This document shows positions 1 to 64,000 of a DNA stretch of 64,000 nucleotides, piece after piece. Numbering within the stretch: the first letter of the stretch is position 1; each line of letters starts with the position of its first letter. Below the pieces are notes generated by a model, which saw nothing but the letters and a program-made list of their open reading frames with translations, searched no databases and was not told the origin of the DNA. The stretch lies in the IMG/VR virus record IMGVR_UViG_3300020159_001521, positions 1-64,000 of that record. The stretch is one strand, 5' to 3'. This DNA is from a virus. The position numbers and the translations under genes were made by a program.

Positions 1-3000
1 ATCAGCTCTATCAAATGTTTCTGTGAACTTCTCGCCATCAGGATAAGTTACTTGAGCTTCTACTGCATTAGCTGTAGCACTCAACACCTTAACCTTTGTC
101 CCTTCATAGGACTCTTTTGAAGAAGATTTGTAGTCAATAATAGGAGTTGCAGTCTCACCTTCTGGGTGATTTACTGTTATCTCTTTATTTTCTATTACAT
201 AATCAACTCCAATACTTTTAGTTTTATCAGAAACTACAGGAGCTACTGGTGCTTGTGAAGCAGCAGGAGTAGGTACCACCTTAGGAGCTAAGGTTTTTGG
301 TGTCACTACAGTTTTTACAGGAGGATTACCATATCTCTTAGCATCTGCTGTATCTGACAGAGTGAAATATATACCTGTCCTATTGACATCACCTTCAACA
401 TTTCTTACAGGTCTGATGCGAGTGGATAGAGGAACATCTTCTGGTTTCCTTCCTTTTGAGGAAAGCAGATAGGTTTGGTAATTAGGCCAAATCTTTGATT
501 CCACCTTACCATTTTCTGATACAGACAGGATTTCTTCATATGGTTGTTTCCATGAATAACTACCATCATCTTTCTTAACCATGGTACTATTCACGTTATT
601 ATACATCATCTGAAGAGTGTCAATCAGTTCACCCTTGTTTTCTCTAATGGCTGTGGGAGTGAATGGATAGGTTTTACCTTTTCCAGATACATAGAGCATA
701 AGTCCATTCTCTGTATCTTCAAAGAATATACTGTTATATCCTACTGCATTTCTTACCTTTCCCCAGTAAACAACAGACTTAAGCCAGTTGTAATATCTCT
801 TAGCAGTTTCAGATTTAAGATTACCATTCTTATTAATATCAACAGCAAGTTGATAGATGGCTCCATAGATGGCTTCTGCTTCTTTCTTGTTGAACAATCT
901 GTTTTTCAGATTGACATAAGCGTTATTAAGAATCAGGAATGGTCTACCCAATGGACTATCGTAAGTTGTAGATCCTTTAGATACAGTGTTATCTGTTGTG
1001 GGAATGTATATAACATTATCGTCTTCAAGATTGGACTCATCAATAAGTCCAGCATCCACTACAGAAACAACAGCATCATAGTTTGGTGTATCATCACTGT
1101 TCATCACATACTGAGGAGTACCAAAAGATGCTTCTATTGAATGTACATTACTTGATGGGTTATCAAGAGTTTCATTTACCCACTCCTGATATTGTTTCTT
1201 ATAATACTCAATTCTTTCTTTAGGAGTTTCTTTCCTAAACATAGATCCACCACCATATTGTTCGCTCCATTCCAAACTTGGATCAGGGAACACTTGATAA
1301 AGAGCATTATTTACAGATACATCCTCTAGAACATTACCATCCTGATCAACAGGTTTATATACACCATCAGTGTCTTGTTTTACAATAACAAGAGCTACTG
1401 TCTTTTCTGGTTTAATTTTTGCTTTCTCTGATTCAGGAAGTTCACTCTGATCCTTAAGATGTTGCGTAAGTCCTCCAAGTTTAAAATCAGCCTCATTCTT
1501 AGAAGTGATTATAACTGCCTTGTATTTTTTCTTTTTAGACGGACTCATTTTGTTAAACAGTACACCGAACAGGTTTGTACGTTTAGCGTGAGGAGCCTCT
1601 GACTTACTAGAGAGTTTTGTGGAAAGAACTACAGCCAATTCAGTTTTCTTAGCCTGTGGTTCATATTCTTTACTATACACCCTGGTTTGCAATCCAGGAT
1701 CAGCAGATCCCAATATCTCTTCTTTAAGAGCTTGGTTCTTTTGTATTCTTTCTTCTTCAGCTTTTTGTGCTTGATATTGTTTTGCTACTTCCTCAAACTT
1801 AGAAATAATAGTGTTCTTAATCTTTAATTGTTGCTCAGCTTCTTGTAAACTGTCCTGCAATTTTTCAAGATCTTTTCTAAGCTCTGCAATTTCTTCCTCT
1901 GTAGGTTTAATTGTAAAGTCTTCAATCTGAGAAACCATGTCTTCCAACATGGCTAAATCTTCTTTATACTTAGGAGCAAGTTTAAGGAAGTTAGGATTGG
2001 CTTTTAAGAAGTCAACCCACTCCTGACCAAGAATTGTTGGTACCTTTGGATAGGCTTTTTCAAATTGACCTATCCAACGGTTTAACAAATCAATAGCTGA
2101 CTCAAGAGCATCTTGAGCTCTGTCTATCATGTCAGATACAGCATTGATAGATTTACCGTTTTCAAGAATTAAATCTTCTAACGCAAGCCTTTGCTCTTTT
2201 AATTCTTGCAAGAACTCCTTACTATCTGTAGGAAGTTCATCTATGTTTTGTGCAAGATCAGCAATCCACTCAAGAGTTGCTTCTGCTTCACTTGTTTCTG
2301 CTTCTAAACTTTCAATTTCAAGACGCAATTGTTCTTGCATTCTTGAGAGTCTATTTGCAGCTTTAATTGCTCTGTTTGTTGTAGCTTTAAAATTGTTCCT
2401 CTTTGTAAGATCGCCAGAAGCAATCTTTTCCTCAAGACCTTTAAGTTCTTTGGTTATTGTCTCAAGTTCATTCTTCTTTTGTTTAAGAAGAGTGTCAACT
2501 CTTTTCTGGTTACCACTAATTTCTTCAAATAGTTCGTTTAGTATTTTTAATCTTTCAGATCTCCTATCTATTTCTCTTGGATCTTCTTCTTGTCCGAGGT
2601 CATCTGTAAGTTTTTGTTCTGCTGCTGTAAGTTCACCAATCTTTCTAACTTTTGCTTGGGCGTAACCTTCTCTAGCAACAAAGTCTTTATTTACAACTTC
2701 TCTTTCCTTTCTTTCTCCTTTTGCATCTTTATATACAAACATAAGAATACCCTCCTTTGGAGAATATTCAAGTCTGCCTTTTGCAGGTTCTAGTTTACCT
2801 TCTTTGTTTTTGATTTTTATACCATAATGTTCAAAAAGGTTATTAGCATTCTCAAGGAAATATTTAGCCTTTTTGTTAGACAACGTAGAGCTCACCTTAC
2901 CAAGCTTAAACTTAGCAAGCTCAGCTTTGGTCAAATCATGAAGCTTCCCATTAATGTCTTTGACTTTAATAGTACCATTTTCATTTTCTCCAAGTACAGT

Positions 3001-5457
3001 GAATCTAGGAAAGCCATACACTTCATTACCTTTACCATCGTCTTTGACCAGATTACCAAGGAAGTATTCTGTTCCCACCTCAAGATCTATCTCACCAGCT
3101 TTAGTCTTAACCTTTATTTTGGTTGTCTCAACATTCTCATCGATAGGTTGATCAGGAACAGATTCTGCTTCTCTATACTCAGCAGGCTTATCTTTTATAT
3201 CATTATACTCGTCCAAGAACTTCTTTCTACGAAGAGTGAGTTCTTTAACGTCACGATAGTCAAGTTTTAAATCATCTTTATTTAAAGAGTTGAGACTATC
3301 AATTTTTGCAAGAACAGCTTCTTCAGATTTTTTAGCTTCTTCCTCAGTTCCTGTTACAGCAGTTTGTAATGCTTCATCTATTATTATACCAGATGAAACA
3401 AGACTTTGTGCCACTTTAGGTATACGCAAGTCATAGTCAGCCACTTTAGAAGCAGCATACACCATCTTATCAATTACATCATCTGTATACAAACGTTTTC
3501 CATTTGCATCAACTTGTCCTCCATATCTAAGATTGAGGGACTTATATAATTCTTCTGTGTTCTTTGCTGTTGTTTCAAACAAAGAAAGGCGTTCCAAAAA
3601 TGTATCTGGTGTATCATTTATGTTTGCTATTCCTTCTTCTTTTAAAGCAGGAAACCCTTTGTCACTCATTGCTTGTGCTCTCAGCTCAGCAATATCACCC
3701 ATTATCATATCAAATCTACCATACTTGATCCTAGGAGCAAGATAGTTGTGCATCATGTCAGCATCAAGATCTTTTGCTTCAAGTTTATCTCCTTGAATAA
3801 TAGCATCTTGTTGTTGTTGTTGCAGAATTACACCTCTATTAACTGCTTGCATCCTATCCTGAAATGCTTTCTGGAAAGATGGTGCACTGTTTATTTGAGA
3901 GAGAAACTGCTGTGTATTATTTTTTGTAGCTCTTGTTTCTCGAAATGTACCTCTAGCTTGCATGAGTCCACCTGTAAGTCCACCCATCAATGCACTTTCC
4001 ATACCCTCTTTAGATACAAAAGCACCAACACCCTCACCATCTTCTCCTCTTCCAACCATTCCATACAGAAAACCATCAACCCACTCATTAGCAGCATTTG
4101 TCTGATAAGCCTTGTTGAAATAATTAACTGTTCCCACTTGTAGGGCATATTGTCCTATTTCTTGAGCTGCTTCCTTAGGATCAAATACATACTTGCCTAC
4201 ATCAGTAACTTTATCATAAAGCTTCCCAAATTTTGTAGTGGATGTAGGAGCTGCAACATATTTACCCTCTTTCATCAACACATCATCTGTTCTACCAAGC
4301 AAACTGTTTGCTGCTTGTCTGCTAGAACTATAATTAGATCCAAGAAGTTTTGGAAGCTGTACATATTCTGTAACAGAAAGAAGAGCTAGATTACCGAAGA
4401 AGGAAGTTTTACCAACCTTCTCAGCCATTTCATTTATATTATCCAGGTCTTCTCCTACAGGATCAAGTCCGCTATGTTTACTTTTATACTCCTCAATAAG
4501 ACCATCTCTATATTGATTTGCTGTTTGCAAAGCTTCAAATGAAGATTCTCCTGCTGAGGAATACGCAGCAATAAGAGTTCTTCTACCTGTATCACCAATA
4601 CCAGCAAACTTATTTGTTTGTTTTGCTATTTCTGCAAGCTTTGAACTTTTTGCAGATATATCAGCAATAGAAGATATTTCTTTTTCAAGAACTGCAGCAG
4701 CTTCTATATTCTTGCCAGCACTGAATGCTCTTGAAGTGTTTCTTAATAAAGGAGTGAATAACTTGAATGCTTGAGAAGCTTCAGCAGCAGTGGCACCAGC
4801 AGCAGCAGCTCTTCCAAGGGCAGCTCCTGCTCTAATCAATCCTGCATTTGCAATATTACCACTAACCATTGCACCCACTGCAAAACCTGAATTCTTAATC
4901 AATTTATCAAATAACCAGTTAGTTTTGAACCAGTTATCTGTAGAATACCATGATGCATTCTTTTCTACGTCTGTGTAATAGTTGGGAAGATATACTTGGT
5001 CCACCTCATTGTTCCACTCATCTAAACTTCTCATTATAGGATTGTCCCATATATCAGCAAGTCTTCCAGAGAAAGGAGCTTTTGCTGCTCCAACAAGCAT
5101 ACCAAAACTTCCAGCAACTGTTGTTCCTGCAAGATTAAGTCCTTTTAATATACCATTAGCAGCTTTGTCCCAACCAGATTGAGCATAAGCTTTTTGATCT
5201 TCCAGATCTATTATATTAGCACTGTATGTACCATATCTCCTATTATCGTACAATTCTTTTGCACTAACTGTAGGAAGCATGTTAGACACTACAGGACCGT
5301 TGCCAAAAAAACTATCCAACGCACTTCCTTCAGCACCTCTTCCTCCACCTAGGTCTGCATATGAATGCGGAACAGGTGTAGATGGATTTGGTAAATCTAA
5401 AGGGCTTGTGTCAGTGTTAGCCAATATAGGGTTTAGATCTTTATCAAAATCTGGCAT
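1..5457 (-). CDS. Giant virion-ejected (cargo) protein, N-terminal >=1819 aa, truncated by the window edge; possibly the virion RNA polymerase-containing protein
   Basis: Missing from the ORF track because it runs off the edge. ATG at 5457 reads MPDFDKDLNPILANTD...WDKAANGILKGLNLAGTTVAGSFGMLVG...YLPNYY. Frame spot-checked open at several points down to base 1. Gly/Ala-rich hydrophobic helices and position after the other cargo genes match crAss-like giant proteins. No RNAP catalytic motif seen in the parts read. Confidence 0.8.
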   Translation of the reverse strand, partial: MPDFDKDLNPILANTDTSPLDLPNPSTPVPHSYADLGGGRGAEGSALDSFFGNGPVVSNMLPTVSAKELYDNRRYGTYSANIIDLEDQKAYAQSGWDKAANGILKGLNLAGTTVAGSFGMLVGAAKAPFSGRLADIWDNPIMRSLDEWNNEVDQVYLPNYYTDVEKNASWYSTDNWFKTNWLFDKLIKNSGFAVGAMVSGNIANAGLIRAGAALGRAAAAGATAAEASQAFKLFTPLLRNTSRAFSAGKNIEAAAVLEKEISSIADISAKSSKLAEIAKQTNKFAGIGDTGRRTLIAAYSSAGESSFEALQTANQYRDGLIEEYKSKHSGLDPVGEDLDNINEMAEKVGKTSFFGNLALLSVTEYVQLPKLLGSNYSSSRQAANSLLGRTDDVLMKEGKYVAAPTSTTKFGKLYDKVTDVGKYVFDPKEAAQEIGQYALQVGTVNYFNKAYQTNAANEWVDGFLYGMVGRGEDGEGVGAFVSKEGMESALMGGLTGGLMQARGTFRETRATKNNTQQFLSQINSAPSFQKAFQDRMQAVNRGVILQQQQQDAIIQGDKLEAKDLDADMMHNYLAPRIKYGRFDMIMGDIAELRAQAMSDKGFPALKEEGIANINDTPDTFLERLSLFETTAKNTEELYKSLNLRYGGQVDANGKRLYTDDVIDKMVYAASKVADYDLRIPKVAQSLVSSGIIIDEALQTAVTGTEEEAKKSEEAVLAKIDSLNSLNKDDLKLDYRDVKELTLRRKKFLDEYNDIKDKPAEYREAESVPDQPIDENVETTKIKVKTKAGEIDLEVGTEYFLGNLVKDDGKGNEVYGFPRFTVLGENENGTIKVKDINGKLHDLTKAELAKFKLGKVSSTLSNKKAKYFLENANNLFEHYGIKIKNKEGKLEPAKGRLEYSPKEGILMFVYKDAKGERKEREVVNKDFVAREGYAQAKVRKIGELTAAEQKLTDDLGQEEDPREIDRRSERLKILNELFEEISGNQKRVDTLLKQKKNELETITKELKGLEEKIASGDLTKRNNFKATTNRAIKAANRLSRMQEQLRLEIESLEAETSEAEATLEWIADLAQNIDELPTDSKEFLQELKEQRLALEDLILENGKSINAVSDMIDRAQDALESAIDLLNRWIGQFEKAYPKVPTILGQEWVDFLKANPNFLKLAPKYKEDLAMLEDMVSQIEDFTIKPTEEEIAELRKDLEKLQDSLQEAEQQLKIKNTIISKFEEVAKQYQAQKAEEERIQKNQALKEEILGSADPGLQTRVYSKEYEPQAKKTELAVVLSTKLSSKSEAPHAKRTNLFGVLFNKMSPSKKKKYKAVIITSKNEADFKLGGLTQHLKDQSELPESEKAKIKPEKTVALVIVKQDTDGVYKPVDQDGNVLEDVSVNNALYQVFPDPSLEWSEQYGGGSMFRKETPKERIEYYKKQYQEWVNETLDNPSSNVHSIEASFGTPQYVMNSDDTPNYDAVVSVVDAGLIDESNLEDDNVIYIPTTDNTVSKGSTTYDSPLGRPFLILNNAYVNLKNRLFNKKEAEAIYGAIYQLAVDINKNGNLKSETAKRYYNWLKSVVYWGKVRNAVGYNSIFFEDTENGLMLYVSGKGKTYPFTPTAIRENKGELIDTLQMMYNNVNSTMVKKDDGSYSWKQPYEEILSVSENGKVESKIWPNYQTYLLSSKGRKPEDVPLSTRIRPVRNVEGDVNRTGIYFTLSDTADAKRYGNPPVKTVVTPKTLAPKVVPTPAASQAPVAPVVSDKTKSIGVDYVIENKEITVNHPEGETATPIIDYKSSSKESYEGTKVKVLSATANAVEAQVTYPDGEKFTETFDRAD

Positions 5458-5468
5458 ATCTGCAGGTA

Positions 5469-8069
5469 TTAATCTAAATTAGAAAAATCGTAATTGGGAT
5501 ATTGATTTCTTAGAAGCTTCATTAAAGTTACATCTGTTAATGCATTTAAGTTCTTTTTTCCTTGATCATATCCCACTCTTTGTAACTTGTCGGTTCCTGA
5601 TATCTCAAATGTCTGATATCCACCATCTTTTCTCTTTACATTAATCATTGCTGTGTAAAGATTAGCATCACTGAGGTCTTGATTGAGATCTGCTGTAACT
5701 TGGTATTTACTTATTCCAGGGAAGTCTCCAAATTGTTTTTGCATTGTTGCTTTGGTTGGATCTCCTGTTATATTGGTATTACCTTTACCAATATTCACTC
5801 TGATAGATTCTTGAGTTTTGTCATTTACATAACCAGCACCAAAGTTCCTAACAACATCATTTCTGCTCAACTTCAAAATTTGTCTATTTGAAGGATCAGA
5901 CTCACTCTTAAGATGAACTCTAAAGTTATCACCATCTTGTTCAATAAACACTCTAGTGTCTTTTTTATTTTCCTCAAGAAGCATAGCTGACGCTTTTTCC
6001 AAGTCAAACTTACCATCAGCTGCTATTTGATTTACATCAGCAGCAGTGAGCAGTTGACTAAGTCTTGAAAGAATAATTGGAGGTGGTTCGCCATTCTTGC
6101 CTGTAGCAACAGCTTTAATTTGTGGAACAAATTCTTGAGCTATTGGTGCAAGTTTTTGTGTATATCTGTCTTTAACAGCATTCTCGTAATTTCCTTTAAA
6201 GTCTTTATATTTATTCAAGTATTCATGAACTCCTAATAAAATCGGTCTAAGTTCTTTTCCTCCAACAACATCTGCACCAAAAGGTAATGTTTTTGATTTA
6301 TTTAATTCTATTGTACTAGGTTTACCATTAACCATATAAGTGAGCTTCATGTTTCCAGCAACAGCTCTATCTACAGATAGAGTAGCTTTTCCTGATTCTA
6401 TATCTTTTACAAGCTGAGATGGTGTAAGATTTATTGGTTGACCAGAAACTTTAATTTGTACTGATTTATTTTGACCGTCTAATTTAGTAAGATCGTCTTG
6501 ACTTCTCTTAAGTTCACTTAAATACTTAGGATCTCTCAACACTTCATTTATAGCATCATTTTGTAACTGCTTTTGTTTTTGTTCAAGAGCAGATAGATAG
6601 TTCTTGTTTTTGGCAATGTTTTGAATTAGTTTGAGAGCATCTGGTTTAACCTTTGTAGCTTTTACAGTGTTCTCTTCCCAATCCTTTAACATGTCATTTA
6701 TTTGAGCATCTGTGTATTTTGTTCTAAGTTTAGTAATATCACCATCTACAGCATCTGCTACAGACGTAACATGTTTAGTAAAATGCTCCTGTGCTCTCAG
6801 TTCATTATCTGTAACATTACCCATAGGAGTCCAATCACTTAATGATGGATCTCCATATAATTCAGCTTTCTTCAAAGCATTTGCTTCTGCATCAATTTGT
6901 AGTTTTTGAACAGCTAAACCATAATCTCTTTCAGATTCATATCTACGTCTGTTCTCAACTTGTTGATTAAACTTCATAGTCTCAACCCAATTAAGCTGTT
7001 GTCTAATTGGGTTAGATTCATAACTTACTATTTGATTCTTCCAGGAGAATGCATTTGAAAATTCACTTATAAACCCATCTTTGTATATAGATGATTTTAC
7101 CTGATCTGGATTATTTTTAGCAAGCTCTACATTTGATTTAAGACTTTCATCAAGAATACCAGGAACACCATCTTTACCAATAAGAGTTTCGTAGTATTTA
7201 ATTTGATTATCAATCTTGTTTCCTTCAGTGGGGTCAGTTACAATTCTTTTCTGTTCAAGAAGATAATTAAGAGATGTCATTGCATTCTTCTTCTGTACAG
7301 CATAATTATCCACTGCCTTTTTTACAAGTTGTTCAGGAGTGACACCTCTGAATTGGTATCTTCCACTTATAGAAAGTTGGTTAAGATCGTTTTGGTCTAA
7401 AGAGGACACTATAGCTGCTTTAATCTGTCCTTCATCAATACCTTCAATCTTATATCTTTTCATGGCATCAGCAATAACTTTTGTATCCACTGTACCATCG
7501 TCATTCATTTTAAACGGAACATCGTATTGCTGAAGCTTAGGGTGAAGAGCTTTAATAGCCTCCATTGCCTTTTTCTTTACATCTATATACTGTGTATACC
7601 TACCGTTGAATGATTGTTTTAAGTCTGTTGAGTATAACCAATTGTTTGCCTTCTCACTAAAATCCCATTGATTCTCAACAGAAGATTTCCCTTCAGAAAT
7701 AGCTTTTTCCATTTCTGCTAATTGCTTCCTATAGAATGCTGTAGAACTTACAGCATTTCTTACAGTGGGATCTTTGGCAACTTGTGTCACCATTCCTCCT
7801 ACAGAATTGACAAGTTGCATATTAGAGAAGTCTCCAGCAGCTACTTTCTTAAGGTTGTTTCCTAGATCATTAAGTTTTGATTGGAGATATCCTTTGTCAA
7901 CGTCTCTAATTACATCCAATCCAGCAACATTATCTATGTATCCCTGGATTTTCTGTACTCCCTCTTCGTACTTCTGTTGCTTGTACATACCCACTTGAGC
8001 CATTGCTTCTAAGGGCAATTGCTGCACGTACGGGCGAGATTGTAATATGGTATCGGTAAAGCTTGCCAT
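5469..8069 (-). CDS. Virion cargo/ejection protein (866 aa)
   Basis: Long helical ORF between the 1038-aa cargo gene and the giant gene; N-terminus PYVQQLPLEAM..VGMYKQQKYEEG resembles crAss-like cargo proteins; synteny. Confidence 0.6.
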   Translation of the reverse strand: MASFTDTILQSRPYVQQLPLEAMAQVGMYKQQKYEEGVQKIQGYIDNVAGLDVIRDVDKGYLQSKLNDLGNNLKKVAAGDFSNMQLVNSVGGMVTQVAKDPTVRNAVSSTAFYRKQLAEMEKAISEGKSSVENQWDFSEKANNWLYSTDLKQSFNGRYTQYIDVKKKAMEAIKALHPKLQQYDVPFKMNDDGTVDTKVIADAMKRYKIEGIDEGQIKAAIVSSLDQNDLNQLSISGRYQFRGVTPEQLVKKAVDNYAVQKKNAMTSLNYLLEQKRIVTDPTEGNKIDNQIKYYETLIGKDGVPGILDESLKSNVELAKNNPDQVKSSIYKDGFISEFSNAFSWKNQIVSYESNPIRQQLNWVETMKFNQQVENRRRYESERDYGLAVQKLQIDAEANALKKAELYGDPSLSDWTPMGNVTDNELRAQEHFTKHVTSVADAVDGDITKLRTKYTDAQINDMLKDWEENTVKATKVKPDALKLIQNIAKNKNYLSALEQKQKQLQNDAINEVLRDPKYLSELKRSQDDLTKLDGQNKSVQIKVSGQPINLTPSQLVKDIESGKATLSVDRAVAGNMKLTYMVNGKPSTIELNKSKTLPFGADVVGGKELRPILLGVHEYLNKYKDFKGNYENAVKDRYTQKLAPIAQEFVPQIKAVATGKNGEPPPIILSRLSQLLTAADVNQIAADGKFDLEKASAMLLEENKKDTRVFIEQDGDNFRVHLKSESDPSNRQILKLSRNDVVRNFGAGYVNDKTQESIRVNIGKGNTNITGDPTKATMQKQFGDFPGISKYQVTADLNQDLSDANLYTAMINVKRKDGGYQTFEISGTDKLQRVGYDQGKKNLNALTDVTLMKLLRNQYPNYDFSNLD

Positions 8070-8083
8070 TGAGTATAAGTTAG

Positions 8084-8114
8084 CAAATGTAATTTAAAAT
8101 ATTATACAAACCAA
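8084..8114 (-). promoter_or_regulatory. Bacteroidota sigma-A promoter
   Basis: Minus strand TTG-N20-TACATTTG, just upstream of the ATG at 8069. Confidence 0.75.
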
Positions 8115-8155
8115 GACGTTTAATTGCTTTAAGTAACTTGGTATAACTAATTGGG

Positions 8156-11100
8156 TTAGAGACCTTTAATTGCTTTTACAATTGATCCGTTTCTTTTCCC
8201 TCCCTTTTTATCTTCTTTTTTCTCGTCATTTGTTAGCGCAGCTTTGAACTGATCAAAAGTCATATCTCCTACAGTGCCAGTGTTAAACTTAGTCACTCCT
8301 GTATTAAAGATTCTTCCTTTTGGTCCAAATGTGTAATTTGGATACATGTTTGCCATAACATTGGCTGACATTGTTTCAGCTTTGTTCTTGCCTATCTTCT
8401 CAGCAATTGAACTAAGAGCTTCAAACGCTTGAGCCTTTGTTTTAGATTTAGCTGTCTCTTGTCTTGTGTATTGTTGGTCAAGAATAGCAAGGTTCTTAAG
8501 CGTAGCATCGTTTAGTGTGGCAATGTTTCTTCTCCTCACCTCATCAGACATTGCTTGGTTCATCCTAAACTGCTCACCAAGCACCTTGTTTTTAGCAGCT
8601 GAAGCTTGTGCAGCAATCATTGCTTGTGCGGCAGGATTGCCTCCAGCCATTCTCATAGCAGCATTTGTTTGAGATTGTATCTCATTGAGTTGATCCTGAA
8701 GAGAAATAGCACTCACTTGCTCAAGCATAGGTTGATATGTCTGAGCTTGTACAGGTTCTAATTGATTAGAAGACAATGCAAACATCTCTCCAGCAAGTTG
8801 ACCAGGATCTAAAGGGTTCCTTATTGCTGGTTTGATATATGGATATAATGTGTCGTATGCATCTATTGCCTTGTCAAAGAGAGAGCTTTCTTTTGCAACA
8901 GGTTGAACAGGAACTCTAAAAGCAGGAGCAGGTCTATTTTGTATATCTGTTAAGTAAGATCTATCTATAGTACGTATGTTTCTAATTGGAATAGGTCTAA
9001 CTAACTCTTTTCTAGGTTCTCTTTCAGGGGCTTTTTCTGAAGTTTTCTTTGTATCTGTTTTCTTTGCGCTTGTTGAAGTTTTCTTTTGACTAACAGAAGG
9101 TGTTGGAGTTACACCATATCCTGGTCCTTGTACAAATGGTAAAGGATCTCCATATTGCCAAGGTGGTGTATTTGCCTTAAATCCAAACTGAGCAGTTTCC
9201 ATTTTAGCACCAAACTTAGCCATGTCTGAATTCTTTATAGGTTTAAGTTTTCCTTTGGAAAGAGCATCGCTTTCTACACCCATTTCTTCTGCTGTATCGA
9301 GAATAGCATTCTGCACTCCTGCTGCTGTTTGTTTTTTCATTGATATGTCTTTTAGTTTCATATCTGCACCTGTGAGCATAGCTTTTGCAGAAGCAAGCTT
9401 TAACATATCGAAAGGATTGTCTCCATCTATATTGTTAACAAGATTAATGTTTTTATCTATAATCTTGTTCTGCTTTGCTTCACTTTTGCTGAGGTCTGCT
9501 ACATATGTTTTGAACTTCTTACCCTTTGCTTTGGGATCGTTGAGTTCTGTTATTCCATAGGAAGGAATCTTCATGTTACCATATACAACAAGATTTTCTT
9601 CTCCTGTGCCACCGTCTTTAAGCTTTACAGCTGGCTCACCTCTTTCCACTTCTACAGGACTTTCTCCAAATTTAATACCTATTCCTGTTCTTCCTTGTCC
9701 GTCAGATTCATCGTGAGATTGTCCTCTGAACATTATTGTTTCTCCTCCATCTGGTAGATAGGGATTGTAAGAGATTGTTTCAGCATCACCACCCCAATAT
9801 GTTTCAAGTTCTCCACCCATTTGCATCATTGACAATCTTTCATCATTGCCCATGTAGTTTGACCTAATGTTTCTAACCTCACCACCAGCTCTTAACATAT
9901 CTGCATCATTAGGAGGAGCAAGTAAATCATTTACGTCATACTCACCAAACTTAGCAATCACTTGTGGTTGCCAATCATGACTTAAATACTTGAGTCCAAC
10001 TTCTCCACCATCTTCCATGAATGCATTGAACTGACCTTGTTGCAATTGTTGTGCACCTTGTTGGAAAGCAGCTTGTCCAAGAATCTGTTGATTCCTTTTC
10101 ATTCTGTTTTCTGTACCTATATCTATTATTCCACTAACTACATCACCAGCAATATTTGCAGCATTACCAGCTTGTTCAGCACCAGCTTTTATTGCACCAA
10201 TCATTGCTCCTGCTGCTGCCTTACCACCTTTTCTGTATTGTTTAACTGTATTACTGTCATCCAATGGTTCATATCCAAGATCCATGTACATGTCACCAGG
10301 ATTGTACATGTTTTGAATCTCTGTTAAATTGCCTCCTATTTGCATTCCGTATTTAGCAAGAAGGTTTGTGCCAGATCCATAGGGATTGTTTAACACTCCA
10401 GGTTCAACAAGATTATCCTCAGGACGAACATATTTACGATTTACTCTCTCAGGAGCAAGACCTGACACTTGTTGTGTAAGACTAGCAAGATTACCAGCTT
10501 GTCTAGCTTTAGCAGCTTGATCGATTGATTGCTTCACCTTTCTACCAGCGTTAACAATCTGACCAAGTGGTTTAGCAAGAGGTCCTGCAAGAGAAATACC
10601 TTTATCAAGAAGTTTACCTCCAGCAGTTGTTGCTAGAGATTTTGGTTGTTTAGATTGTTGTGCAGGTTGTTGATTCTGTTGTGCAAACTGTGCATCAAGC
10701 ATTTGTGTCTGTCCTTGTGTAACCTTTCCAGTGGCGTTAGATGTAACTTGTCCAGTGATAGGATCTAATGTAGTTAAGTTTGGACCAAATTGCATGTATG
10801 AAGGAACTCCTCCACCACCCTGATATCTAGGAACATTACCACCAGCTCTTTTCATAAACATTGATGCTAGTTGCATAGCTTGACCTGCATCCATTCCACC
10901 AGAAGAATCTTCTGTTGTTTCTTCCTGTTGAGCAAGTTGGGCAAGTCGAGCTTCTTCTGCTCTCATTGCGTTTGTCTTGCCACTTGTCATGTAATCAAGA
11001 TTGTCATACATGCCTCTGATATCAACAGGTTGGTACATAGGTTGTTGTACACCACCTTGGATGTAATCACCAACTTTTGCCTGAGGAGGGTTAGCAAAAT

Positions 11101-11272
11101 CTGTAAGCTGTGTTAATTGCTTTTTAACCATAGCTGCTCCCATCTTGGCTTTCTTAACAGCTTTCTTAAAAGCACCACCATGTTTAGCCATAAACTCAGC
11201 TTCTGTACCATACTTAGCGTACAATTCAGCTTCAGATTTAACACCAGCAATTTTCAGAATGTCTTTTTTCAT
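8156..11272 (-). CDS. Virion cargo protein with repeated x[QKER]xG(G) motifs (1038 aa)
   Basis: Low-complexity Q/A/G-rich protein with about 15 motif copies (AKMG, YQGGG, MQIGG, YRKGG, MEDGG, LRAGG, MQMGG, AQFG...) and a central GQSHDE...VEVERGE domain; cargo-region synteny. Confidence 0.65.
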   Translation of the reverse strand: MKKDILKIAGVKSEAELYAKYGTEAEFMAKHGGAFKKAVKKAKMGAAMVKKQLTQLTDFANPPQAKVGDYIQGGVQQPMYQPVDIRGMYDNLDYMTSGKTNAMRAEEARLAQLAQQEETTEDSSGGMDAGQAMQLASMFMKRAGGNVPRYQGGGGVPSYMQFGPNLTTLDPITGQVTSNATGKVTQGQTQMLDAQFAQQNQQPAQQSKQPKSLATTAGGKLLDKGISLAGPLAKPLGQIVNAGRKVKQSIDQAAKARQAGNLASLTQQVSGLAPERVNRKYVRPEDNLVEPGVLNNPYGSGTNLLAKYGMQIGGNLTEIQNMYNPGDMYMDLGYEPLDDSNTVKQYRKGGKAAAGAMIGAIKAGAEQAGNAANIAGDVVSGIIDIGTENRMKRNQQILGQAAFQQGAQQLQQGQFNAFMEDGGEVGLKYLSHDWQPQVIAKFGEYDVNDLLAPPNDADMLRAGGEVRNIRSNYMGNDERLSMMQMGGELETYWGGDAETISYNPYLPDGGETIMFRGQSHDESDGQGRTGIGIKFGESPVEVERGEPAVKLKDGGTGEENLVVYGNMKIPSYGITELNDPKAKGKKFKTYVADLSKSEAKQNKIIDKNINLVNNIDGDNPFDMLKLASAKAMLTGADMKLKDISMKKQTAAGVQNAILDTAEEMGVESDALSKGKLKPIKNSDMAKFGAKMETAQFGFKANTPPWQYGDPLPFVQGPGYGVTPTPSVSQKKTSTSAKKTDTKKTSEKAPEREPRKELVRPIPIRNIRTIDRSYLTDIQNRPAPAFRVPVQPVAKESSLFDKAIDAYDTLYPYIKPAIRNPLDPGQLAGEMFALSSNQLEPVQAQTYQPMLEQVSAISLQDQLNEIQSQTNAAMRMAGGNPAAQAMIAAQASAAKNKVLGEQFRMNQAMSDEVRRRNIATLNDATLKNLAILDQQYTRQETAKSKTKAQAFEALSSIAEKIGKNKAETMSANVMANMYPNYTFGPKGRIFNTGVTKFNTGTVGDMTFDQFKAALTNDEKKEDKKGGKRNGSIVKAIKGL

Positions 11273-11294
11273 TATATATTTTTGAAAAGGTTTT

Positions 11295-13403
11295 TTAATT
11301 GTATTTGTCTAACCAACCACCGTTTTTCTTTTTCTCAATTAGTTCTTTTGCATATTTAGGAACAGCAAACCTTTCGTAGTCTTCTGGTTTGATGTATGTT
11401 GTATCTCCCTTCTGATTAGCAAATCCTATAAGAGCACTTGGTAGCCCACTTCCTGTTCCTGGAGAATACACAGGGCTCCCTTCATATATGTTTTGTTTTC
11501 TTTCTACAGGTTTGGGTTGTTCTGTTTTCTTAACAGGTTGTTCTTTCTTAGATTCAACTGTAGACTTACTAATAGGTTTAGAATTAGGTTTATTTATAGG
11601 TTTAGGTTTTGGCTTTGGTTTAGACTTAGAAACAACAGGAGGTGCAGTAGGAGGTGTTTTTAGTGGAACAGACTGTTTGTTTACTGTAGACAGTGCTCCT
11701 TGATTTTTCACATTGTTTTTAACATAATCGTCTGTAAACTTATTCCAAATTTTCTTAACACCACTTTCTAATTTATCATTTACATTTTGTAAAGATTTTC
11801 CTATATTAGTTTTACCTATAGCGTTGTTAATGTCACTTAGTTTAGAACCAACATTATCCCAAAAACCGCTTACTGGTTCATATTTTTCCCAAGGATCCAT
11901 TTCGGGATATTTATAGCTTGGTATTCTATAGTTTTTACCGCCTACAGTAACATTATCATATGATGTTGGTTTAACATCAGAAGTGTTATTTATAAGATTT
12001 TTATTTCGTGAAATAGATTGATCTACTGCTGAACTGTTTCTTGTACGAACTGCATCCCACAAAGCTTGAGTATAATCATATGTGTTTACAGAATCTAAAT
12101 AACTGTTTCCCATTTTTTTAAAATCACTCATTGGTATTTTTATTTTTTTACCACTTTGAGCAATAGGGTATTCTGTAACTGATTCACCATCAAACTCATA
12201 TTCTTCTCCAGGTTCCATATATTGTACATCTCCTGTATCAGAAATACCAATGAGAGGTTCGTACACTCCTTCCATGGTTATTTGGTTAGAACCTATTTCA
12301 ACAGGCTCTCCCCAGTTCTCTGGGTTCCAATAGCCCATGTCATCCTTCTTTATCTCTCCACCCTTTTCGTATTTCTTACCTCTAACAGCAGCATCCAATT
12401 GATCTTGAACATACATGTAAGGAGCAGAACGATATTGATAACTTTCTTTCGATAATGGTATAGCTGACGCACTGTAGAATTTATCTTGCTTAAGATGTTC
12501 TGGAACAGCTTTCAGTGATGTAGTTTTTCTTGGATATAGAAATCTATTCCTTGGAACTATATATTCATTAGGATTAACAGATTGTCTTTGTGCTTCCTTG
12601 AGAGCAACAACATCCTCATCAAACTTTACACTCTTCTTCCAAAAAGGAACTTTATATTCAGTGAGAAGCATATCCTCCCCTGTAACTAAACCAGGTCTTC
12701 CACCTGGTATATCAACACCTTTTAAATATTGAAATGCTTCGTCTAAGTCTTTAGTTGTCCAATCTCCCTTCTCATATACTTTTTTAGAAAGATCACTACT
12801 CTCATATCCCAAAACATTCTTACCAGGAACTTGTGCCCTGTATGTTCTGGTAGGATAGATAATGTCATCTACACCTTTAGCCATTTTAGCTCCTGCAAGA
12901 ATATTCACAGGATCTAAAATTAGGTCTGTAACAAAAGCCCCAGCTTTATTCTGAATACCCATTGCTTCAGAAGGTTTCTGATATTTACCAGATATAAGTT
13001 TAGTCAGAGCTTTTTGAGGAGCAGAAAGTACTTCTCCTACATTTTCAGCAAACTTTTGGTATTGTTCTGTTGTAGGTAAAATACCAATACCTAATTGAGC
13101 TTGTGGTATCTCACTTCCATCTTGACTTATGTTCTTTGGTTTCCAATCTAGTCCTTCTTGGTAGAATTTCATTTCTCCACCATCCTGTGCACTAGCTTTT
13201 GTCTTCTTAGCATAAGGACCATTGCTAGGAGCAGGGTTCTGCGTACGTGCGTACATGAATCCTACAGAACCAGGGAGAGATCCTCCTGTTTGCATTGTTC
13301 CACCCCATGCACCATTATAATTAAAGCCTTGGTCTGTTAAGCCATCCATTGTAGCTTCTATACCATTTTCAGCTTCTTTATATTTGTCTAACCACTTTTT
13401 CAT
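11295..13403 (-). CDS. Modular virion cargo protein with internal ADP-ribosyltransferase-like domain (702 aa)
   Basis: WLDKY at both termini; x[QE]xG(G) motifs; internal TYRA...GDWTTKDLDEAFQY...NEYIVP ART-like signature; Pro/Lys-rich linker. Confidence 0.6.
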   Translation of the reverse strand: MKKWLDKYKEAENGIEATMDGLTDQGFNYNGAWGGTMQTGGSLPGSVGFMYARTQNPAPSNGPYAKKTKASAQDGGEMKFYQEGLDWKPKNISQDGSEIPQAQLGIGILPTTEQYQKFAENVGEVLSAPQKALTKLISGKYQKPSEAMGIQNKAGAFVTDLILDPVNILAGAKMAKGVDDIIYPTRTYRAQVPGKNVLGYESSDLSKKVYEKGDWTTKDLDEAFQYLKGVDIPGGRPGLVTGEDMLLTEYKVPFWKKSVKFDEDVVALKEAQRQSVNPNEYIVPRNRFLYPRKTTSLKAVPEHLKQDKFYSASAIPLSKESYQYRSAPYMYVQDQLDAAVRGKKYEKGGEIKKDDMGYWNPENWGEPVEIGSNQITMEGVYEPLIGISDTGDVQYMEPGEEYEFDGESVTEYPIAQSGKKIKIPMSDFKKMGNSYLDSVNTYDYTQALWDAVRTRNSSAVDQSISRNKNLINNTSDVKPTSYDNVTVGGKNYRIPSYKYPEMDPWEKYEPVSGFWDNVGSKLSDINNAIGKTNIGKSLQNVNDKLESGVKKIWNKFTDDYVKNNVKNQGALSTVNKQSVPLKTPPTAPPVVSKSKPKPKPKPINKPNSKPISKSTVESKKEQPVKKTEQPKPVERKQNIYEGSPVYSPGTGSGLPSALIGFANQKGDTTYIKPEDYERFAVPKYAKELIEKKKNGGWLDKYN

Positions 13404-13406
13404 TAC

Positions 13407-13955
13407 TTATACAATTACGTGATTCCATTTAAGATTCTTAACAATATCATAGACAAAATGATACTTTTTATTATACATCTTTGCTATCTTTGAAACAGAA
13501 AGATTGTTATACTTGTAAAGAATTTTTATTTTAGCAACCTCTTCTTCATTAGTTTTAGCCATAGGATTTTTTGAACCACTAATGCAATTGTTCCTCCCTT
13601 CTTTATGCATTTGTTGTGCATTATCTTTGCAAGTTCCCCATTTAAGATTTTCTAACTTATTATTCAACTTATTATTATCTAGATGCATGGAAACTTCTCC
13701 ATCTTTAGGCATTCTGTCAAAAGTCATTAACACAATTCTATTTATTCTAAAAGTCTTTAACTTTTTATCTTTGTATAAATTTACATGATAATACCCAGAA
13801 GGAGACAATATTGGTTTTAACGTTTCCTCTGGATATGTTCTAAAATATCCTTTGTGTTTTTCTACCCACACTTTACTAGCTAATCTTTTTACATTTCCTA
13901 AATTGCTAACTTGATAAAGTTCTTCATATCCAGGAACATTATTCCAAATTTCCAT
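13407..13955 (-). mobile_element. Free-standing NUMOD4-HNH homing endonuclease
   Basis: EIWNNVPGYEELYQVSNLGNVKR (NUMOD4) and MHLDNNKLNNKLENLKWGTCKDN (HNH_3); C-terminal HTH; AT-rich insert between structural genes. Confidence 0.9.
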
Positions 13956-13961
13956 ACATTA

Positions 13962-14831
13962 TTATTTATAACTTATCATTGTACTTGTAACAACAAATTG
14001 ACTTACAATATGAATGTCTGACTTGTCATCTAATGTGTGACGAATTTTAAGGTCCTTGGCCATTATTGGAGATTTCTTAAAGGATCTCTTACCATAATCC
14101 ATATTAGCTTGATTAACTATTTTATCTATTGACATTGATTGACAGCTGTTTGTGAATAAAGGTACTGTCTTGCTCTTAATCAATGACCAGAATGTGTTGT
14201 ATTGATAGAAGTTGTCGCTCTTTGTAAATGTAATTGTTTTACTCTCATCATTATACAAAGGATACTTCATGTATTGGTTGAGGTTGTTCAATGGTTTAGG
14301 AACAAGCTCAAGCACTCCTGATGATTGCTGACCATTGTACAAGACTGCTTTATTGAAATAGTGTTGGTCTGTCTCCACCTTCTGATTGTCGTTAAATACA
14401 CCATCTGCACTTTGTATATATCTATACACCTTGCTATAGTCTTTTACATTCTGCAAGATTTCATCTTGGTATTTGTATGCAAAAGGATATTCAATAATGT
14501 ATGGATGAATACATCCATAGAACTTATTGTAAATAACTGGATTAGTAAGATGTCTCCAGAGAGATGCTGTGTTGGTGTCTTGAAACTGTATAGCTGCAAG
14601 TTCCTCCACTGTAGCTGTTCCTATTGGAATGTTTATCGATGTTGTGCAACATGTGTACAGAGACTTTATGACAATCACCTTTACATCATCATCCACACTG
14701 AAGGTGATGCCGCTTATTATATTTTCCTTAGACACATTAGTAGAAAGAACAACTCCTTTATCATCTAAGATTTCAAAAGGACCTGTTCTTCTACCAGCGC
14801 TTGTGAGTTTTATAATGATTGTCTTAGCCAT
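13962..14831 (-). CDS. C-terminal part of split muzzle/tail stabilisation protein, preceded by an LTxAGxxTGPF domain
   Basis: SLWRHL..IYNKFYG..PYIIEY continues the sequence pattern that normally follows WxSFHSYxP in this family; first ~70 aa are homologous to the N-terminus of 14845-15456. Confidence 0.6.
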   Translation of the reverse strand: MAKTIIIKLTSAGRRTGPFEILDDKGVVLSTNVSKENIISGITFSVDDDVKVIVIKSLYTCCTTSINIPIGTATVEELAAIQFQDTNTASLWRHLTNPVIYNKFYGCIHPYIIEYPFAYKYQDEILQNVKDYSKVYRYIQSADGVFNDNQKVETDQHYFNKAVLYNGQQSSGVLELVPKPLNNLNQYMKYPLYNDESKTITFTKSDNFYQYNTFWSLIKSKTVPLFTNSCQSMSIDKIVNQANMDYGKRSFKKSPIMAKDLKIRHTLDDKSDIHIVSQFVVTSTMISYK

Positions 14832-14844
14832 CTACATTTTACAT

Positions 14845-15456
14845 TTAACAAGTTCCTTGATTATCACCATTAACAGTGAAATAGAAAGTTCTTGTATTCA
14901 CATTAGTTATCAAAAACCATGTACAACTTAGAGCTGAGAAAGCAGGACATGTTGTTATGTCTCTTGCACTCTGCCATGTGATTCCTGTATTACCATTTGT
15001 AGTAATCTTAACAGCAAGAGAAGAGTTTCTCTGTACATTCAACACTGCTCTTTGTACACAACCTGTATCGCTGAAAGCTGCACCTGTTGCTGTCCAACTT
15101 ATTCCTCCATCTTGTGAATAAGCAAATTTCAATGCTGGAAAAACTGATGCTGCTGGATCATGTCTTGCGTACAATATAATCTGAACCAAATCTTGAGAAG
15201 TGGTAGTGGAAGTGGTACTGGTGGTTATACCAGCAATTGGTAAGTCTACAAAATTAGTACACAAAATACTTGTTGACCTCACCCTAACAACTGTTGCTCC
15301 ATCAGGAACAACTGTTGATGTATATCCTGCTAAAAGAGCTGCTCTAGAAACTCCTGTTTGAAATGGTGTTACAAATCCGTCAGCGTTTGAAAACAAATTA
15401 AAAGGACCTGTATCAGCTCCTGCGGTGGTTAATGTTAATATTACTGTTTGTGGCAT
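14845..15456 (-). CDS. Tail accessory/adhesin-like protein (LTxAGxxTGPF domain, Thr linker, Asp-box domain)
   Basis: MPQTVILTLTTAGADTGPF..., TTSTTSTTTS linker, YSQDGGISW Asp-box (SxDxGxxW). Confidence 0.55.
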   Translation of the reverse strand: MPQTVILTLTTAGADTGPFNLFSNADGFVTPFQTGVSRAALLAGYTSTVVPDGATVVRVRSTSILCTNFVDLPIAGITTSTTSTTTSQDLVQIILYARHDPAASVFPALKFAYSQDGGISWTATGAAFSDTGCVQRAVLNVQRNSSLAVKITTNGNTGITWQSARDITTCPAFSALSCTWFLITNVNTRTFYFTVNGDNQGTC

Positions 15457-15467
15457 ATTAGAAAGTT

Positions 15468-18400
15468 TTATGAAATTATAGCTATTTCAGCAGTTCCAGC
15501 AAGTGCACAATTTGCTAACACTGTAGTTGTACTAGTGGTGGTTGGTGGAACAAACGTTGCTGTTCCTACTAATCTACAATCTCCCACTCTAGCAGTTCCA
15601 GCAAGCGTACACACGGGTGTACGTGTAGTTGTGCTAGTTGTTGTGGTTGTAGGAACTTCTTGTACAGCAATTGCGTGTAAATCACATCCCTCATTCAATC
15701 CAGAATAGAAGAAGTTATTTTCAGCAATGTACCAGTTTGGAATGTAGCTATGGAAACTCACCCAACTGTTTGTGTTTAAGTTGAATGATAGAGTCCAAGA
15801 CTTATTACAAAAATACGTAGTATCAGTTAAATAAACAACATCACGAACAGTGGTGTAAAACAGACCTTCTGTAGGTAGTAGATACTGTGTCTCGATATAG
15901 AACTCATTTGTAGCAGCATCATATTTGATGTCGTTTCTCAGAGGAATATAATCAAGCTTAGTTATTATTATCCTTTCATACTTACTATCAAACACACCAT
16001 GTAATCCAACACCATTAAAATGGTTGTCGCTAGGAACATTTGGATAGTAGCGTAGTATTTCGAAAGCAAGATGGTCTGTAAAGAATCTGTTTAGTCCTGA
16101 ACCAAAGCCTGTCAAATCTTGTGCACTGTTTCCTGAAATAAGAAACACTTGTCCTCTCTTAGCATCAATTGTTAGCTGTCCTTGAGGAATCTTTAACAAC
16201 ATCTTGTTTTGACTTCCTACATAACCAAGGTCTGTTTCTGCGAAATCTACAGGAGGCGAGCTTCTGAACAGTGTATCGTTTCCTATGTATGCAGCTTGAG
16301 GATTGCTTGTGTCAATGGTCAACATTGTGTTGTACAACAAGCTCTTGTTCTCAAACCTAGCAAGCACAGCTCTGTTTTGTATACCATCCAGACTGGTCAG
16401 CTTACCATAGTTCTGTGGGAAATCAAAGAAGCTAATTGGTCTGTAAATCAACCAACTGTTTATTCTATTATCTGTAAAACTTTGTTGCCTATCAGAATAT
16501 ATTGCTCTGAAGGGGAAGTTTGTAAAGCATTGATTAGCATCCCAGTTTATAGGAAGATGTGTAAAGAAGTTCTCTTTGTTTTGCTTTGAATATGTTGTAT
16601 TGTAATAATACGTGTTATCAAATGCAATGCTAACGTTAGTTTCCTGGAACCAATCATCAGGAATACCTGTGCTTACGTGTGGGAAGAAATCACCATCCGT
16701 AGTGTTGAATGCTTGTCTAAGATCAACGTTTACACTAGACTCACAATAGAATGTAGGAATGCCATAAGCAAACATGTACATCTTTCCATCATAATATGTT
16801 CTTCCAGGATTTAAAGCAGGTGGAGCAGGAAGTTGACTATTAGGACAATCAAAACTGTGAGCTTTGATTGATATAACATTTCTAAGTGTTCTAGGACTAG
16901 GAACCCCATCATCAACAACATAATCATACAGAATAGATCTAGCTGAATGCCAGTATTCTGGATAGGCTACATTACCAATCTCATCATAAAATACATCACT
17001 GTCATCAGGAGCTCCCACTCTATTGTCAATAAAGAATGGAAGTTTTGTCTTGAATGAGAACTCGTTTATAAACGTATCTCCTCCAAAAACTGTAACAAGT
17101 GGATCTGATTGTGCATCAACATTTCTTTGGAACCCTGTTTCAATTGTATCGTAAGAATAAATTTGACCCCACTGGTTAGTGAATATGTTCTTGATTGATC
17201 CATAATAGCATACAGTGGATATGTCAAACAGTTTTTCTGCTTGAGAGCAATTTAATTCAGGAGTGGCTGTAGGAGCATTAGAAACTATATATCTTGTCTT
17301 ATCTTCAACAAGACTGTATCCTCCTGAAGAAACAAGACTTGGTGTTTGACTTGGATATGGTAGAGGAGTTACATCTTCGTTAGTCTTAAGATAGACAGAA
17401 GACTCTCTCTGGTAGTTGTTGATATTACTGTTGTCTCCTGCAGATTGAACGCCAGGAACAAGGTATTGTTTTATATCAAGAGGTCTTTGCTTAACTCCCA
17501 GTCCATTATCAATTGTAGACCAATAGTCATAGCTGGCTATAGAATTATACGAATACCCATAATTCCTTCTTGTGATGCCATTTATATAAATAGTGAGATA
17601 GGATTGATATGCAGCAAACATTGCTGTAGCATCAAAATTGGTGCTAATGTTTCCAATCCCTTCACTAGAATCAAGCGCATCTTGTTGTGCTTGTTTACTC
17701 AACAGTTTGTACAAAGCATTGTCTTGTACTTGTACAAAGTGAGCAGAACCTCCACCATATACAACATTCTCAAGCTTCAATACGTTCCCAAGGAACGGTT
17801 GACCAAAAGATGTTTCTGGAGAATTAAATACGTGTCTGTATTTAGATTCATCTGTAGAGAATGCAGAAAGTCTATCTGGGTAACAAAACTCATTTGGTGA
17901 ATCAGAAGAATCACCAGTTTTTATAATTGTATACCCACCAATTGTAAATGCTACAGTTGGTACTGTAGGGATTTGTACTTGTAATATTCTAGACTGACCA
18001 AAGAATAGTGTAACGTATTCAGTTGTTCCAGTGAGTGCATCTACATATCCAAATTTTGTAGTGACACCATCAGCGCTTACACGATATGTGTCATATTGTA
18101 GTGCTATAGGAGGAGCAGTGAATGTTCCAGAAACAGCAACAGGCTTAGTGAGAGAACATATCTGCAACACCTGTCCTGCATACATTGCAGCGCTAACTAA
18201 TGTGTTTGTGTAACAATCTGTATATTCATAGAATCCATCTGTAGCGCACGTAGCATTGAATGTGACACACTCTCTGTTGTATGCATTATTCTTCTCAAGA
18301 AGAAATGGATCCTCTCTAAGATCATTGTATGGATAGTTGGGGAAATAATAATCTGTTCCTTCTCTGTTGTATTTTCCTACGTTCCTAAGGATGCCCTTAG

Positions 18401-20132
18401 CAACAACTGATTTATTTGTAGCCCTGTCACCACGAACAATCTTAAATCCAACAATAGCGTCTTTTTGAGCTTGTGTCAAATCAGACAAAGCTACGAATTG
18501 TTCAATCTGTTGAGAATCAACAAGAACACCAATTGGAAATATAGACCTGTCTTGAATAGTGAGATTTGCATATCTACCACCTAACGATATTGTAGGAGTG
18601 CCACTTTCAAATATAGGGCTCACTCTTACATCAGGGAACTTATGATGTCTAATTGGTTGATTAGCTAAGTCTCCCCACACTTCAGCGTTACATGGATATA
18701 CATCTGTAGATTCCCAATATGCAAACTCTCCATGTTGATGAGGAGTGGCGTTTCCAATATTATCTCCTACACCTGGTCCAATAACAGATGCTGTATTGTA
18801 TATTTTCCAATACTTACTATATCCTGTTCCTCCAGCTGTATAATCTGGTTCTCCTACAAAATCAGGATTTGTACTAGGAACATCAGGTTGTATAAGTTCT
18901 GTAAAAGATATTTCTCTTCCAGGGATATGAAATCCATCTGTTTGTTTTCCGTTCTTCAATAAGAAGACAATCTCAAATGCGTACACCTCATCCCTCAGAT
19001 ATCCTCTGAGGTTGGTGGCATTTAGTTCATCTGAATAGTTCTCATTTGCAGGAAGCTTATAAGTTTGCCATTTAAGACCTATCTTATTAGCAATCTTCTG
19101 ATAGTTAACTCTATCTATAGATGTAAGATTGTCCCAAACGATTAAGTCTTGTACAGCAGTTAAATCTTGTGCAATGTCGTAATATGGGAACTTCTCAAAT
19201 ATATCGTTGATGCTCAGTTGAATCTGAGTTTGATTCTGACCGTTGTATGTTATCGTGTTTACAGAATCATCTATAAAATATGTACCAACAAGTTCGACAG
19301 ATGTAATTGCATTCACTGTCTTTATTACAGCCAGATTGTAATATTCAAAATATCCTGTTACGTCTAAGTTAGATATGTCAACTATAATAGACTTTCCTAC
19401 AGGATAGTTGAAATTTGGTGTAACTATCTGTAAGTCAGCAATTGGTGTTGGGTTTGTTACAGAGTAGTATGATGTGTATGCATCTCCTGCAACATCACAA
19501 TATTGAATAGCAAACTGATAAGTGCCAGCAATAAGATTACCACCACTTATAACATCTATCACTCTTAAGCTAGGAATGCTAAAGTTTGGTTGTACGTTAA
19601 GTTTATTGCAATCGATTGTAGATGTTGTAACATTGTCACATACATCTGTACCAGGTTGTATTGCATAAGGTAGATTGTTTAAATCAAGATATCTACGTGG
19701 ATTTAAACCATCTGTCCAATAAATCTCTGTACTACAATTTGTTATCTTGTGTACGGATTTATGAATTGGATAGTTGATATTAAAGTTGAGACAAGGAGCG
19801 TTGATGTATGTCCTATAGACACAATCATTACCATCCATATATCCAATCTCAGACGCACCAGTGTTTGGGTTTGTCAGAAAGAATATATGCTTGCTCTGCT
19901 CATTTATTAGATGAGTTCCTATTAAGTGATAGTTTTCTGGAAAGTTTAGACACAACTCATTACCTGGCTCATTCTGATAGTTAACAGAATTAGCATCATA
20001 GTTTTCCAAAGAAGCGTTCAGTGCATAGGAAAGCTTACCCTGAGCTATCTGATTAACAGATGAGTCCATGTCAAGCCCTATTCTACCTACTGCTTGTTCT
20101 AATCTAATATTACCCGTTTCTTCTCCAGCCAT
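15468..20132 (-). CDS. Muzzle / tail stabilisation protein (P22 gp10-like), main part (1554 aa)
   Basis: GLDMDSS...LNA start, YWTDGLNPRRYLDL, GYLRDEVYAFEIVF, IRHHKFPD, GGDTFI, WVSFHSYIPNWY; follows the tail tubular gene as in crAss-like phages. Confidence 0.8.
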   Translation of the reverse strand: MAGEETGNIRLEQAVGRIGLDMDSSVNQIAQGKLSYALNASLENYDANSVNYQNEPGNELCLNFPENYHLIGTHLINEQSKHIFFLTNPNTGASEIGYMDGNDCVYRTYINAPCLNFNINYPIHKSVHKITNCSTEIYWTDGLNPRRYLDLNNLPYAIQPGTDVCDNVTTSTIDCNKLNVQPNFSIPSLRVIDVISGGNLIAGTYQFAIQYCDVAGDAYTSYYSVTNPTPIADLQIVTPNFNYPVGKSIIVDISNLDVTGYFEYYNLAVIKTVNAITSVELVGTYFIDDSVNTITYNGQNQTQIQLSINDIFEKFPYYDIAQDLTAVQDLIVWDNLTSIDRVNYQKIANKIGLKWQTYKLPANENYSDELNATNLRGYLRDEVYAFEIVFLLKNGKQTDGFHIPGREISFTELIQPDVPSTNPDFVGEPDYTAGGTGYSKYWKIYNTASVIGPGVGDNIGNATPHQHGEFAYWESTDVYPCNAEVWGDLANQPIRHHKFPDVRVSPIFESGTPTISLGGRYANLTIQDRSIFPIGVLVDSQQIEQFVALSDLTQAQKDAIVGFKIVRGDRATNKSVVAKGILRNVGKYNREGTDYYFPNYPYNDLREDPFLLEKNNAYNRECVTFNATCATDGFYEYTDCYTNTLVSAAMYAGQVLQICSLTKPVAVSGTFTAPPIALQYDTYRVSADGVTTKFGYVDALTGTTEYVTLFFGQSRILQVQIPTVPTVAFTIGGYTIIKTGDSSDSPNEFCYPDRLSAFSTDESKYRHVFNSPETSFGQPFLGNVLKLENVVYGGGSAHFVQVQDNALYKLLSKQAQQDALDSSEGIGNISTNFDATAMFAAYQSYLTIYINGITRRNYGYSYNSIASYDYWSTIDNGLGVKQRPLDIKQYLVPGVQSAGDNSNINNYQRESSVYLKTNEDVTPLPYPSQTPSLVSSGGYSLVEDKTRYIVSNAPTATPELNCSQAEKLFDISTVCYYGSIKNIFTNQWGQIYSYDTIETGFQRNVDAQSDPLVTVFGGDTFINEFSFKTKLPFFIDNRVGAPDDSDVFYDEIGNVAYPEYWHSARSILYDYVVDDGVPSPRTLRNVISIKAHSFDCPNSQLPAPPALNPGRTYYDGKMYMFAYGIPTFYCESSVNVDLRQAFNTTDGDFFPHVSTGIPDDWFQETNVSIAFDNTYYYNTTYSKQNKENFFTHLPINWDANQCFTNFPFRAIYSDRQQSFTDNRINSWLIYRPISFFDFPQNYGKLTSLDGIQNRAVLARFENKSLLYNTMLTIDTSNPQAAYIGNDTLFRSSPPVDFAETDLGYVGSQNKMLLKIPQGQLTIDAKRGQVFLISGNSAQDLTGFGSGLNRFFTDHLAFEILRYYPNVPSDNHFNGVGLHGVFDSKYERIIITKLDYIPLRNDIKYDAATNEFYIETQYLLPTEGLFYTTVRDVVYLTDTTYFCNKSWTLSFNLNTNSWVSFHSYIPNWYIAENNFFYSGLNEGCDLHAIAVQEVPTTTTTSTTTRTPVCTLAGTARVGDCRLVGTATFVPPTTTSTTTVLANCALAGTAEIAIIS

Positions 20133-21039
20133 ATCTGTTTACTCTATTTGGTAATTCATACATGTTGAATCTGTTCAAATCTTGCTTTATCCTTCTTTGT
20201 TTAGCATACACATCTTGCTTCTTCACCTCTATATCTGCCATTATGAAGGCTTCTTCAGACATTTGTTTGTAATAGGCAAGCTTCTGTTGAATCTGATTGA
20301 ATGTCTCATCGTTTATTTGATTAGACAATGTTTCAAACACTTTAAACTTAATGAATGCTTCTACAAATTCTCTGATACGATAGTTGTCTGGAATCATCTG
20401 ATTACCAATATTATCGTATTCGTAAACATAGAATATAAGATGAACAACACCTTGTCTGAAGTTTGTGACAAACTTATTGTCTCTGATATCAAAGCTATCA
20501 GCAGCTGAGCTGCCAAGATTTGCACAATCTAAAGAACAATGTGCCTTAACAGAAATGTTTCCTGGTTTAAGCAAGTATGATCTTTGATAGGCAATATTTA
20601 ATTCGTTATTTGTTTTATAGACAGCCTGTATAAGTTCAGGCATGCACGTACCTGCGCACGAGGGATCTACACAGCTAGGATTGTTACAAGGTGTACCACC
20701 AATTGTAAGAGGACTAACTTGTATTGTTGTTTGAGAAGAAGCTTGAGAATAGAAAGAATTAGCTGATCTGTAGGGATAACCATCTACAGATGTACACATC
20801 CAAGCTTCTCTCACAGCAAAGAAATTGTCTGGAAGTCTTGTTTGAAAATCCTCTATAGTGAGGTAGGTTTCTTGTATTTGATATGTGGCTCTTCCCAACT
20901 TCCTAAGACATTTGTCTAGGTATGTAGGAAATAGTAAGTCATCTACAGCTCCTGTATCGAAATAGCTTTTCAGTTCCTCCTTAACAACGGAGAAGACTGG
21001 TTCTGGGCTAACAAAGTCGTATTTATAATAGTAGCTCAT
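20110..21039 (-). CDS. Tail tubular / ring protein
   Basis: Directly upstream of the muzzle gene; LPDNF..V, FVTNFRQGVVHLIFY, MIPDN motifs typical of crAss-like ring proteins. Confidence 0.65.
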   Translation of the reverse strand: MSYYYKYDFVSPEPVFSVVKEELKSYFDTGAVDDLLFPTYLDKCLRKLGRATYQIQETYLTIEDFQTRLPDNFFAVREAWMCTSVDGYPYRSANSFYSQASSQTTIQVSPLTIGGTPCNNPSCVDPSCAGTCMPELIQAVYKTNNELNIAYQRSYLLKPGNISVKAHCSLDCANLGSSAADSFDIRDNKFVTNFRQGVVHLIFYVYEYDNIGNQMIPDNYRIREFVEAFIKFKVFETLSNQINDETFNQIQQKLAYYKQMSEEAFIMADIEVKKQDVYAKQRRIKQDLNRFNMYELPNRVNRYGWRRNG

Positions 21040-21046
21040 TTTTGTG

Positions 21047-21520
21047 TTATTTTATCCATTCGTGATACATGTGCTGATATTTCTCATCAGTTTTTATGTA
21101 ATGTGCTAACATTCTTGATGTAACTCGTGATGGTTTAAAATACCAAAAGCTAACTCCTTTAAGTCTTGTTGTTTCTTTGAACCAAATCCATCCAAAGAAA
21201 TAGCCTTCTGTATGATAGTTGAAATTGTATATGATTTTTCCTTTCTGCTTGGTCTTAATCCAATCTACAGGAAGATTGATAAATTCATCGTTTAATCCTT
21301 TGAGCTTTCTTCTTTTCTTTTTCTTTATTGAAAATTCACCAAATCCAAAAGGAAGTTTTTCTCTATTACCTGTTTCAAGAATGTAGTTTCTAAAAGACTC
21401 GTTAAACCTATAGATGATGTTTTTCCACTCATCAAAGGTGAGTTTTATTTCTGTGTGCTTCTTACAAAAGCTGTTATAGTTTTCTTTACTTGCTGATCTC
21501 CAATCAATCTTTGTCCTCAT
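21047..21520 (-). CDS. IHF/HU-like DNA-binding protein of the crAss-like tail module
   Basis: LPFGFGEFSIKKKK, VDWIKTK, FNYHTEGY; very basic; start moved to ATG 21520 (MRTKIDW). Confidence 0.7.
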   Translation of the reverse strand: MRTKIDWRSASKENYNSFCKKHTEIKLTFDEWKNIIYRFNESFRNYILETGNREKLPFGFGEFSIKKKKRRKLKGLNDEFINLPVDWIKTKQKGKIIYNFNYHTEGYFFGWIWFKETTRLKGVSFWYFKPSRVTSRMLAHYIKTDEKYQHMYHEWIK

Positions 21521-21521
21521 T

Positions 21522-22247
21522 TCATCTAGTATTTGGCAAATTCGGGGCTTGCCCATCTAACCCATCAGACGTAATATCCGTCTTAAGGTTAAAATAGGTT
21601 TGCAACAACTTTTTAGTTGTAAGCTCAAGCACCTGACTTTGCAAATACCCAGGAACACCATATGGTTTGTCAAGAGGATTTTTACAATAATCATCAAGGT
21701 TTATATCTTCTCCACAACAACATTCTGGATAGAGAATGTTATTTGGAACATCCTCTTCAAACAATGCAGATATTCTGATTGCTTGTAAGAGAGGATTGCT
21801 TACGTACAGATAACCGTTCATAATCCAATAATAAGCTTCATTCTTAATGATGGGAAGCTTAAGTAGATTTATATATCTGTTTATCGTTATTTCTTTAACT
21901 TTCTTACCTTGTCCACTCATGGCGTTTATCGAATAAACACCCTGTATTATATATTGGTAATTTCCCTCAGCTATACGAGGAAGTTTATATCTACTCCTTG
22001 CAACTGTACAAGGATCGACATAATCACAACATTCTGAAATAGGAACTTCCACCATCTCTAAACAAGGGAGGGTGGTGAACAATGTATCTGTTGCCCAGAG
22101 CTTTCTAAGATTAGTTTCTCTTTTAATAAGCAACAATGAATTATTTTTAATCTCAGAAGCTATCACCCTATCCGTAATAAGGGAATCTGTAGAAAGCAAC
22201 TTGTGCATACTACGTACATCTGAAACTAATTTTCTTAATGTTGACAT
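21522..22247 (-). CDS. Tail ring/adaptor protein
   Basis: Synteny; CLEMVEVPISECC, YYWIMNGYLY, ISALFEED. Confidence 0.55.
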   Translation of the reverse strand: MSTLRKLVSDVRSMHKLLSTDSLITDRVIASEIKNNSLLLIKRETNLRKLWATDTLFTTLPCLEMVEVPISECCDYVDPCTVARSRYKLPRIAEGNYQYIIQGVYSINAMSGQGKKVKEITINRYINLLKLPIIKNEAYYWIMNGYLYVSNPLLQAIRISALFEEDVPNNILYPECCCGEDINLDDYCKNPLDKPYGVPGYLQSQVLELTTKKLLQTYFNLKTDITSDGLDGQAPNLPNTR

Positions 22248-23473
22248 TATAAATGCTGTTTGAATATATTAGTTATTCCTTCATAATAGTCTATGAGGAA
22301 TCCTGTCATTTCTGCTTTTGATCCTGTGTATCCGTTCTTCTCATCCCATGAACTCTTTGCTGATGAGAAAGCAGGAATTTGATAGAACTTAATTCCACCA
22401 AAATCCTGACTAAGCTCATGGTGTTTGTCACCTGTGAAGATGTAGAAGTTTTTGTAATATGACCATTTTGCTTTGAACTCAATGGGAAATATTCCAGCAA
22501 GTTTTGCTGGCTTCATAGCATCTCCGTGATTTAGCATAAAAGCTGTGGTTCCGAAGCCCAGATATTTTCTATACTTAGGACCTGAATCAAACACTATCTC
22601 AGGAACATCCCTGAAATAAGACTCAAGCCATTTAATTAAATGCCATCCTACATATTCATCGTGATTACCTGGAACATATACAATTCTTAAATCGGTACAA
22701 TGTTCCTTCAGGTAGGAAATGATTTTCACTTCATAATCACAAATCCTTGTGAATGACTCGTGGTATGTAGCTATATTTTGTTGTGGTGTGCCTTTTGTTG
22801 TTGTTCCTGTAAACTCACTGTTGAATTCATCAGACCCTACAACATAAACAATTGTTTCAATCTCATTTGACATTTCAGCTTGATTTACAATTGTAATTAG
22901 CTTTCCTGCTAATATTGCAAATCTTTCCTCCATATCGTTAGAATCATCGTGTATGCCTAATTTATCAAAATGTGCGTCCTGCTTATTGATAAGTAAACAA
23001 CCATAAGGTTTAGAGCTAGACTTAACTATTTTAGGAAGTTGATTCGATGATGGAGTGTAAGTTTTTAGAAAGCTTACAAACTCATCCTGAAACTTGTAAG
23101 CTTCTGTTTTGAGAGATAACCAAGCTTTCACTTGCCAATGAGGAGACTTACTGTTTCCCCAATAGTTCTGAACGTATTTAGTTATTTCCCACTTGTTAAT
23201 GTCTATTTTACACTTTTTGACTAGTTCATCCAAAGATTTGATTTCCTCTGGAGAGTTGAATATTATTTCACCAGTTCCTTTTGAAAGGTCTTCTTCGTAT
23301 TTAACCACTGACTCATCATCAACACATTCCTCTTGAGGAGAAGATTTCAATTCTTTTAACAGCTCACTCACTTCAACTTCTGTAATCCCAAGCTTATCAG
23401 CATAAAACTTTTTACTCTTTTTCCAACTCAACAATTGCTGAAGCTGAGACAGTAAGTATTGATTTTCAGCCAT
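22247..23473 (-). CDS. Calcineurin-like metallophosphoesterase with N-terminal HTH
   Basis: DAH, GSDEFN, GNHD, HGD, GDKHH motifs; N-terminal YADKLGITEVEVSELL. Confidence 0.85.
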   Translation of the reverse strand: MAENQYLLSQLQQLLSWKKSKKFYADKLGITEVEVSELLKELKSSPQEECVDDESVVKYEEDLSKGTGEIIFNSPEEIKSLDELVKKCKIDINKWEITKYVQNYWGNSKSPHWQVKAWLSLKTEAYKFQDEFVSFLKTYTPSSNQLPKIVKSSSKPYGCLLINKQDAHFDKLGIHDDSNDMEERFAILAGKLITIVNQAEMSNEIETIVYVVGSDEFNSEFTGTTTKGTPQQNIATYHESFTRICDYEVKIISYLKEHCTDLRIVYVPGNHDEYVGWHLIKWLESYFRDVPEIVFDSGPKYRKYLGFGTTAFMLNHGDAMKPAKLAGIFPIEFKAKWSYYKNFYIFTGDKHHELSQDFGGIKFYQIPAFSSAKSSWDEKNGYTGSKAEMTGFLIDYYEGITNIFKQHL

Positions 23474-23499
23474 TTATGAAATGTTTGATTAAATTGTCA

Positions 23500-23531
23500 T
23501 AAAGGTAGGAATGTTTTTCTAAAATACCAAA
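23500..23531 (-). promoter_or_regulatory. Bacteroidota sigma-A promoter
   Basis: TTTG-N20-TACCTTTA upstream of the phosphoesterase gene. Confidence 0.6.
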
Positions 23532-23573
23532 TTATTTTAACTACACTGATTATATTGGTTAATCTGTCTAATT

Positions 23574-23601
23574 AAAACCCCCAGCGTAGAAACGCCAGGG
23601 G
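23574..23601 (-). terminator. Terminator hairpin with GT-TTCT-AC apex
   Basis: Minus strand CCCCTGGCGT-TTCT-ACGCTGGGGG-TTTT. Confidence 0.7.
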
Positions 23602-23635
23602 ATAAATCCTGAAAACCAACAAACAGGATTTTGAA

Positions 23636-23968
23636 TTATGGTGCAGCAGTTGTAGTGGTGCTTGTTGTTACACTACTACACTGTGTCAATAATGAACAAA
23701 GAGCTGCTAAATATCCAGGGTTTGTTGCCAATATGGATAACAAAGCTTGTGTAATTGCAACAGGAGTGATTTTAGAATCTATCTTTTGAAGAGCTGCAGT
23801 GAGCGTATCTTTAAATTGTACTCCTGACCCAGGAAGATTTGCTCCTGAATAATATACATAATCTGAGTTGATTGGATAGCCTAAGAACCCATCAGACACA
23901 CAGCCAGATGGATAGTAGGTGTAAACAATGTCAGCATTATAACAAGGCATTCCAGGTATACAAGACAT
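23636..23968 (-). CDS. Small Cys-containing tail/fibre-associated protein with Thr-rich tail
   Basis: INSDYVYYSGANL is similar to TSDKCVRYTGSNV in the upstream fibre gene; ends SVTTSTTTTAAP. Confidence 0.55.
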   Translation of the reverse strand: MSCIPGMPCYNADIVYTYYPSGCVSDGFLGYPINSDYVYYSGANLPGSGVQFKDTLTAALQKIDSKITPVAITQALLSILATNPGYLAALCSLLTQCSSVTTSTTTTAAP

Positions 23969-23978
23969 ATTGCTAAGT

Positions 23979-25037
23979 TTATGGGGTTGGAATATACATT
24001 ATGTAATAACAAGCAACAGATGGTTGAATATTTGCGTGTGCAAGACCACCTCCTGTAGAACCCATTGTTATTCCTGTGGTTGCTGTGCTTGTATTTAGAG
24101 TTGCTTGTACACCATCTCTTGCAGATTCACCTCCACCACCTGGTTGAATAGCTCCTTCAAACGTATGTGTATGACCAGGATCTGTTAACGGGTGATTGTG
24201 AGAAGGAATCTGAGTGATGTCGAGTGTTATAGAGTTGGCTCCAGCAGTTGTGAGCAATGAGTAGTTTGGATTACCAGCAACAGAAGGATTAACTGCAGAA
24301 CTAAGTGGTCCACCACCCATTCCTACAATAGCACCTACAGCAGTTCTACCACGTTTGTCAGGTGTACCATTGTTTCCGTTACAGAGGTAGATTTCTTGCC
24401 AATCACCAAGTCCTGCTCCTGTAACATCAAAGTTAGCAAGAGAACCGTAGTATTCTATAACAGTGTAAGGCACCATCTTTGTACGATATGCATTGGTTGA
24501 TGGTAAACTAGCTAGGTAGGCATTGATTAAACTATTTAATTCAGAAAGCTTTACATAGTTTGTGTCAACATCAAGTTCAAGAGCAGCAAGGTCTACACCA
24601 AGCTGGCAAAGCTTTGTAATCACTGCCTGCACTATATCATGCGTGTCTGAGGAGGCTGTAACGCCTGTCAAACAACCAATTGTATAGTTTGCATTGAGTG
24701 TTGTCAGCGTAGCATTTATACCAGTGACCTGTGTTTGCAAATTACATGCTGCTTTTACAAGAGCTGTAAACAGTTCTTTAGCAGAAGGATCTCCACACGC
24801 AGGGAAACATGGAGGAAGATATTGTGTAACTAGTGTACAATAATCACCAATTGGGATATTAATCTTTATTCCTGTTCCATTTAAGAATGAAACAACTTTT
24901 GCAATGAGAGACTGCTCAACAACGTATAAACTATCACCGTTATCGATTGCTAAGCTCTCAACATTACTTCCTGTATATCTAACACATTTGTCAGATGTTG
25001 TTTCTACACAGCCGTTATAACAATTATTACAAGCCAT
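23979..25037 (-). CDS. Tail fibre protein with collar-like domain
   Basis: YLCNGNNGTPDKRGR, LDITQIPSHNH, HTHT, GGGLAHANIQPSVACYYIM are tail collar/tip motifs. Confidence 0.8.
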   Translation of the reverse strand: MACNNCYNGCVETTSDKCVRYTGSNVESLAIDNGDSLYVVEQSLIAKVVSFLNGTGIKINIPIGDYCTLVTQYLPPCFPACGDPSAKELFTALVKAACNLQTQVTGINATLTTLNANYTIGCLTGVTASSDTHDIVQAVITKLCQLGVDLAALELDVDTNYVKLSELNSLINAYLASLPSTNAYRTKMVPYTVIEYYGSLANFDVTGAGLGDWQEIYLCNGNNGTPDKRGRTAVGAIVGMGGGPLSSAVNPSVAGNPNYSLLTTAGANSITLDITQIPSHNHPLTDPGHTHTFEGAIQPGGGGESARDGVQATLNTSTATTGITMGSTGGGLAHANIQPSVACYYIMYIPTP

Positions 25038-25045
25038 TTTAAGAT

Positions 25046-25312
25046 TTATTTATGAATTAACACTTTAACTCTACTAGCAATCATGTCTATTGTATAGGCT
25101 GATGCGTAGTCAGGATTACAAACCTTATTTACTAAGATTCTTTTATAATTAAGTAGGTCACCAATTATATCTCCTGGATAAGGAAAATTTAGCATGAATA
25201 CAATGTTGTTATATTGGTTATTTGCTAATATTGTTAGCCTACAATCAATATCATTGATTAGCTTTGGTGCTGTAGTGCAGTCTACACAATTGACGAGTCT
25301 TGGAGATAACAT
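25046..25312 (-). CDS. Small structural protein (tail hub-like)
   Basis: ORF in the structural operon; CVDC motif. Confidence 0.5.
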   Translation of the reverse strand: MLSPRLVNCVDCTTAPKLINDIDCRLTILANNQYNNIVFMLNFPYPGDIIGDLLNYKRILVNKVCNPDYASAYTIDMIASRVKVLIHK

Positions 25313-25424
25313 TTCTTAATCGTTTTAAACTGTTAGCAAGGGTTGCGTTACATGCTCCACAGAGCCCATTTATTAACTGACATCCACACCCAACTTTCAT
25401 TCCGCAATTTCTACAAGCTGCCAT
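25251..25424 (-). CDS. Small Cys-rich protein (57 aa), not in ORF track
   Basis: MAACRNCGMKVGCGCQLINGLCGACNATLANSLKRLRNVISKTRQLCRLHYSTKANQ; fills the gap after 25436 with an A-rich leader; overlaps the next gene by 62 nt. Confidence 0.65.
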   Translation of the reverse strand: MAACRNCGMKVGCGCQLINGLCGACNATLANSLKRLRNVISKTRQLCRLHYSTKANQ

Positions 25425-25435
25425 ATTTTTAGGTT

Positions 25436-25990
25436 TTAAACAAAACTGTTAAAATAATTAGATCCAGAACAACCACAATTGTTTTTAACGAAGTTAGTCA
25501 GCATCTTGCTTGCTTGCATGTACAACTTATTTGCTGTATCTACAGCGCAATTGTTTGCTGCAGCAATCGATCCTTGTATGAAGTAGTAGATGCTGTTCAA
25601 TTCTACCTTTTGTTGTTGTTTAATAGCTAAATCACATTCCATCATATCAAGTCTCATGAAAGCTTCATCGAATCTTTCTTGTATCTGCTCCACTCTCATT
25701 ATTGTCTTGTTGACAAAGTTTGTTAGTGCAGGAACTACAGAATATGTTAAATAGTAAACACCGTCAGGAAGTGGTTGCAGAGGATCTCCAACAACACTTA
25801 GTCCTAATGTAGCAGAATTGAATACATTAAAATCATTTGGTGTGAATGGAAGAAGAACTGGATCAAATCCAGGAATAGTTATTGATATTGTTGGAGACAC
25901 TGGTGTTGTTGCATATGTGGATATGTCAGCTATACCAAGTGTGTTAGCATCGTGTGTATCAATGACCAATATATCTAATACGTCTGCCAT
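25436..25990 (-). CDS. Structural protein (tail hub-like)
   Basis: LPDGVYYLTYSV motif and C-terminal CGC; synteny with crAss-like virion genes. Confidence 0.6.
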   Translation of the reverse strand: MADVLDILVIDTHDANTLGIADISTYATTPVSPTISITIPGFDPVLLPFTPNDFNVFNSATLGLSVVGDPLQPLPDGVYYLTYSVVPALTNFVNKTIMRVEQIQERFDEAFMRLDMMECDLAIKQQQKVELNSIYYFIQGSIAAANNCAVDTANKLYMQASKMLTNFVKNNCGCSGSNYFNSFV

Positions 25991-26005
25991 GTTGTTTTAA
26001 ATAAG

Positions 26006-26049
26006 TATGCCTGAGGACTTGAGAATATCCTCTCTCACCCTCAGGCATA
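26006..26049 (-). terminator. Stem-loop after the auxiliary capsid gene
   Basis: TATGCCTGAGG...CCTCAGGCATA inverted repeat. Confidence 0.55.
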
Positions 26050-26074
26050 GGTTATATGATCAAACCTTAATTTA

Positions 26075-27244
26075 TTAAGGGATCAAAGTTGTAGTGGTTG
26101 AAGTGGTAGCCCAAATAGTGGTAGTGGTTGATGTAGTGGTTAAACATACAGAACCTTGTTCTACTGGTGTACCAAGAGCTTGTGTAAGAATATCACTTAC
26201 ACTTGTTGCTGCTGCTGAACCATTCTGAACAGCGATAATCACTGTGCTGTCTTGATGAATGTAATCACCCCAAGAGTAAGCTGACCTATCGTAATCATTG
26301 AACTTGATGTAATAAGTGTCATAAGTAACACCAGAAGACACCCAAGATTCAAAGTTTTCGTTGTAACCAGCCATCCTGTAGAGATGCTTCAAGTAACCAG
26401 CTTGGTAGCTGTAGTAGTTCTTTTCCAATTGTGCAATCTCATCAGATTGACCATAGGCATAAGAAGAACGTTGAACAACCTGAGCGTTAGCTACAAGATT
26501 ACAAGCATCAGCAACAATGAAGTCAGCAGTGGTAGCAGGACCTTCGTAAACGAAAGCACGGAACCACATCCTGTCATATTCCTGAGGGAAAGCTGCAACG
26601 TCACAAGGCTGACCATACTTGGTAAGAGGCTTACCAGTGATACGGAGGATTGCACTTGCGTTGTTACCCAACCTTTGGAACTGATAGAAGTTGTTAAAGC
26701 TAATGTCATCAGGGTTGATACCAGGAGCACTTTGCTGGAGAGCAACGATAATCTCGTCAATCAGAGCAGGAACGTTAACATCAGTACAAGGGTTAGCACC
26801 ACAATCGCAACAAGGAGCCTTTACAGTTACACTGCGAGTGAAACCATTGAAATACAGAGTGTCCAGGTAAGAAGAGTGTGCACGGAGAGTTACAGTTACA
26901 TCTTGACCACACTGTACAGTCCAAGAGGAGATGTCAGTGATTTGTGTCAGAGGTGTAGCACAACCAGTCACCTTGTACCACTCAGTTACATTGGAAGTAC
27001 ATCCAGAACCTGAAGGACAACCTTTGATTTTGTCAGAGCGCTTAGAACCTTGCAAGTAGGTGTTTACCCTACCTTGAGCAACGTAAAAATAAGGAGAAGC
27101 TGCAATAGTTCCAGCAGCTGCAAAGGTGTAGTCGCTTTTGAAAAAGCCAACTTTACCTGCTGTTAAGTCTTGCGTAGAACCGCTATTGGCAATTGTGCTG
27201 CCAACAGGAACCACGAAGAGCGTAGTTAAAGAAAAATCTGCCAT
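26075..27244 (-). CDS. Abundant structural protein (auxiliary capsid protein-like) with Thr-rich C-terminus
   Basis: Third gene after the MCP; codon bias similar to the MCP; ends TTTSTTTTIWATTSTTTTLIP. Confidence 0.6.
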   Translation of the reverse strand: MADFSLTTLFVVPVGSTIANSGSTQDLTAGKVGFFKSDYTFAAAGTIAASPYFYVAQGRVNTYLQGSKRSDKIKGCPSGSGCTSNVTEWYKVTGCATPLTQITDISSWTVQCGQDVTVTLRAHSSYLDTLYFNGFTRSVTVKAPCCDCGANPCTDVNVPALIDEIIVALQQSAPGINPDDISFNNFYQFQRLGNNASAILRITGKPLTKYGQPCDVAAFPQEYDRMWFRAFVYEGPATTADFIVADACNLVANAQVVQRSSYAYGQSDEIAQLEKNYYSYQAGYLKHLYRMAGYNENFESWVSSGVTYDTYYIKFNDYDRSAYSWGDYIHQDSTVIIAVQNGSAAATSVSDILTQALGTPVEQGSVCLTTTSTTTTIWATTSTTTTLIP

Positions 27245-27272
27245 TTTTGTTTATTTTAGATATGTAAAAAAC

Positions 27273-28004
27273 TTATTCGTTTGTTTGTATCCTGTATACA
27301 GAGCTTTGAACAGCTGATTGATTTTCAGTGTACATTGCTAAGTTTTGAACAGTGAGATCAACTAATTCATCCTCTAGATAAGCTTCAAGCTCACAGTCTA
27401 CATCTGTAGAGTCTGTTCCATCAAACTTGACATATCCTGTTTTATCAATGTAAATTGGATATCTCATGTACGATATGTAGATCTTTGAAGGAGTGAATGT
27501 ACCATCTGTAAAAATTGATATTTCGTCAGATGACAGGAAGTTGAATGTTTCTTGATACTCAAATGATGGTTTGTAGTGAGTGTTATTTAATAACAGAGAA
27601 AGATCACCGTGTTTAGCAAGATCTCTGTTAATCCAGATCACTCTGTTTTTACACTCACCCTTATCTGCCAGTATATAACTGTCAATATAAAACATATATT
27701 TAGGAGTTATCTGGTCGAGTTTTGTATACCACTGATTTATAGTGGGATTCTTCAACTCAAGGTTTAGTCCATTTTCACTGTAGTTTATTACGAGTTTTTG
27801 TAAGTCTTCGTAACGTTTCTTAAATGAATCTAAACCCATTCCACTGACAACACTAAATCCATCAACCTTCTGCTTTATCAGCTTTATCTGAGCTTCGTTT
27901 AAAGCTAAGATTTTGTCTTCCAGTTGAATCTGCTGATGCTCATTAGTTGATAGTTTATTTAGTTTTTGATCTATTTTATATAATAAACTATCTACAGGTA
28001 TCAT
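27273..28004 (-). CDS. Head-tail ring/adaptor protein
   Basis: LNEAQ, YMRYP, DCELEAYLEDELVDL; second gene after the MCP as in crAss-like phages. Confidence 0.6.
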   Translation of the reverse strand: MIPVDSLLYKIDQKLNKLSTNEHQQIQLEDKILALNEAQIKLIKQKVDGFSVVSGMGLDSFKKRYEDLQKLVINYSENGLNLELKNPTINQWYTKLDQITPKYMFYIDSYILADKGECKNRVIWINRDLAKHGDLSLLLNNTHYKPSFEYQETFNFLSSDEISIFTDGTFTPSKIYISYMRYPIYIDKTGYVKFDGTDSTDVDCELEAYLEDELVDLTVQNLAMYTENQSAVQSSVYRIQTNE

Positions 28005-28966
28005 ACAGATGCGAGTTTCTTAGTTTTTAATTTTTGTTCTATTGTAAGCAACTCATCTTGATTGTCTTCATCAGCAAGGAACTTTACCAATTCCTCTTCG
28101 TCAATTGCCACTTCAAATTCTCCTTCGTAAACTCTTCCATTAGGTTTAACCCTATATATCGAGTGCTGAATAGCTTGCTTAACGAGGTCTTTGATATGGA
28201 GTAAGTTTTCTTTCATGTCAGCAAATCGGTTGAACACCTCTACAGTGGACAATCCTTGGAACTTTCCTGTTTTGAATTCTGTTTCCTTTAGAACGTTATC
28301 TACAAGGTTGTAAACAACTTCTTCTTTGCTGTTATCTGTAACAGGGAGACCTAACAGTCTGGCAACCTTTCTCTTCTTCTCAGGAGTCATACCATCAAAC
28401 TTAGCGATAGCTTTGTTGATGACTTGTTTCTTCTTGAATATCACTGCGTTCTCAATTTCATCATCTACAACATAAAACTGTGTATCTGCTGGAAATTCAC
28501 CACGCTCCCAAGCTTGATAAGAGCTTGCAATTGTGGGATGAACACGTAACCACGAGAATGCTACCTCCTGAAGAGGTTGATCAAGGTCAAAATAGTTATC
28601 TCCGTCTAGTAATTTAACTGGCTGAACATGCATTGCATCATCAGTTGATGTGGACAATCCACTGTTCCAAAACTGAGACCTTGGTCCAAGATCAATATTT
28701 AGAGCAGTTTCAAGTTTAAGTTTTAATGCAGCAACTCTTTCTTTTTCAATTTCCCTTTCTGTAGGATCTTGAATCCTTCTGATGTACGCTGCTTCTGGAT
28801 TTAAACCTGTCCTGTACTGACCGTCCAACTCTTTGTAGGGATATTTAAAAACTCCTGTACCAGGAATCCTTGTCATACCTTTCTGAGCAAGACCGCCTTG
28901 CATTGTCTGTAGTTGTGAGTTGTTATACTCTTTCTTTAACGTTGAGATTTTACCTATCTTTCCCAT
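28001..28966 (-). CDS. Conserved crAss-like virion protein (gene after MCP)
   Basis: YRTGL, WLRVHPTIASS; synteny. Confidence 0.55.
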   Translation of the reverse strand: MGKIGKISTLKKEYNNSQLQTMQGGLAQKGMTRIPGTGVFKYPYKELDGQYRTGLNPEAAYIRRIQDPTEREIEKERVAALKLKLETALNIDLGPRSQFWNSGLSTSTDDAMHVQPVKLLDGDNYFDLDQPLQEVAFSWLRVHPTIASSYQAWERGEFPADTQFYVVDDEIENAVIFKKKQVINKAIAKFDGMTPEKKRKVARLLGLPVTDNSKEEVVYNLVDNVLKETEFKTGKFQGLSTVEVFNRFADMKENLLHIKDLVKQAIQHSIYRVKPNGRVYEGEFEVAIDEEELVKFLADEDNQDELLTIEQKLKTKKLASV

Positions 28967-29179
28967 ATTACTGAATTGTTTATTGGTTTATAAAAAACTT
29001 ACCCATATGTAGTTTAGCAGAGCGATTCCCATCGAAGGGATAGCGATTGGGAGACACCCCAATCCATCACTCTGTAGTTTAAGAAGAGCTCCCCCACCCT
29101 GAAAGTGGGGGGCATTCTCTTCTCGGTTTTATGAAGCTTCCAGAGGAAGCGGTCTAAGGATGTTATCCTTAGAGGGGGT
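28967..29179 (-). other. Highly structured GC-rich intergenic region downstream of the MCP
   Basis: Consecutive hairpins and a three-way junction (see findings). Confidence 0.55.
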
Positions 29180-30733
29180 TTAGAACTGTGGAATCTCTTC
29201 GATCAATACTGTGCGAGAGAGATCCTCGATGAATACGTCACAACGGTCTTTCATCCATATTTCATAACCAGGGAACTTGTTAGCAGAACTCATTCCTTGA
29301 GACTTAGCAAAGCCCAGGTGATGACGAGTTCCGTCAATATAACCCCAAGTCATGGAAGGAGCACCCTTCATCCTTACTTCACGGATGTTGTTAACCATTG
29401 AACCATCGCTCATTGGAGAAACATCGAACACCATGAATACAGGAGTGGATTTCTTGTTCTGACCAAATTCCAGGTTAGATTGTGGCAGATCAAGTTCCTT
29501 CAGATGAATCAGTTCAACACGACCAGTCTCACGAGTAACCATTGCATCGAATGCAAAGTTGTAAGTGATGTGTTGACCTTCGCCTTGCAGGTAACGATTA
29601 CCAGAATCTGCCATGAAAGTCAAGCCAGAATTCAAAGCATCGTTCTTCAAAGCTTGCTGGAATACATCGAAACCAGCTTCGTTAGTGTACATTTTAACCC
29701 TACGATCCTTCACATCAACCCTTCTGTAGAACAGATCACCGAATACAGAACGAATAAGGTTTGCAGTGAATTCACCACGGTTATATTGAACCAAGTTACC
29801 ATTGTTACGCATCCTGTGGTAAACACCAGCAGATGTACGCTTCAATTCTTGCTTAGAGCCATTAGTTTTAACGGTGCCAGGCTTGCTCCAAATCATACGC
29901 TTAACTTTCAACTCAAGCATAGACTTACGCATCCAGAACTCGATAAATGGTTCCCATTTAACATCGTTCCTAGTCAAAGGAAGTTGGTTCCTACGCTGTG
30001 GAGCGTAAACCAAAATATCCAAAGGCTTGCCAGAAGCATCACGCATCATTTTGTCGTCAGCCCACTCAGTGATCTTGTGCTCATAACCATATGCAGAACC
30101 AAGAGATTCAAACATAGTGATTTGCTCACCAAGACGAGGAAGACCAAGCAGATCCTGATCAAACTCACCAATTGCAGCATCAACCAGTTCGAGTTCGATA
30201 CCAACTTGCAAGAAGGTGGAGCTTACGAAATCAACTGTAGGGTTGTCACTAACAAGAGTGAAAGAATACAGGTAGCCCATGTTCCAAGGAACTGGATCTT
30301 TTACAACATAGAAACGAGGACCGTATTGACGAGATCCTACAGACACGATAGCGTTTTTAGAGAACTCGTTGGTGTCAAGTACAAGAGAAAACTCTTGTCC
30401 ATCGATACCAGGCTTCAATATGCTCTCGGTAGTTGTTGGAACGTCAATGATCTTTGGGAACTTGTAAGGTACTTGTACCTGCCATTTCCATGCATCACTA
30501 TTGTTGTCAATGTAATAAGGCGTAGACTTGTTGATCATGTCAAGGAAGTCGTTGCTATACAATGAACTCTGAGTGTAGAGGCTGATGATTTTCTTGTCAT
30601 AATCAGCAGGCTCTGTGCTGTGGAAGCTTTCAAGGTGGTTGGCATCTGTAAGCTTACCTACAGCACGCTTATCCATTGAAGCAACACGAGCATACGTAAA
30701 TCCAGTTAAACCTGGGATTGTTTGAATTGCCAT
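29180..30733 (-). CDS. Major capsid protein (crAss-like)
   Basis: 517 aa; strong codon bias; follows portal and acidic scaffold; DVKDRRVKMYTNEAGF and IWMKDRCDVFIED motifs. Confidence 0.85.
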   Translation of the reverse strand: MAIQTIPGLTGFTYARVASMDKRAVGKLTDANHLESFHSTEPADYDKKIISLYTQSSLYSNDFLDMINKSTPYYIDNNSDAWKWQVQVPYKFPKIIDVPTTTESILKPGIDGQEFSLVLDTNEFSKNAIVSVGSRQYGPRFYVVKDPVPWNMGYLYSFTLVSDNPTVDFVSSTFLQVGIELELVDAAIGEFDQDLLGLPRLGEQITMFESLGSAYGYEHKITEWADDKMMRDASGKPLDILVYAPQRRNQLPLTRNDVKWEPFIEFWMRKSMLELKVKRMIWSKPGTVKTNGSKQELKRTSAGVYHRMRNNGNLVQYNRGEFTANLIRSVFGDLFYRRVDVKDRRVKMYTNEAGFDVFQQALKNDALNSGLTFMADSGNRYLQGEGQHITYNFAFDAMVTRETGRVELIHLKELDLPQSNLEFGQNKKSTPVFMVFDVSPMSDGSMVNNIREVRMKGAPSMTWGYIDGTRHHLGFAKSQGMSSANKFPGYEIWMKDRCDVFIEDLSRTVLIEEIPQF

Positions 30734-30759
30734 TTTGTGTTATCTTTTAAATTTATAAA

Positions 30760-31983
30760 TTATTGAAACCAAGACGTGGGTGAAGATGATTTACTAGACT
30801 TCACTGCTGATTTAGAGCTTTGTCTAGCCACCTCTGTAAAGAGATCATCTGATTTTTTAGTGATTCCCCTTTTCTGTATGGTTGACAGACTAGGATCGGT
30901 TTCAAGAATTTTCATGAGTAGACCAAGTTTCACTTTAAGTGCATGGTTCTCAGGTCTTTTCAATTCCAAAATTTGTCTATCAAACTCTGTCAGTTTTTCT
31001 CCTGAAGAAGTTTGATATTTGTCAACCAAAAGGAAATCTTGTAGTTCGTTAGCCAATTTTGGATTGAGGGGAATACCGTCAAACTCTTTAGCTTTAAGTT
31101 TATCCTGTAGAACAGTTTGTACATTCTGAACATACTGTTGCTTGAAGGCTTGTTGTTTTTGGAGGTCTGCTTGTCTTTGTTCCTCCATCTGAGCTAGCTT
31201 AGCTGATTCTTTCTTAACTAACACCTTGTGGTGTTTTGTAGCAACTGTTTCCAGATCACCGTAGTTTTTCAGTCTTTCAACTTCTGTATCGATGTCTTCT
31301 TGTTCAAATCCTTGATCTGCAAGAGCTTGTTTAATAACAGACACTTGATTGTTTTCTTGGGAAAGATCTAGTTCAGAAAAACTTTGTATATTATTATATG
31401 TGCCGAAATAATCTTTTGGATCTACACCTTTTACAAAAATTGCATCAAATGCTTTTTGGTAGTCTTCTCCAAACTGTCCTATAAAGTTTTGTACTATATC
31501 AATAGCACCCTTTTTCTTTTCTAGGTTGAACCTTTCTAGGAATTCTTCAGGAGTTGAAATTGCTACATCTTCTTCATCTTCATCCTTATTAAACACTCCA
31601 AGTTTGAATAAGTCATTTGAGAGAGCAGCAAATTGACTAGGAGCTTCTTCCTCGTCATCTTCTGTATTTTCTACAGGAGCAGCTTTCTTTGGAGCAGCAG
31701 GTGCTTCTTCTTCCTCGTCATTATCTTCATCACCACCAAGAAGAAAATCTTGGATTGATTTTGAAGGATCTTCTTTTTCCTCAGGAGCAGTTTCAGGAGC
31801 AGACGTTGCTGCTTTTTTTGCAGGAGCAGGTTCGTCTTTAATAACTGTAACATCCTCTGGAGAAGATGCTGCTGTTTCTGGAGCCATCAGATCACTAAGA
31901 AGTTCCTGACTACCCATGCCCATTTCCATAGTATTTTCAATACTGAAGTTCCCAAATTGGGAAAGTTCTTGATTATCAGCCAT
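30760..31983 (-). CDS. Scaffold-like acidic protein
   Basis: Very acidic N-half, coiled-coil C-half; lies between portal and MCP. Confidence 0.65.
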   Translation of the reverse strand: MADNQELSQFGNFSIENTMEMGMGSQELLSDLMAPETAASSPEDVTVIKDEPAPAKKAATSAPETAPEEKEDPSKSIQDFLLGGDEDNDEEEEAPAAPKKAAPVENTEDDEEEAPSQFAALSNDLFKLGVFNKDEDEEDVAISTPEEFLERFNLEKKKGAIDIVQNFIGQFGEDYQKAFDAIFVKGVDPKDYFGTYNNIQSFSELDLSQENNQVSVIKQALADQGFEQEDIDTEVERLKNYGDLETVATKHHKVLVKKESAKLAQMEEQRQADLQKQQAFKQQYVQNVQTVLQDKLKAKEFDGIPLNPKLANELQDFLLVDKYQTSSGEKLTEFDRQILELKRPENHALKVKLGLLMKILETDPSLSTIQKRGITKKSDDLFTEVARQSSKSAVKSSKSSSPTSWFQ

Positions 31984-32014
31984 ATGTAGTTTGTTTATAC
32001 TTGGTTTATGCGTG

Positions 32015-32045
32015 TAAAAATATATTAAGACTAGCTAATTGCAAA
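32015..32045 (-). promoter_or_regulatory. Bacteroidota sigma-A promoter (capsid operon)
   Basis: TTTG-N19-TATTTTTA. Confidence 0.55.
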
Positions 32046-32123
32046 GAGATGGAATATGTATAAAATGAATTTTGCCGATAATATAGCATTATTATTTTTT
32101 ACTCTAACCAAAATTGTTTTAAT

Positions 32124-34715
32124 TTATTTGCTTTTCTTGGTATTTCTTCCCTTTGCATTCTCTTTCGCAATAGCTAAATCGTTTGCTTGATTTTCTCTTG
32201 CAAGTTGAATCTTTTCTTTCTCCAGCTGAAGTTTCTCAGAAGCAAGTCTGTTTTTGTTTTGTATATCAGACATCTTCATTTGATAATCTCTTGCTGCATT
32301 TGCCTCTTCACTAGCAAACCTACTTGCTTCCAGTACATCAGGAACAGCGTTAGCATTAGCATCTTCGCTCTCTACATTGCCAAATCCTGTTGCCTGTATG
32401 ATGGCAATTTCCTTCTTATTAATCCTATCAAGCTCTTTCTGGTAGTTTTCGTTAGCAAGCTTCTGCTCATTAGCCACTTGCTGTTGTTCCATTTGAGCTT
32501 GTGCAATCTGCTGCTGTTGCTCCATTTGTTGCTGTTGCATTTGCATTTGCTGATCCTGGAGCTGTTCTTGCCTTTCTTTCAGTGTCTTGAACACTTTCTT
32601 CATCTGCCTAATTGAGTTGGTAGAATACAGCTCAATTACATCGTGGAGAGATCCACCGTTCTGCAGAACAGCTTGAGACAATCCTCTAATCTCCCTGAAC
32701 ATCTCTCTATCCTCAGGTCTGTTAGTTGCATACACCTTCAAATCACGGAATTTCAAATCTGTACCATTCACTTGTACGAAAGCAGATTCTCCTTCTGATG
32801 TAATGTATGACAGGGTGGATTGTGGCTTCTTGCTCTCTACGTACAGAGAGGCGTCTATAATTGCTTGATACAGTTGACCCAATACATATTCATGTGCTAC
32901 AAACAGAGGCTCTGTTTGAGCATAAGATTGCTGAATAGCAGCATTGGTGCCTGTTGCAGACTCACTTGCTGATACAGAACCAAGTCTTTGTCTTGACATA
33001 CCAATTAGTTCCCAGCACTCATTCTTAAGTTGCATAGCAAGCTGATACCTAGATTGTATCTCCTGCGTGCGTGTGAGGTCAATATCTCTAAACTGATTGA
33101 AACTAGACGGACTCTTCAGGTTTTCTGGGCTATCGTCAATGAACACTACACCACGATTACGTGCTTCCATTTCCCATACATCAAGAGCATCCTGTGCGTC
33201 TCCATCCTTTGGAACAGGTACGTGCCTGATGGATGTCAAATAAACCTTACCCACTTCTTTTTCAAGGAGCTTGTAAAGCTGGTTCATACAAACATTGTAC
33301 AACACCTGGAAAGGTTTCATCAAATCAACAAGACTCTTTGCCTCAGTGTTCTTTATTTCGTGTGTGATTCCAATTATAGGACAGTAGTTGAGAAGCTTGA
33401 ATGGTTTGATGTGATAGATGTCTGGACCAATCTTAGTTCCTTGATACCACTGATTAACCCATCCCCATTCTAAAGATTGCTGTGTAGGAATAGTGCCACT
33501 CTTGTAGTTTTCATCTACAAGGATGGATTGCTCATTACCAAGCTCATCTACATAAATCAATTTACCAATCTTCCTCTTACTCATCCAATAGCACCTAACC
33601 ACTACATACTTATATCCAAAAGAAGACACATTAGATGTCAATCCAAGGAAATCCTTCAATCCATCGTTGTTCTCCTTCATCTCTGATTCAATAATCATAC
33701 GAGTTTGAAGAACAGCTGGGTCATAAGTGTCATATGTAACAGAATCAATACCAGGAGACACACTTGGATTACCAAGGTTTGACTCACGAACATTAATCAA
33801 TCCATAGTCTTGGAGAGAACTTCTGAGGTGATCTATTTCCTCCTTAGTTAAGTCTGGAATAGATTCTATTATCTCAGAAAGCTCCATCACCTGCACTGTT
33901 CCAGCAGCATAAGCACCCTGTGCTCTACCTGTAGGATCAGAAATATATTTCCTATCTGGCGTAGTGAGGAACCAAGTGTTCTTGGGGTTAGCCACCTCTA
34001 TATTATATCCAGTTTTGGAATTGTCTTCATAAATGTGGTAGAACTCCCTTGCAGAAATCAACATATCTCTAAAGGCATCTTCTGATTTCTCCTTTAGAAC
34101 AAACTCAGCCTTTTGAGCTGTAAGTACATGGTTTGCCCACTTCTCAGCTACAGATGTGTAGGAATCAAGTTCATCCTTCACCTCATCCATAGTCATCTGA
34201 TTCAATTGCTCTTCGTCAATCTCCTCCTCACCACTCATTTGCAACTTCTCAGCAATCTTCTGCTTTGCTTGGGATATAACGTAGTTTTGGAGAATCTCTG
34301 TCTTATATTGGAGCTCTTCTGCCTGACTATCGTCATCAAATGCTTTTATCCTGTAGGCATCTGGTCTTTTAGATATCTCACCAACAAGCTCATTAATTGG
34401 TGTAGTTATAATGGAATAATGCTTAACATAGGCAGGAAGCTGTAAATCTGTTGTGAGCATTTCTGTAAAACTCTTCACTTGAGGCTCTTGATAGAAGTCT
34501 TCCATCCTCAAAATACCCTTAACAAGATCATAGTTCTTTACAAATGTGTCTCTATTTTTTACATACTCAGCATACGCCTTGTTAGCAAAATAGTCCATTG
34601 TGTTCTTTATCCAGCTCTCATCTTGCTTTTCTTTCTCAGTTTTGAACTGGTCAGGAAATATATTAAGATAGGCATACCTAATCGTTGCATCCTTTGTATA
34701 TCTAATTATTGCCAT
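32124..34715 (-). CDS. Portal protein
   Basis: 863 aa after TerL; HYSIITTPINELVGE, SLVDLMKPFQVLYN, GMSRQRLG, Q-rich C-terminal coiled coil. Confidence 0.88.
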   Translation of the reverse strand: MAIIRYTKDATIRYAYLNIFPDQFKTEKEKQDESWIKNTMDYFANKAYAEYVKNRDTFVKNYDLVKGILRMEDFYQEPQVKSFTEMLTTDLQLPAYVKHYSIITTPINELVGEISKRPDAYRIKAFDDDSQAEELQYKTEILQNYVISQAKQKIAEKLQMSGEEEIDEEQLNQMTMDEVKDELDSYTSVAEKWANHVLTAQKAEFVLKEKSEDAFRDMLISAREFYHIYEDNSKTGYNIEVANPKNTWFLTTPDRKYISDPTGRAQGAYAAGTVQVMELSEIIESIPDLTKEEIDHLRSSLQDYGLINVRESNLGNPSVSPGIDSVTYDTYDPAVLQTRMIIESEMKENNDGLKDFLGLTSNVSSFGYKYVVVRCYWMSKRKIGKLIYVDELGNEQSILVDENYKSGTIPTQQSLEWGWVNQWYQGTKIGPDIYHIKPFKLLNYCPIIGITHEIKNTEAKSLVDLMKPFQVLYNVCMNQLYKLLEKEVGKVYLTSIRHVPVPKDGDAQDALDVWEMEARNRGVVFIDDSPENLKSPSSFNQFRDIDLTRTQEIQSRYQLAMQLKNECWELIGMSRQRLGSVSASESATGTNAAIQQSYAQTEPLFVAHEYVLGQLYQAIIDASLYVESKKPQSTLSYITSEGESAFVQVNGTDLKFRDLKVYATNRPEDREMFREIRGLSQAVLQNGGSLHDVIELYSTNSIRQMKKVFKTLKERQEQLQDQQMQMQQQQMEQQQQIAQAQMEQQQVANEQKLANENYQKELDRINKKEIAIIQATGFGNVESEDANANAVPDVLEASRFASEEANAARDYQMKMSDIQNKNRLASEKLQLEKEKIQLARENQANDLAIAKENAKGRNTKKSK

Positions 34716-36742
34716 TATGTAAAAAGTTTACGTTTTTTAGTTCCAAATAATCCTACAGAAGACTCGCTGAACAGACTTCCTTTAGATTTGTTCTTTGCAA
34801 ATAATGCTGCCACTCTCTCATCTCCTGTTCCACCAATCTTACCCATAATAGGATCCATCTTCACAGCTTGGGCTATTGCTAGCTCTGCTGCTACAATACG
34901 GTCAAAGTTACCCTGATCGTTGTATTGTATAATTTCTTCTAGAAGAACTGGGTCAAATATCTTACTTACACCTGTCACTTCTCTAATTAGATTTCCTGCT
35001 TCATCTTTCTCTATGAAAATCACTTCCTCCAGATACTTCTTGATACAGTTGTGAAGGTAGTCAATTATTTTCTGTGAGCTCCTGTGTATACCATATTCAC
35101 GTTTTACAGTGGTGTTAGGTACAATTTCCTGCAACCATTGAGGTTGTTTCTCCAAATAATGTCCATCTCCCTTAGCTTTCATGTATTCTATAAAAGAAAT
35201 ATCATCATTCTCACAGAGAGTTCTGGCATTGTAGTATTTAATAAGAAGCCTGGCTTGTTCTTCCCAATGTTCCTTCTTATCAGGACGAGCTACGTAGGAT
35301 GCAACAAACATATCCTGGTACTTTTCACCAGTGAGGTCGTGCATCCTTTTATATACATAAACAGCTCCTAGAGACGAACTATATGCTGACTGACCTTGCC
35401 TGTAAGGGTCAACACCAGCAACATATAGCCCATAAGGAGGGTTGTTCACGGGAAATTCGTATATTATTACAGGAGCATCCTTTGAATCTGAGTTCTTCAG
35501 AGGGAAGTTTGTAATTGGTAACTTGTCTGTGAAGTCGTGTCCAATTTTCTCTCCATCAGAAAACAGAATAATGGGTGTTCCTGTTCTTTCTTGGTTTGTA
35601 AGTCTGGTTTTCTGTCTCTTTGCTGCCTCTATATCAAATATGTTCGTATCCTCATTAAGGAAAATGTCATCCACCTCTAATGGATAGTACATCTTCTCCT
35701 TCAGATAGGCAATCCTGTCTCCTGCTTTCTTTAAACGTTCTAGATTAGACGTTGTTATTTCAGCTGCCTTTTCCTCATTGCTGACCAGCATAGATACGTT
35801 GTGTAACTCGCTATCAGCAGGTTGGTTAAGATGTTTACCAAGCGTAGATTGTTCCTTAGCCTCCATCCTATATTTGTAGGAAATAAATAGCCCATGTATC
35901 CTGCTTGTATCTTTTTCATTATTATACGTGAGAAAGTTAAAGTTGTCCACATCGAACATTAAGCTCTTTGCGTCCATGAATCTCTTCATGTCACCACCTG
36001 TTCCTGTTAGAATGGGAGAACATCCCCAACCAAACGGTGTAGTAAAACCAGGTACAGCCGCTTGGAAACCCCTAAGAAAAGATCCTTTACCAATCTCATC
36101 TATAATTAATTTACGTGGTTTTGTACCAGCAATAGCTTCCTCATTATTACCCTCATCCAAGTTCCTTATGAGAATCTGAGAGAAGGGAATCCTCTCTCCT
36201 GATTTTGTTTTAATACCTAATGTCACCTGATTCTTCCAATTGTCCTCAATTCTCTGCCATCTCCATGCCTCTGGAAGGAAGTTCAGTCCTTTATCAATCT
36301 TATCTGTAATCAGCTTAATATCTGGAGCATTCAATCCAGCAATAATGTTCTGTGAATTCTCATCAAATGTAGCTCCCCATGCAATATAACTAGCCTCAAG
36401 AACAGACTTAGCAAAACGTCTGATTCCTAGAATAACCAGCCCTTTCTTCTCCTGTTGAGCTCTATCTATCTCATTTGTTACAACCCACTCGTTATCACGT
36501 AGAAGGGGATTGGAATATTGTTGGGATATTCTACCTCTGTCATCAATAACATCCACCTCCGTATGCCATATGTTCAAATGCCAATACAGAAAGGGGTTGA
36601 TGTACACCCCTCCCATCATTGCTCCGTTCAAACACAATTCCTTATGAAAGTTGAAGAACTCTTTATATTCTGCACTCTCTCTATCAGGAATTCTCTTTTG
36701 ATTTATGAACCAATCCTTATAATCTATCGACTGTAAACTCAT
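34715..36742 (-). CDS. terL: Terminase large subunit
   Basis: Walker A-like IRRFAKS, Walker B IIDEIGK, TGTGG, nuclease AGVDPY and NFDRIVA. Confidence 0.92.
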   Translation of the reverse strand: MSLQSIDYKDWFINQKRIPDRESAEYKEFFNFHKELCLNGAMMGGVYINPFLYWHLNIWHTEVDVIDDRGRISQQYSNPLLRDNEWVVTNEIDRAQQEKKGLVILGIRRFAKSVLEASYIAWGATFDENSQNIIAGLNAPDIKLITDKIDKGLNFLPEAWRWQRIEDNWKNQVTLGIKTKSGERIPFSQILIRNLDEGNNEEAIAGTKPRKLIIDEIGKGSFLRGFQAAVPGFTTPFGWGCSPILTGTGGDMKRFMDAKSLMFDVDNFNFLTYNNEKDTSRIHGLFISYKYRMEAKEQSTLGKHLNQPADSELHNVSMLVSNEEKAAEITTSNLERLKKAGDRIAYLKEKMYYPLEVDDIFLNEDTNIFDIEAAKRQKTRLTNQERTGTPIILFSDGEKIGHDFTDKLPITNFPLKNSDSKDAPVIIYEFPVNNPPYGLYVAGVDPYRQGQSAYSSSLGAVYVYKRMHDLTGEKYQDMFVASYVARPDKKEHWEEQARLLIKYYNARTLCENDDISFIEYMKAKGDGHYLEKQPQWLQEIVPNTTVKREYGIHRSSQKIIDYLHNCIKKYLEEVIFIEKDEAGNLIREVTGVSKIFDPVLLEEIIQYNDQGNFDRIVAAELAIAQAVKMDPIMGKIGGTGDERVAALFAKNKSKGSLFSESSVGLFGTKKRKLFT

Positions 36743-37074
36743 TTCCTATTCTTCAGAAAATCCTCAGCCATAGAGCTGAGCTCTCCCTTTCCTCTCACCT
36801 CCACCTTAGCTTCTTCAATCTTTCTAAGCTTATCCACCACCTCAAGAAGAGCCAAATAGTTCTTCATTGTCTCCTGAATAAACTTACCCTGTGCCTCAAT
36901 AGAAGCAATCACCATAGGGAGCATTCCCCCTTTAGCTGTAGGTTTCCATTCAATCCTATCCTTCAACTCATGAAGGGGATTGGCATCCACATAAGCTTTC
37001 CAGGAAGTGAGCTGTTGTTCAGCCCAATCCAGTTCTGCATTAATATATGTAGTTTTCTTAATAGCTGTCGCCAT
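36739..37074 (-). CDS. Hypothetical protein, candidate terminase small subunit
   Basis: Overlaps the TerL start; helical; C-terminal EVRG. Confidence 0.45.
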   Translation of the reverse strand: MATAIKKTTYINAELDWAEQQLTSWKAYVDANPLHELKDRIEWKPTAKGGMLPMVIASIEAQGKFIQETMKNYLALLEVVDKLRKIEEAKVEVRGKGELSSMAEDFLKNRK

Positions 37075-37342
37075 AATCTTCTTCTTTAAATAAACTGTCT
37101 AAATTCATCCCTCCCTCTATAATCTTGTCAATATCTGTTTCCTCATGAGGAAAATCTAGGGCTAATTGACTCTTATATTTAGAAAGAGCAAAAAGCAGCT
37201 CTTTGTCACTCACTCCCCATACATCACCATAACCATCCAGCGCTGTGGCTAAATGTCTACCCATATTATAATTAGGATAGAGCTTATGTAATTCCTGAAG
37301 AGCATGAACCACTTGCACGTAATAATTTGGTTTCTTGCTCAT
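37058..37342 (-). CDS. Hypothetical protein
   Basis: Tightly packed ORF in the operon. Confidence 0.6.
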   Translation of the reverse strand: MSKKPNYYVQVVHALQELHKLYPNYNMGRHLATALDGYGDVWGVSDKELLFALSKYKSQLALDFPHEETDIDKIIEGGMNLDSLFKEEDYGDSY

Positions 37343-37347
37343 CTTTC

Positions 37348-37530
37348 CTATTTTGTTATAATTCCTGCTGAAGAAGCTGAGAGCTTTGTCAAACTAGGAC
37401 TAACAACATCTTCTAACAATCTTTTAATCTGTTCATTTGCCTCCTTCTGAACATCCTCAGAAATTCCTGGCGTTGCACATAAAGCTCCAAGCTTCTCAAT
37501 AACTACCCATGCTTCAAACACTGGATTCAT
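37348..37530 (-). CDS. Hypothetical protein
   Basis: Coupled ORF (ATGA overlap). Confidence 0.55.
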   Translation of the reverse strand: MNPVFEAWVVIEKLGALCATPGISEDVQKEANEQIKRLLEDVVSPSLTKLSASSAGIITK

Positions 37531-37802
37531 AATAATTGGTTTAAATCGTCATCAGACAAATTAATATTTATCTCTGTATCTGTCTTTGTAATCTTTGTTG
37601 TAGGAATCATGTCAAAGTTCTCCTGGAACTCCTCATCCATATATTCCTTGGAAAAGCTAATCATTATCCCATCCTGCGTGTCATCAAGCATTCCTACAAT
37701 GTCCACATAATTAACCCCCTTGTCATACAAATCTGCAAGAATGTCAATGAACGATTCCAAAGGAACCTTCCTAATCCTCATTTCTTTATTTTCTCCTTCC
37801 AT
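37527..37802 (-). CDS. Acidic hypothetical protein
   Basis: Packed ORF. Confidence 0.6.
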   Translation of the reverse strand: MEGENKEMRIRKVPLESFIDILADLYDKGVNYVDIVGMLDDTQDGIMISFSKEYMDEEFQENFDMIPTTKITKTDTEININLSDDDLNQLL

Positions 37803-38100
37803 CTATTTTCTTTTTTATAGATTCTTCTTCATCCTGAGAAACTATTTCCTTCCAAAATCCTATAGGGCAACTACAAGAAAGACACCTCGTTTTGGCAGAC
37901 AGCGTACATCCACAATTCGTACAATGTACATCTGGACGTAAAGCTGACAATCCCCTTTTCCTAACATTCTCTGAATAATGCTCACATTTAGCACACACAT
38001 CCAACCTCTCCCTACTAACATCCTCTATAGCCTGTTTCATGTCCTTAGGAGGAACCAATTGATTTCTCCATCCTTCATAAATCTGAGAAAAACTAATCAT
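37786..38100 (-). CDS. Cys-rich zinc-binding protein
   Basis: RLDVCAKC...CTNCGC...CLSCSCPIGFW. Confidence 0.7.
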   Translation of the reverse strand: MISFSQIYEGWRNQLVPPKDMKQAIEDVSRERLDVCAKCEHYSENVRKRGLSALRPDVHCTNCGCTLSAKTRCLSCSCPIGFWKEIVSQDEEESIKKKIDGRRK

Positions 38101-38452
38101 CGTTGGTTTTTGATGTTAAATATTCAATATCAGCAATTGTATTCGTCAACATCGTATTGGCTCTCTGCCTCTTTGCTTCTGAAATCGTGCTGTCATTCAG
38201 CGTCCTTTCAACAGCTTCCTTCTTAGCCATCAATTGATCAAGCCTCTTCAAAGCCTTCTTCTTATTAAAATAAAACTTCCCAAACCCACTAAGCTCCACA
38301 CTATTACTATCCTTCATAGCAGCAGAAACACTCTGGAACTGATGATTAATCACAGACTCAATTGTCTTCTCACTCACCATCATCTTCACAGCCATCACCC
38401 TAATCAAATAGTCCTTCATGGACATACTCCTAGGCTTATTATCAATCTCCAT
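38093..38452 (-). CDS. HU/IHF-like DNA-binding protein
   Basis: VSEKTIESVI...SVELSGFGKF. Confidence 0.7.
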   Translation of the reverse strand: MEIDNKPRSMSMKDYLIRVMAVKMMVSEKTIESVINHQFQSVSAAMKDSNSVELSGFGKFYFNKKKALKRLDQLMAKKEAVERTLNDSTISEAKRQRANTMLTNTIADIEYLTSKTNDD

Positions 38453-38804
38453 CGTGTAACAACTTTATTTCCAAAGCCAAATCATTGTCAAAATTAAGAG
38501 CTATAACAGGATTCACCTTTGTCTTACTCCCCTCCTTAACCAACACTCCTATCCTCTTGAGCTTAGATATAATATTATATATCGTAGCTTCAGAGCTAGA
38601 ATGCTTCTTACAAAACTCTTCCCTATTATTAGCATAAGAAATATTCCCCTTAATAGCTGTAAAAGCAACAAGCTGTATTTCCCTCTCTGTCAAATTCAAA
38701 TCATTAACATCAGACAATATCCTATAATACTTCTGAGCTAACAAATAATTGTCAGACAATTGTCGTTTAAGCTTCTGTGAAATAATCCTTCTATTCGTTT
38801 CCAT
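38442..38804 (-). CDS. Winged-HTH protein
   Basis: LTEREIQLV...SEATIYNIISKLKRIGVLVK...VNP. Confidence 0.7.
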   Translation of the reverse strand: METNRRIISQKLKRQLSDNYLLAQKYYRILSDVNDLNLTEREIQLVAFTAIKGNISYANNREEFCKKHSSSEATIYNIISKLKRIGVLVKEGSKTKVNPVIALNFDNDLALEIKLLHDGD

Positions 38805-38817
38805 ATTTAATTATACA

Positions 38818-38848
38818 CAAAGATAGAATGTAAGCATCTATTTGCAAA
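38818..38848 (-). promoter_or_regulatory. Bacteroidota sigma-A promoter (packaging operon)
   Basis: Consensus TTTG-N19-TATCTTTG. Confidence 0.85.
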
Positions 38849-38889
38849 CACCACTATACACAATTTAAAAAACTAATGCCATATTATGC

Positions 38890-39147
38890 TCAAAATTCTT
38901 CTTCATCCATAGGAATTGTTGTCTTCCAAAACACAAACACCACATTAATAAAAAACAACCCTATAACAAACTCATCCTCAACACTTTCATCTTCTAACGT
39001 ATATCTCTGAGAAAATATACCAAACTTAAAATATGGTGTTCTCAACGTATTAAGCTCTATTCCAAATGTCATCTCCATGGAACCAATCCACCCATATATC
39101 AATGACACTAAACACAAAAACACCAATACAACAATAACTATATCCAT
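38890..39147 (-). CDS. Small membrane protein
   Basis: Hydrophobic N-terminus and second hydrophobic segment; TATCTTTA -7 box at 39195-39202. Confidence 0.6.
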   Translation of the reverse strand: MDIVIVVLVFLCLVSLIYGWIGSMEMTFGIELNTLRTPYFKFGIFSQRYTLEDESVEDEFVIGLFFINVVFVFWKTTIPMDEEEF

Positions 39148-39358
39148 AATAAGTAAAATTTAATCATCATCATCTATTCCCACCCCCCACCCTGTAAAGA
39201 TAAGGAGTGTACAAGTAAAAAATAAAACATTTTTCCTACAGAAGTCCAAAATAAAGCTACAATCCTTTCCCAGCCTGTCTAAAAAATTTTTTTCCCAAGG
39301 CCCTTTGTAAGACAATATCCCCCTCCTTTAACCAAAAATCATCAATGCCCCCTACATT

Positions 39359-39400
39359 AAAAAATGTTTTGTGTCTATGAAAAAATGTTTTGTGTCCATG
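39359..39400. repeat. Tandem 21-nt direct repeat at the strand switch
   Basis: AAAAAATGTTTTGTGTC(T/C)ATG twice. Confidence 0.8.
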
Positions 39401-39491
39401 GGGGAGGAGACTACTGCCAATAACAACCCCTCCTATAAATGGGGAAGTCACGGTGACCCCCCACATTATTAAAAATTTAAATCGAAAAACG

Positions 39492-39896
39492 ATGAGCACA
39501 ACAACAACGCAAATCAGCTACAACAAGGCAGTGTTTTCCAACAATGGTGAGTTCACCTATGAGAGTGTTGGACAATTGAAAGAACACGTGAAAGGAATGT
39601 CTATTAAGTTCACCAAGAACAATCTTGCAGGAACGAAGAGAGTAACAATCATTGCTACTCCCAAAAAGGGCGAACCAATCACCTTCTCTTGCACCAAGCC
39701 ATTGAGCGAAGTGGTAAGAAAGGCATTGGAAAACAAAACCCAATTGGAAGTGTTGGGTGCATTGCTTAACTGCGATGTAAAAGTAGACTCCCAAGACAAC
39801 ACCAAGTATTTCATCTTCCAGGCTGAAGGTTCTCAACTTGAAGGATTAATGGTAACTGATAGCGTTATCAGCAATTACGAAGATGTTGCGTTCTAA
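39492..39896 (+). CDS. First rightward (early) gene, hypothetical (134 aa)
   Basis: ATG 39492 (MSTTTTQISYNK) after an A-rich leader; followed by a terminator. Confidence 0.7.
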   Translation: MSTTTTQISYNKAVFSNNGEFTYESVGQLKEHVKGMSIKFTKNNLAGTKRVTIIATPKKGEPITFSCTKPLSEVVRKALENKTQLEVLGALLNCDVKVDSQDNTKYFIFQAEGSQLEGLMVTDSVISNYEDVAF

Positions 39897-39898
39897 TT

Positions 39899-39920
39899 AA
39901 GGGGGCTTTGCCCCCTTTTT
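39899..39920 (+). terminator. Rho-independent terminator
   Basis: AAGGGGGC-TTT-GCCCCCTTTTT. Confidence 0.85.
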
Positions 39921-40040
39921 ATATATAGGGTGGGAAATTAAATAGGGTGGGTGAATGAAGTGATGTATCATCCCTTTCATCTTTTTATTCACCCATTCTT
40001 ACATCACAATTATAAAAAATAAAGGCATACATATAGCATT

Positions 40041-40139
40041 AATTACAACACAACCAGGAAATATGCAGTCTCAATATATTGAGAGTTAGTCCATACCATG
40101 TGGAGTGCAAAAATATCAGGTTTGGTGTGTGTTGTAATT
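40041..40139 (+). ncRNA. Candidate multibranch structured RNA
   Basis: AATTACAACAC/GTGTTGTAATT closing stem enclosing TCTCAAT-AT-ATTGAGA and TCCATA-CCA-TGTGGA hairpins. Confidence 0.45.
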
Positions 40140-40173
40140 TTTATTTATTCATTCATCATTTAAATCAATAGTT

Positions 40174-40335
40174 ATGAAGACATTTATCATTACACTTGTA
40201 GGATGGGACGGTCCTATTAAGTCAGAGTATTGTTATGGATCTAATAGACAAGAGGTTTATTCTATGTATAGGAATGAATATCCTGTTTCTGATTATCCTC
40301 AAATACAATACATTGATGTAGCTGAGGTATTATAA
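40174..40335 (+). CDS. Small hypothetical protein (53 aa)
   Basis: MKTFIITLVGWDGPIKSEYCYG...; followed by terminator AAGAGCC..GGCTCTTTTT. Confidence 0.65.
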   Translation: MKTFIITLVGWDGPIKSEYCYGSNRQEVYSMYRNEYPVSDYPQIQYIDVAEVL

Positions 40336-40544
40336 GAGCCTGTAACAGGGCTCTTTTTAAAATACGTTCTGTTTAATCCACAGATAGTATGTCCTATATG
40401 ATAAGAAATGGTGTGATAGCCATAAGGGACTGTACTGTTACAAGGTAACAGCAGGATGATCACCTGATGATGAACTTCTGAATAATCTATTCCTAACCTA
40501 GCAATAGGGACAGCCATAACACCTGTAAGTTGGATAAATTAGGG

Positions 40545-40821
40545 TGTTTTAATGCACCATTCTCACGTGGATATAAAGACTTCTTAAGATTGGCAGGATG
40601 TATGATTCCGTCTATAGGATTTGCCTGTAGGTAATCCATATCCTTAAGATGTAAAACCACACTGATACTATAGGTTCGTCCCTATTATTTACAATCTGGA
40701 AGCAGAGCGTAACAGAATCAGTCTCCCAAGGGTGAGCAGTTGTAATCTCCTTTTACATAATTCTGGAGTTAAATAGGGGATTTAACGTAGAACCAGTTAC
40801 AACTGAGTGCAGAGAGAAATA
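40545..40821 (+). ncRNA. Candidate twister ribozyme with large P3 and P5 insertions
   Basis: TGTTT-TAA-TGCA-CC ... TCCCAAGG ... TGCA-GA-GAG-AAATA in twister order; P4/T1 imperfect. Confidence 0.5.
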
Positions 40822-40906
40822 ATTGTTATGTTGGAGGTTATATATGCTCCCGAGCAGGTGCAAGGCCTGCATTTTTCTTTTATTCATTCACCAAAACCAC
40901 GTTATT

Positions 40907-41119
40907 ATGAAAGATTATTTAATGGGAACCATAGTGGTTCTATGTGTGCTTCTTCTATTTATAGAAGCTGTAAAGAGTGTTAGGTCTCAGCCTGATGACA
41001 CACAATTTCAGTTTGTTGTGACAGACTCTATGATGTCTGTGTATAACAATGATGTATATGTAGGCACTGTTAGGGTGCAAGGACAATTAGATTCATTATT
41101 AGTAGACTATAATCAATAA
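40907..41119 (+). CDS. Small membrane-anchored protein
   Basis: ATG 40907; N-terminal TM segment. Confidence 0.6.
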   Translation: MKDYLMGTIVVLCVLLLFIEAVKSVRSQPDDTQFQFVVTDSMMSVYNNDVYVGTVRVQGQLDSLLVDYNQ

Positions 41120-41241
41120 ACCATGATTACACTATCAATCCTTCCCAATTTTACGGGAACAAGGTCTGAGTGGATTAAAGCCACAATTAGTTGTCTTCTA
41201 TTAGACAGTACATATGTTATTCCTATAATAAACCATTATTT

Positions 41242-41640
41242 ATGAGGATGCTGTTGATTGGGCTATTGTTTCCGTTTAAATTGGGAGCAATAGCACCAAT
41301 TAAGCCTGTTGTGTCTTGTTCTCCTAAGGAGCAATATGTTGTTACATTGACGACATATAGTGCTGTGAGGGCACAATGTGACAATTCTCCGCTTATTACA
41401 GCTTCTGGACATAGAATAAGAACTAATGACAGAATAATAGCTGTAAGCAGGGATTTGAAGCTTAGGTTTAATTGGGGAGACAGTGTTGTTATTAGTAATG
41501 CAGGACAGTTTGATGGTGTATATGCTGTTCATGATGTAATGAACAAGCGTTACACCAATCGTATTGATGTCCTTAGTGATAAAATTATTAAACTAGAAAA
41601 CATAATTATTTATGAAAAGGACTTACTATCTGTTAATTAG
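41242..41640 (+). CDS. 3D-domain (MltA/RlpA-like) cell-wall protein with signal peptide
   Basis: TTYS...QCDNSPLITASG...IIAVSRDL...VHDVMNKRYTNRIDVL. Confidence 0.85.
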   Translation: MRMLLIGLLFPFKLGAIAPIKPVVSCSPKEQYVVTLTTYSAVRAQCDNSPLITASGHRIRTNDRIIAVSRDLKLRFNWGDSVVISNAGQFDGVYAVHDVMNKRYTNRIDVLSDKIIKLENIIIYEKDLLSVN

Positions 41641-41794
41641 TATTTTGATGATAATTGTAACCACCATTGCAATATTTCTTGCATTTTGTCTGTTAGACGT
41701 GTCGTATGCTAATCTATTTCTTATATCTATGCTGTCATTAGCTGGATATGGCACATCATTATTATATTACGTCACCTATAAAGAAGCATTATGA
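41612..41794 (+). CDS. Small two-TM membrane protein
   Basis: Two hydrophobic helices. Confidence 0.55.
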   Translation: MKRTYYLLISILMIIVTTIAIFLAFCLLDVSYANLFLISMLSLAGYGTSLLYYVTYKEAL

Positions 41795-42057
41795 AAACAT
41801 ACATGGTAACTGTAAATAGAGAATATCCTATTGAGAGGAAGGTGTACAATGCTAGAAATAACTCTTTTGACATTATTTCTACAGTAAAGATGACAAAGGT
41901 GTATTTGTCAATCCTGTCTCCCAAGAAACAGGATGCAGCAATAATGTATGACAACAGACGTAAAGAGGCTATATTCTATACAGAGGATGAATTGCCTTAC
42001 GTTAAATTTTTGCTCAAGAGGTTGAGTATTGAACATAAAATTGAGGAAATAATATAG
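41791..42057 (+). CDS. Hypothetical protein
   Basis: Coupled ORF. Confidence 0.6.
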   Translation: MKTYMVTVNREYPIERKVYNARNNSFDIISTVKMTKVYLSILSPKKQDAAIMYDNRRKEAIFYTEDELPYVKFLLKRLSIEHKIEEII

Positions 42058-42124
42058 CTTTATTATACACATCTGTGTGTATAAATAGCTTATTTATGCC
42101 TAATTTTGTGCCTTACACTAACCT

Positions 42125-42283
42125 ATGAGACATTTAAAATCCGTACTACTGACGCTTTGCCTATCATTAACCATAATTGCTCTGTTGTTCCAACTAACAT
42201 TAGTTATATTGGATGTAACAGGTAACCACCATTTAACCAATAAAATTAAATCTTATGCGTACAGTGTGCTTAACTCCAAGTGA
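42125..42283 (+). CDS. Small membrane protein (52 aa)
   Basis: MRHLKSVLLTLCLSLTIIALLFQLTLVIL... Confidence 0.4.
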   Translation: MRHLKSVLLTLCLSLTIIALLFQLTLVILDVTGNHHLTNKIKSYAYSVLNSK

Positions 42284-42392
42284 GTTCGTTAGTTTTAAGC
42301 AATTAGCCTGTTTTTGGTTCGATATGTATGTGAAACATGGATTTGTCCATGTTACAGCACATGCTGATGATCTTGACACATTAGGCTATTAA
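42255..42392 (+). CDS. Small hypothetical protein (45 aa)
   Basis: MRTVCLTPSEFVSFKQLACFWFD...LDTLGY after an A-rich leader; followed by a terminator. Confidence 0.5.
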   Translation: MRTVCLTPSEFVSFKQLACFWFDMYVKHGFVHVTAHADDLDTLGY

Positions 42393-42415
42393 AATAGGTG
42401 TTTTATCAAGGGTGA

Positions 42416-42450
42416 AGCTCTGGTGTGTCTACACTGGAGCTCTTTTTTTT
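42416..42450 (+). terminator. Terminator with GT-GTCT-AC apex
   Basis: AGCTCTGGTGT-GTCT-ACACTGGAGCT followed by a T run. Confidence 0.8.
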
Positions 42451-42478
42451 ATTTTAAACCATTATAAACCAAACCATT

Positions 42479-42937
42479 ATGTACATAGAAGCCAAACTCG
42501 TATTTCAACATTATGTTCCTTATGAATATAATGATTTATTGTTTCTCTCTGTAAATAGCATGGGAGAACCATTTATATATTTAATTGACAATCTCACAAA
42601 TCCAGAGGAGTATATGGAGCTCAATGGATTTCCTGTTAAACCATTCATTATTCAGGAGGGAAATCCAAACATTCCTGACAGTGAGATTATTCTTGCTGAC
42701 CCTCAAGAAATAGGCTGGATGGATGATGGTGAGGATGCTTTGTCTCTTAGGGACATAGATTTAAAAGACTTTAACACTATTATTCAGAATTACAATGGCT
42801 ATTGCCTAATAGACGTTGAAGAAGATGATAATGGACATGAATATGTATCATTATATGCAGGACAAGCTACAATAGCTTTGTATGATGCATATGATGAGGA
42901 AGAACCCTTTAACAATGAAAACGATGAAGAAGATTAA
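42479..42937 (+). CDS. Highly acidic hypothetical protein
   Basis: D/E-rich, 152 aa. Confidence 0.7.
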   Translation: MYIEAKLVFQHYVPYEYNDLLFLSVNSMGEPFIYLIDNLTNPEEYMELNGFPVKPFIIQEGNPNIPDSEIILADPQEIGWMDDGEDALSLRDIDLKDFNTIIQNYNGYCLIDVEEDDNGHEYVSLYAGQATIALYDAYDEEEPFNNENDEED

Positions 42938-43097
42938 AAAATACCTTTTAACAACATTAAGAATGACAACAGTGGATGCTGTTGACACCTTTAAACCAGG
43001 TGTGCGTACATTAAAAGCCTCAAAAAAGCCATCATTTAACAAATGGTGTGCTGAATTCAATGTGTCCTCTAGATGGACAAAAACTAATTACGGCTAG
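42882..43097 (+). CDS. Small basic hypothetical protein (true start probably downstream)
   Basis: C-terminal PSFNKWCAEFNVSSRW; followed by a terminator at ~43124-43156. Confidence 0.5.
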   Translation: MMHMMRKNPLTMKTMKKIKKYLLTTLRMTTVDAVDTFKPGVRTLKASKKPSFNKWCAEFNVSSRWTKTNYG

Positions 43098-43175
43098 TAA
43101 TGTTTGGTTTTAATGGTGATTGTTAGCCCTCAGAGTGGTTTCTGGGGGCTTTTTTTATTAATTAAACTAAATTGT

Positions 43176-43601
43176 ATGCCAACGATAGATATACCAGATA
43201 AAATATGCTCACATTGTGGTGGTACTAAATGGAAAACTGAGTATAGAAAATCAGCCAAAGACCCAGAAATAAAAACTCTTGTATACAGATGTTCTAAAAA
43301 AGGAGATGAGAGAAATTACAAATGGAAACACAATAATCCTGAAAAAGCTAGAGAACATAATATCAAAAGCTGTAGAAATCGTAGAGCTAATGGATATTAT
43401 AAGTCTGAAAAAGAAAGAGAACGTAATAGACAGAGAGGAAAAACAGAATCTTCTGAACTTTCTGATAATTATGTCTACAGAATGATTTTTAACGCTCCAG
43501 ATACAAAAGAGCTAACTCGTTCAGATATACCACAAAAGCTTATTGATATTAAACGTAAACAATTATTATTAACTAGACAATTAAAACAATTACAAAAATG
43601 A
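43176..43601 (+). CDS. Zn-ribbon-containing basic protein
   Basis: MPTIDIPDKICSHCGG...YRC; C-terminal LSDNYV...IPQKLIDIKRKQLLLTR. Confidence 0.65.
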   Translation: MPTIDIPDKICSHCGGTKWKTEYRKSAKDPEIKTLVYRCSKKGDERNYKWKHNNPEKAREHNIKSCRNRRANGYYKSEKERERNRQRGKTESSELSDNYVYRMIFNAPDTKELTRSDIPQKLIDIKRKQLLLTRQLKQLQK

Positions 43602-43807
43602 GAAAGAAACAATTAACAAAGACAGAAGTAGAACTTACACAAATTCAAGAACTTCAGCACATTGAGAAAGCAGGTTTTAAAATGGGAGTCAACACTGAAA
43701 AGAGTTTTGATGAAACACAAAATTTATCTGCCTTAAAAGCATCTGTATCAGCATATAGATTATGCATGCAAGCAATTAGAGATCAAATGAGACACAAAGT
43801 TAGTTAA
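43598..43807 (+). CDS. Hypothetical protein
   Basis: ATGA-coupled. Confidence 0.6.
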   Translation: MRKKQLTKTEVELTQIQELQHIEKAGFKMGVNTEKSFDETQNLSALKASVSAYRLCMQAIRDQMRHKVS

Positions 43808-43867
43808 CAACAATTTAAAACAGCTTAGAACACAGAAATCAATTTAAAAACACAGAAATCAAACATT

Positions 43868-44635
43868 ATGAAAAAGAACGAGCTTTACAAGAACACACTT
43901 AAGCAAATCAAATGGTTAGGGGACAATGCTAAGAGCACATTTAACTATCTAGCAGGAATCAATCGTCCAATTTATCCAGCACAGGTAACTAAGCTAGCGC
44001 AATCAATCAACAAAATGGGCGTAGTTAGACCTATTATTATTGCTGAGTTTGACTTTATATCTGGAAAAAAGACAAAGTACATCATTGATGGTCAACACTT
44101 GTTTAATGCTTTAATTAGGAATGGTATGGATATTCCATATGTCACAATTTCAATTAAAGATAAACACGACTTGGTTGAGACTATTGCTAAATTGAATGCG
44201 TCTTCTAAAAATTGGGCTCTTGTTGACTATATTATGGCATGGGGTTCATTGATTCCTGATTACGTAAAACTCAATCATTATTTTCAAGTTTACGATTTTG
44301 ACATGGGTCTTTTGTGTGCTGTTCTTAATGATAATAGTACAGATGGTGGTAATATTATCACAAAAATAAAGAATGGTACATTCAGAATCATTAATGAAGA
44401 AGAAAATGTTAAAATTCTTAATTATTTGACAGATGTTCTTAAAATGGTTCCAAGAATGAACAGGATGGAAAATAGGTATTTGTGTAGAGAGTATGTAAAG
44501 TTCTGCATAAAAAACTGTTCTAAGTACAATCATGATAAATTCATGAAAAATCTTGAAAAGAACAAGGAGACGTTTGTTTTAGCTACTCAAGAGGAAGGTA
44601 AACTTAAAGAGCTTTTCTCTAAATACATGAAATAA
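43868..44635 (+). CDS. ParB/Srx-like N-terminal domain protein
   Basis: INRPI..QVTKLAQSI..MGVVRPIII...YIIDGQHL. Confidence 0.75.
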   Translation: MKKNELYKNTLKQIKWLGDNAKSTFNYLAGINRPIYPAQVTKLAQSINKMGVVRPIIIAEFDFISGKKTKYIIDGQHLFNALIRNGMDIPYVTISIKDKHDLVETIAKLNASSKNWALVDYIMAWGSLIPDYVKLNHYFQVYDFDMGLLCAVLNDNSTDGGNIITKIKNGTFRIINEEENVKILNYLTDVLKMVPRMNRMENRYLCREYVKFCIKNCSKYNHDKFMKNLEKNKETFVLATQEEGKLKELFSKYMK

Positions 44636-44706
44636 CAATTAAATTTGGCTGGGGACAAACATTAGTCCTCAGCCATCTTAATTTAACAATCCAAAAACCA
44701 ATACAT

Positions 44707-44928
44707 ATGACCAGTACACTTATTTATTCCTCCAGACAAGTAGATAGACAACCGCTCTCTTATACAAAGGATATGAGAGACTATATACTTGCTAGTAAGC
44801 TTATCGATGCCATAATAATGGCTAGTAAAGAGAAGAAAAGACTTGTAGTGGTGGATAGAACTACGTTCACCTATATTCCATCTGATGGAAGTAGGAAAAT
44901 GATTATTAGACTAAAAAGATTCAAATGA
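44707..44928 (+). CDS. Hypothetical protein
   Basis: ORF with A-rich leader. Confidence 0.55.
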   Translation: MTSTLIYSSRQVDRQPLSYTKDMRDYILASKLIDAIIMASKEKKRLVVVDRTTFTYIPSDGSRKMIIRLKRFK

Positions 44929-45044
44929 TTGCACTATTAGGCATTATGATTTGCTCGTTTATATTTTTGGCATGGAGTTTTCACACAGCTCCTATGTATG
45001 ATGAAGAAACTGGTTTGTTCTATGATAGGAATAAAAAAGGCTAG
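44925..45044 (+). CDS. Small membrane peptide (39 aa)
   Basis: ATGA-coupled MIALLGIMICSFIFLAWSFHTAPMYDEETG; ends in hairpin AAGGCTAGC..GCTAGCCTT. Confidence 0.5.
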   Translation: MIALLGIMICSFIFLAWSFHTAPMYDEETGLFYDRNKKG

Positions 45045-45083
45045 CTGTAAATGGCTAGCCTTTAACAATTTTAGGACAATTGC

Positions 45084-45248
45084 TTATTTCTTAGAAGCAA
45101 TAGACCAAATTGCACCAATGAGTGTGAGAACAGCACCAGAAATCTCTTGTACAAGAGAAGCCTCAGCGAGTCCAAGAGACACAATAAATCCACCACCAAA
45201 GGTGAATACGTGTCTTACGATTCCAAGAATCTTTTCCATATTAGTCAT
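45084..45248 (-). CDS. Putative small two-TM holin (54 aa), antisense to the early region
   Basis: MTNMEKILGIVRHVFTFGGGFIVSLGLAEASLVQEISGAVLTLIGAIWSIASKK; the GIVRH..TF.GG...WS..KK pattern matches small phage holins; own promoter. Confidence 0.75.
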   Translation of the reverse strand: MTNMEKILGIVRHVFTFGGGFIVSLGLAEASLVQEISGAVLTLIGAIWSIASKK

Positions 45249-45257
45249 TTTAAGGCT

Positions 45258-45289
45258 GCAATGTAACGTATTTAAACAAGAAAACCAAA
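45258..45289 (-). promoter_or_regulatory. Sigma-A-like promoter for the antisense holin
   Basis: TTTG-N20-TACATTGC. Confidence 0.5.
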
Positions 45290-45296
45290 TATTTTT

Positions 45297-45683
45297 ATGG
45301 AATTGATATCACCATATGTCTATCCAATTTTAAAGAGAGTGTTTATAGATAGAACCAAGTATATGTATTTGAGAAAAATAAGTACATTTACAGAGGAAGA
45401 TGTCAGAGAAGCTATTTCCAGACAATTGGGTGTGACACAAGACTTCCTTGAAATAAAGAACAGAACTGCAGAATACGCAGATGCTAAGAAGATCTATTGT
45501 AAGATATGTACAGACTATTTAGGAATGAAAGCTGTTACAGTGGCAAAGCACATAAAAAGCTATGACCACACATTAGTTCTTTATGGAAAGAAGAAGTATG
45601 ACCACTTCTATTCAACAAATCAGTATTTTAGAGAAAAAGCTGACAGAGTGTTAGCATTATTAGGAATAAACCAATTAAAATGA
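45297..45683 (+). CDS. Stand-alone DnaA domain IV-like (Bac_DnaA_C) HTH protein
   Basis: KNRTAEYADAKKIYCKI...VAKHIKSYDHTLVLYG resembles DnaA R....aRqia.Y....IG..fgRDHtTVlh. Confidence 0.7.
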   Translation: MELISPYVYPILKRVFIDRTKYMYLRKISTFTEEDVREAISRQLGVTQDFLEIKNRTAEYADAKKIYCKICTDYLGMKAVTVAKHIKSYDHTLVLYGKKKYDHFYSTNQYFREKADRVLALLGINQLK

Positions 45684-46285
45684 AACAAATGGCTACAGAA
45701 ATCTTCATTGAACCAGAATTAGCAGAATTAGAGCAACCAGAGCAAGCCCAACAGTGGTTTGAAATTGCTTCACAACTTAATCTCACCAATCAATTAATCC
45801 ATGCAGACAGAAGTGAAGAGAAGAAAGCTCCTCCATATATGCATGTAGATGCTAAAACAAGTAGGATTATTATGGTGCTGTGTCCTGTGCAAAGAGAATA
45901 TGCACAATACAAAGCTTCCACAATTCCTTTGGATGTTCTGAAGGAGATTGCTAAATGTGAGAAGAATAAATGGTATAGTAAGATTTGTATTTGTTATGAT
46001 GATAAGTCACCAGATCCGTTTGTTCTTGGATTTACACATAACGAAAGCAAATGGCAGAGAGATATTCATTTGATTGCACGTTGGGGTGCTGAACTCATTC
46101 CTTTTGAATTGCTTGAGAAGAAGGCTATAGACAGATTGCGTAACAGGGCTACAGCAGCTCTGAAGGAGCTTGAATTCAAAGCAAAGTATGCTATTGATAA
46201 TATAGATGCTTTTATTGAAAATCAATTAGCTACATCACAGGATATTAGACTTGATTTTGCAGTTAACGAACCTTCTAAATACTAA
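45680..46285 (+). CDS. Hypothetical protein
   Basis: 201-aa coupled ORF; SPDPFVLG, LIARWGAE. Confidence 0.7.
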   Translation: MKQMATEIFIEPELAELEQPEQAQQWFEIASQLNLTNQLIHADRSEEKKAPPYMHVDAKTSRIIMVLCPVQREYAQYKASTIPLDVLKEIAKCEKNKWYSKICICYDDKSPDPFVLGFTHNESKWQRDIHLIARWGAELIPFELLEKKAIDRLRNRATAALKELEFKAKYAIDNIDAFIENQLATSQDIRLDFAVNEPSKY

Positions 46286-46287
46286 TA

Positions 46288-46854
46288 ATGAAAAGATTAT
46301 ATGTGCTCTTTTTGGTTACTGTCATATTCTCATCACTGTCGAATGCTCAGTCATTCGATGGTGTGAGGATTGATGGCTCGCTTAGTTCTAAAATACAACA
46401 ATATAGGGCTAAAGGCTATGTTCTCAATAAAATGATCTCCAATGGAGCAATCATGAAGGGAAAGGTGGCAGGAAACACTGTTGAGTTGTTTATACTCACT
46501 ACACCAAAAACAAAGGTGGTGTATAAAATGATTGTATATTTGCCTGTACATACAAATTGGCCAGATATTAAATCAGAATATGCTAAATTTGTAGACATGT
46601 TTACAGAGAAACATGGAGAACCAGACAGTGAATTTGATTTCTTCCGTGATCCATATTACGAAGGAGATGGATATGAAATGTCTGCTATCACTCTTGACAA
46701 GGTGGTGTGTTCAGCATTCTGGATAAATAGGAGCAATTTAACATTCAGTGTATCTATTTCCAAATACAAGCAAGTGGAAATAACATACGAGAATGACAAG
46801 AACATGGAAATAGCTAAAAGAGAGGCCTCAGAAATCAATTTACAAAGCTTTTAA
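46288..46854 (+). CDS. Exported protein with Sec signal peptide (host-like)
   Basis: MKRLYVLFLVTVIFSSLSNA|QSFDG; Gln at +1 is typical of Bacteroidota signal peptides. Confidence 0.7.
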   Translation: MKRLYVLFLVTVIFSSLSNAQSFDGVRIDGSLSSKIQQYRAKGYVLNKMISNGAIMKGKVAGNTVELFILTTPKTKVVYKMIVYLPVHTNWPDIKSEYAKFVDMFTEKHGEPDSEFDFFRDPYYEGDGYEMSAITLDKVVCSAFWINRSNLTFSVSISKYKQVEITYENDKNMEIAKREASEINLQSF

Positions 46855-46921
46855 AATTTTTAGTTCTCATATATAATACATGTTATTTCGCCCTAGTGTT
46901 TCCACATTTGGGGCTTTTTAT

Positions 46922-47365
46922 GGGGGTAACATGGTTTTGATTCAGTTATGAGTGGTAAGTAAACATGCGGAGATAAGTACTAGATCTCCTTAAACTCTGT
47001 ACAAACAATAAACGCTAAGACACAATCTCAGCGTGTTTCTGAAGGTGAAGCAATCCTTGCTTCTCTCTTCTCTGATGTAGCAGTTGCTGCATAAGGAACG
47101 GGGTAGTCATACCTGGCAACAGAAAATGACAAGTGTAAGACTATGAGACATCTTATAGTGACTTACCATCTAATGCTGAAGATGTAAATAGACAGTTTTT
47201 CCCAGTTTCGCAAAATTGGGTGGTGGATTCGACCATAACAGGTCAGCCCTACGGTGCAAATTGTCAAGTTTTTCGAACAGAAAACTTGACATTAGTACTA
47301 AGCATGTGATACGTTTTACTTATTGGCTTTAACTGAAGACGCAGGTTCGAATCCTGCTACCTCCA
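46922..47365 (+). ncRNA. ssrA: tmRNA
   Basis: 5' GGGGGTA pairs with 3' TACCTCC-A giving G3.U70; T arm GCAGG-TTCGAAT-CCTGC; CATGC/GCATG helix; resume context ATAAAC-GCT; tag ORF 47014-47094 AKTQSQRVSEGEAILASLFSDVAVAA*; CCA not fully encoded. Confidence 0.93.
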
Positions 47366-47403
47366 CTCAGATGTGTGCTTAATCTGGAATAAGAAGACAA
47401 TCC

Positions 47404-47433
47404 CCCCGATGTTTCTACATTGGGGTCTTTTTT
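47404..47433 (+). terminator. Terminator with GT-TTCT-AC apex after tmRNA
   Basis: CCCCGATGT-TTCT-ACATTGGGG-TCTTTTTT. Confidence 0.8.
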
Positions 47434-47457
47434 TATCATCACTAAACAAACCAAAAC

Positions 47458-47604
47458 ATGAAACAGCTATTGAAAAAACTTACATGCAAACTATTTGGAC
47501 ACAAATGGACATTTTCTTATTTTTACGGACTAAGAGCAAATGCTAAATGCAGCAGATGTAATGTTAGAAAAGATGATTATTTACACAATTTTATAAACTT
47601 ATGA
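47458..47604 (+). CDS. Small DUF1660-like zinc-binding protein (48 aa)
   Basis: CKLFGHKW...KCSRC. Confidence 0.6.
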   Translation: MKQLLKKLTCKLFGHKWTFSYFYGLRANAKCSRCNVRKDDYLHNFINL

Positions 47605-48017
47605 CAACAGAACAACTAATACATAAGTATCCAAAGATTTTTCAGCAATATGAAGGTAATCCAGGTATGGTGAACTGGTATGGTGTTCCTAAAGGATGGT
47701 TAGATATTATTGACAAACTTTGTGGAGCTATACAGGAATATGTAAATAGCACCACTAGATACACTAAAGATGGTCCTATAAAACCCATTCAACCTACACT
47801 TACACAAATGAAAGAGAAGTTTGGTGGTCTCAGGTTTTATATGGACAATAGTGATGATTATATAGAAGGAATGATTAGAATGGCAGAATATATGTGTGAC
47901 AACACTTGTCAAGACTGTGGATCAGAAGAACACATTGGACTAACAACAGGTTGGATTAGTGTCCTTTGTAGAAATTGTGCTATAGAAAGAGACAATTGGA
48001 AACCTAAAACTAAATAA
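47601..48017 (+). CDS. Conserved phage protein (QxKEKFGGLRFY family)
   Basis: GWLDII, QMKEKFGGLRFY, CQDCG, CRNC. Confidence 0.75.
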   Translation: MTTEQLIHKYPKIFQQYEGNPGMVNWYGVPKGWLDIIDKLCGAIQEYVNSTTRYTKDGPIKPIQPTLTQMKEKFGGLRFYMDNSDDYIEGMIRMAEYMCDNTCQDCGSEEHIGLTTGWISVLCRNCAIERDNWKPKTK

Positions 48018-48019
48018 CT

Positions 48020-48268
48020 ATGGAACAAAACGACCATCCTCCATATGGAGTGTTTAAAACAAATGTGACAGCTGTAGATTGGATTATAAAAGAAGCTGCT
48101 AAAATAGGAAAACTAGTTCCTGTAATATTCTATAAGAAAGCTAAAAGCTTACAAAAACAGCAACATTACGATACTTGGCATGACAGTAGGCTTTATCAGA
48201 AAGGAGAAGACTACATTGGGAAAGAGAAAACATTTGAAGAATATTACAACGAAACTTATAATCAATGA
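48020..48268 (+). CDS. Hypothetical protein
   Basis: TAVDW...EEYYNETY. Confidence 0.6.
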   Translation: MEQNDHPPYGVFKTNVTAVDWIIKEAAKIGKLVPVIFYKKAKSLQKQQHYDTWHDSRLYQKGEDYIGKEKTFEEYYNETYNQ

Positions 48269-48591
48269 GTGGAGGAAGATTTTCATACGACCAATACAAG
48301 ATAGGCTACATAGCTGATGCTATAGAGGATGAGATAGAGAAGAATGGTAGACCTAAGACTAGACAAGAGATTAAAGAAGAGACATGGCATAATGATGAAT
48401 GGTATCATAAGTATCCTGAAGACTTAAACCATTACAAGTATTCTGACGAGGTTATAGAGAAGTTTAAAGAGGGCGTTGAGCTTCTAAGGAAGGCACAGAT
48501 ATACGCCCACAGAATAGACTACCTATTGTCTTCAGACGATGGAGAGGAATCATTTCTTAGAAGATTAGAAGAAGATTTAAAAAAGCTATGA
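48265..48591 (+). CDS. Conserved phage hypothetical protein
   Basis: MSGGRFSY...AHRIDYLLSSDDGEESF. Confidence 0.7.
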   Translation: MSGGRFSYDQYKIGYIADAIEDEIEKNGRPKTRQEIKEETWHNDEWYHKYPEDLNHYKYSDEVIEKFKEGVELLRKAQIYAHRIDYLLSSDDGEESFLRRLEEDLKKL

Positions 48592-48896
48592 CAATATCAA
48601 AGAACATAACCAAGCTCAGAGAGGAGCATGGTATGACTAAACAGGAGTTCTGTGACTTAGTAGGCATCAATAGACGAACACTCGAACGTTGGGAGAAGGG
48701 AGATAGGAATCCTGACTTACGCAGTGTAAGAGCTATAATTGATAAGTTCTACATCACTGACGTGTACACGTTTCTCTTTGGTAAGAGATATGAGAAAGGT
48801 GCTAGACTAACAGATGTTAAGCCTGTAAAGCAAAAGGTTGCTAAAAAGGCTCCAACAGTGCATAAAACAATTCCTAAATTAATGTACATACCATGA
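48588..48896 (+). CDS. XRE-family HTH regulator
   Basis: LREEHGMTKQEFCDLVGINRRTLERWEKGDRNPD. Confidence 0.88.
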   Translation: MTISKNITKLREEHGMTKQEFCDLVGINRRTLERWEKGDRNPDLRSVRAIIDKFYITDVYTFLFGKRYEKGARLTDVKPVKQKVAKKAPTVHKTIPKLMYIP

Positions 48897-49255
48897 ACAG
48901 AGAATTAATCCTTAAGAAGTATCTAGAACGCATAGACAGGATAGCAGAAGATATTCCAGAGAAGACACATTTCACTCCTAAAGAGATAGTGAATATTATT
49001 GTCACCATCATTGAGCATGATTTTATGCCTATACACAAATATAATGGTGGTGTAGGTGCAACATTGTGTCATACATGTAGGAAAATCATCACTGTAGGAC
49101 TTACACAAGACATGTATTGTGATGACCATCTCCCTGTTCAAGAAGAGGAGGATGAAGAAGAAGAGGATTATAGAGTTTGTCCTTCTTGTGGAGGTAGTGG
49201 TGAAGGTCCAGCTGATGGCACTACGTGTTGGAGATGTAAAGGATCTGGCGAATAA
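48893..49255 (+). CDS. Zn-finger protein with DnaJ-type CxxCxGxG repeats
   Basis: CHTC; CPSCGGSG; CWRCKGSG. Confidence 0.65.
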   Translation: MNRELILKKYLERIDRIAEDIPEKTHFTPKEIVNIIVTIIEHDFMPIHKYNGGVGATLCHTCRKIITVGLTQDMYCDDHLPVQEEEDEEEEDYRVCPSCGGSGEGPADGTTCWRCKGSGE

Positions 49256-49343
49256 ATAATTTATTATGATGTATTTTATTATTATCTTGCTTCTCTTTGC
49301 GATAAATGAAAATGTAAGAAGGTCTTCTAAATAATCAAAATAT

Positions 49344-49508
49344 ATGAGAAGAATAGAACTGTTTAAAGAAGAGAACAATTTATATATTCTTCCTTCTATA
49401 AAGCTTTATTTTGACAAATACATTCATAATGGCAAATACAGATTTGTCTATCTTGAGTTTGCTTGGTTGAAATATGCAATAGGTGTAAGAATAATTGACA
49501 ACCCATGA
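49344..49508 (+). CDS. Small hypothetical protein (54 aa)
   Basis: MRRIELFKEENNLYILPSIKLYFD...LEFAWLKY. Confidence 0.5.
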   Translation: MRRIELFKEENNLYILPSIKLYFDKYIHNGKYRFVYLEFAWLKYAIGVRIIDNP

Positions 49509-49533
49509 ATATACTTATTTATGACAAAATAGA

Positions 49534-49565
49534 TTTGATAGTCTCAAATGTATAACATATCTTTG
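49534..49565 (+). promoter_or_regulatory. Bacteroidota sigma-A promoter for endonuclease/polB
   Basis: Consensus TTTG-N20-TATCTTTG. Confidence 0.85.
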
Positions 49566-49580
49566 TCTCAAATATGTAAT

Positions 49581-50210
49581 ATGAAAAGAGTTAACAATTT
49601 TAACGATAACTATTTTGAGACAATAGATACAGAAGATAAAGCCTATTTTCTAGGTTTATTATTTGCAGATGGAAATATTTATGTAAAACGTAATAGAGTT
49701 CAAATAACTTTGGCAAATGAGGATGCTTATATACTTCAAACTTTTGCTAATTGTATAGGATATAAAGGTAAGATGTATATTGATCGAGAAAAGTATAGCA
49801 AGTTAATATTACCAAGTAAAAAGATGTGTGAAGATTTAACTAACTTAGGATGTACACCTAATAAATCTTTAACTTTACAGTTCCCAACAGAGGTTCCAGA
49901 AGAGCTAATGCATCATTTCATTAGAGGATGTTTTGATGGTGATGGTCATATTAGTAAAGATAAAAAACTAGTAAATCCATATTACCATATAAACATTACT
50001 TCTAGCGAAGATTTTATAAAATCATTAAGAGATAAGTTAATAGAGAATGGAATCGTTCCTGCTGGAACATATAAAAGATATAAGTACAAAGAAGTTAGTG
50101 CACATACAATGATGGTAAAAAGTAAATCTGCAAAAGTTTTTCTAGATTATCTATACAAAGATGCCACTATCTTTTTAACACGAAAACATAAACTGCATGG
50201 AGAAATGTGA
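49581..50210 (+). mobile_element. Free-standing double-motif LAGLIDADG homing endonuclease
   Basis: AYFLGLLFADG and HHFIRGCFDGDG; overlaps the polB start; start placed at ATG 49581. Confidence 0.9.
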
Positions 50211-52170
50211 AAAGGTTATATGTTACGACATAGAAACAATGAAAGAGTTCTTTCTTGTTGTTGTCTACAATCCCCAGAAGGATTCTTATTATGAGTTTAG
50301 AATAAACAGGTGGAGAAATGACCTCGATAAATTTATCAGATTCACAGAGCAGCACAGTGACTTCTATTGGGTGGGTTACAACAATCTCAGATTTGACAGC
50401 CAAGTGGTTGAATGGATCCTCAGGAATTATGAAGAGTGGCACATTCTATCTAAACTGGATATATGTGCCAGAATAGCTCAGAAAGCTGCTGACATCATCC
50501 ATGATGCAAATTATGATGTGTTTCCTGATTATAGAGAATCTGATCTCAGTCTTAAACAAATAGACCTTTTCAGAATACACCACTTCGATAATAAGAACAG
50601 AAGAGTGAGCCTAAAAAGACTTGAGTTTGAGATGGATCTTGAGAACATTGAAGAGATGCCTGTTCATCATAGCAAGGAGAATCTAAATGGTGATGATATC
50701 AAAACTACAGTGGATTACTGTTATAATGATGTAGATGCCACTTATCAATTCTATCTTGTCACTATAGGTGAAACAGACCATCCTCTATACAAAGGAAACA
50801 ACCAAATAGAACTCAGGAAAGACATTGAGCAAGAATTTGATATTCCCTGTTTAAACTATTCAGACAGTAAGATTGGGGATGAGATGATTAAGAAGTATTA
50901 TTGTGAAGAGAAGGATATACAATATGCTGCTCTTCCCAAGAAAGGAACATTCTCTAAGGTGCCTGTAAAAAAGTGTATTGCTGATTATGTGACATTTCAA
51001 ACAGATGAGCTAAAGCAGTTCCTTGATAAGATTAAGAAGATAACGCTAGAAATCCAGGATGATTTTAAAGAGGAGATACATTTCTACGGTAATGCATATT
51101 CATTCATGAAAGGTGGATTACACACAGAAAACAAGCCTGAAGTGTTTGAAGCTGATGATGAATATGAAATAATAGATTGGGACGTATCGAGTTACTATCC
51201 TGCCATCATCATCAACAATGGTCGTTATCCAAGGCATTTGGGTAAAGAGTTTCTATCTGGATACAAACGTATGTTTGAGAAGAGATTGGAACTCAAGCCT
51301 TTAGCTAAGAAGGATAAGCGTATAAAAGGTATTGTAGGTGCTCTAAAGCTTGCTGTAAACTCTGTTTACGGTAAGAGCTCAGACATGCAAAACTGGATAT
51401 ATGATAGGCAATTGACAATGTTCACCACTATTACAGGTGAATTATCATTGATGATGCTTATTGAGGCTTATGAACTCAGGGGTATACATGTAATTAGTGC
51501 TAACACAGATGGTGTTACAATCATGATTAAGAAAGACTTGATCTCCACTATGCATGAAATTAATGAGTGGTGGATGAATCTGACAAAATATGAACTGGAA
51601 CGCACTGATTATCAGAAGATTATATTTAGCACAGTTAATGACTACTTAGCAATTAAAACAGATGGAGAAATTAAGAAGAAGGGAGATTTCCTCACAGATT
51701 TTGAGCTTCATAAAAACAAGTCTGCTCGCATTGTGCCTATTGCTCTTGAGGCTTATTATGTACATAATGTTCCTATTGATACTACTATCTGCAATCATAG
51801 TAATATCTTTGATTTTTGTTTACGACAAAAGTCTAGCAAAGATTTTCACTACGAAGGTTGGAACAGAGCAAGAGGAGAAAAAACCATCTACAACAAGCTA
51901 ATTAGGTATTATGTCAGTAATACAGGAGAGAAGCTTCTTAAGGTCAAGAACCCTGAATGTACAACAAATGCTGTTGATGTAGCACAAGTTGAGGCAGGTG
52001 AATGGGTTTGTACAGTTTGTAACTTCCTCAGTAAGAAAACAGATGTAGCTACAGCAGGAATTAACCATCAGTATTACATAGAGAAAGCTGAACGTATTAT
52101 ACATAAGATACAATATCAGGGTAAGAAACGTAAAGTGGTTGTAAATCCAAATCAACTAAGTCTGTTCTAA
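50197..52170 (+). CDS. polB: Family B DNA polymerase with 3'-5' exonuclease
   Basis: YDIET, GYNNLRFD, YCYNDV (exonuclease); DWDVSSYYP, KLAVNSVYGK, ANTDG (polymerase); terminal QLSLF. Confidence 0.93.
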   Translation: MEKCEKVICYDIETMKEFFLVVVYNPQKDSYYEFRINRWRNDLDKFIRFTEQHSDFYWVGYNNLRFDSQVVEWILRNYEEWHILSKLDICARIAQKAADIIHDANYDVFPDYRESDLSLKQIDLFRIHHFDNKNRRVSLKRLEFEMDLENIEEMPVHHSKENLNGDDIKTTVDYCYNDVDATYQFYLVTIGETDHPLYKGNNQIELRKDIEQEFDIPCLNYSDSKIGDEMIKKYYCEEKDIQYAALPKKGTFSKVPVKKCIADYVTFQTDELKQFLDKIKKITLEIQDDFKEEIHFYGNAYSFMKGGLHTENKPEVFEADDEYEIIDWDVSSYYPAIIINNGRYPRHLGKEFLSGYKRMFEKRLELKPLAKKDKRIKGIVGALKLAVNSVYGKSSDMQNWIYDRQLTMFTTITGELSLMMLIEAYELRGIHVISANTDGVTIMIKKDLISTMHEINEWWMNLTKYELERTDYQKIIFSTVNDYLAIKTDGEIKKKGDFLTDFELHKNKSARIVPIALEAYYVHNVPIDTTICNHSNIFDFCLRQKSSKDFHYEGWNRARGEKTIYNKLIRYYVSNTGEKLLKVKNPECTTNAVDVAQVEAGEWVCTVCNFLSKKTDVATAGINHQYYIEKAERIIHKIQYQGKKRKVVVNPNQLSLF

Positions 52171-52171
52171 C

Positions 52172-52203
52172 TTGTTATAAAAAGGACAAAATGCTTATAT
52201 TTG
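52172..52203 (+). promoter_or_regulatory. Bacteroidota sigma-A promoter
   Basis: TTG-N21-TATATTTG. Confidence 0.7.
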
Positions 52204-52221
52204 TTCTTTATAATACAAGTT

Positions 52222-52530
52222 ATGGAAAAAGTAAACAGAAAGAACCTTACAGAACATTTAGTTAGATATCAACTGGAAATGGTTGGTAGGACATGGGAAG
52301 ATGCTCTTGCTGATGAGCAATGGTATTATAACATCACCATGACAAAAGAACAATTCGATGAGTTCATGGTGTATGCGCTTCCTCTAGTTAAGAAAATACT
52401 GAAATGTAACAAGTCACGAGCTGAAAAAACATTAGCGTGGTTCAATTTACAATTTGGACTACGTATATACCCATGTCCTTTTGAGCTTAATTCAAAACCA
52501 ATAAATGATGTTGATAAGACGGACAGTTAG
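52222..52530 (+). CDS. Hypothetical protein
   Basis: ATG 52222; WFNLQFGLR. Confidence 0.65.
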   Translation: MEKVNRKNLTEHLVRYQLEMVGRTWEDALADEQWYYNITMTKEQFDEFMVYALPLVKKILKCNKSRAEKTLAWFNLQFGLRIYPCPFELNSKPINDVDKTDS

Positions 52531-52876
52531 AAAGATTAAGAATATTGTAAGATGGATCCCAATTCTCTGGCATGATGAGGATTGGGATTATTTTTACATC
52601 TATAATCTACTTCAGAACAAGTTGTTACATGTTAAGAAGCACATAGTAGAACAGAACAGTCATTTAGACAGCAAACATGTAGCATCTAGAATTCAGACAG
52701 CTATCGACCTGATAGACAAGGTTAAAACGGAATATTACATAGATGATTTTATTGAAAAAAGGGAAATAGGAAGTCTTAGAGATGAAGAGCTAATGAAAGC
52801 CTTCAGAAAGCATGACAAAGCTAAGAAAGTGTTATTTCAATTTTTAAGTCACAATCTCCACCACTGGTGGGAGTAA
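52505..52876 (+). CDS. Conserved phage hypothetical protein
   Basis: RWIPILWHDEDWDY...HHWWE. Confidence 0.7.
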   Translation: MMLIRRTVRKIKNIVRWIPILWHDEDWDYFYIYNLLQNKLLHVKKHIVEQNSHLDSKHVASRIQTAIDLIDKVKTEYYIDDFIEKREIGSLRDEELMKAFRKHDKAKKVLFQFLSHNLHHWWE

Positions 52877-52889
52877 AAAAACAAATTTT

Positions 52890-53444
52890 ATGGGAGCAAG
52901 TTGGTTTAGGACTCAGTCCACAGGTAAAGACATTAAAGATGCTTACAACAAAGCTGTAGAGCGTGCTGATGATGAATATGGTCATCAAGAAGGATATAGC
53001 GGACAGATTAACTGTTCTTCAGGATTTAGAGATGTTACAAAGGAGTTTAAAGCTAGCAAGAAGAGCATGTCTCAGTTCATGGATGAAGCTGCAGACAAGC
53101 TCAGTAAACATCAAGGAGCACAGGCTATTTGCATCGAGGAGCCTAAAGGTAATGACAACAAGGTGAAGAGTCAAGTGGAGCATGTTGTCACTCCTGGTAC
53201 AAAGAAGTGGGTTCTTACATACATTGTCTATTGTGGAAGTGATAGGATTGCTAGTGCTTTAACAAAAGGAGATGCTGTTAAACGTGCTCGTGATTATTCA
53301 GAGAAGCACCAGTGCACCACTTGGATTAAAATGGAAAGAAGGCTTGAAAAAGACGCTCATGCTCTTGTAGCTAAAGTGACATATAAGAAATCATCTACAG
53401 AAAAAGAGGGTAAGTGGATATTCTTTGGTTGGGCTTCATATTAA
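52890..53444 (+). CDS. Hypothetical protein
   Basis: EYGHQEGYSG...WIFFGWAS. Confidence 0.7.
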   Translation: MGASWFRTQSTGKDIKDAYNKAVERADDEYGHQEGYSGQINCSSGFRDVTKEFKASKKSMSQFMDEAADKLSKHQGAQAICIEEPKGNDNKVKSQVEHVVTPGTKKWVLTYIVYCGSDRIASALTKGDAVKRARDYSEKHQCTTWIKMERRLEKDAHALVAKVTYKKSSTEKEGKWIFFGWASY

Positions 53445-53552
53445 AAACTTTATCTATGATTTTTGAAGATTTTGAGAGGGAGCATATCAAAGAAATGATA
53501 TATTTGCAGGAGGAACAAGACATTATAGAAGCAGAAATTAAAGTGGTGACAA

Positions 53553-54179
53553 ATGAATTTGAAGATAACGTTCAAGAAATACGAGAAATTAGTCCAGCGA
53601 GGATTTACGTTGGATATGATTTTCCTCCTGAAGCTAATTCAAGAGGATTTCGATGTGTGCCTTCTTTGCTCAGAAACTCCAAAACTATCTCTACTCTGTC
53701 AAACGATTCTCAGGAAACAGCTAATCACTGAGAATTACAAACTCACAATAGAAGGCAAGGAACTCCTTGCCTTTTTTGACACTCCTACAAGAGAAACTAT
53801 TGTAAGGGTTAGACCTGCAGATGATTTGTTTGAAGCTTGGTGGAAACTCTATCCAGGCACTGACACATTCACACATGCTGGTGTAAGCTTTACAGGCTCT
53901 AGAGGACTAAGAGTGTACAAAGAGGAATGTAAGATTAAGTTTGACAAAATCCTTGGAGAAGGAGAACATACAGCTAATGATTTAATAGAAGCTTTGAATT
54001 TTGATGTACTGCAGAAGAAAGAGAACTCTGTCAAATTGAAGACAAATAAGATGACATATATGCAGAACTCTCTAACCTATCTGAACCAACGTACATTTGA
54101 ACCATTTATAGAATTAATTAAAGAAGGAGTTAAGATTGAACAACAATCTAGCGCTCCTTCAGGAGGTGTAGACATATGA
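53553..54179 (+). CDS. Replication initiator/helicase-loader-like protein
   Basis: FEAWWKLYP...YMQNSLTYLNQ; coupled to the DnaB-like gene. Confidence 0.6.
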   Translation: MNLKITFKKYEKLVQRGFTLDMIFLLKLIQEDFDVCLLCSETPKLSLLCQTILRKQLITENYKLTIEGKELLAFFDTPTRETIVRVRPADDLFEAWWKLYPGTDTFTHAGVSFTGSRGLRVYKEECKIKFDKILGEGEHTANDLIEALNFDVLQKKENSVKLKTNKMTYMQNSLTYLNQRTFEPFIELIKEGVKIEQQSSAPSGGVDI

Positions 54180-55237
54180 GTTTTGAACAACTGAGAGCTG
54201 AAGTGGAAGCTGGTCTTATTGAAGGGAACAATGGCATACCTATGGGATTTAATAGACTGAATAAATACATTGGTATCAGGAAGTCTATGTATTTTCTTGT
54301 GGGTGGTTTAACAGGCTCAGGTAAAACATCGTTTATTGATGATGCGTTTGTACTCAATCCTTTTGATTGGTATGTTACGCAGAAAGACCCAAAGGTTAAA
54401 CTGAAGATTATATATCGTTCTATGGAGCGTAGTAGGACGTATAAGCTTGCCAAATGGGTAAGTAGAAAAATCTTCCTTGACCATGGATATGTAATTCCTG
54501 TAAGCAAGCTATTGGGCTGGACAGAGAAAATGACAAGTGATGAACATGATATGTTCCTTATGTATGAAGATTACATAAATAGAATGAATGATGTAATTAC
54601 AATCATTGATGGCCCAGAGAATGCTGTAGGTATAGCCAAGGAATTACGAGCACATGCATTAAATAATGGGCGTATTGAGCAGATTGATGAATTTAATAAG
54701 CGCTACATTCCTAACAATGAGAATGAGGTGACAATTGTAATCATCGATCACATTGGTTTATTGAAGACAACAAAAGACCAATCTACTAAAAAGGAAGCTA
54801 TTGACAAGATGAGTGATGAACTCAGGTTTGCCAGAGATTTCTACGGGTACACTCCAGTGGTTGTTAGTCAGTTTAACAGATCCATATCTAACATTGTGAG
54901 ACTTAAGAATGGTGATGTAGAGCCTCAATTGGAAGATTTTGCAGAATCATCCAGCACACAAAATGATGCTGATGTTGTTCTTGCATTATTTGACCCTATG
55001 AGGTATAAGGTGGCAGACACTTCTGGATATGAACTAGAAAGACTTAGAGATCAATTTGGTGCTAAGTATTTTAGGAGCTTGAGGCTTATTAAGAATTCCT
55101 ATGGAGAAGATGATGTAAGGCTAGGTCTTGCGTTCTTTGGTTCTATAGGAATGTTCAAAGAGCTTCCTAAAAGGAAGGATATGACAGATGCGATTTATGA
55201 TTCGATTTTACAAAAGTCTTTTTTCTTAAACAAGTGA
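54176..55237 (+). CDS. dnaB: DnaB-like replicative helicase
   Basis: GLTGSGKT, SME, IIDHIGL, VSQFNR, QNDADVV, IKN. Confidence 0.88.
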   Translation: MSFEQLRAEVEAGLIEGNNGIPMGFNRLNKYIGIRKSMYFLVGGLTGSGKTSFIDDAFVLNPFDWYVTQKDPKVKLKIIYRSMERSRTYKLAKWVSRKIFLDHGYVIPVSKLLGWTEKMTSDEHDMFLMYEDYINRMNDVITIIDGPENAVGIAKELRAHALNNGRIEQIDEFNKRYIPNNENEVTIVIIDHIGLLKTTKDQSTKKEAIDKMSDELRFARDFYGYTPVVVSQFNRSISNIVRLKNGDVEPQLEDFAESSSTQNDADVVLALFDPMRYKVADTSGYELERLRDQFGAKYFRSLRLIKNSYGEDDVRLGLAFFGSIGMFKELPKRKDMTDAIYDSILQKSFFLNK

Positions 55238-55238
55238 C

Positions 55239-55427
55239 ATGAAAATTAAACTACTAACAACAAACACACTACCCAGCAATAGAGACAAGTTTTGGCAATT
55301 TGTAACAGTTCCTACAATAAGTGTATATAGGAGTTTCTGTAAAGAGAATCCATATACATCATTTATGTTTGAGCTGTTCTTTTGGTCATTTGTTGTCCTC
55401 ATTAGCAAAAACAACGGTGATGACTAA
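55239..55427 (+). CDS. Hypothetical protein
   Basis: Packed ORF. Confidence 0.5.
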   Translation: MKIKLLTTNTLPSNRDKFWQFVTVPTISVYRSFCKENPYTSFMFELFFWSFVVLISKNNGDD

Positions 55428-55668
55428 AAGCGAGTATATACACAGGAGAATAAACAATGACATAAACATTGTCTACGAGTATTATTTGGAAAAGTTTGAT
55501 AAGAACAGACATAAAGGGAACATATTAGGAATACAGGAATTCTTCATATATCTAAATATGTGGGGAGATATAAATCAGATATTTGAACGCATAAGGTCAC
55601 ATTACGACCAGAAGTTTAGTATTGTAATACTGTCTGATAAGAATAACAACATATTAGGATATTTATGA
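55420..55668 (+). CDS. Hypothetical protein
   Basis: Start placed at ATG 55420 (MTKSEYIHRR). Confidence 0.55.
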   Translation: MTKSEYIHRRINNDINIVYEYYLEKFDKNRHKGNILGIQEFFIYLNMWGDINQIFERIRSHYDQKFSIVILSDKNNNILGYL

Positions 55669-56744
55669 CACTAAGAGATAAAAGACAAGCTGAGTTTGCC
55701 AAACAATGGATTGATAAAGGTAAGTTTGGTATTCTCAATCTGTGTCCAAGGTTTGGTAAGATTCGCACTACAATTAACATCCTGAAGAAATATCGCAAAC
55801 ATGCTACAGTGTTGATAGCCTATCCAGATAACAAGATTAAAGACTCCTGGATAGCAGACTTTGAGACTATGGGATATAACAATCCTAACATCACATACAC
55901 AACACATCTGTCTATAAAGAAGTATACAGACTACCAGTTTGATCTTGTTGTTATTGATGAGATACATTTGTTATCAGAAGCTCAAATAGAAACTTGTAAG
56001 TTACTACTTGAGAGTAATAGGCAAGTGTTAGGATTGACAGGAACACTCTCTAGATCTACAGAATCTACATTGTACAATGAGCTCGATATGAAAGTGATGG
56101 CTTCCTATCCCATCGAGACAGCGATTAAAGAAGGTGTAATTGTTGATTATGAAATCACTGTTGTAAAGGTGCCTCTAGACAATGTTGTAGTTAATGACTA
56201 CAAGGGTAAGAAAAGAACAGAGAAGAAACAGTTTGACAGTTACGGATGGGTGATAGATCAATTGGAAAGACAGGGTAAGAGCACAATGTTCTTACGTCTG
56301 GCAAGAATGAGAATCATCCAGAACAGTCTTGCTAAATTAGAACGCACAAAGAGAATATTAGAAAACTTCAAGCATGAACGTATTCTTGTATTCTGTGGTG
56401 TAACTAAAATAGCTGACTCTTTAGGAATTTCTTCCTATCATAGTAAGTCAGGTGAGAAACAAATGTTTACAGACTTTGCATCAGGAGAAGGTAATCATAT
56501 GGCTGTAGTGAAGATTGGTAACACGGGTGTTACGTATAAACCACTTAACAAAGTGATTATCAATTATTTTGACAGTAATGGTGAAAACCTTGCTCAGAAG
56601 ATTAACAGATGTATGGCAATGGAGTATGATAATCCAGACAAGAAAGCAAACATTTACATCATTAGTAGTGATGAGGATGTAGAACTCAGATGGCTTAAAA
56701 AAGCATTAGAATTCTTTGATAAATCCAAAATTAAGTATATTTAA
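55665..56744 (+). CDS. Superfamily 2 (DExH) helicase-like protein
   Basis: CPRFGKIR, VIDEIH, LGLTGT, AQKINR. Confidence 0.85.
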   Translation: MTLRDKRQAEFAKQWIDKGKFGILNLCPRFGKIRTTINILKKYRKHATVLIAYPDNKIKDSWIADFETMGYNNPNITYTTHLSIKKYTDYQFDLVVIDEIHLLSEAQIETCKLLLESNRQVLGLTGTLSRSTESTLYNELDMKVMASYPIETAIKEGVIVDYEITVVKVPLDNVVVNDYKGKKRTEKKQFDSYGWVIDQLERQGKSTMFLRLARMRIIQNSLAKLERTKRILENFKHERILVFCGVTKIADSLGISSYHSKSGEKQMFTDFASGEGNHMAVVKIGNTGVTYKPLNKVIINYFDSNGENLAQKINRCMAMEYDNPDKKANIYIISSDEDVELRWLKKALEFFDKSKIKYI

Positions 56745-56794
56745 TTCAAAGAATTCTTCGTATCTTTATACACTAACTAAATCAATATTTGAAC

Positions 56795-57466
56795 ATGGCA
56801 AGCAAATTAATCGGGATTGTTGGTGCTACAGGAACTGGTAAATCAACCAGTGTTAAGCACTTAGATCCAAAAGAAACCTACATCATCAATGTAGCTAAGA
56901 AGGAACTCCCTTTCAAAGGCTCAGAGAAGTTGTATAACGCAGAAAACAGAAACTACAAGGAAGTGGATGATGCAAATGAAATCACCAGGCTCCTTAAGAC
57001 AATTTCAGAAAAAGCTCCTCACATCAAGAACATCATTATCGAGGACAGTAATTACATTATGGGCTTTAACATTGTATCTAAAGCTACAGAGGTGGGTTAC
57101 ACAAAGTTTAGCTTAATGGCTAAAGATATGGTGGAACTTATGAGAGAAGCTCGTAAACTCCGTGATGACATAAAAGTGTTCTATTTCTCACATCCTGAAA
57201 CTATTGAAGATGGTGGTGATATCATAGGATATAAAATTAAGACAGCTGGTAAGTTAATTGACAATCAAGTGTTGTTGGAAGGACTGTTGACAGTGTGTTT
57301 ATACACATATGTTGAAGAAAACAAAGATGGTTCTACAAGCTACAGTTTTGTGACTAACAGGTTCAAGAAGTTTCCTGCAAAGAGTCCAGATGGTATGTTT
57401 GATGAAATCAAGATTCCAAACGACCTGAGTTATGTATGTAAAAAGTTAGACGAATATTATAATTAA
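56795..57466 (+). CDS. AAA_24/Sak4-like ATPase (ssDNA annealing)
   Basis: GATGTGKST, IIIED, KIKTAGKLID, AKSPDGMF; upstream of SSB. Confidence 0.8.
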   Translation: MASKLIGIVGATGTGKSTSVKHLDPKETYIINVAKKELPFKGSEKLYNAENRNYKEVDDANEITRLLKTISEKAPHIKNIIIEDSNYIMGFNIVSKATEVGYTKFSLMAKDMVELMREARKLRDDIKVFYFSHPETIEDGGDIIGYKIKTAGKLIDNQVLLEGLLTVCLYTYVEENKDGSTSYSFVTNRFKKFPAKSPDGMFDEIKIPNDLSYVCKKLDEYYN

Positions 57467-57485
57467 TAATTAAAACAAGAAAACA

Positions 57486-58355
57486 ATGAGTAACATTGGC
57501 GGTAAAAAACGTGAAAGCGTACAACAGACAGATTATGCAAAGAAGGTGGGATTGTTTGAGGCTAAAGTGATAGCCATCAATCCTGATGCTGAAGAGTACA
57601 AAGAGACACTTGGTGTTGAACTTAAAGAAGACAGCAAGGCGCTTGAGTATCTTGGTGAAAGCAGAGATGGTAACAAAACTTTGAGAGTTGACTTCTGGTT
57701 AGAAGAATCTAAGAAGAAGGATAAGTTTAAAGTGACATTCTTCCTTGAGAACAAAGAGAAGGTTAATAAGGACGGTACAAAGAAACAATACATTAACAAT
57801 GTAGGAACTTGTTCTTGGGCTTCTGATGCTAATGACCTTCCTGAATGGTTTGCTAAGAGGGAATATCGTGTAGCATTCGTAGGAGAAGATGAGCTGTATA
57901 CATTCTTACAAACATGGTTGGGTAATCTTGACTATCGTGATGTAGAAACAACATTACAACTTGACTGGAAATCTCTTATGAAGGGAAATCTTAAAGACAT
58001 CAAATCTCAGATTGATGGAGAATATTCTGTAAACATACTTGCTCTTGCCACTGTTAAAAGTGTAGAGAAAGATGGTGAATTCAAAGAGTATCAGGGTGTT
58101 TACAATAAAGCATTCCTTCCTGCATATGAAATTAAGCAGTTTAGGCTTGTAGATTATTCGAAGTCTGATGTTATTACATCACTTAGGAACAAGAAGAGCA
58201 AAGATCTCAAACGTTATGAGAGGTTTGTTCTCAATGTTACAGGTGAATATGGTTGTAAAGATTTCTATGTTCTGAAGGACTTGAAAGAATACAGTGCAGA
58301 GGATAACATTGTTTCTTCTGATGCTGTTATTTCTGATGAGGATGCCTCCTACTAG
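57486..58355 (+). CDS. Single-stranded DNA-binding protein (crAss-like)
   Basis: Between Sak4-like ATPase and primase; VIAINP, RVDFWL; acidic-aromatic tail DEDASY. Confidence 0.6.
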   Translation: MSNIGGKKRESVQQTDYAKKVGLFEAKVIAINPDAEEYKETLGVELKEDSKALEYLGESRDGNKTLRVDFWLEESKKKDKFKVTFFLENKEKVNKDGTKKQYINNVGTCSWASDANDLPEWFAKREYRVAFVGEDELYTFLQTWLGNLDYRDVETTLQLDWKSLMKGNLKDIKSQIDGEYSVNILALATVKSVEKDGEFKEYQGVYNKAFLPAYEIKQFRLVDYSKSDVITSLRNKKSKDLKRYERFVLNVTGEYGCKDFYVLKDLKEYSAEDNIVSSDAVISDEDASY

Positions 58356-58374
58356 ATATTAAGACATGGTGTAT

Positions 58375-58416
58375 AAAAACCCCTGTTTGAAATATAGCAG
58401 GGGTTTTTTATATTTG
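58375..58416 (+). promoter_or_regulatory. Terminator hairpin overlapping a sigma-A promoter for primase
   Basis: AAAAACCCCTG..CAGGGGTTTTT overlaps TTTG(58386)-N19-TATATTTG(58409-58416). Confidence 0.7.
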
Positions 58417-58423
58417 TAACTCT

Positions 58424-59428
58424 ATGATACAAGGTAAAATCAAGACAACTCTAACTCCTGATGCTATACTGAACAAGATTAGTGACTATGACATATTCAT
58501 GTATTACATGCCTGATAAATCATGGAAACTAAATCAAGTGACACTATCTCCCTTTAGAAAGGAGCGCAATCCTTCCTTCTTAATTGGAACAAGAAAAGGG
58601 TATATATCTTTTATAGATTTTGCAGATACAAGCTTACGTGGTGATTGTTTTACGTTTGTAAAACTTCTCTATGGCTATGCCAAACTGGATGATGTTCTTA
58701 GGCTTATTGATAAAGACTTTGATCTTGGTATTACAACAGGAACAAGTTCAGACAAGCATAAAGAAATAACATCACAGTATAAGCAACCAGAGGTTGTTAA
58801 ACGTAACTCTCTTATTCAGGTGGTTACAAGAAAGTTCACAAATAGAGAACTTGAATATTGGAACGAATATCATCAATCTGTAGATGATTTGAGAGAGAAT
58901 AACATTTATGCAATCAAGAAGGTGTATTTGAACAAGAGCTTGTTCTATATGAAGGAAGAGGAGCTAGTATTTGGTTATTTATACGAAGGAGGACATTGGA
59001 AGATATATAGACCATTTGCAGATAAGAAAAGCAAATGGGTGCCTAACTATGTTCCTATTACAGCAATGGACGGTAAAGATGATATTAAGTATTGTAAAAT
59101 GGCTTTCATCAACAAGAGTAAGAAAGACTACATGGTGATGAAAAAAGTGTTTCCAAATAGCTGTGCTGTGCAAAACGAAGGACTTGGATGTTTCTCTACA
59201 GAGAATGTGGAATACATGAAAAGATATTCCGACATACAAATTCTAAGTTTTGATAGTGACATCACTGGTGTTACAAATTCACAACAGATAACAAAGCTAT
59301 TTGATTTTGGCTATTGCAATGTGCCCAAAAAATACCTCAAAGAAGGAATTAAAGACTGGGCTGATTTAGGGAAAGTTCATGGACTAAACGCTATCGAAGA
59401 CTATTTAAAGCAAAAAGAATTGTTATGA
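58424..59428 (+). CDS. DNA primase (crAss-like, TOPRIM)
   Basis: SPFRKERNPSF, GDCFTFV, WKIYRPF, KSKKD, SFDSDITG, IKDWADL. Confidence 0.85.
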   Translation: MIQGKIKTTLTPDAILNKISDYDIFMYYMPDKSWKLNQVTLSPFRKERNPSFLIGTRKGYISFIDFADTSLRGDCFTFVKLLYGYAKLDDVLRLIDKDFDLGITTGTSSDKHKEITSQYKQPEVVKRNSLIQVVTRKFTNRELEYWNEYHQSVDDLRENNIYAIKKVYLNKSLFYMKEEELVFGYLYEGGHWKIYRPFADKKSKWVPNYVPITAMDGKDDIKYCKMAFINKSKKDYMVMKKVFPNSCAVQNEGLGCFSTENVEYMKRYSDIQILSFDSDITGVTNSQQITKLFDFGYCNVPKKYLKEGIKDWADLGKVHGLNAIEDYLKQKELL

Positions 59429-59583
59429 CTTTTGATGAACTAAAAGAATCCATTCAAGAAGAAATAGAATGGTTAGAAACAACTGACAGAGATGTAATAC
59501 AATGTATTAGTATAGAAAATCTGGAAGCTATATTATCAGTGTATTTCAACACAGAAATTAAATTAACAAAAGAAGAAAACTAA
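59425..59583 (+). CDS. Small acidic hypothetical protein (52 aa)
   Basis: ATGA-coupled MTFDELKESIQEEIEWLE... Confidence 0.55.
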   Translation: MTFDELKESIQEEIEWLETTDRDVIQCISIENLEAILSVYFNTEIKLTKEEN

Positions 59584-59588
59584 TTATT

Positions 59589-60389
59589 ATGAAAGTAGCA
59601 ACTTACACAACAACAAAGAACATATTATTGGATGCTGAAATTCCAGCACAAACACGTACATATAAACCAATTACACACAATCAGTTGATAGACCTCACCA
59701 TGGAGTCTATATATGGAGCAGGATTCACTTTGGATAAAGAACTCTATTCAGCTTCTCCTGATGGTCAAGTGGCTAATGCTAATTTCACTATTAGCAATGT
59801 AGCAGATAAAGAAATGCAATTACAGATTGGTTGGCAGAATAGCTACAATAAGACACTCAGTCTGAAGTTTGCTATTGGTGCAAGTATATTCATTTGTCAA
59901 AATGGTGCTGTACATGGTGACATGGGTTCCTTTAAGAAGAAACACATGGGTGAAGTGCAACAGTTCACTCCCTCTGCTATTACAGAATATATCAAACAAG
60001 CTGGTGATACATTCCAGACAATGCAGAAAGAGCGTGAGGCTATGAAGCAAATTGAAATGAGCAAACGTACACAAGCTGAGCTTGTAGGTAGATTGCTTCT
60101 TGAAGAGCAATTGATTAGCACTATGCAAGTGAATCAAATTGCTGCAGAACTTAGTAAGCCTACATATGACTATGGTGCTCCAGGTAGCTTGTGGGAACTC
60201 TATCAGTTTACAACACAGACAATGAGAGAGACACATCCTAGGTTTTGGATTAATGACCACATGAAAGCTCACAATTTCTTTGTGAACGAAAGTGGCGTAA
60301 TTCTTTCTGCACCTCCTCAGGTGATTAATGTGTACGAAGAGCCAGCAGACACCCCTTTGGGATTTCTTCAACTAGCAATGGAATTTTAA
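59589..60389 (+). CDS. DUF932/DUF945-like protein
   Basis: YKPITH, QNSYNK, IFICQNG, SLWELYQ. Confidence 0.7.
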   Translation: MKVATYTTTKNILLDAEIPAQTRTYKPITHNQLIDLTMESIYGAGFTLDKELYSASPDGQVANANFTISNVADKEMQLQIGWQNSYNKTLSLKFAIGASIFICQNGAVHGDMGSFKKKHMGEVQQFTPSAITEYIKQAGDTFQTMQKEREAMKQIEMSKRTQAELVGRLLLEEQLISTMQVNQIAAELSKPTYDYGAPGSLWELYQFTTQTMRETHPRFWINDHMKAHNFFVNESGVILSAPPQVINVYEEPADTPLGFLQLAMEF

Positions 60390-60390
60390 T

Positions 60391-61107
60391 ATGATTTGGG
60401 CAAACTTTAAAGATCAGTTTCACGAGAGCTGGCACAGTAAAATGCAACCTTTTATTGAAAGTGAAGAGTGCGACAACATCTATAAGTTTCTCAAGGCAGA
60501 AGGAAAGAGGGGCAAGAAAATTGCCCCTTCTTCTTCTGTAACTTACAGATGCTTCAAAGAAACTTCTCTTGACGATCTGAAGGTGGTAATGATTGGCATG
60601 TGCCCCTATCACACTTTCTACAATGGTGTCTCTGTAGCAGATGGACTGCTTATGGGATGTAGTGTAACAGACAGGTTACAACCTTCTCTTGAGAAGTTCT
60701 ATGAAGGACTAGAAGATGAATTAAGCAATGGACTCAATCTTAAATATAAACAGCTCACTGATGTTAGCTATTTGGCTAATCAAGGAGTGCTTATGTTTAA
60801 TGCTGCGCTCACTACAGAAGTAAACAAAGCAGGAAGTCATATTGAAATATGGGAACCCTTCACTAAGTATGTAATGGAAGAAATACTATCTGTTACAGGT
60901 GTGCCCACTATATTCCTTGGTAAAGATGCTGCTAAGTATGAGAAATACACAAATCCATTTGCTTGGAACTTTGTGTTAAGTCATCCAGCCTCAGCAGCGT
61001 ACAAGCAGTCTAGTTGGGACACAGAAGGAACATTTACAAAGGTGAATAAGATACTCAAGGAAAACAATGGTTATGAAATCATGTGGCTCTACAATGTGCC
61101 ATTCTAA
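60391..61107 (+). CDS. ung: Family-1 uracil-DNA glycosylase-like protein with divergent active site
   Basis: LKVVMIGMCPYH (cf. GQDPYH), QPSL, QGVLMFNAALT, GSH...WEPFT, HPAS. Confidence 0.85.
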   Translation: MIWANFKDQFHESWHSKMQPFIESEECDNIYKFLKAEGKRGKKIAPSSSVTYRCFKETSLDDLKVVMIGMCPYHTFYNGVSVADGLLMGCSVTDRLQPSLEKFYEGLEDELSNGLNLKYKQLTDVSYLANQGVLMFNAALTTEVNKAGSHIEIWEPFTKYVMEEILSVTGVPTIFLGKDAAKYEKYTNPFAWNFVLSHPASAAYKQSSWDTEGTFTKVNKILKENNGYEIMWLYNVPF

Positions 61108-61119
61108 AATCGAAAAACA

Positions 61120-61437
61120 ATGAAACTAAGATTTGGTGGTAGCTTACAAATAGGAGATCCTATTTTTATTAGTTATGGAAGCAGTGTAGACTTTGGACTA
61201 TTTGCAGGATATGGAAAAGGAACTATACAATTTTATACTCCCACTGGTATAATATACCAATACGAAAACGCAATAGGAAAAGACAAAAAACCAAAGTTCT
61301 GGAAAGCATACATACATGGACAGAATATAGAATATAGAGTGGTGAAGGTGAATCCAGAAGTGCTATACAATCGTGAAGACATAGAAAACTACGAGAAAGC
61401 AATTGCAATTTTAAAACAAGAAAACATAATCAAATGA
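61120..61437 (+). CDS. Hypothetical protein
   Basis: Packed ORF. Confidence 0.6.
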   Translation: MKLRFGGSLQIGDPIFISYGSSVDFGLFAGYGKGTIQFYTPTGIIYQYENAIGKDKKPKFWKAYIHGQNIEYRVVKVNPEVLYNREDIENYEKAIAILKQENIIK

Positions 61438-63731
61438 TCTTAGAAAAACAAAAAGAGTCAGTTGTTCTACAAGAAGGAGAACAAACACAGGAATCAATTG
61501 GAATGTCCTTAGACTTAGATTCTGCACAGATATTGATGCAGATGTTAAGTAAGAACTTATATTCAGATGCAATAGGTTCTACAATTCGTGAGTGTGCTAG
61601 TAATGCTCTTGACAGTCACAGAAGAGCTGGTATAAAGGAAGCTATTGTTGTTTCCTTTGGATATACAAACAATAACACTTATGAATTCACTGTAGAAGAT
61701 TTTGGTATTGGTCTGGATGCAGACGATGTTAAAAACATCATCAGTAAATATGGTAAGAGTACAAAGCGTAATTCAGCTAATGAGCTGGGTATGATGGGCT
61801 TGGGCTTCAAGGCTCCTCTTGCATATTGCTCAAGCTTCTATTTCGTTGCTCGTAAGAACGGAATTGAGCGTAAATATATGATGTACGAAGGAGAAGATGT
61901 AAACACAATTGATTTGCTTTACGAAACTCCTACAGATGAGAGAAATGGTGTTAAGGTGATTGTTCCTGTTAAATCTGGTGACAAGTGGTCTTTTACATCA
62001 AAGATTAAAGAGCAGCTTGCGTATTTTGAGGATGTTTATTTTAATGTAGATGGTGTAGATAATAATTTCACTATACACAGACATGAGCACTTCCAGTTTT
62101 CTCCACTTGCTTCTGATAGCAGTTTGCACATCTGTTTAGATAATGTCTACTATCCTATTGATTTTCAGAAGATTGGCATTAATAATGTACAAATGCCTAT
62201 AGCTCTTAAGTTTGGTTTGTCAGATGCAATATTCCCTACACCAAACAGAGAATCTATTCGCTATACACAAGAAGCAAAAGCAGCTATTCTTGACAAGATT
62301 CAAAAGGTGGCTAACTACTTTGTAGAGAAGTATAATGAATCTATACAAGAGTCAGAAGACATTAAGCAAATAATGGAGTATTATGGTGATAGCGAAAGAG
62401 CTGTTAAGTTTGGTAGTTCTAAATGGAACATCAGTCCTCTGAAACAGTTTTCTACAATATCTTTTGCCACTCCTAAATACAAACATTCTGATAATGTTGA
62501 CTTTGAAAGGTTGTGGAAAATGAAAGATCAGTTGTTTGGTGAGTATTCTCTCAAGTATAGCGTGCATTCAGGAAGGATGTATTCTGAAGAAAACAACAGA
62601 TGGAATAACTTGAGCTGGTTCAATGTATTTGGTAATGACTGGAATAAGTGTATTATGATGGTGTATTCTGAGAAACTCAAAGGGTTGACAAAGGATTACA
62701 TCAGAAGCACTTACGGTAGACAAAGAGTGAAGATTGTCAAGAAGGAAAAACAATTTGTTCTTGGTAAAATGAAAAGTGCTGGTAATGGCAATTTTGATAA
62801 TTACATTAATCTTCTCAGACTAGACAAGTATCCAAAGAGTGAATGGAGAATCAGGATTAAGGACTTTCAGCTTGTTGTAAATAAGCTCACTGAGAGTTTT
62901 ATTAATCTAGATGAACTTGTTGTTCCTCAAACCTTTATTGACGCTAGGAAAAAGCAGAGAGTGAAAGCAATTGCTGCTTCACCAAAGCGTAAGAAGCTTG
63001 AAGGAGAAATCAATGTTAAACTACTTTCTCCTCTGGAGAGGTTTGTTTATGGTAAGAACTCTAAGCTTGTTCCCACCATCATCAATCTTGCAGATGCACA
63101 TAAGCAACCATCACTAACTGTGTTTGGTAAGCAGGAACATGCAGATCTGATGGACAAATGGTTTGCTGTATTCCCTAGGCACATTAAGTTTATTGTACTG
63201 TCTGAAAGAGAACTGAAAGCAATTAAGGATGTAAAAATTAGAAACTGGATTAGTATGGAAGAATTCATGGAAGGTGAACACATTGTGTTCAGAAGAGCAG
63301 CCACTGCATATCTTATACAGAAGCTTATGAATGATTATGAGTATGTGTTCGTCACTAATTTAAGTGATGTATCTATTGACCTCAATAACAAACTCAATGA
63401 TCTGAAAAACTATAAGAAAAAGTATAGGCTTGATGGTGAAAACAAGTTGTATGACGAGATAATTTCTATCGCACAAGAGAAGAATTTATTTGACAATTCC
63501 ATCTATTCTTCGTATCTTAACATGAAAGATTTCTTAGACAGGAATCGTTACATCAATAGTTTCTTGAGGCACATAGGTCGTTACAATGGATTGGCTAAGA
63601 CGGAAAAAGAAATGCTTTGTGACCTTATGAAATATCATAAACAAAAGCTTAATTGGCAGAATTATAAACTTAATGAAGAGAAACTTGAAGTTCCTACAGA
63701 GGAAACAATTGAATCTCTTGTAACATCTTAG
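61434..63731 (+). CDS. rIIA: rIIA-like protein with N-terminal GHKL ATPase
   Basis: LYSD..IRECASNALDSH, DFGIGL, STKRNS..GMMGLGFKAPLAY, TPNRESIRY. Confidence 0.85.
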   Translation: MILEKQKESVVLQEGEQTQESIGMSLDLDSAQILMQMLSKNLYSDAIGSTIRECASNALDSHRRAGIKEAIVVSFGYTNNNTYEFTVEDFGIGLDADDVKNIISKYGKSTKRNSANELGMMGLGFKAPLAYCSSFYFVARKNGIERKYMMYEGEDVNTIDLLYETPTDERNGVKVIVPVKSGDKWSFTSKIKEQLAYFEDVYFNVDGVDNNFTIHRHEHFQFSPLASDSSLHICLDNVYYPIDFQKIGINNVQMPIALKFGLSDAIFPTPNRESIRYTQEAKAAILDKIQKVANYFVEKYNESIQESEDIKQIMEYYGDSERAVKFGSSKWNISPLKQFSTISFATPKYKHSDNVDFERLWKMKDQLFGEYSLKYSVHSGRMYSEENNRWNNLSWFNVFGNDWNKCIMMVYSEKLKGLTKDYIRSTYGRQRVKIVKKEKQFVLGKMKSAGNGNFDNYINLLRLDKYPKSEWRIRIKDFQLVVNKLTESFINLDELVVPQTFIDARKKQRVKAIAASPKRKKLEGEINVKLLSPLERFVYGKNSKLVPTIINLADAHKQPSLTVFGKQEHADLMDKWFAVFPRHIKFIVLSERELKAIKDVKIRNWISMEEFMEGEHIVFRRAATAYLIQKLMNDYEYVFVTNLSDVSIDLNNKLNDLKNYKKKYRLDGENKLYDEIISIAQEKNLFDNSIYSSYLNMKDFLDRNRYINSFLRHIGRYNGLAKTEKEMLCDLMKYHKQKLNWQNYKLNEEKLEVPTEETIESLVTS

Positions 63732-63733
63732 TT

Positions 63734-63925
63734 ATGACATTGATTATTTATTTAATAGTTGGGCTCCTGTATTGGGGGCTCAACTCTTTTGTTAGGAAAT
63801 TGGAAACTGATGGTGATTGGTTGCTACCCATTGTATGGTTTTTAGCATGGCCCATTGGATTTATATCTTGGTCTTTCGTATTTATGGACTATTTATTAAG
63901 CAAACAACGTAAGAAACACTTTTAA
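63734..63925 (+). CDS. Small membrane protein
   Basis: Two hydrophobic segments; WFLAWP. Confidence 0.6.
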   Translation: MTLIIYLIVGLLYWGLNSFVRKLETDGDWLLPIVWFLAWPIGFISWSFVFMDYLLSKQRKKHF

Positions 63926-63936
63926 AAAACAAAACT

Positions 63937-64000
63937 ATGAGTAATTTCACACTTAACTGGTTTAAAAGACAAGCAGAACTAGAAAACCTCATCATCGAAG
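63937..64000 (+). CDS. Start of next gene (possibly rIIB), truncated
   Basis: MSNFTLNWFKRQAELENLIIE; identity inferred only from position after rIIA. Confidence 0.35.
   Translation, partial: MSNFTLNWFKRQAELENLIIE

Follow-up and report, generated by a model that had tools for sequence, protein, structure and literature searches.

Gly-Gly seams, constant segments and exchangeable payload slots in a predicted cargo protein pair of a crAss-like phage

Few known phages are as abundant as the crassviruses, whose particles are loaded with several megadaltons of protein that are later ejected. Processing of virion-internal proteins is found in several viruses, where core precursors are cut at Gly-Gly by clan CE proteases (those of adenovirus by adenain, ASFV pp220/pp62 by pS273R), and the T4 internal proteins and Alt as well as the phiKZ inner-body proteins are substrates of prohead proteases. 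The MuF-type polymorphic toxins of temperate phages and the ejection proteins of T7 and P22, including T7 gp16 with its SLT domain, join a conserved virion part to exchangeable enzymatic parts, and cell-wall enzymes are found fused to ejected proteins. Polyvalent proteins of phages and conjugative elements combine several domains in one chain, and their packaging and delivery alongside the DNA have been predicted (Iyer, Burroughs, Anand, de Souza and Aravind 2017, PMC5512222); fixed slots, a repeated Gly-Gly seam and a docking-like constant backbone are absent from that account, as is the word 'linker'. Cargo protein C1 (gp45) of PhicrAss001 (PDB 7QOG; PF25725) was described by Bayfield et al. 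(2023, PMC10172136), where neither seams and cassettes in gp45 nor its processing are mentioned. Our literature search found no published description of the slot-and-seam plan reported here.

The window analysed in this study is the whole stretch of 64,000 nucleotides at positions 1 to 64,000 of IMG/VR virus record IMGVR_UViG_3300020159_001521, and both open reading frames singled out by the first-pass annotation were confirmed in it (Table 1). Pfam identified muzzle, ring 1/2, capsid and portal families in the genome. The muzzle gene (PF25731) lies at 15468–20132 on the minus strand and is followed by genes for proteins of 203 aa and 289 aa, an HNH gene, the 702-aa, 1038-aa and 866-aa genes and a giant ORF, an order that is the same as that of the PhicrAss001 counterparts gp44-gp45-gp46-gp47. 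This gene order is kept in 80 related loci, where the 702-aa family always follows the muzzle-associated genes and precedes the gene for the C1 homologue. The 1038-aa gene takes the place of C1 directly downstream of the muzzle block and upstream of the C2 and RNA-polymerase giant genes, and the 702-aa gene lies inside the virion module adjoining the muzzle and the C1 homologue, a head/portal packaging neighbourhood of the kind used to recognise polyvalent proteins. The earlier assignment of these genes to the cargo region of a crAss-like phage was borne out, as their placement matches that of crassvirus cargo genes. The phage is a divergent crAss-like phage, probably of an aquatic habitat, and the two proteins are most likely cargo that is carried in the particle and injected, as predicted from these data.

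Our analysis showed that the 1038-aa protein is a remote homologue of C1, in which the SHDE/EVE domain corresponds to the compact domain that C1 binds to the portal (gp45 residues 425–552). Structure comparison with VIA aligned this domain to 115 of the 126 residues of 7qog_M (rmsd 3.4, 19% identity) with a Z score of 7.3, a value within the range where chance helical matches arise. Comparison with gp45 by hhalign gave an E value of 0.0013 over 148 columns at 30% identity and paired MEDGG with AKDGG, MQMGG..WGG with AFGG..QGG, SHDE with SHEE and VERGE with VEQGE, and BFVD matches included proteins that carry the name 'Cargo protein 1 compact domain', at E values of 5e-7 or weaker, in addition to crAss002 and Cellulophaga phage proteins labelled 'structural protein'. 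No Pfam family matched the 1038-aa protein at E≤0.01; PF25725 (crAss_CARG1) had zero matches across the whole genome at E≤10, and the homology is therefore described as remote. The GQSHDE...VEVERGE segment had been put forward as a candidate processing domain, a proposal refuted by the structure comparison, hhalign and BFVD, and its match to the portal-bound compact domain rules it out as a protease or processing domain.

The likeness to gp45 extends to a gene position after the muzzle gene, the compact-domain fold with its SH[DE]E and VE.GE motifs, and a long, Gly-rich and partly disordered chain with many GG (20 in gp45). The present system differs in that the N-terminal half is here a separate 702-aa gene with discrete payload slots, and in that gp45 seams read A-[F/Y]-G-G in comparison to [M/L/Y]-[Q/K/R/E]-x-G-G here. 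The C-terminal helical domain (residues 798–1038) holds an RMAGG turn and a KKGG/KRNG tail. Homology of one relative (P0024) stops right after the MEDGG-equivalent seam, with a YkuD domain found about 100 residues downstream.

Table 1. Features of the 702-aa and 1038-aa genes, in window positions.
Feature	Positions	Strand	Basis
702-aa modular cargo-type protein, constant backbone and payload cassettes	11295..13403	-	ORF; module shuffling among 1311 homologues
N-terminal WLDKY peptide, residues 4-8; also ends the protein	13380..13394	-	
Conserved, predicted-disordered backbone, residues 9-105	13089..13379	-	near-invariant residues; pLDDT 33-39
Slot C-D content: helical segment (106-176) and payload cassette of about 165 aa (177-344)	12372..13088	-	
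YEKGG seam and acidic beta domain, residues 345-418, closing in AQSG seam	12150..12371	-	pLDDT above 90
Third slot content, residues 419-691: helical/beta-hairpin module, P/K-rich linker, conserved C-terminal hairpin module	11331..12149	-	
C-terminal seam and WLDKY tail, residues 692-702	11298..11330	-	
1038-aa remote homologue of cargo protein C1 (PhicrAss001 gp45)	8156..11272	-	structure, profile and BFVD matches; gene order
N-terminal helical domain, residues 1-57, contains KHGG	11102..11272	-	only where upstream 702-family gene is separate
Conserved, predicted-disordered block, residues 271-355, invariant MQIGG and YRKGG seams	10208..10462	-	
Helix and linkers, residues 356-485, MEDGG and LRAGG seams	9818..10207	-	
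Compact beta domain and helical hairpin, residues 486-664, including GQSHDE...VEVERGE	9281..9817	-	VIA, hhalign, BFVD
Variable P/K-rich linker, residues 665-797; conserved C-terminal helical domain, residues 798-1038	8159..9280	-	

Judged by alignment of its homologues, the 702-aa protein is a member of a hypervariable family in which short constant segments separate at least three discrete slots. The backbone (residues 9–105) contains the seams AENG, WGG, MQTGG, AQDGG, SQDG and AQLG. It also holds slot B-C, which follows residue 76, and the left-hand boundary of slot C-D, and family break points fall at residues 33–43, 73–75 and 96–105. Family slots are either empty or hold cassettes of 95–713 aa. 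Occupancy across 172 proteins is bimodal, and a copy of the seam is present on either side of the insert. Slot B-C accepts seven unrelated insert groups, and the third slot measures 15–27 aa or 147–676 aa in relatives. The segment with the acidic beta domain (345–418) is constant and never interrupted, its 45-aa anchor spacing being fixed in 106 of 114 cases, and it recurs in a Leptolyngbya phage protein as well as in NIOZ-UU157.

The cassettes of the 702-aa protein itself had neither Pfam nor PHROG matches, and the slot C-D cassette (177–344) gave weak ADP-ribosyltransferase/RES-like Atlas leads (score only 0.77, TM 0.40–0.49); a relative (P0151) carries a different insert at this position, with an ART-PolyVal domain. 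Payload domains recognised in relatives were ART-PolyVal, ADPrib_exo_Tox, His_Phos_1, SLT and YkuD. With ART-PolyVal among the domains of its relatives, the family may resemble polyvalent proteins as a mosaic of enzymatic effector domains, although neither protein of this phage has a recognisable polyvalent hallmark domain. It likewise shares with MuF-type toxins and T7/P22 ejection proteins a conserved virion part with exchangeable enzymatic parts, whereas those have one variable C- or N-terminal domain and not several internal slots with a repeated seam. The suggestion that these genes carry swappable payloads was thus supported by recognisable enzymes in relatives and by whole segments gained and lost exactly at the motifs.

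The motif had been described as x-[QKER]-x-G(G) and as unusually dense in the two proteins, and every string listed for them was found. Counts were compared with composition-matched shuffles, and the density claim held for one form of the motif. The loose [QKER]-x-G pattern was barely above chance, with 35 observed versus 25.8 expected in the 1038-aa protein (p about 0.014) and 18 versus 14.9 in the 702-aa protein (not significant). The Gly-Gly form [QKER]-x-GG was enriched. The 1038-aa protein contains 10 copies versus an expected 2.6 (0 of 500 shuffles) and the 702-aa protein 4 versus 1.2 (p about 0.03), in comparison to 0–1 in each of the remaining large proteins of the window except the 1819-aa giant ORF (3 versus 2.1 expected). 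The pattern [MLYFIV][QKRE]xGG, refined after the fact, occurs seven times in the 1038-aa and twice in the 702-aa protein, twice each in three unrelated small basic proteins that are encoded outside the window, and only nine times in the rest of the genome (about 32,800 aa).

Motifs flank the acidic beta domain, the compact domain, the conserved disordered stretches and the P/K-rich linkers, and so do separate segments of different character as first noted. Several GGs, though, are ordinary turns within folded domains, namely those at residues 494, 509, 554 and 877 in the 1038-aa protein and at residue 488 in the 702-aa protein. Such turns, a loose pattern near chance level and de-replicated GG contexts with almost no flanking consensus are what would be expected if the motifs had no specific function and were ordinary turns and linkers of Gly-rich, partly disordered proteins, noticed through a loose pattern. 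This explanation is already weakened by several results and we regard it as highly improbable, as GG and [QKER]xGG exceed composition-matched shuffles, seven GG sites of the 1038-aa protein (313, 349, 422, 463, 486, the second Gly of 494–495, and 510) are invariant among 70 homologues, slots are discrete, and exchange break points cluster at seams. HSP end points were enriched 3.3-fold within 6 aa of [QKERND]xGG, and the query and P0122, its closest relative, differ by four indels, each of which falls at G(G).

Each inserted cassette adds a second seam and leaves modules flanked at either end, as in viral polyproteins. This is also the pattern expected of cleavage sites, in which case a phage or host protease would cut after Gly-Gly during maturation or after ejection and free the payloads. 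Upstream residues are conserved at frequent seams, the motif recurs in the three small basic proteins (possible core proteins), the string HExxH is present in 39 of 172 family members, far over the roughly estimated 2 expected, and autoprocessing by zincin domains has been proposed for polyvalent proteins by Iyer et al. (PMC5512222). Our searches with Pfam (all ORFs of at least 80 aa, giants included) and PHROGs (structural block), which could miss a very divergent protease, found no candidate maturation protease; peptidase-type Pfam matches genome-wide were limited to Peptidase_M15_3 (endolysin) and Peptidase_S74 (fibre chaperone). HExxH, the mark of a zincin-like MPTase, occurs in neither query protein, and no peptidase Pfam was found in 40 relatives. 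GG434 and GG447 of gp45 lie inside the continuous chain 425/426–552 modelled in the PhicrAss001 virion, and GG427 lies at its N-terminal edge with F426 present. Cleavage products would include conserved peptides of 20–45 aa, and a cut after the C-terminal GG would free a six-residue stub. The seams therefore resemble Gly-Gly-processed and prohead-protease substrates in flanking each unit of a virion-internal protein with a short motif ending in small residues, and differ from them in that our searches found no cognate protease and that homologous sites are uncut in the PhicrAss001 structure. Maturation cleavage, as initially suggested, is unsupported given that no maturation protease family was found in these searches, and given the gp45 chain and the GGs that form turns within domains, and we consider it unlikely.

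Alternatively, the seams or adjacent constant peptides such as WLDKY may represent a putative address code read by the portal, ring, muzzle or scaffold, by which anything between two seams would be packaged and later ejected. GGWL[D/N]KY followed by 0–4 residues forms the C terminus of 41 of 54 distinct relatives irrespective of content or of a length of 193–1848 aa, and constant segments of both proteins are near-invariant yet predicted to be disordered. Some phages encode the 702-family protein and the C1 homologue as one fused chain. Of 51 split loci, 50 have both the tail and the N-terminal domain of C1, whereas 15 of 16 unsplit loci lack this domain. Binding of the tail to the N-terminal helical domain of C1 might reunite the split halves, and GGWL is also found at the N-terminal edge of the gp45 portal-bound domain. 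Since related loci share labels, this co-occurrence could simply derive from a single fission that a clade has inherited. WLDKY is not a unique C-terminal tag either, as it also occurs internally and at N termini (16 of 54 relatives begin with it), and its start and end copies in the 702-aa gene form a 17-nt direct repeat (94% identical; end copy at 11299–11315). We treat the address code as possible, although improbable. A capsid-packaging tag, the other role suggested by the first-pass annotation, is a possible reading.

The explanation that we favour, with a probability of roughly 0.55 for the account as a whole, is that the two proteins form an ejected cargo pair in which constant segments and modules meet at G(G) seams and delivery proceeds without cleavage. 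The SHDE/EVE domain of the 1038-aa protein would bind the portal wing inside the capsid, and the 702-aa protein would be the detachable N-terminal half of the C1 functional unit. Short, strongly conserved and largely unstructured constant segments would alternate with folded modules in both proteins, with the G(G) motifs as the seams that join them, and homologue alignments have shown that relatives insert, delete and swap cassettes at these fixed positions. By analogy to gp45, whose wall-bound ordered pieces (214–245 and 425–552) are bracketed by GG at 209, 427 and 562, the probable docking site of the constant segments is the lumen of the portal, tail ring or muzzle. Gly-Gly seams would then probably be flexible hinges, by which folding, unfolding and passage through the tail channel could proceed module by module, conserved flanks would probably serve as recombination handles in cassette exchange, and the proteins would be delivered as whole, uncut chains.

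Three observations sit uneasily with this favoured account. A pure hinge needs no conserved neighbours, yet the flanks of frequent seams are conserved in a slot-specific way (basic residues followed by Q/N/E/D and GG), which suggests recognition by some partner. A role as module seam alone leaves the motif in the three small basic proteins unexplained, and the near-absent consensus in de-replicated contexts also counts against it. The seam may conceivably be a true crAss-like address or processing code, read by a virion component or an unrecognised protease, such that domains between seams are loaded into the lumen of the tail or capsid, delivered to the host and possibly released inside it, and the small basic proteins are also tagged, an extension that we hold to be doubtful.

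In summary, the slot-and-seam plan marks where selection tolerates foreign domains in an ejected protein and makes a prediction about the short segments by which the chain is kept in the virion. A further product is a catalogue of mostly unknown payloads, which are probably injected into Bacteroidota hosts before the DNA. Should the seams be recognised, whether docked or cut, they would offer a simple handle on phage protein delivery, for study or use in phage-host pairs kept in the laboratory, and if the address or processing code were true, crAss-like phages would possess a general plug-and-play protein-delivery system.

Sequence comparison of the modular, cargo-type 702-aa protein with its relatives showed a cassette architecture for this family, in which segments are gained or lost at short glycine-ending motifs (here termed seams), as the first-pass annotation had proposed. 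Homologues cover only 10–50% of the protein with varying segment order, no Pfam or PHROGs family was matched, and tblastn against the phage record collection recovered the acidic beta domain only. P0122, the closest relative, shares 87% identity over the common parts and differs by four indels that are all located at G(G) motifs: an N-terminal extension with GG at its end, placed before the WLDKY peptide found at both ends of the 702-aa protein; two inserts, after the AQ[D/N]G seam and after SQDGS; and a 280-aa deletion from the AQSG seam to the final GG-WLDKY. All-against-all comparison of 120 family members placed HSP ends within 6 residues of [QKERND]xGG 3.3 times as often as expected from coverage.

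Distances between neighbouring constant segments (B, C, D and E), measured with regular-expression anchors in 172 distinct family members, were sharply bimodal and defined slots, fixed places that are either empty or filled with a cassette. The B to C slot spanned 1 aa when empty (51 cases) and 95–444 aa when filled (16 cases), C to D spanned 9–20 aa (51 cases) or 214–713 aa (57 cases), and D to E spanned 15–27 aa (48 cases) or 147–676 aa (44 cases). In filled slots a seam flanked the insert at each end, as with AQNG ahead of it and QNGG behind it, followed by the next constant segment, and the 13 distinct B–C inserts fell into 7 unrelated groups. The acidic beta domain was uninterrupted, its 45-aa anchor spacing being kept in 106 of 114 cases. 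This domain is modelled with pLDDT above 90 and is not confined to crAss-like phages: Leptolyngbya phage Lbo-JY46 has it in a hypothetical protein, and virus NIOZ-UU157 in a LysM protein.

Every motif string quoted in the first-pass annotation was found in the 702-aa and 1038-aa proteins, and the suggested enrichment held for the Gly-Gly form, the general form x-[QKER]-x-G being too loose. In comparison to composition-matched shuffles, the general form occurred 35 times in the 1038-aa protein (25.8 expected) and 18 times in the 702-aa protein (14.9 expected), while the Gly-Gly form occurred 10 times (2.6 expected) and 4 times (1.2 expected), respectively. Other large window proteins had 0–1 Gly-Gly forms each, save the 1819-aa giant ORF (3; 2.1 expected). 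Across 70 homologues of the 1038-aa protein, the GG of MQIGG, YRKGG, MEDGG, LRAGG and MQMGG was invariant, as was one Gly each of the WGG and DGG pairs. A refined motif, defined after the data had been seen, picked five proteins genome-wide: the cargo pair plus three small, basic, Lys-rich proteins (110–132 aa) encoded outside the window. The latter have 2–3 [M/L]-[K/Q]-x-GG seams each, a MAK..KKAQxG start in two of three, no Pfam match and, by BLAST, no resemblance to the cargo families; they may likewise be packaged or core proteins, with the motif in common.

The source virus is a divergent crAss-like phage, whose 113,680-base record has a 91-base terminal overlap. Pfam identified the crassvirus muzzle (PF25731) and, in its minus-strand block, Crass_capsid, ring proteins 1 and 2 and a P22-like portal; PHROGs matched the portal, terminase and major head protein. 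Downstream of the muzzle gene the ORFs encode proteins of 203 aa and 289 aa, an HNH/NUMOD4 homing-type endonuclease, the 702-aa, 1038-aa and 866-aa proteins and then the giant ORF. Counterpart gene products of Bacteroides phage PhicrAss001 are virion-borne and presumed to be ejected. The 866-aa protein matched gp46 (C2) with an E value of only 0.029, and its C2 identity is not established. The endonuclease gene is probably a mobile insertion, since an HNH gene stands between the 289-aa and 702-aa genes in just two related loci (L037, L079) out of 80. With the overlap removed, the 1819-aa ORF running off the window start continues in the same frame and forms one 4459-aa ORF, followed by a 2118-aa ORF, and neither has a Pfam family. 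Elsewhere in the genome, a 1540-aa protein combining an alpha-L-arabinofuranosidase B catalytic-like stretch with a CBM_4_9 domain probably serves as a tail fibre or spike that degrades glycans.

Coordinates of features in the window and elsewhere in the virus record (L001 and L002 are further stretches of the same record)
Feature	Window	Genome	Further stretch	Strand
Giant ORF, 1819-aa part	1-5457	continues at 113589 down to ~105667		-
1038-aa protein	8156-11272			-
702-aa protein	11295-13403			-
17-nt direct repeat, copy 1	11299-11315
17-nt direct repeat, copy 2	13378-13394
Acidic beta domain, residues 345-418 of 702-aa protein	12150-12371			-
Payload cassette, residues 177-344 of 702-aa protein	12372-12875			-
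NUMOD4/HNH endonuclease	13407-13955			-
Crassvirus muzzle	15468-20132			-
Small basic protein 1		77193-77540	L001:13293-13640	-
Small basic protein 2		78221-78553	L001:14321-14653	-
Small basic protein 3		78556-78954	L001:14656-15054	-
1540-aa protein		83167-87789	L002:7-4629	-

Profile and model comparisons indicated that the 1038-aa protein is a homologue of C1 (gp45), a cargo protein of PhicrAss001, the homology being remote as the PF25725 model does not match. Metagenomic homologues number in the thousands, their contigs being about 110 kb long; no Pfam or PHROGs family was matched, tblastn against the phage record collection returned nothing, and a sequence search of PDB chains gave nothing significant. 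The AlphaFold model (70 homologues) was confident for residues 1–57, a beta domain (489–563), a helical hairpin (587–664) and a C-terminal helical domain. A VIA structural search matched the portal-bound gp45 fragment (7qog_M) to model residues 498–664 (Z 7.3, rmsd 3.4, 115 of 126 residues, 19% identity), and hhalign aligned residues 402–588 with gp45 347–505 (E 0.0013, 30% identity), pairing SHDE with SHEE and VERGE with VEQGE. Foldseek against viral models returned several entries named 'Cargo protein 1 compact domain-containing protein', crAss002 and Cellulophaga phage structural proteins; against the PDB it gave DnaK substrate-binding-domain rows only, which were weak (E 0.37) and not trusted. 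Based on these three lines of comparison, the GQSHDE...VEVERGE stretch within the beta domain, previously put forward as a processing domain, corresponds to the portal-binding compact domain of C1, and a protease role was ruled out. Block 271–383 is highly conserved yet predicted to be disordered, and BLASTP of residues 296–360 against the tail-bound part of gp45 found nothing. Insertion points in MAFFT alignments of the C1 family lay only approximately at seams, and the clean slot result therefore rests on the 702 family, for which hhalign to gp45 gave nothing and VIA gave short helical matches only (Z below 6).

Maturation cleavage at the motifs, one of the roles suggested for them, was unsupported. 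Pfam searches of all ORFs of at least 80 aa, giants included, found an M15 endolysin and an S74 fibre chaperone as the only protease families, PHROGs found no protease in the structural block, and HExxH is absent from both cargo proteins. The homologous gp45 has 20 GG sites, of which those at 209, 427 and 562 bracket its ordered pieces at 214–245 (tail barrel) and 425–552 (portal). GG434 and GG447 fall within the uninterrupted modelled chain, and GG427 sits at a chain edge with residue 426 present; in the hhalign alignment, their counterparts in the 1038-aa protein are WGG for GG434, the residue preceding SHDE for GG447 and MQMGG for GG427. Processing goes unmentioned in the PhicrAss001 papers, and cleavage behind the final GG would release six residues only. 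Cleavage at seams in disordered regions is still conceivable.

Gene order was constant in the 80 related loci (muzzle, in some the 203-aa gene, 289, the 702-family gene where present, C1 homologue, 866, giant ORF), where the 702-family gene encoded 193 to 1848 aa or was absent. Loci without it had a longer C1 homologue (roughly 1160–2040 aa in most) bearing 702-family segments. A programmed frameshift or readthrough joining the two genes was rejected by frame arithmetic, as the genes lie in different frames here and their frame relation varies among loci. GGWL[D/N]KY plus 0–4 residues formed the C-terminal end in 41 of 54 distinct 702-family genes, and the same peptide stood at the start in 16. 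At nucleotide level, WLDKY at both ends of the gene is encoded by a 17-nt direct repeat (94% identical), through which the entire body of the gene could be lost or exchanged precisely. Among 51 split loci, 50 combined the WLDKY tail with the C1 N-terminal helical domain, and this domain was absent in 15 of 16 unsplit loci; tail and domain may form a docking pair, a lead and not proof because related loci are not independent.

Recognisable payloads comprised ART-PolyVal, ADPrib_exo_Tox, His_Phos_1 and SLT in 702-family relatives and SLT, YkuD and DUF3597 in C1 relatives, the majority of inserts having no known family. The cassette of the 702-aa protein itself gave weak ART/RES-like leads, its Atlas feature and structure neighbours being ART-PolyVal, Tox-ART-HYD1, RES and DUF3990 clusters, all low-scoring; relative P0151 holds a different insert at this site and has an ART-PolyVal domain. 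HExxH was present in 39 of 172 distinct 702-family members (roughly 2 expected by chance), which suggests that a candidate zincin-like cassette, not recognised by Pfam, is a common payload.

Among known systems, C1 of PhicrAss001 and the polyvalent proteins of Iyer et al. come nearest, but seams and slots are described in neither source, and literature searches found no published description of them. Most likely, these proteins are strings of modules whose short constant segments hold the chain within the virion lumen, in a manner likened to gp45, with payload cassettes between these segments. We infer a docking role for the constant segments and a hinge role for the Gly-Gly seams, whose flexibility would permit separate folding, unfolding and threading through portal and tail, while their conserved flanks would allow cassette exchange by recombination.

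Follow-up and report, generated by a model that had tools for sequence, protein, structure and literature searches.

The locus studied here raises the question of why the muzzle of a crAss-like freshwater phage is encoded in two pieces, and what the elements between the pieces may do. The phage genome comprises 113,680 bp, and the window, the whole stretch of DNA that was analysed, comprises 64,000 nucleotides. The muzzle is encoded on the minus strand by P0001 (muzzle-N) and P0003 (muzzle-C), and between the two halves lie Thr linkers, three CxLxGTA repeats (designated plugs), the gene for a 203-aa protein and a domain of 75 aa (designated the socket) with which both downstream ORFs begin. 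The features, in the order of transcription, are as follows.

15468–20132, minus strand: muzzle-N gene P0001, 1554 aa; body, residues 1–1481, and added tail, residues 1482–1554
15666–15686, minus strand: junction peptide CDLHAIA, residues 1483–1489, immediately past the split point
15624–15650, minus strand: Thr/Ser linker 1, TTTTTSTTT, residues 1495–1503
15591–15611, minus strand: plug 1, CTLAGTA, residues 1508–1514
15558–15578, minus strand: plug 2, CRLVGTA, residues 1519–1525, 11 residues past plug 1
15522–15542, minus strand: Thr/Ser linker 2, TTTSTTT, residues 1531–1537
15489–15509, minus strand: plug 3, CALAGTA, residues 1542–1548, with the stop codon 6 residues on
14845–15456, minus strand: accessory gene P0002, 203 aa; socket, Thr/Ser linker and cargo domain
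15232–15456, minus strand: socket of P0002, residues 1–75 (genome search, E 3e-31)
14848–15195, minus strand: cargo of P0002, residues 88–203, a predicted beta-sandwich (pLDDT about 90–95)
13962–14831, minus strand: muzzle-C gene P0003, 289 aa; socket, then the last ~200 muzzle residues
14607–14831, minus strand: socket of muzzle-C, residues 1–75 (genome search, E 7e-32)
13407–13955, minus strand: free-standing HNH homing endonuclease gene P0004, a neighbour outside the system

P0001 belongs to the Pfam family PF25731 (crAss_MUZ; E 1.4e-31, with 109.9 bits where the cut-off is 27) and also matches PHROG 37948, annotated as "virion structural protein" (E 3e-107). Its residues 1–1481 align with residues 1–1457 of an unsplit protein, 1654 aa long, from Leptolyngbya phage Lbo-JY46, and it departs from the family pattern past the sequence NNFFYSGLNE, which ends at residue 1481. 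Residues 84–289 of P0003 align with residues 1456–1654 of the same unsplit homologue (E 9e-23), and the match in FpV4 is likewise the C terminus of one large structural protein. No single chain of the source phage is colinear with the full-length crAss muzzle homologues; both P0001 residues 1–1481 and P0003 residues 84–289 are needed. The sequence-only reading had proposed a split muzzle gene with its missing continuation (SLWRH...YNKFYG...YIIEY) in the 289-aa ORF, and this was borne out: the continuation is found there from residue 84–89 on, the two parts match the 1654-aa homologue end to end, and the features named in that reading lie at the positions it gave, all on the minus strand. Judged by these alignments, the family member encoded here is a two-gene version of the crAss muzzle protein, and the "hypothetical protein" of 289 aa is the C-terminal portion of that muzzle.

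The arrangement is widespread. Proteins of about 289 aa that combine the socket with muzzle-C form 2688 clusters of similar length, 416 split-muzzle loci are present in IMG/VR, and the break falls at an identical site in the loci examined. Contigs from other freshwater studies have an identical gene order, and none joins across the insert. No protein of 507–2000 aa holding the muzzle-C socket was found, which is weak evidence, and no record among cultured or deposited phages covers at least 80% of P0003. The muzzle gene is thus permanently split at one surface site in a freshwater crAss-like clade, and the split is taken to be functional because it is conserved across these clusters and loci. 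Damage by a mobile element, an error of assembly, or a hidden fusion of the ORFs through an intron or recoding would also produce an interrupted gene, and the HNH homing endonuclease gene that adjoins muzzle-C downstream is a candidate for such an element; its product matches NUMOD4 (E 7.5e-14) and PHROG 59, an HNH endonuclease family (E 3.9e-36), and scores 23.9 bits against HNH_3, just under the 24.8-bit cut-off. However, the split is identical in thousands of relatives, mostly without an HNH gene at this place, and most relatives have a large ORF directly after muzzle-C in its stead. Both gene junctions are bridged unchanged by contigs of independent studies, and an RNA-family scan of positions 13000–16200 found no intron or ribozyme, the one match being a chance one (E 0.4). 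In sequencing runs X2–X4 almost no reads covered the HNH region, an observation without weight here. Because the intergenic distances and the number of intervening genes vary among the relatives, a conserved recoding site is excluded. We regard this whole group of explanations as barely credible.

The two pieces could alternatively be joined as proteins by trans-splicing, as in inteins that are split atypically and have a very short N-fragment. A short N-intein would then begin with the Cys of the junction peptide, and the muzzle-C socket, ending with Asn87 before Thr88, would be the C-intein. The terminal residues agree with this, in that both the Cys directly past the split point and Thr88 are invariant and at least 90% of sequences have Asn87; if everything in between were excised, the remaining chain would also run colinear with the unsplit homologue. 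Asn87 and Thr88 have aligned counterparts in the unsplit protein, however, and so may be plain muzzle sequence. The block B His (TxxH) of inteins has no counterpart, since no His is conserved in muzzle-C residues 1–87 or in the junction peptide, where the fourth position has His in only 17% of sequences, as against 50% with Glu. Neither Pfam nor a profile search of solved structures gave an intein or Hint match, the domain is predicted to be a six-stranded Ig-like sandwich, and the junction peptide and socket of one relative (L052) total only about 100 residues. Moreover, the paralogous sockets of the accessory proteins have no extein for joining. Trans-splicing is therefore very improbable, and intein, intron and recoding are all unlikely as explanations of the split.

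The junction peptide is present in all muzzle-N tails with a locatable split-point motif (42 distinct sequences), with the consensus N-x-G-C-D-L-E-A-I-A-x-x-E-(I/V)-P. It has in common with the CxLxGTA repeats the Cys, Leu or Ile at +2 and Ala at +6. The three repeats, the degenerate CDLHAIA and the Thr linkers that the sequence-only reading named are all confirmed at the C terminus of P0001. Across the whole genome, the CxLxGTA pattern matches only in the muzzle-N tail and once inside the muzzle body; its confinement to the tail is not chance. The tails of relatives are hypervariable, with Thr/Ser linkers, CxLxGTA peptides (searched for with the Cys held fixed) and often small Cys-rich or larger binding domains, and tandem plugs in them are commonly spaced by 10–14 residues.

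The N-terminal domains of P0002 and P0003 are 35% identical over 74 aa (E 4e-13), confirming the homology that had been proposed for the 203-aa and 289-aa ORFs. The socket family comprises 2153 clusters at 50% identity. In all 150 of the best matches listed, the socket occupies residues 1–79 of proteins of 75–491 aa; a Thr/Ser linker follows it in 122 of these, and a plug-like motif occurs in only 2, so that plugs and sockets are borne by separate proteins. With this consistent placement, the socket behaves as an N-terminal adaptor. One Cys is invariant among sockets, as one is in the junction peptide; the invariant residues of the P0002 socket (alignment A1) are Gly13, Phe19, Gly44 and Cys66, and the Cys at position 61/62 of the muzzle-C socket is conserved. 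AlphaFold2 (AF2) predicts the socket to be a six-stranded Ig-like sandwich, with one additional short helix in P0002 and with a pLDDT of 75–90 over residues 1–80 of muzzle-C. A Pfam scan of 34 sockets gave no match, no meaningful match came from sequence searches of solved structures, whether with P0001, with P0003 or with the profiles A1 and A3, and a full-text literature search found no description of the muzzle split or of the socket domain. A fold search retrieved Ig/Fn3-like domains only, all as weak matches (Z 4.3–5.4), the best being 8gl8_D (Z 5.4, rmsd 2.7, 66 aligned residues, 21% identity) followed by 8glk_D (Z 4.7); the Atlas structure neighbours include a viral Por_Secre_tail cluster (TM 0.65).

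The AF2 model of P0002 (mean pLDDT 84.9) has two domains with a disordered linker at residues 77–88. The best fold match of the cargo is the carbohydrate-binding module CBM41, a weak one (Z 7.0, rmsd 3.3, 88 aligned residues); a Foldseek search of the PDB with the P0002 model gave no match at E ≤ 0.001, and no match to P0002 was found among cultured or deposited phages. The Asp-box that had been ascribed to this protein corresponds to a Pfam BNR match (E 0.0034), but at 17.6 bits it falls below the cut-off of 27. In homologues of P0002 the socket is retained, with 60–73% identity, but the cargo differs. The cargo itself matches the last 116 aa of muzzle-N of another relative, L021, at 72% identity; there a Thr/Ser linker joins it to the muzzle tail, and L021 has neither plugs nor an accessory gene. 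This covalent fusion places the accessory protein at the tail.

Plugs and accessory sockets occur together across genomes, as the sequence-only reading would have it. Each of the 57 records whose muzzle tail has plugs also has a gene for one or more extra socket proteins (at least two sockets in total), and the pairing holds even where the accessory gene is ~9 kb from the plugs. The four plug-less records, by comparison, all have the muzzle-C socket only and no accessory socket. Two of these are 99–100% complete and the other two are partial genomes, and in all four the contig spans both usual accessory sites. They represent three independent lineages, and the plug-less state requires three changes on the muzzle-C tree. 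The earlier interpretation therefore stands as regards the split, the domain homology and this co-occurrence, and fails to reach threshold for the Asp-box. A finer matching of variants was also considered, in which the plug CTLTAGSA, with an extra residue, would pair with the variant socket LGPNFNL. The two occur together in one lineage, where shared descent is inseparable from their pairing, and L053 and L069 break the pattern.

We propose, and hold somewhat likelier to be right than wrong, that these elements make up a system for modular docking at the tail tip. The muzzle-C socket would clasp the junction peptide (GCDL[E/H]AIA) of muzzle-N, and the paralogous N-terminal sockets of small accessory proteins, here P0002, would dock onto the CxLxGTA peptides of the tail, so that each of six muzzle subunits would bear several exchangeable copies of cargo on flexible stalks. 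Speculatively, the peptide may bind as an added edge strand beside the last strand of the socket, and the invariant plug Cys may form a disulfide with the invariant socket Cys at the start of that strand. Recombination would swap cargo in one of two forms, as modules fused to the tail or as genes tagged with a socket. That plug and socket constitute a natural peptide-tag and catcher pair, in which a strand of 7–10 residues on an Ig-like domain, locked by a disulfide, both clasps the muzzle halves and hangs exchangeable adhesins on the tail tip in thousands of freshwater phages, is a more specific and rather doubtful version. Prediction of a complex of the tail with the muzzle-C and accessory sockets (alignments A2, A3 and A1) gave scores of 0.07 and 0.15, where the mark is 0.32, and we treat this as neutral. 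Two relatives, L054 and L072, have a second split upstream of the first, and its downstream piece lacks a socket; muzzle splitting is therefore possible without a clasp.

Several observations count against docking, and the first three of them also favour a rival reading in which the shared N-terminal domain anchors proteins to another site of the virion, such as the muzzle body, a ring protein or the fibre stub, with the CxLxGTA repeats being unrelated to it and serving as hairpins, as disulfide staples between the six tails or in direct host contact. (i) The numbers of plugs and accessory genes are not one to one (3 and 1 in the source genome, 8 and 1 in L010, about 3 and 4 in G031). (ii) Plugs 10–14 residues apart are tightly spaced for two 75-residue domains, and a beta-hairpin also fits this spacing. 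(iii) In many relatives the accessory gene directly follows the fibre-stub gene, ~9 kb from the plugs, and its product could bind the stub instead. (iv) The co-occurrence test is carried by the three plug-less lineages only. A conserved N-terminal anchor with a variable C terminus is also the general rule among phage receptor-binding proteins. Anchoring elsewhere nevertheless leaves unexplained why the accessory protein is absent from the three plug-less lineages and present in 57/57 plug-bearing records, and how the same cargo comes to be fused to a muzzle tail. A fibre stub with a Thr end is present in G006, a genome without an accessory gene, and the source genome has such a stub with no socket gene after it. 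We consider anchoring elsewhere an improbable account, though far from a negligible one. The C terminus of the fibre stub (C-S/T-L-x-x-x-C before a Thr tract) was considered as a docking partner and rejected, since the same ending occurs in genomes without an accessory gene.

The docking proposal can be compared with several known systems. The muzzle of PhicrAss001, gp44, is of the same Pfam family (PF25731) and is shown by cryo-EM to be a hexamer at the tail tip; its length varies through insertions, and intermolecular disulfide bonds stabilise the tail (PMC10172136). Unlike gp44, which was too distant for detection in a PDB sequence search, the muzzle described here consists of two polypeptides, the first ending in a free, hypervariable tail and the second beginning with an added domain. 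A parallel to such a division is the Pseudomonas podophage A1002, in which the split nozzle is composed of the nozzle-rope gp39 and the nozzle-base gp42 and the solved structure of the "rope" segment has 11 docking sites for fibre dimers (PMC13730344). As in A1002, there are two polypeptides here that, to judge from their conservation, would complete each other in the virion, and one piece has a long extended segment that would carry repeated docking sites for separately encoded fibres. In A1002 the fibre dimers bind along a folded fibre-dock domain, in an interaction that has been solved, whereas the putative sites here are Cys peptides of 7–10 residues among Thr linkers and the partners have a 75-residue Ig-like adaptor.

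A second parallel is the pairing of cohesins, ~150-residue jelly rolls, with dockerins, ~70-residue duplicated Ca-binding modules. The likeness lies in a scaffold with repeated docking sites and Thr-rich linkers, and in partners that share a docking module and differ in cargo. In the phage, however, the repeated element is a peptide of 7–10 residues and the folded, six-stranded 75-residue module is on the cargo protein. We lean towards the view that the split muzzle works like the A1002 nozzle-rope and cohesin-dockerin scaffolds while being a member of neither family.

In chaperone-usher donor-strand complementation and in SpyTag/SpyCatcher, a small Ig-like domain is completed or locked by a strand of another chain. 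The socket models show six strands and then the linker, and the Ig/Fn3 matches are weak; those to CnaB2 (Z 4.6), SpyCatcher (Z 4.3–4.4) and a FimD complex (Z 4.5) are within the range of a common arrangement. The lock proposed here would be a disulfide, not the isopeptide of SpyTag/SpyCatcher. The best fold match of the socket is to Por_Secre_tail, the C-terminal domain of type 9 secretion, again with a weak Z score and without a Pfam match; the likely host phylum uses type 9 secretion, but the socket is N-terminal in all 150 of the best socket matches listed.

The hosts of the clade are probably Bacteroidota, and the array probably serves as a set of adhesins in the initial encounter with particles or the host surface, through which the accessory cargo would have a role in host range. 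The conserved two-gene muzzle matters for annotation even if no binding takes place. The socket family, with its more than 2000 clusters at 50% identity, has no Pfam entry. If docking is true, a very small peptide-domain pair would be added to the known modes of tail assembly and might serve as a tool. A large, uncultured clade of freshwater phages would then vary the display at the tail tip, with cargo either joined to the tail by fusion or provided in trans on a standard adaptor, while leaving the essential muzzle fold untouched.

The muzzle locus consists of four tightly packed genes on the minus strand of the window:

15468–20132, minus strand: P0001, muzzle-N, 1554 residues (Pfam PF25731, PHROG 37948)
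14845–15456, minus strand: P0002, accessory protein, 203 residues (socket, linker and cargo)
13962–14831, minus strand: P0003, muzzle-C, 289 residues (socket and muzzle C-terminal part)
13407–13955, minus strand: P0004, HNH gene, 182 residues (NUMOD4, PHROG 59)

The socket is the domain of about 75 residues that heads P0002 and P0003, and the cargo is the variable domain behind the accessory socket. The phage record is complete (113,680 bp, with terminal repeats), and near-identical and ~90–99% similar contigs are present in freshwater and lake metagenomes of several studies. P0001 is a crAss-type muzzle protein (109.9 bits to the Pfam family, cut-off 27). P0004 is a free-standing HNH homing endonuclease (Pfam NUMOD4 above and HNH_3 just below the cut-off) between muzzle-C and a 702-residue protein; L027 and L046, two loci of relatives, have ORFs of similar size in its position (182 and 173 residues), which is empty in most others. 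Contigs from other lakes diverge downstream of ~14074 in the sequencing runs compared.

P0001 keeps the family pattern up to ...NNFFYSGLNE (residue 1481), and its alignment to the unsplit 1654-residue muzzle homologue of Leptolyngbya phage Lbo-JY46 reaches residue 1457. Residues 84–289 of P0003 align with residues 1456–1654 of the same protein, and the P0003 match in Flavobacterium phage FpV4 also forms the C-terminal end of a single large structural protein. Because the two parts are colinear with the unsplit protein, the muzzle of this phage is split between two genes, as the sequence-only reading had proposed, and its continuation lies in the 289-residue ORF. The material inserted at the split comprises P0001 residues 1482–1554, the whole of P0002 and P0003 residues 1–83. 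Beyond residue 1481, the P0001 tail reads, in order, CDLHAIA (the junction peptide), a Thr tract, CTLAGTA, RVGD, CRLVGTA, a second Thr tract, CALAGTA and the stop, so that the repeats, here termed plugs, are those originally listed. Candidate docking peptides include CTLAGTARV, CALAGTAEI and GCDLHAIAVQEVP. A whole-genome search found the pattern C-x-[LIVMF]-x-G-x-[AIV] confined to the muzzle-N tail, apart from one match in the muzzle body. The N-terminal domain said to be common to the 203- and 289-residue ORFs was also recovered (35% identity, E 4e-13 over the first 75 residues).

Homologues of P0003 form 2688 clusters, close to it in length and fully covered in the 120 that were listed, and IMG/VR contributes 416 confirmed loci. 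In 80 loci that were retrieved, the break in the large ORF upstream falls at the same point wherever the motif could be placed, and those tails go on with N-x-G-C-D-L-(E/H)-A-I-A-x-x-E-(I/V)-P, the junction peptide, in which the Cys is invariant. The muzzle-N tail is hypervariable, extending from 17 residues past the split-point motif (L052) to ~800 (L038) in intact ORFs; the longest, ~1700 residues in L041, belongs to an ORF that runs off the contig. These tails contain Thr/Ser linkers, up to eight CxLxGTA-type peptides (strict pattern), small Cys-rich modules and larger domains, and zero, one or two small socket-headed genes lie between the muzzle halves of relatives. Damage, an intron or recoding is a scarcely credible origin for the split. 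The HNH gene is not its cause, because most relatives have none at this site, which argues against damage by a mobile element; contigs from independent lake studies cross both gene junctions with the gene order unchanged, again arguing against damage, and none of them joins the muzzle halves across the insert. No RNA family matches the locus as an intron might, and the variation of spacing and gene number among relatives excludes a conserved recoding site. Compared across these loci, the split reads as a conserved design and not as damage.

A search with a profile (A1) built from 34 sockets found exactly two copies in the studied genome and 2153 clusters among 1.8 billion representative proteins. 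In the 150 best hits, proteins of 75–491 residues, the socket always lies at residues 1–79, and it is followed by a Thr/Ser linker in 122. Neither window copy nor any of the 34 sockets matches a Pfam family. AF2 predicts the same architecture, six strands and one short helix, for both window sockets (pLDDT 75–90 over P0003 1–80 and 72–90 over P0002 1–70), and fold searches returned only general Ig/Fn3-like sandwiches. The top match, 8gl8_D (Z 5.4, rmsd 2.7, 66 aligned, 21% identity), is a C-terminal domain from a type 9 secretion substrate, to which Atlas structure neighbours also point weakly; such scores could arise from a common arrangement and nothing more. In the alignments and models, a single Cys is invariant in each socket, located where the last strand begins. 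Joining of the muzzle halves by protein trans-splicing, suggested by the junction Cys, Asn87 and Thr88, is very improbable: the conserved His is missing, Pfam and solved-structure profile searches gave no intein or Hint match, the size is too small, and the accessory sockets, which are paralogous, lack anything that splicing could join.

By comparison with the order of domains in PhicrAss001 gp44 (PMC10172136), the muzzle is probably split within the C-terminal blades of the β-propeller, where complementation between blades might suffice to keep the halves together. In two relatives (L054:1148–7876 and L072:1042–7882) the muzzle comes in three pieces. Their additional break lies further upstream, after ...KEFYIEE, and has a Thr linker and cargo of its own; the next gene resumes just ahead of ...YFCNKSWTLSFN, with no socket domain. 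A clasp is therefore no general requirement for splitting the muzzle.

In the AF2 model of P0002, the socket is followed by a disordered linker (77–88) and a β-sandwich (89–203, pLDDT ~90–95) that weakly resembles carbohydrate-binding modules (CBM41: Z 7.0, rmsd 3.3, 88 aligned). About 27 clusters match P0002 over its whole length; the other homologues share the socket alone (60–73% identity) and carry different cargo. Cargo types include small Cys-rich modules also present in muzzle tails and, in the metagenome-library protein P0264, an ice-binding-like β-helix (PF11999, E 3.9e-36). The genome of L036 has five sockets, one of which (L087:3112–4365) heads a 417-residue BNR-repeat protein with S-x-D-x-G-x-(T/S)-(W/Y/F) repeats of BNR/Asp-box type, probably a β-propeller. 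Two of the five are of a variant type (LGPNFNL), and the tail plugs of this lineage have an extra residue (CTLTAGSA).

Plugs reside on muzzle tails, a plug-like motif occurring in only 2 of the 150 best-hit socket proteins, and plugs and accessory sockets co-occur across genomes as the sequence-only reading had expected. All 57 plug-bearing records have at least two sockets; these are the studied genome, five complete or near-complete relatives with the accessory gene outside the muzzle halves, L041 and 50 further records. In many, the accessory gene is ~9 kb upstream, directly behind a fibre-stub gene, and physical linkage is therefore no explanation. All four plug-less records (L038, 100% complete; L052, 99%; L027, 53%; L021, 22%) have the muzzle-C socket only, on contigs that cover both usual accessory sites, and the L038 and L052 regions were inspected directly. 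The plug-less state requires three changes on the muzzle-C tree. The P0002 cargo has a counterpart, 72% identical, in the last 116 residues of muzzle-N in L021, where it is joined to the muzzle tail by a Thr/Ser linker; L021 has neither plugs nor an accessory gene, so that fusion and docking seem to be alternative ways of placing cargo there. The possibility that the socket is an anchor binding elsewhere and that plugs do something else is unlikely, leaving unexplained both the triple co-absence of plugs and accessory genes and the fused cargo of L021. Docking of accessory sockets on muzzle-tail plugs is the best-supported reading, and on comparative grounds we rate it somewhat better than even.

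The junction peptide and the plugs have in common Cys at 0, Leu/Ile at +2, Ala at +6 and a hydrophobic residue at +7, although plugs were searched for with the Cys fixed, so that its constancy in them is not a result. In parallel, the muzzle-C and accessory socket types are homologous. Numbers of plugs and accessory genes do not match one to one, and adjacent plugs are often 10–14 residues apart, a spacing at which they may be crowded or may form their own hairpin. L005 and L007 have nearly identical muzzle-C; in their muzzle-N tails (compared at ~6025–6363), all three plugs differ alike (CxLAGxA versus CxLEGTA), and their accessory sockets (genes at 6386–6991) have 8 differences over 75 positions, several adjoining the invariant Cys. 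These differences could be co-adaptation or one recombination tract over both.

Thr tracts or a Cys-rich motif were also observed in neighboring genes:

23636–23968, minus strand: P0006, 110 residues, resembling a tail-fibre N-terminal anchor that ends after a Thr tract (...TTSTTTTAAP)
23979–25037, minus strand: P0008, 352 residues, with an N-terminal Cys-rich motif like that of P0006 and a C-terminal part that, judged by eye, resembles a phage tail-collar fibre protein
26075–27244, minus strand: P0005, a virion protein of 389 residues with two Thr tracts at its C-terminal end (...CLTTTSTTTTIWATTSTTTTLIP)

In relatives, the P0006 gene is either short (102–108 residues with a socket gene right behind in G005; 108 residues with nothing behind in the L038 genome) or a full fibre (451–619 residues in G001 and the L052 genome; 598 residues with collagen-like G-T-S repeats in the L036 genome). 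The P0005 homologue has the Thr-tract ending in the L038 but not the L052 genome. Thr tracts at free C termini seem to be a general habit of the clade.

A literature search found no description of this muzzle split, the plug motif or the socket domain. The PhicrAss001 tail is known to contain intermolecular disulfides (PMC10172136). The proposed binding of plug by socket would recall donor-strand complementation or SpyTag/SpyCatcher, and the scaffold logic of a plug-bearing tail recalls cohesin–dockerin, although the features that define the latter are absent. In function, the nearest solved counterpart is the nozzle of phage A1002, which is also split and whose rope segment has 11 docking sites for fibre dimers (PMC13730344); docking is solved there, whereas on the muzzle tail it is what we infer. 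The protein studied here belongs to the crAss muzzle family as a two-gene version with added modules; the split muzzle is real, conserved and widespread, and neither the split nor the shared domain is in doubt.
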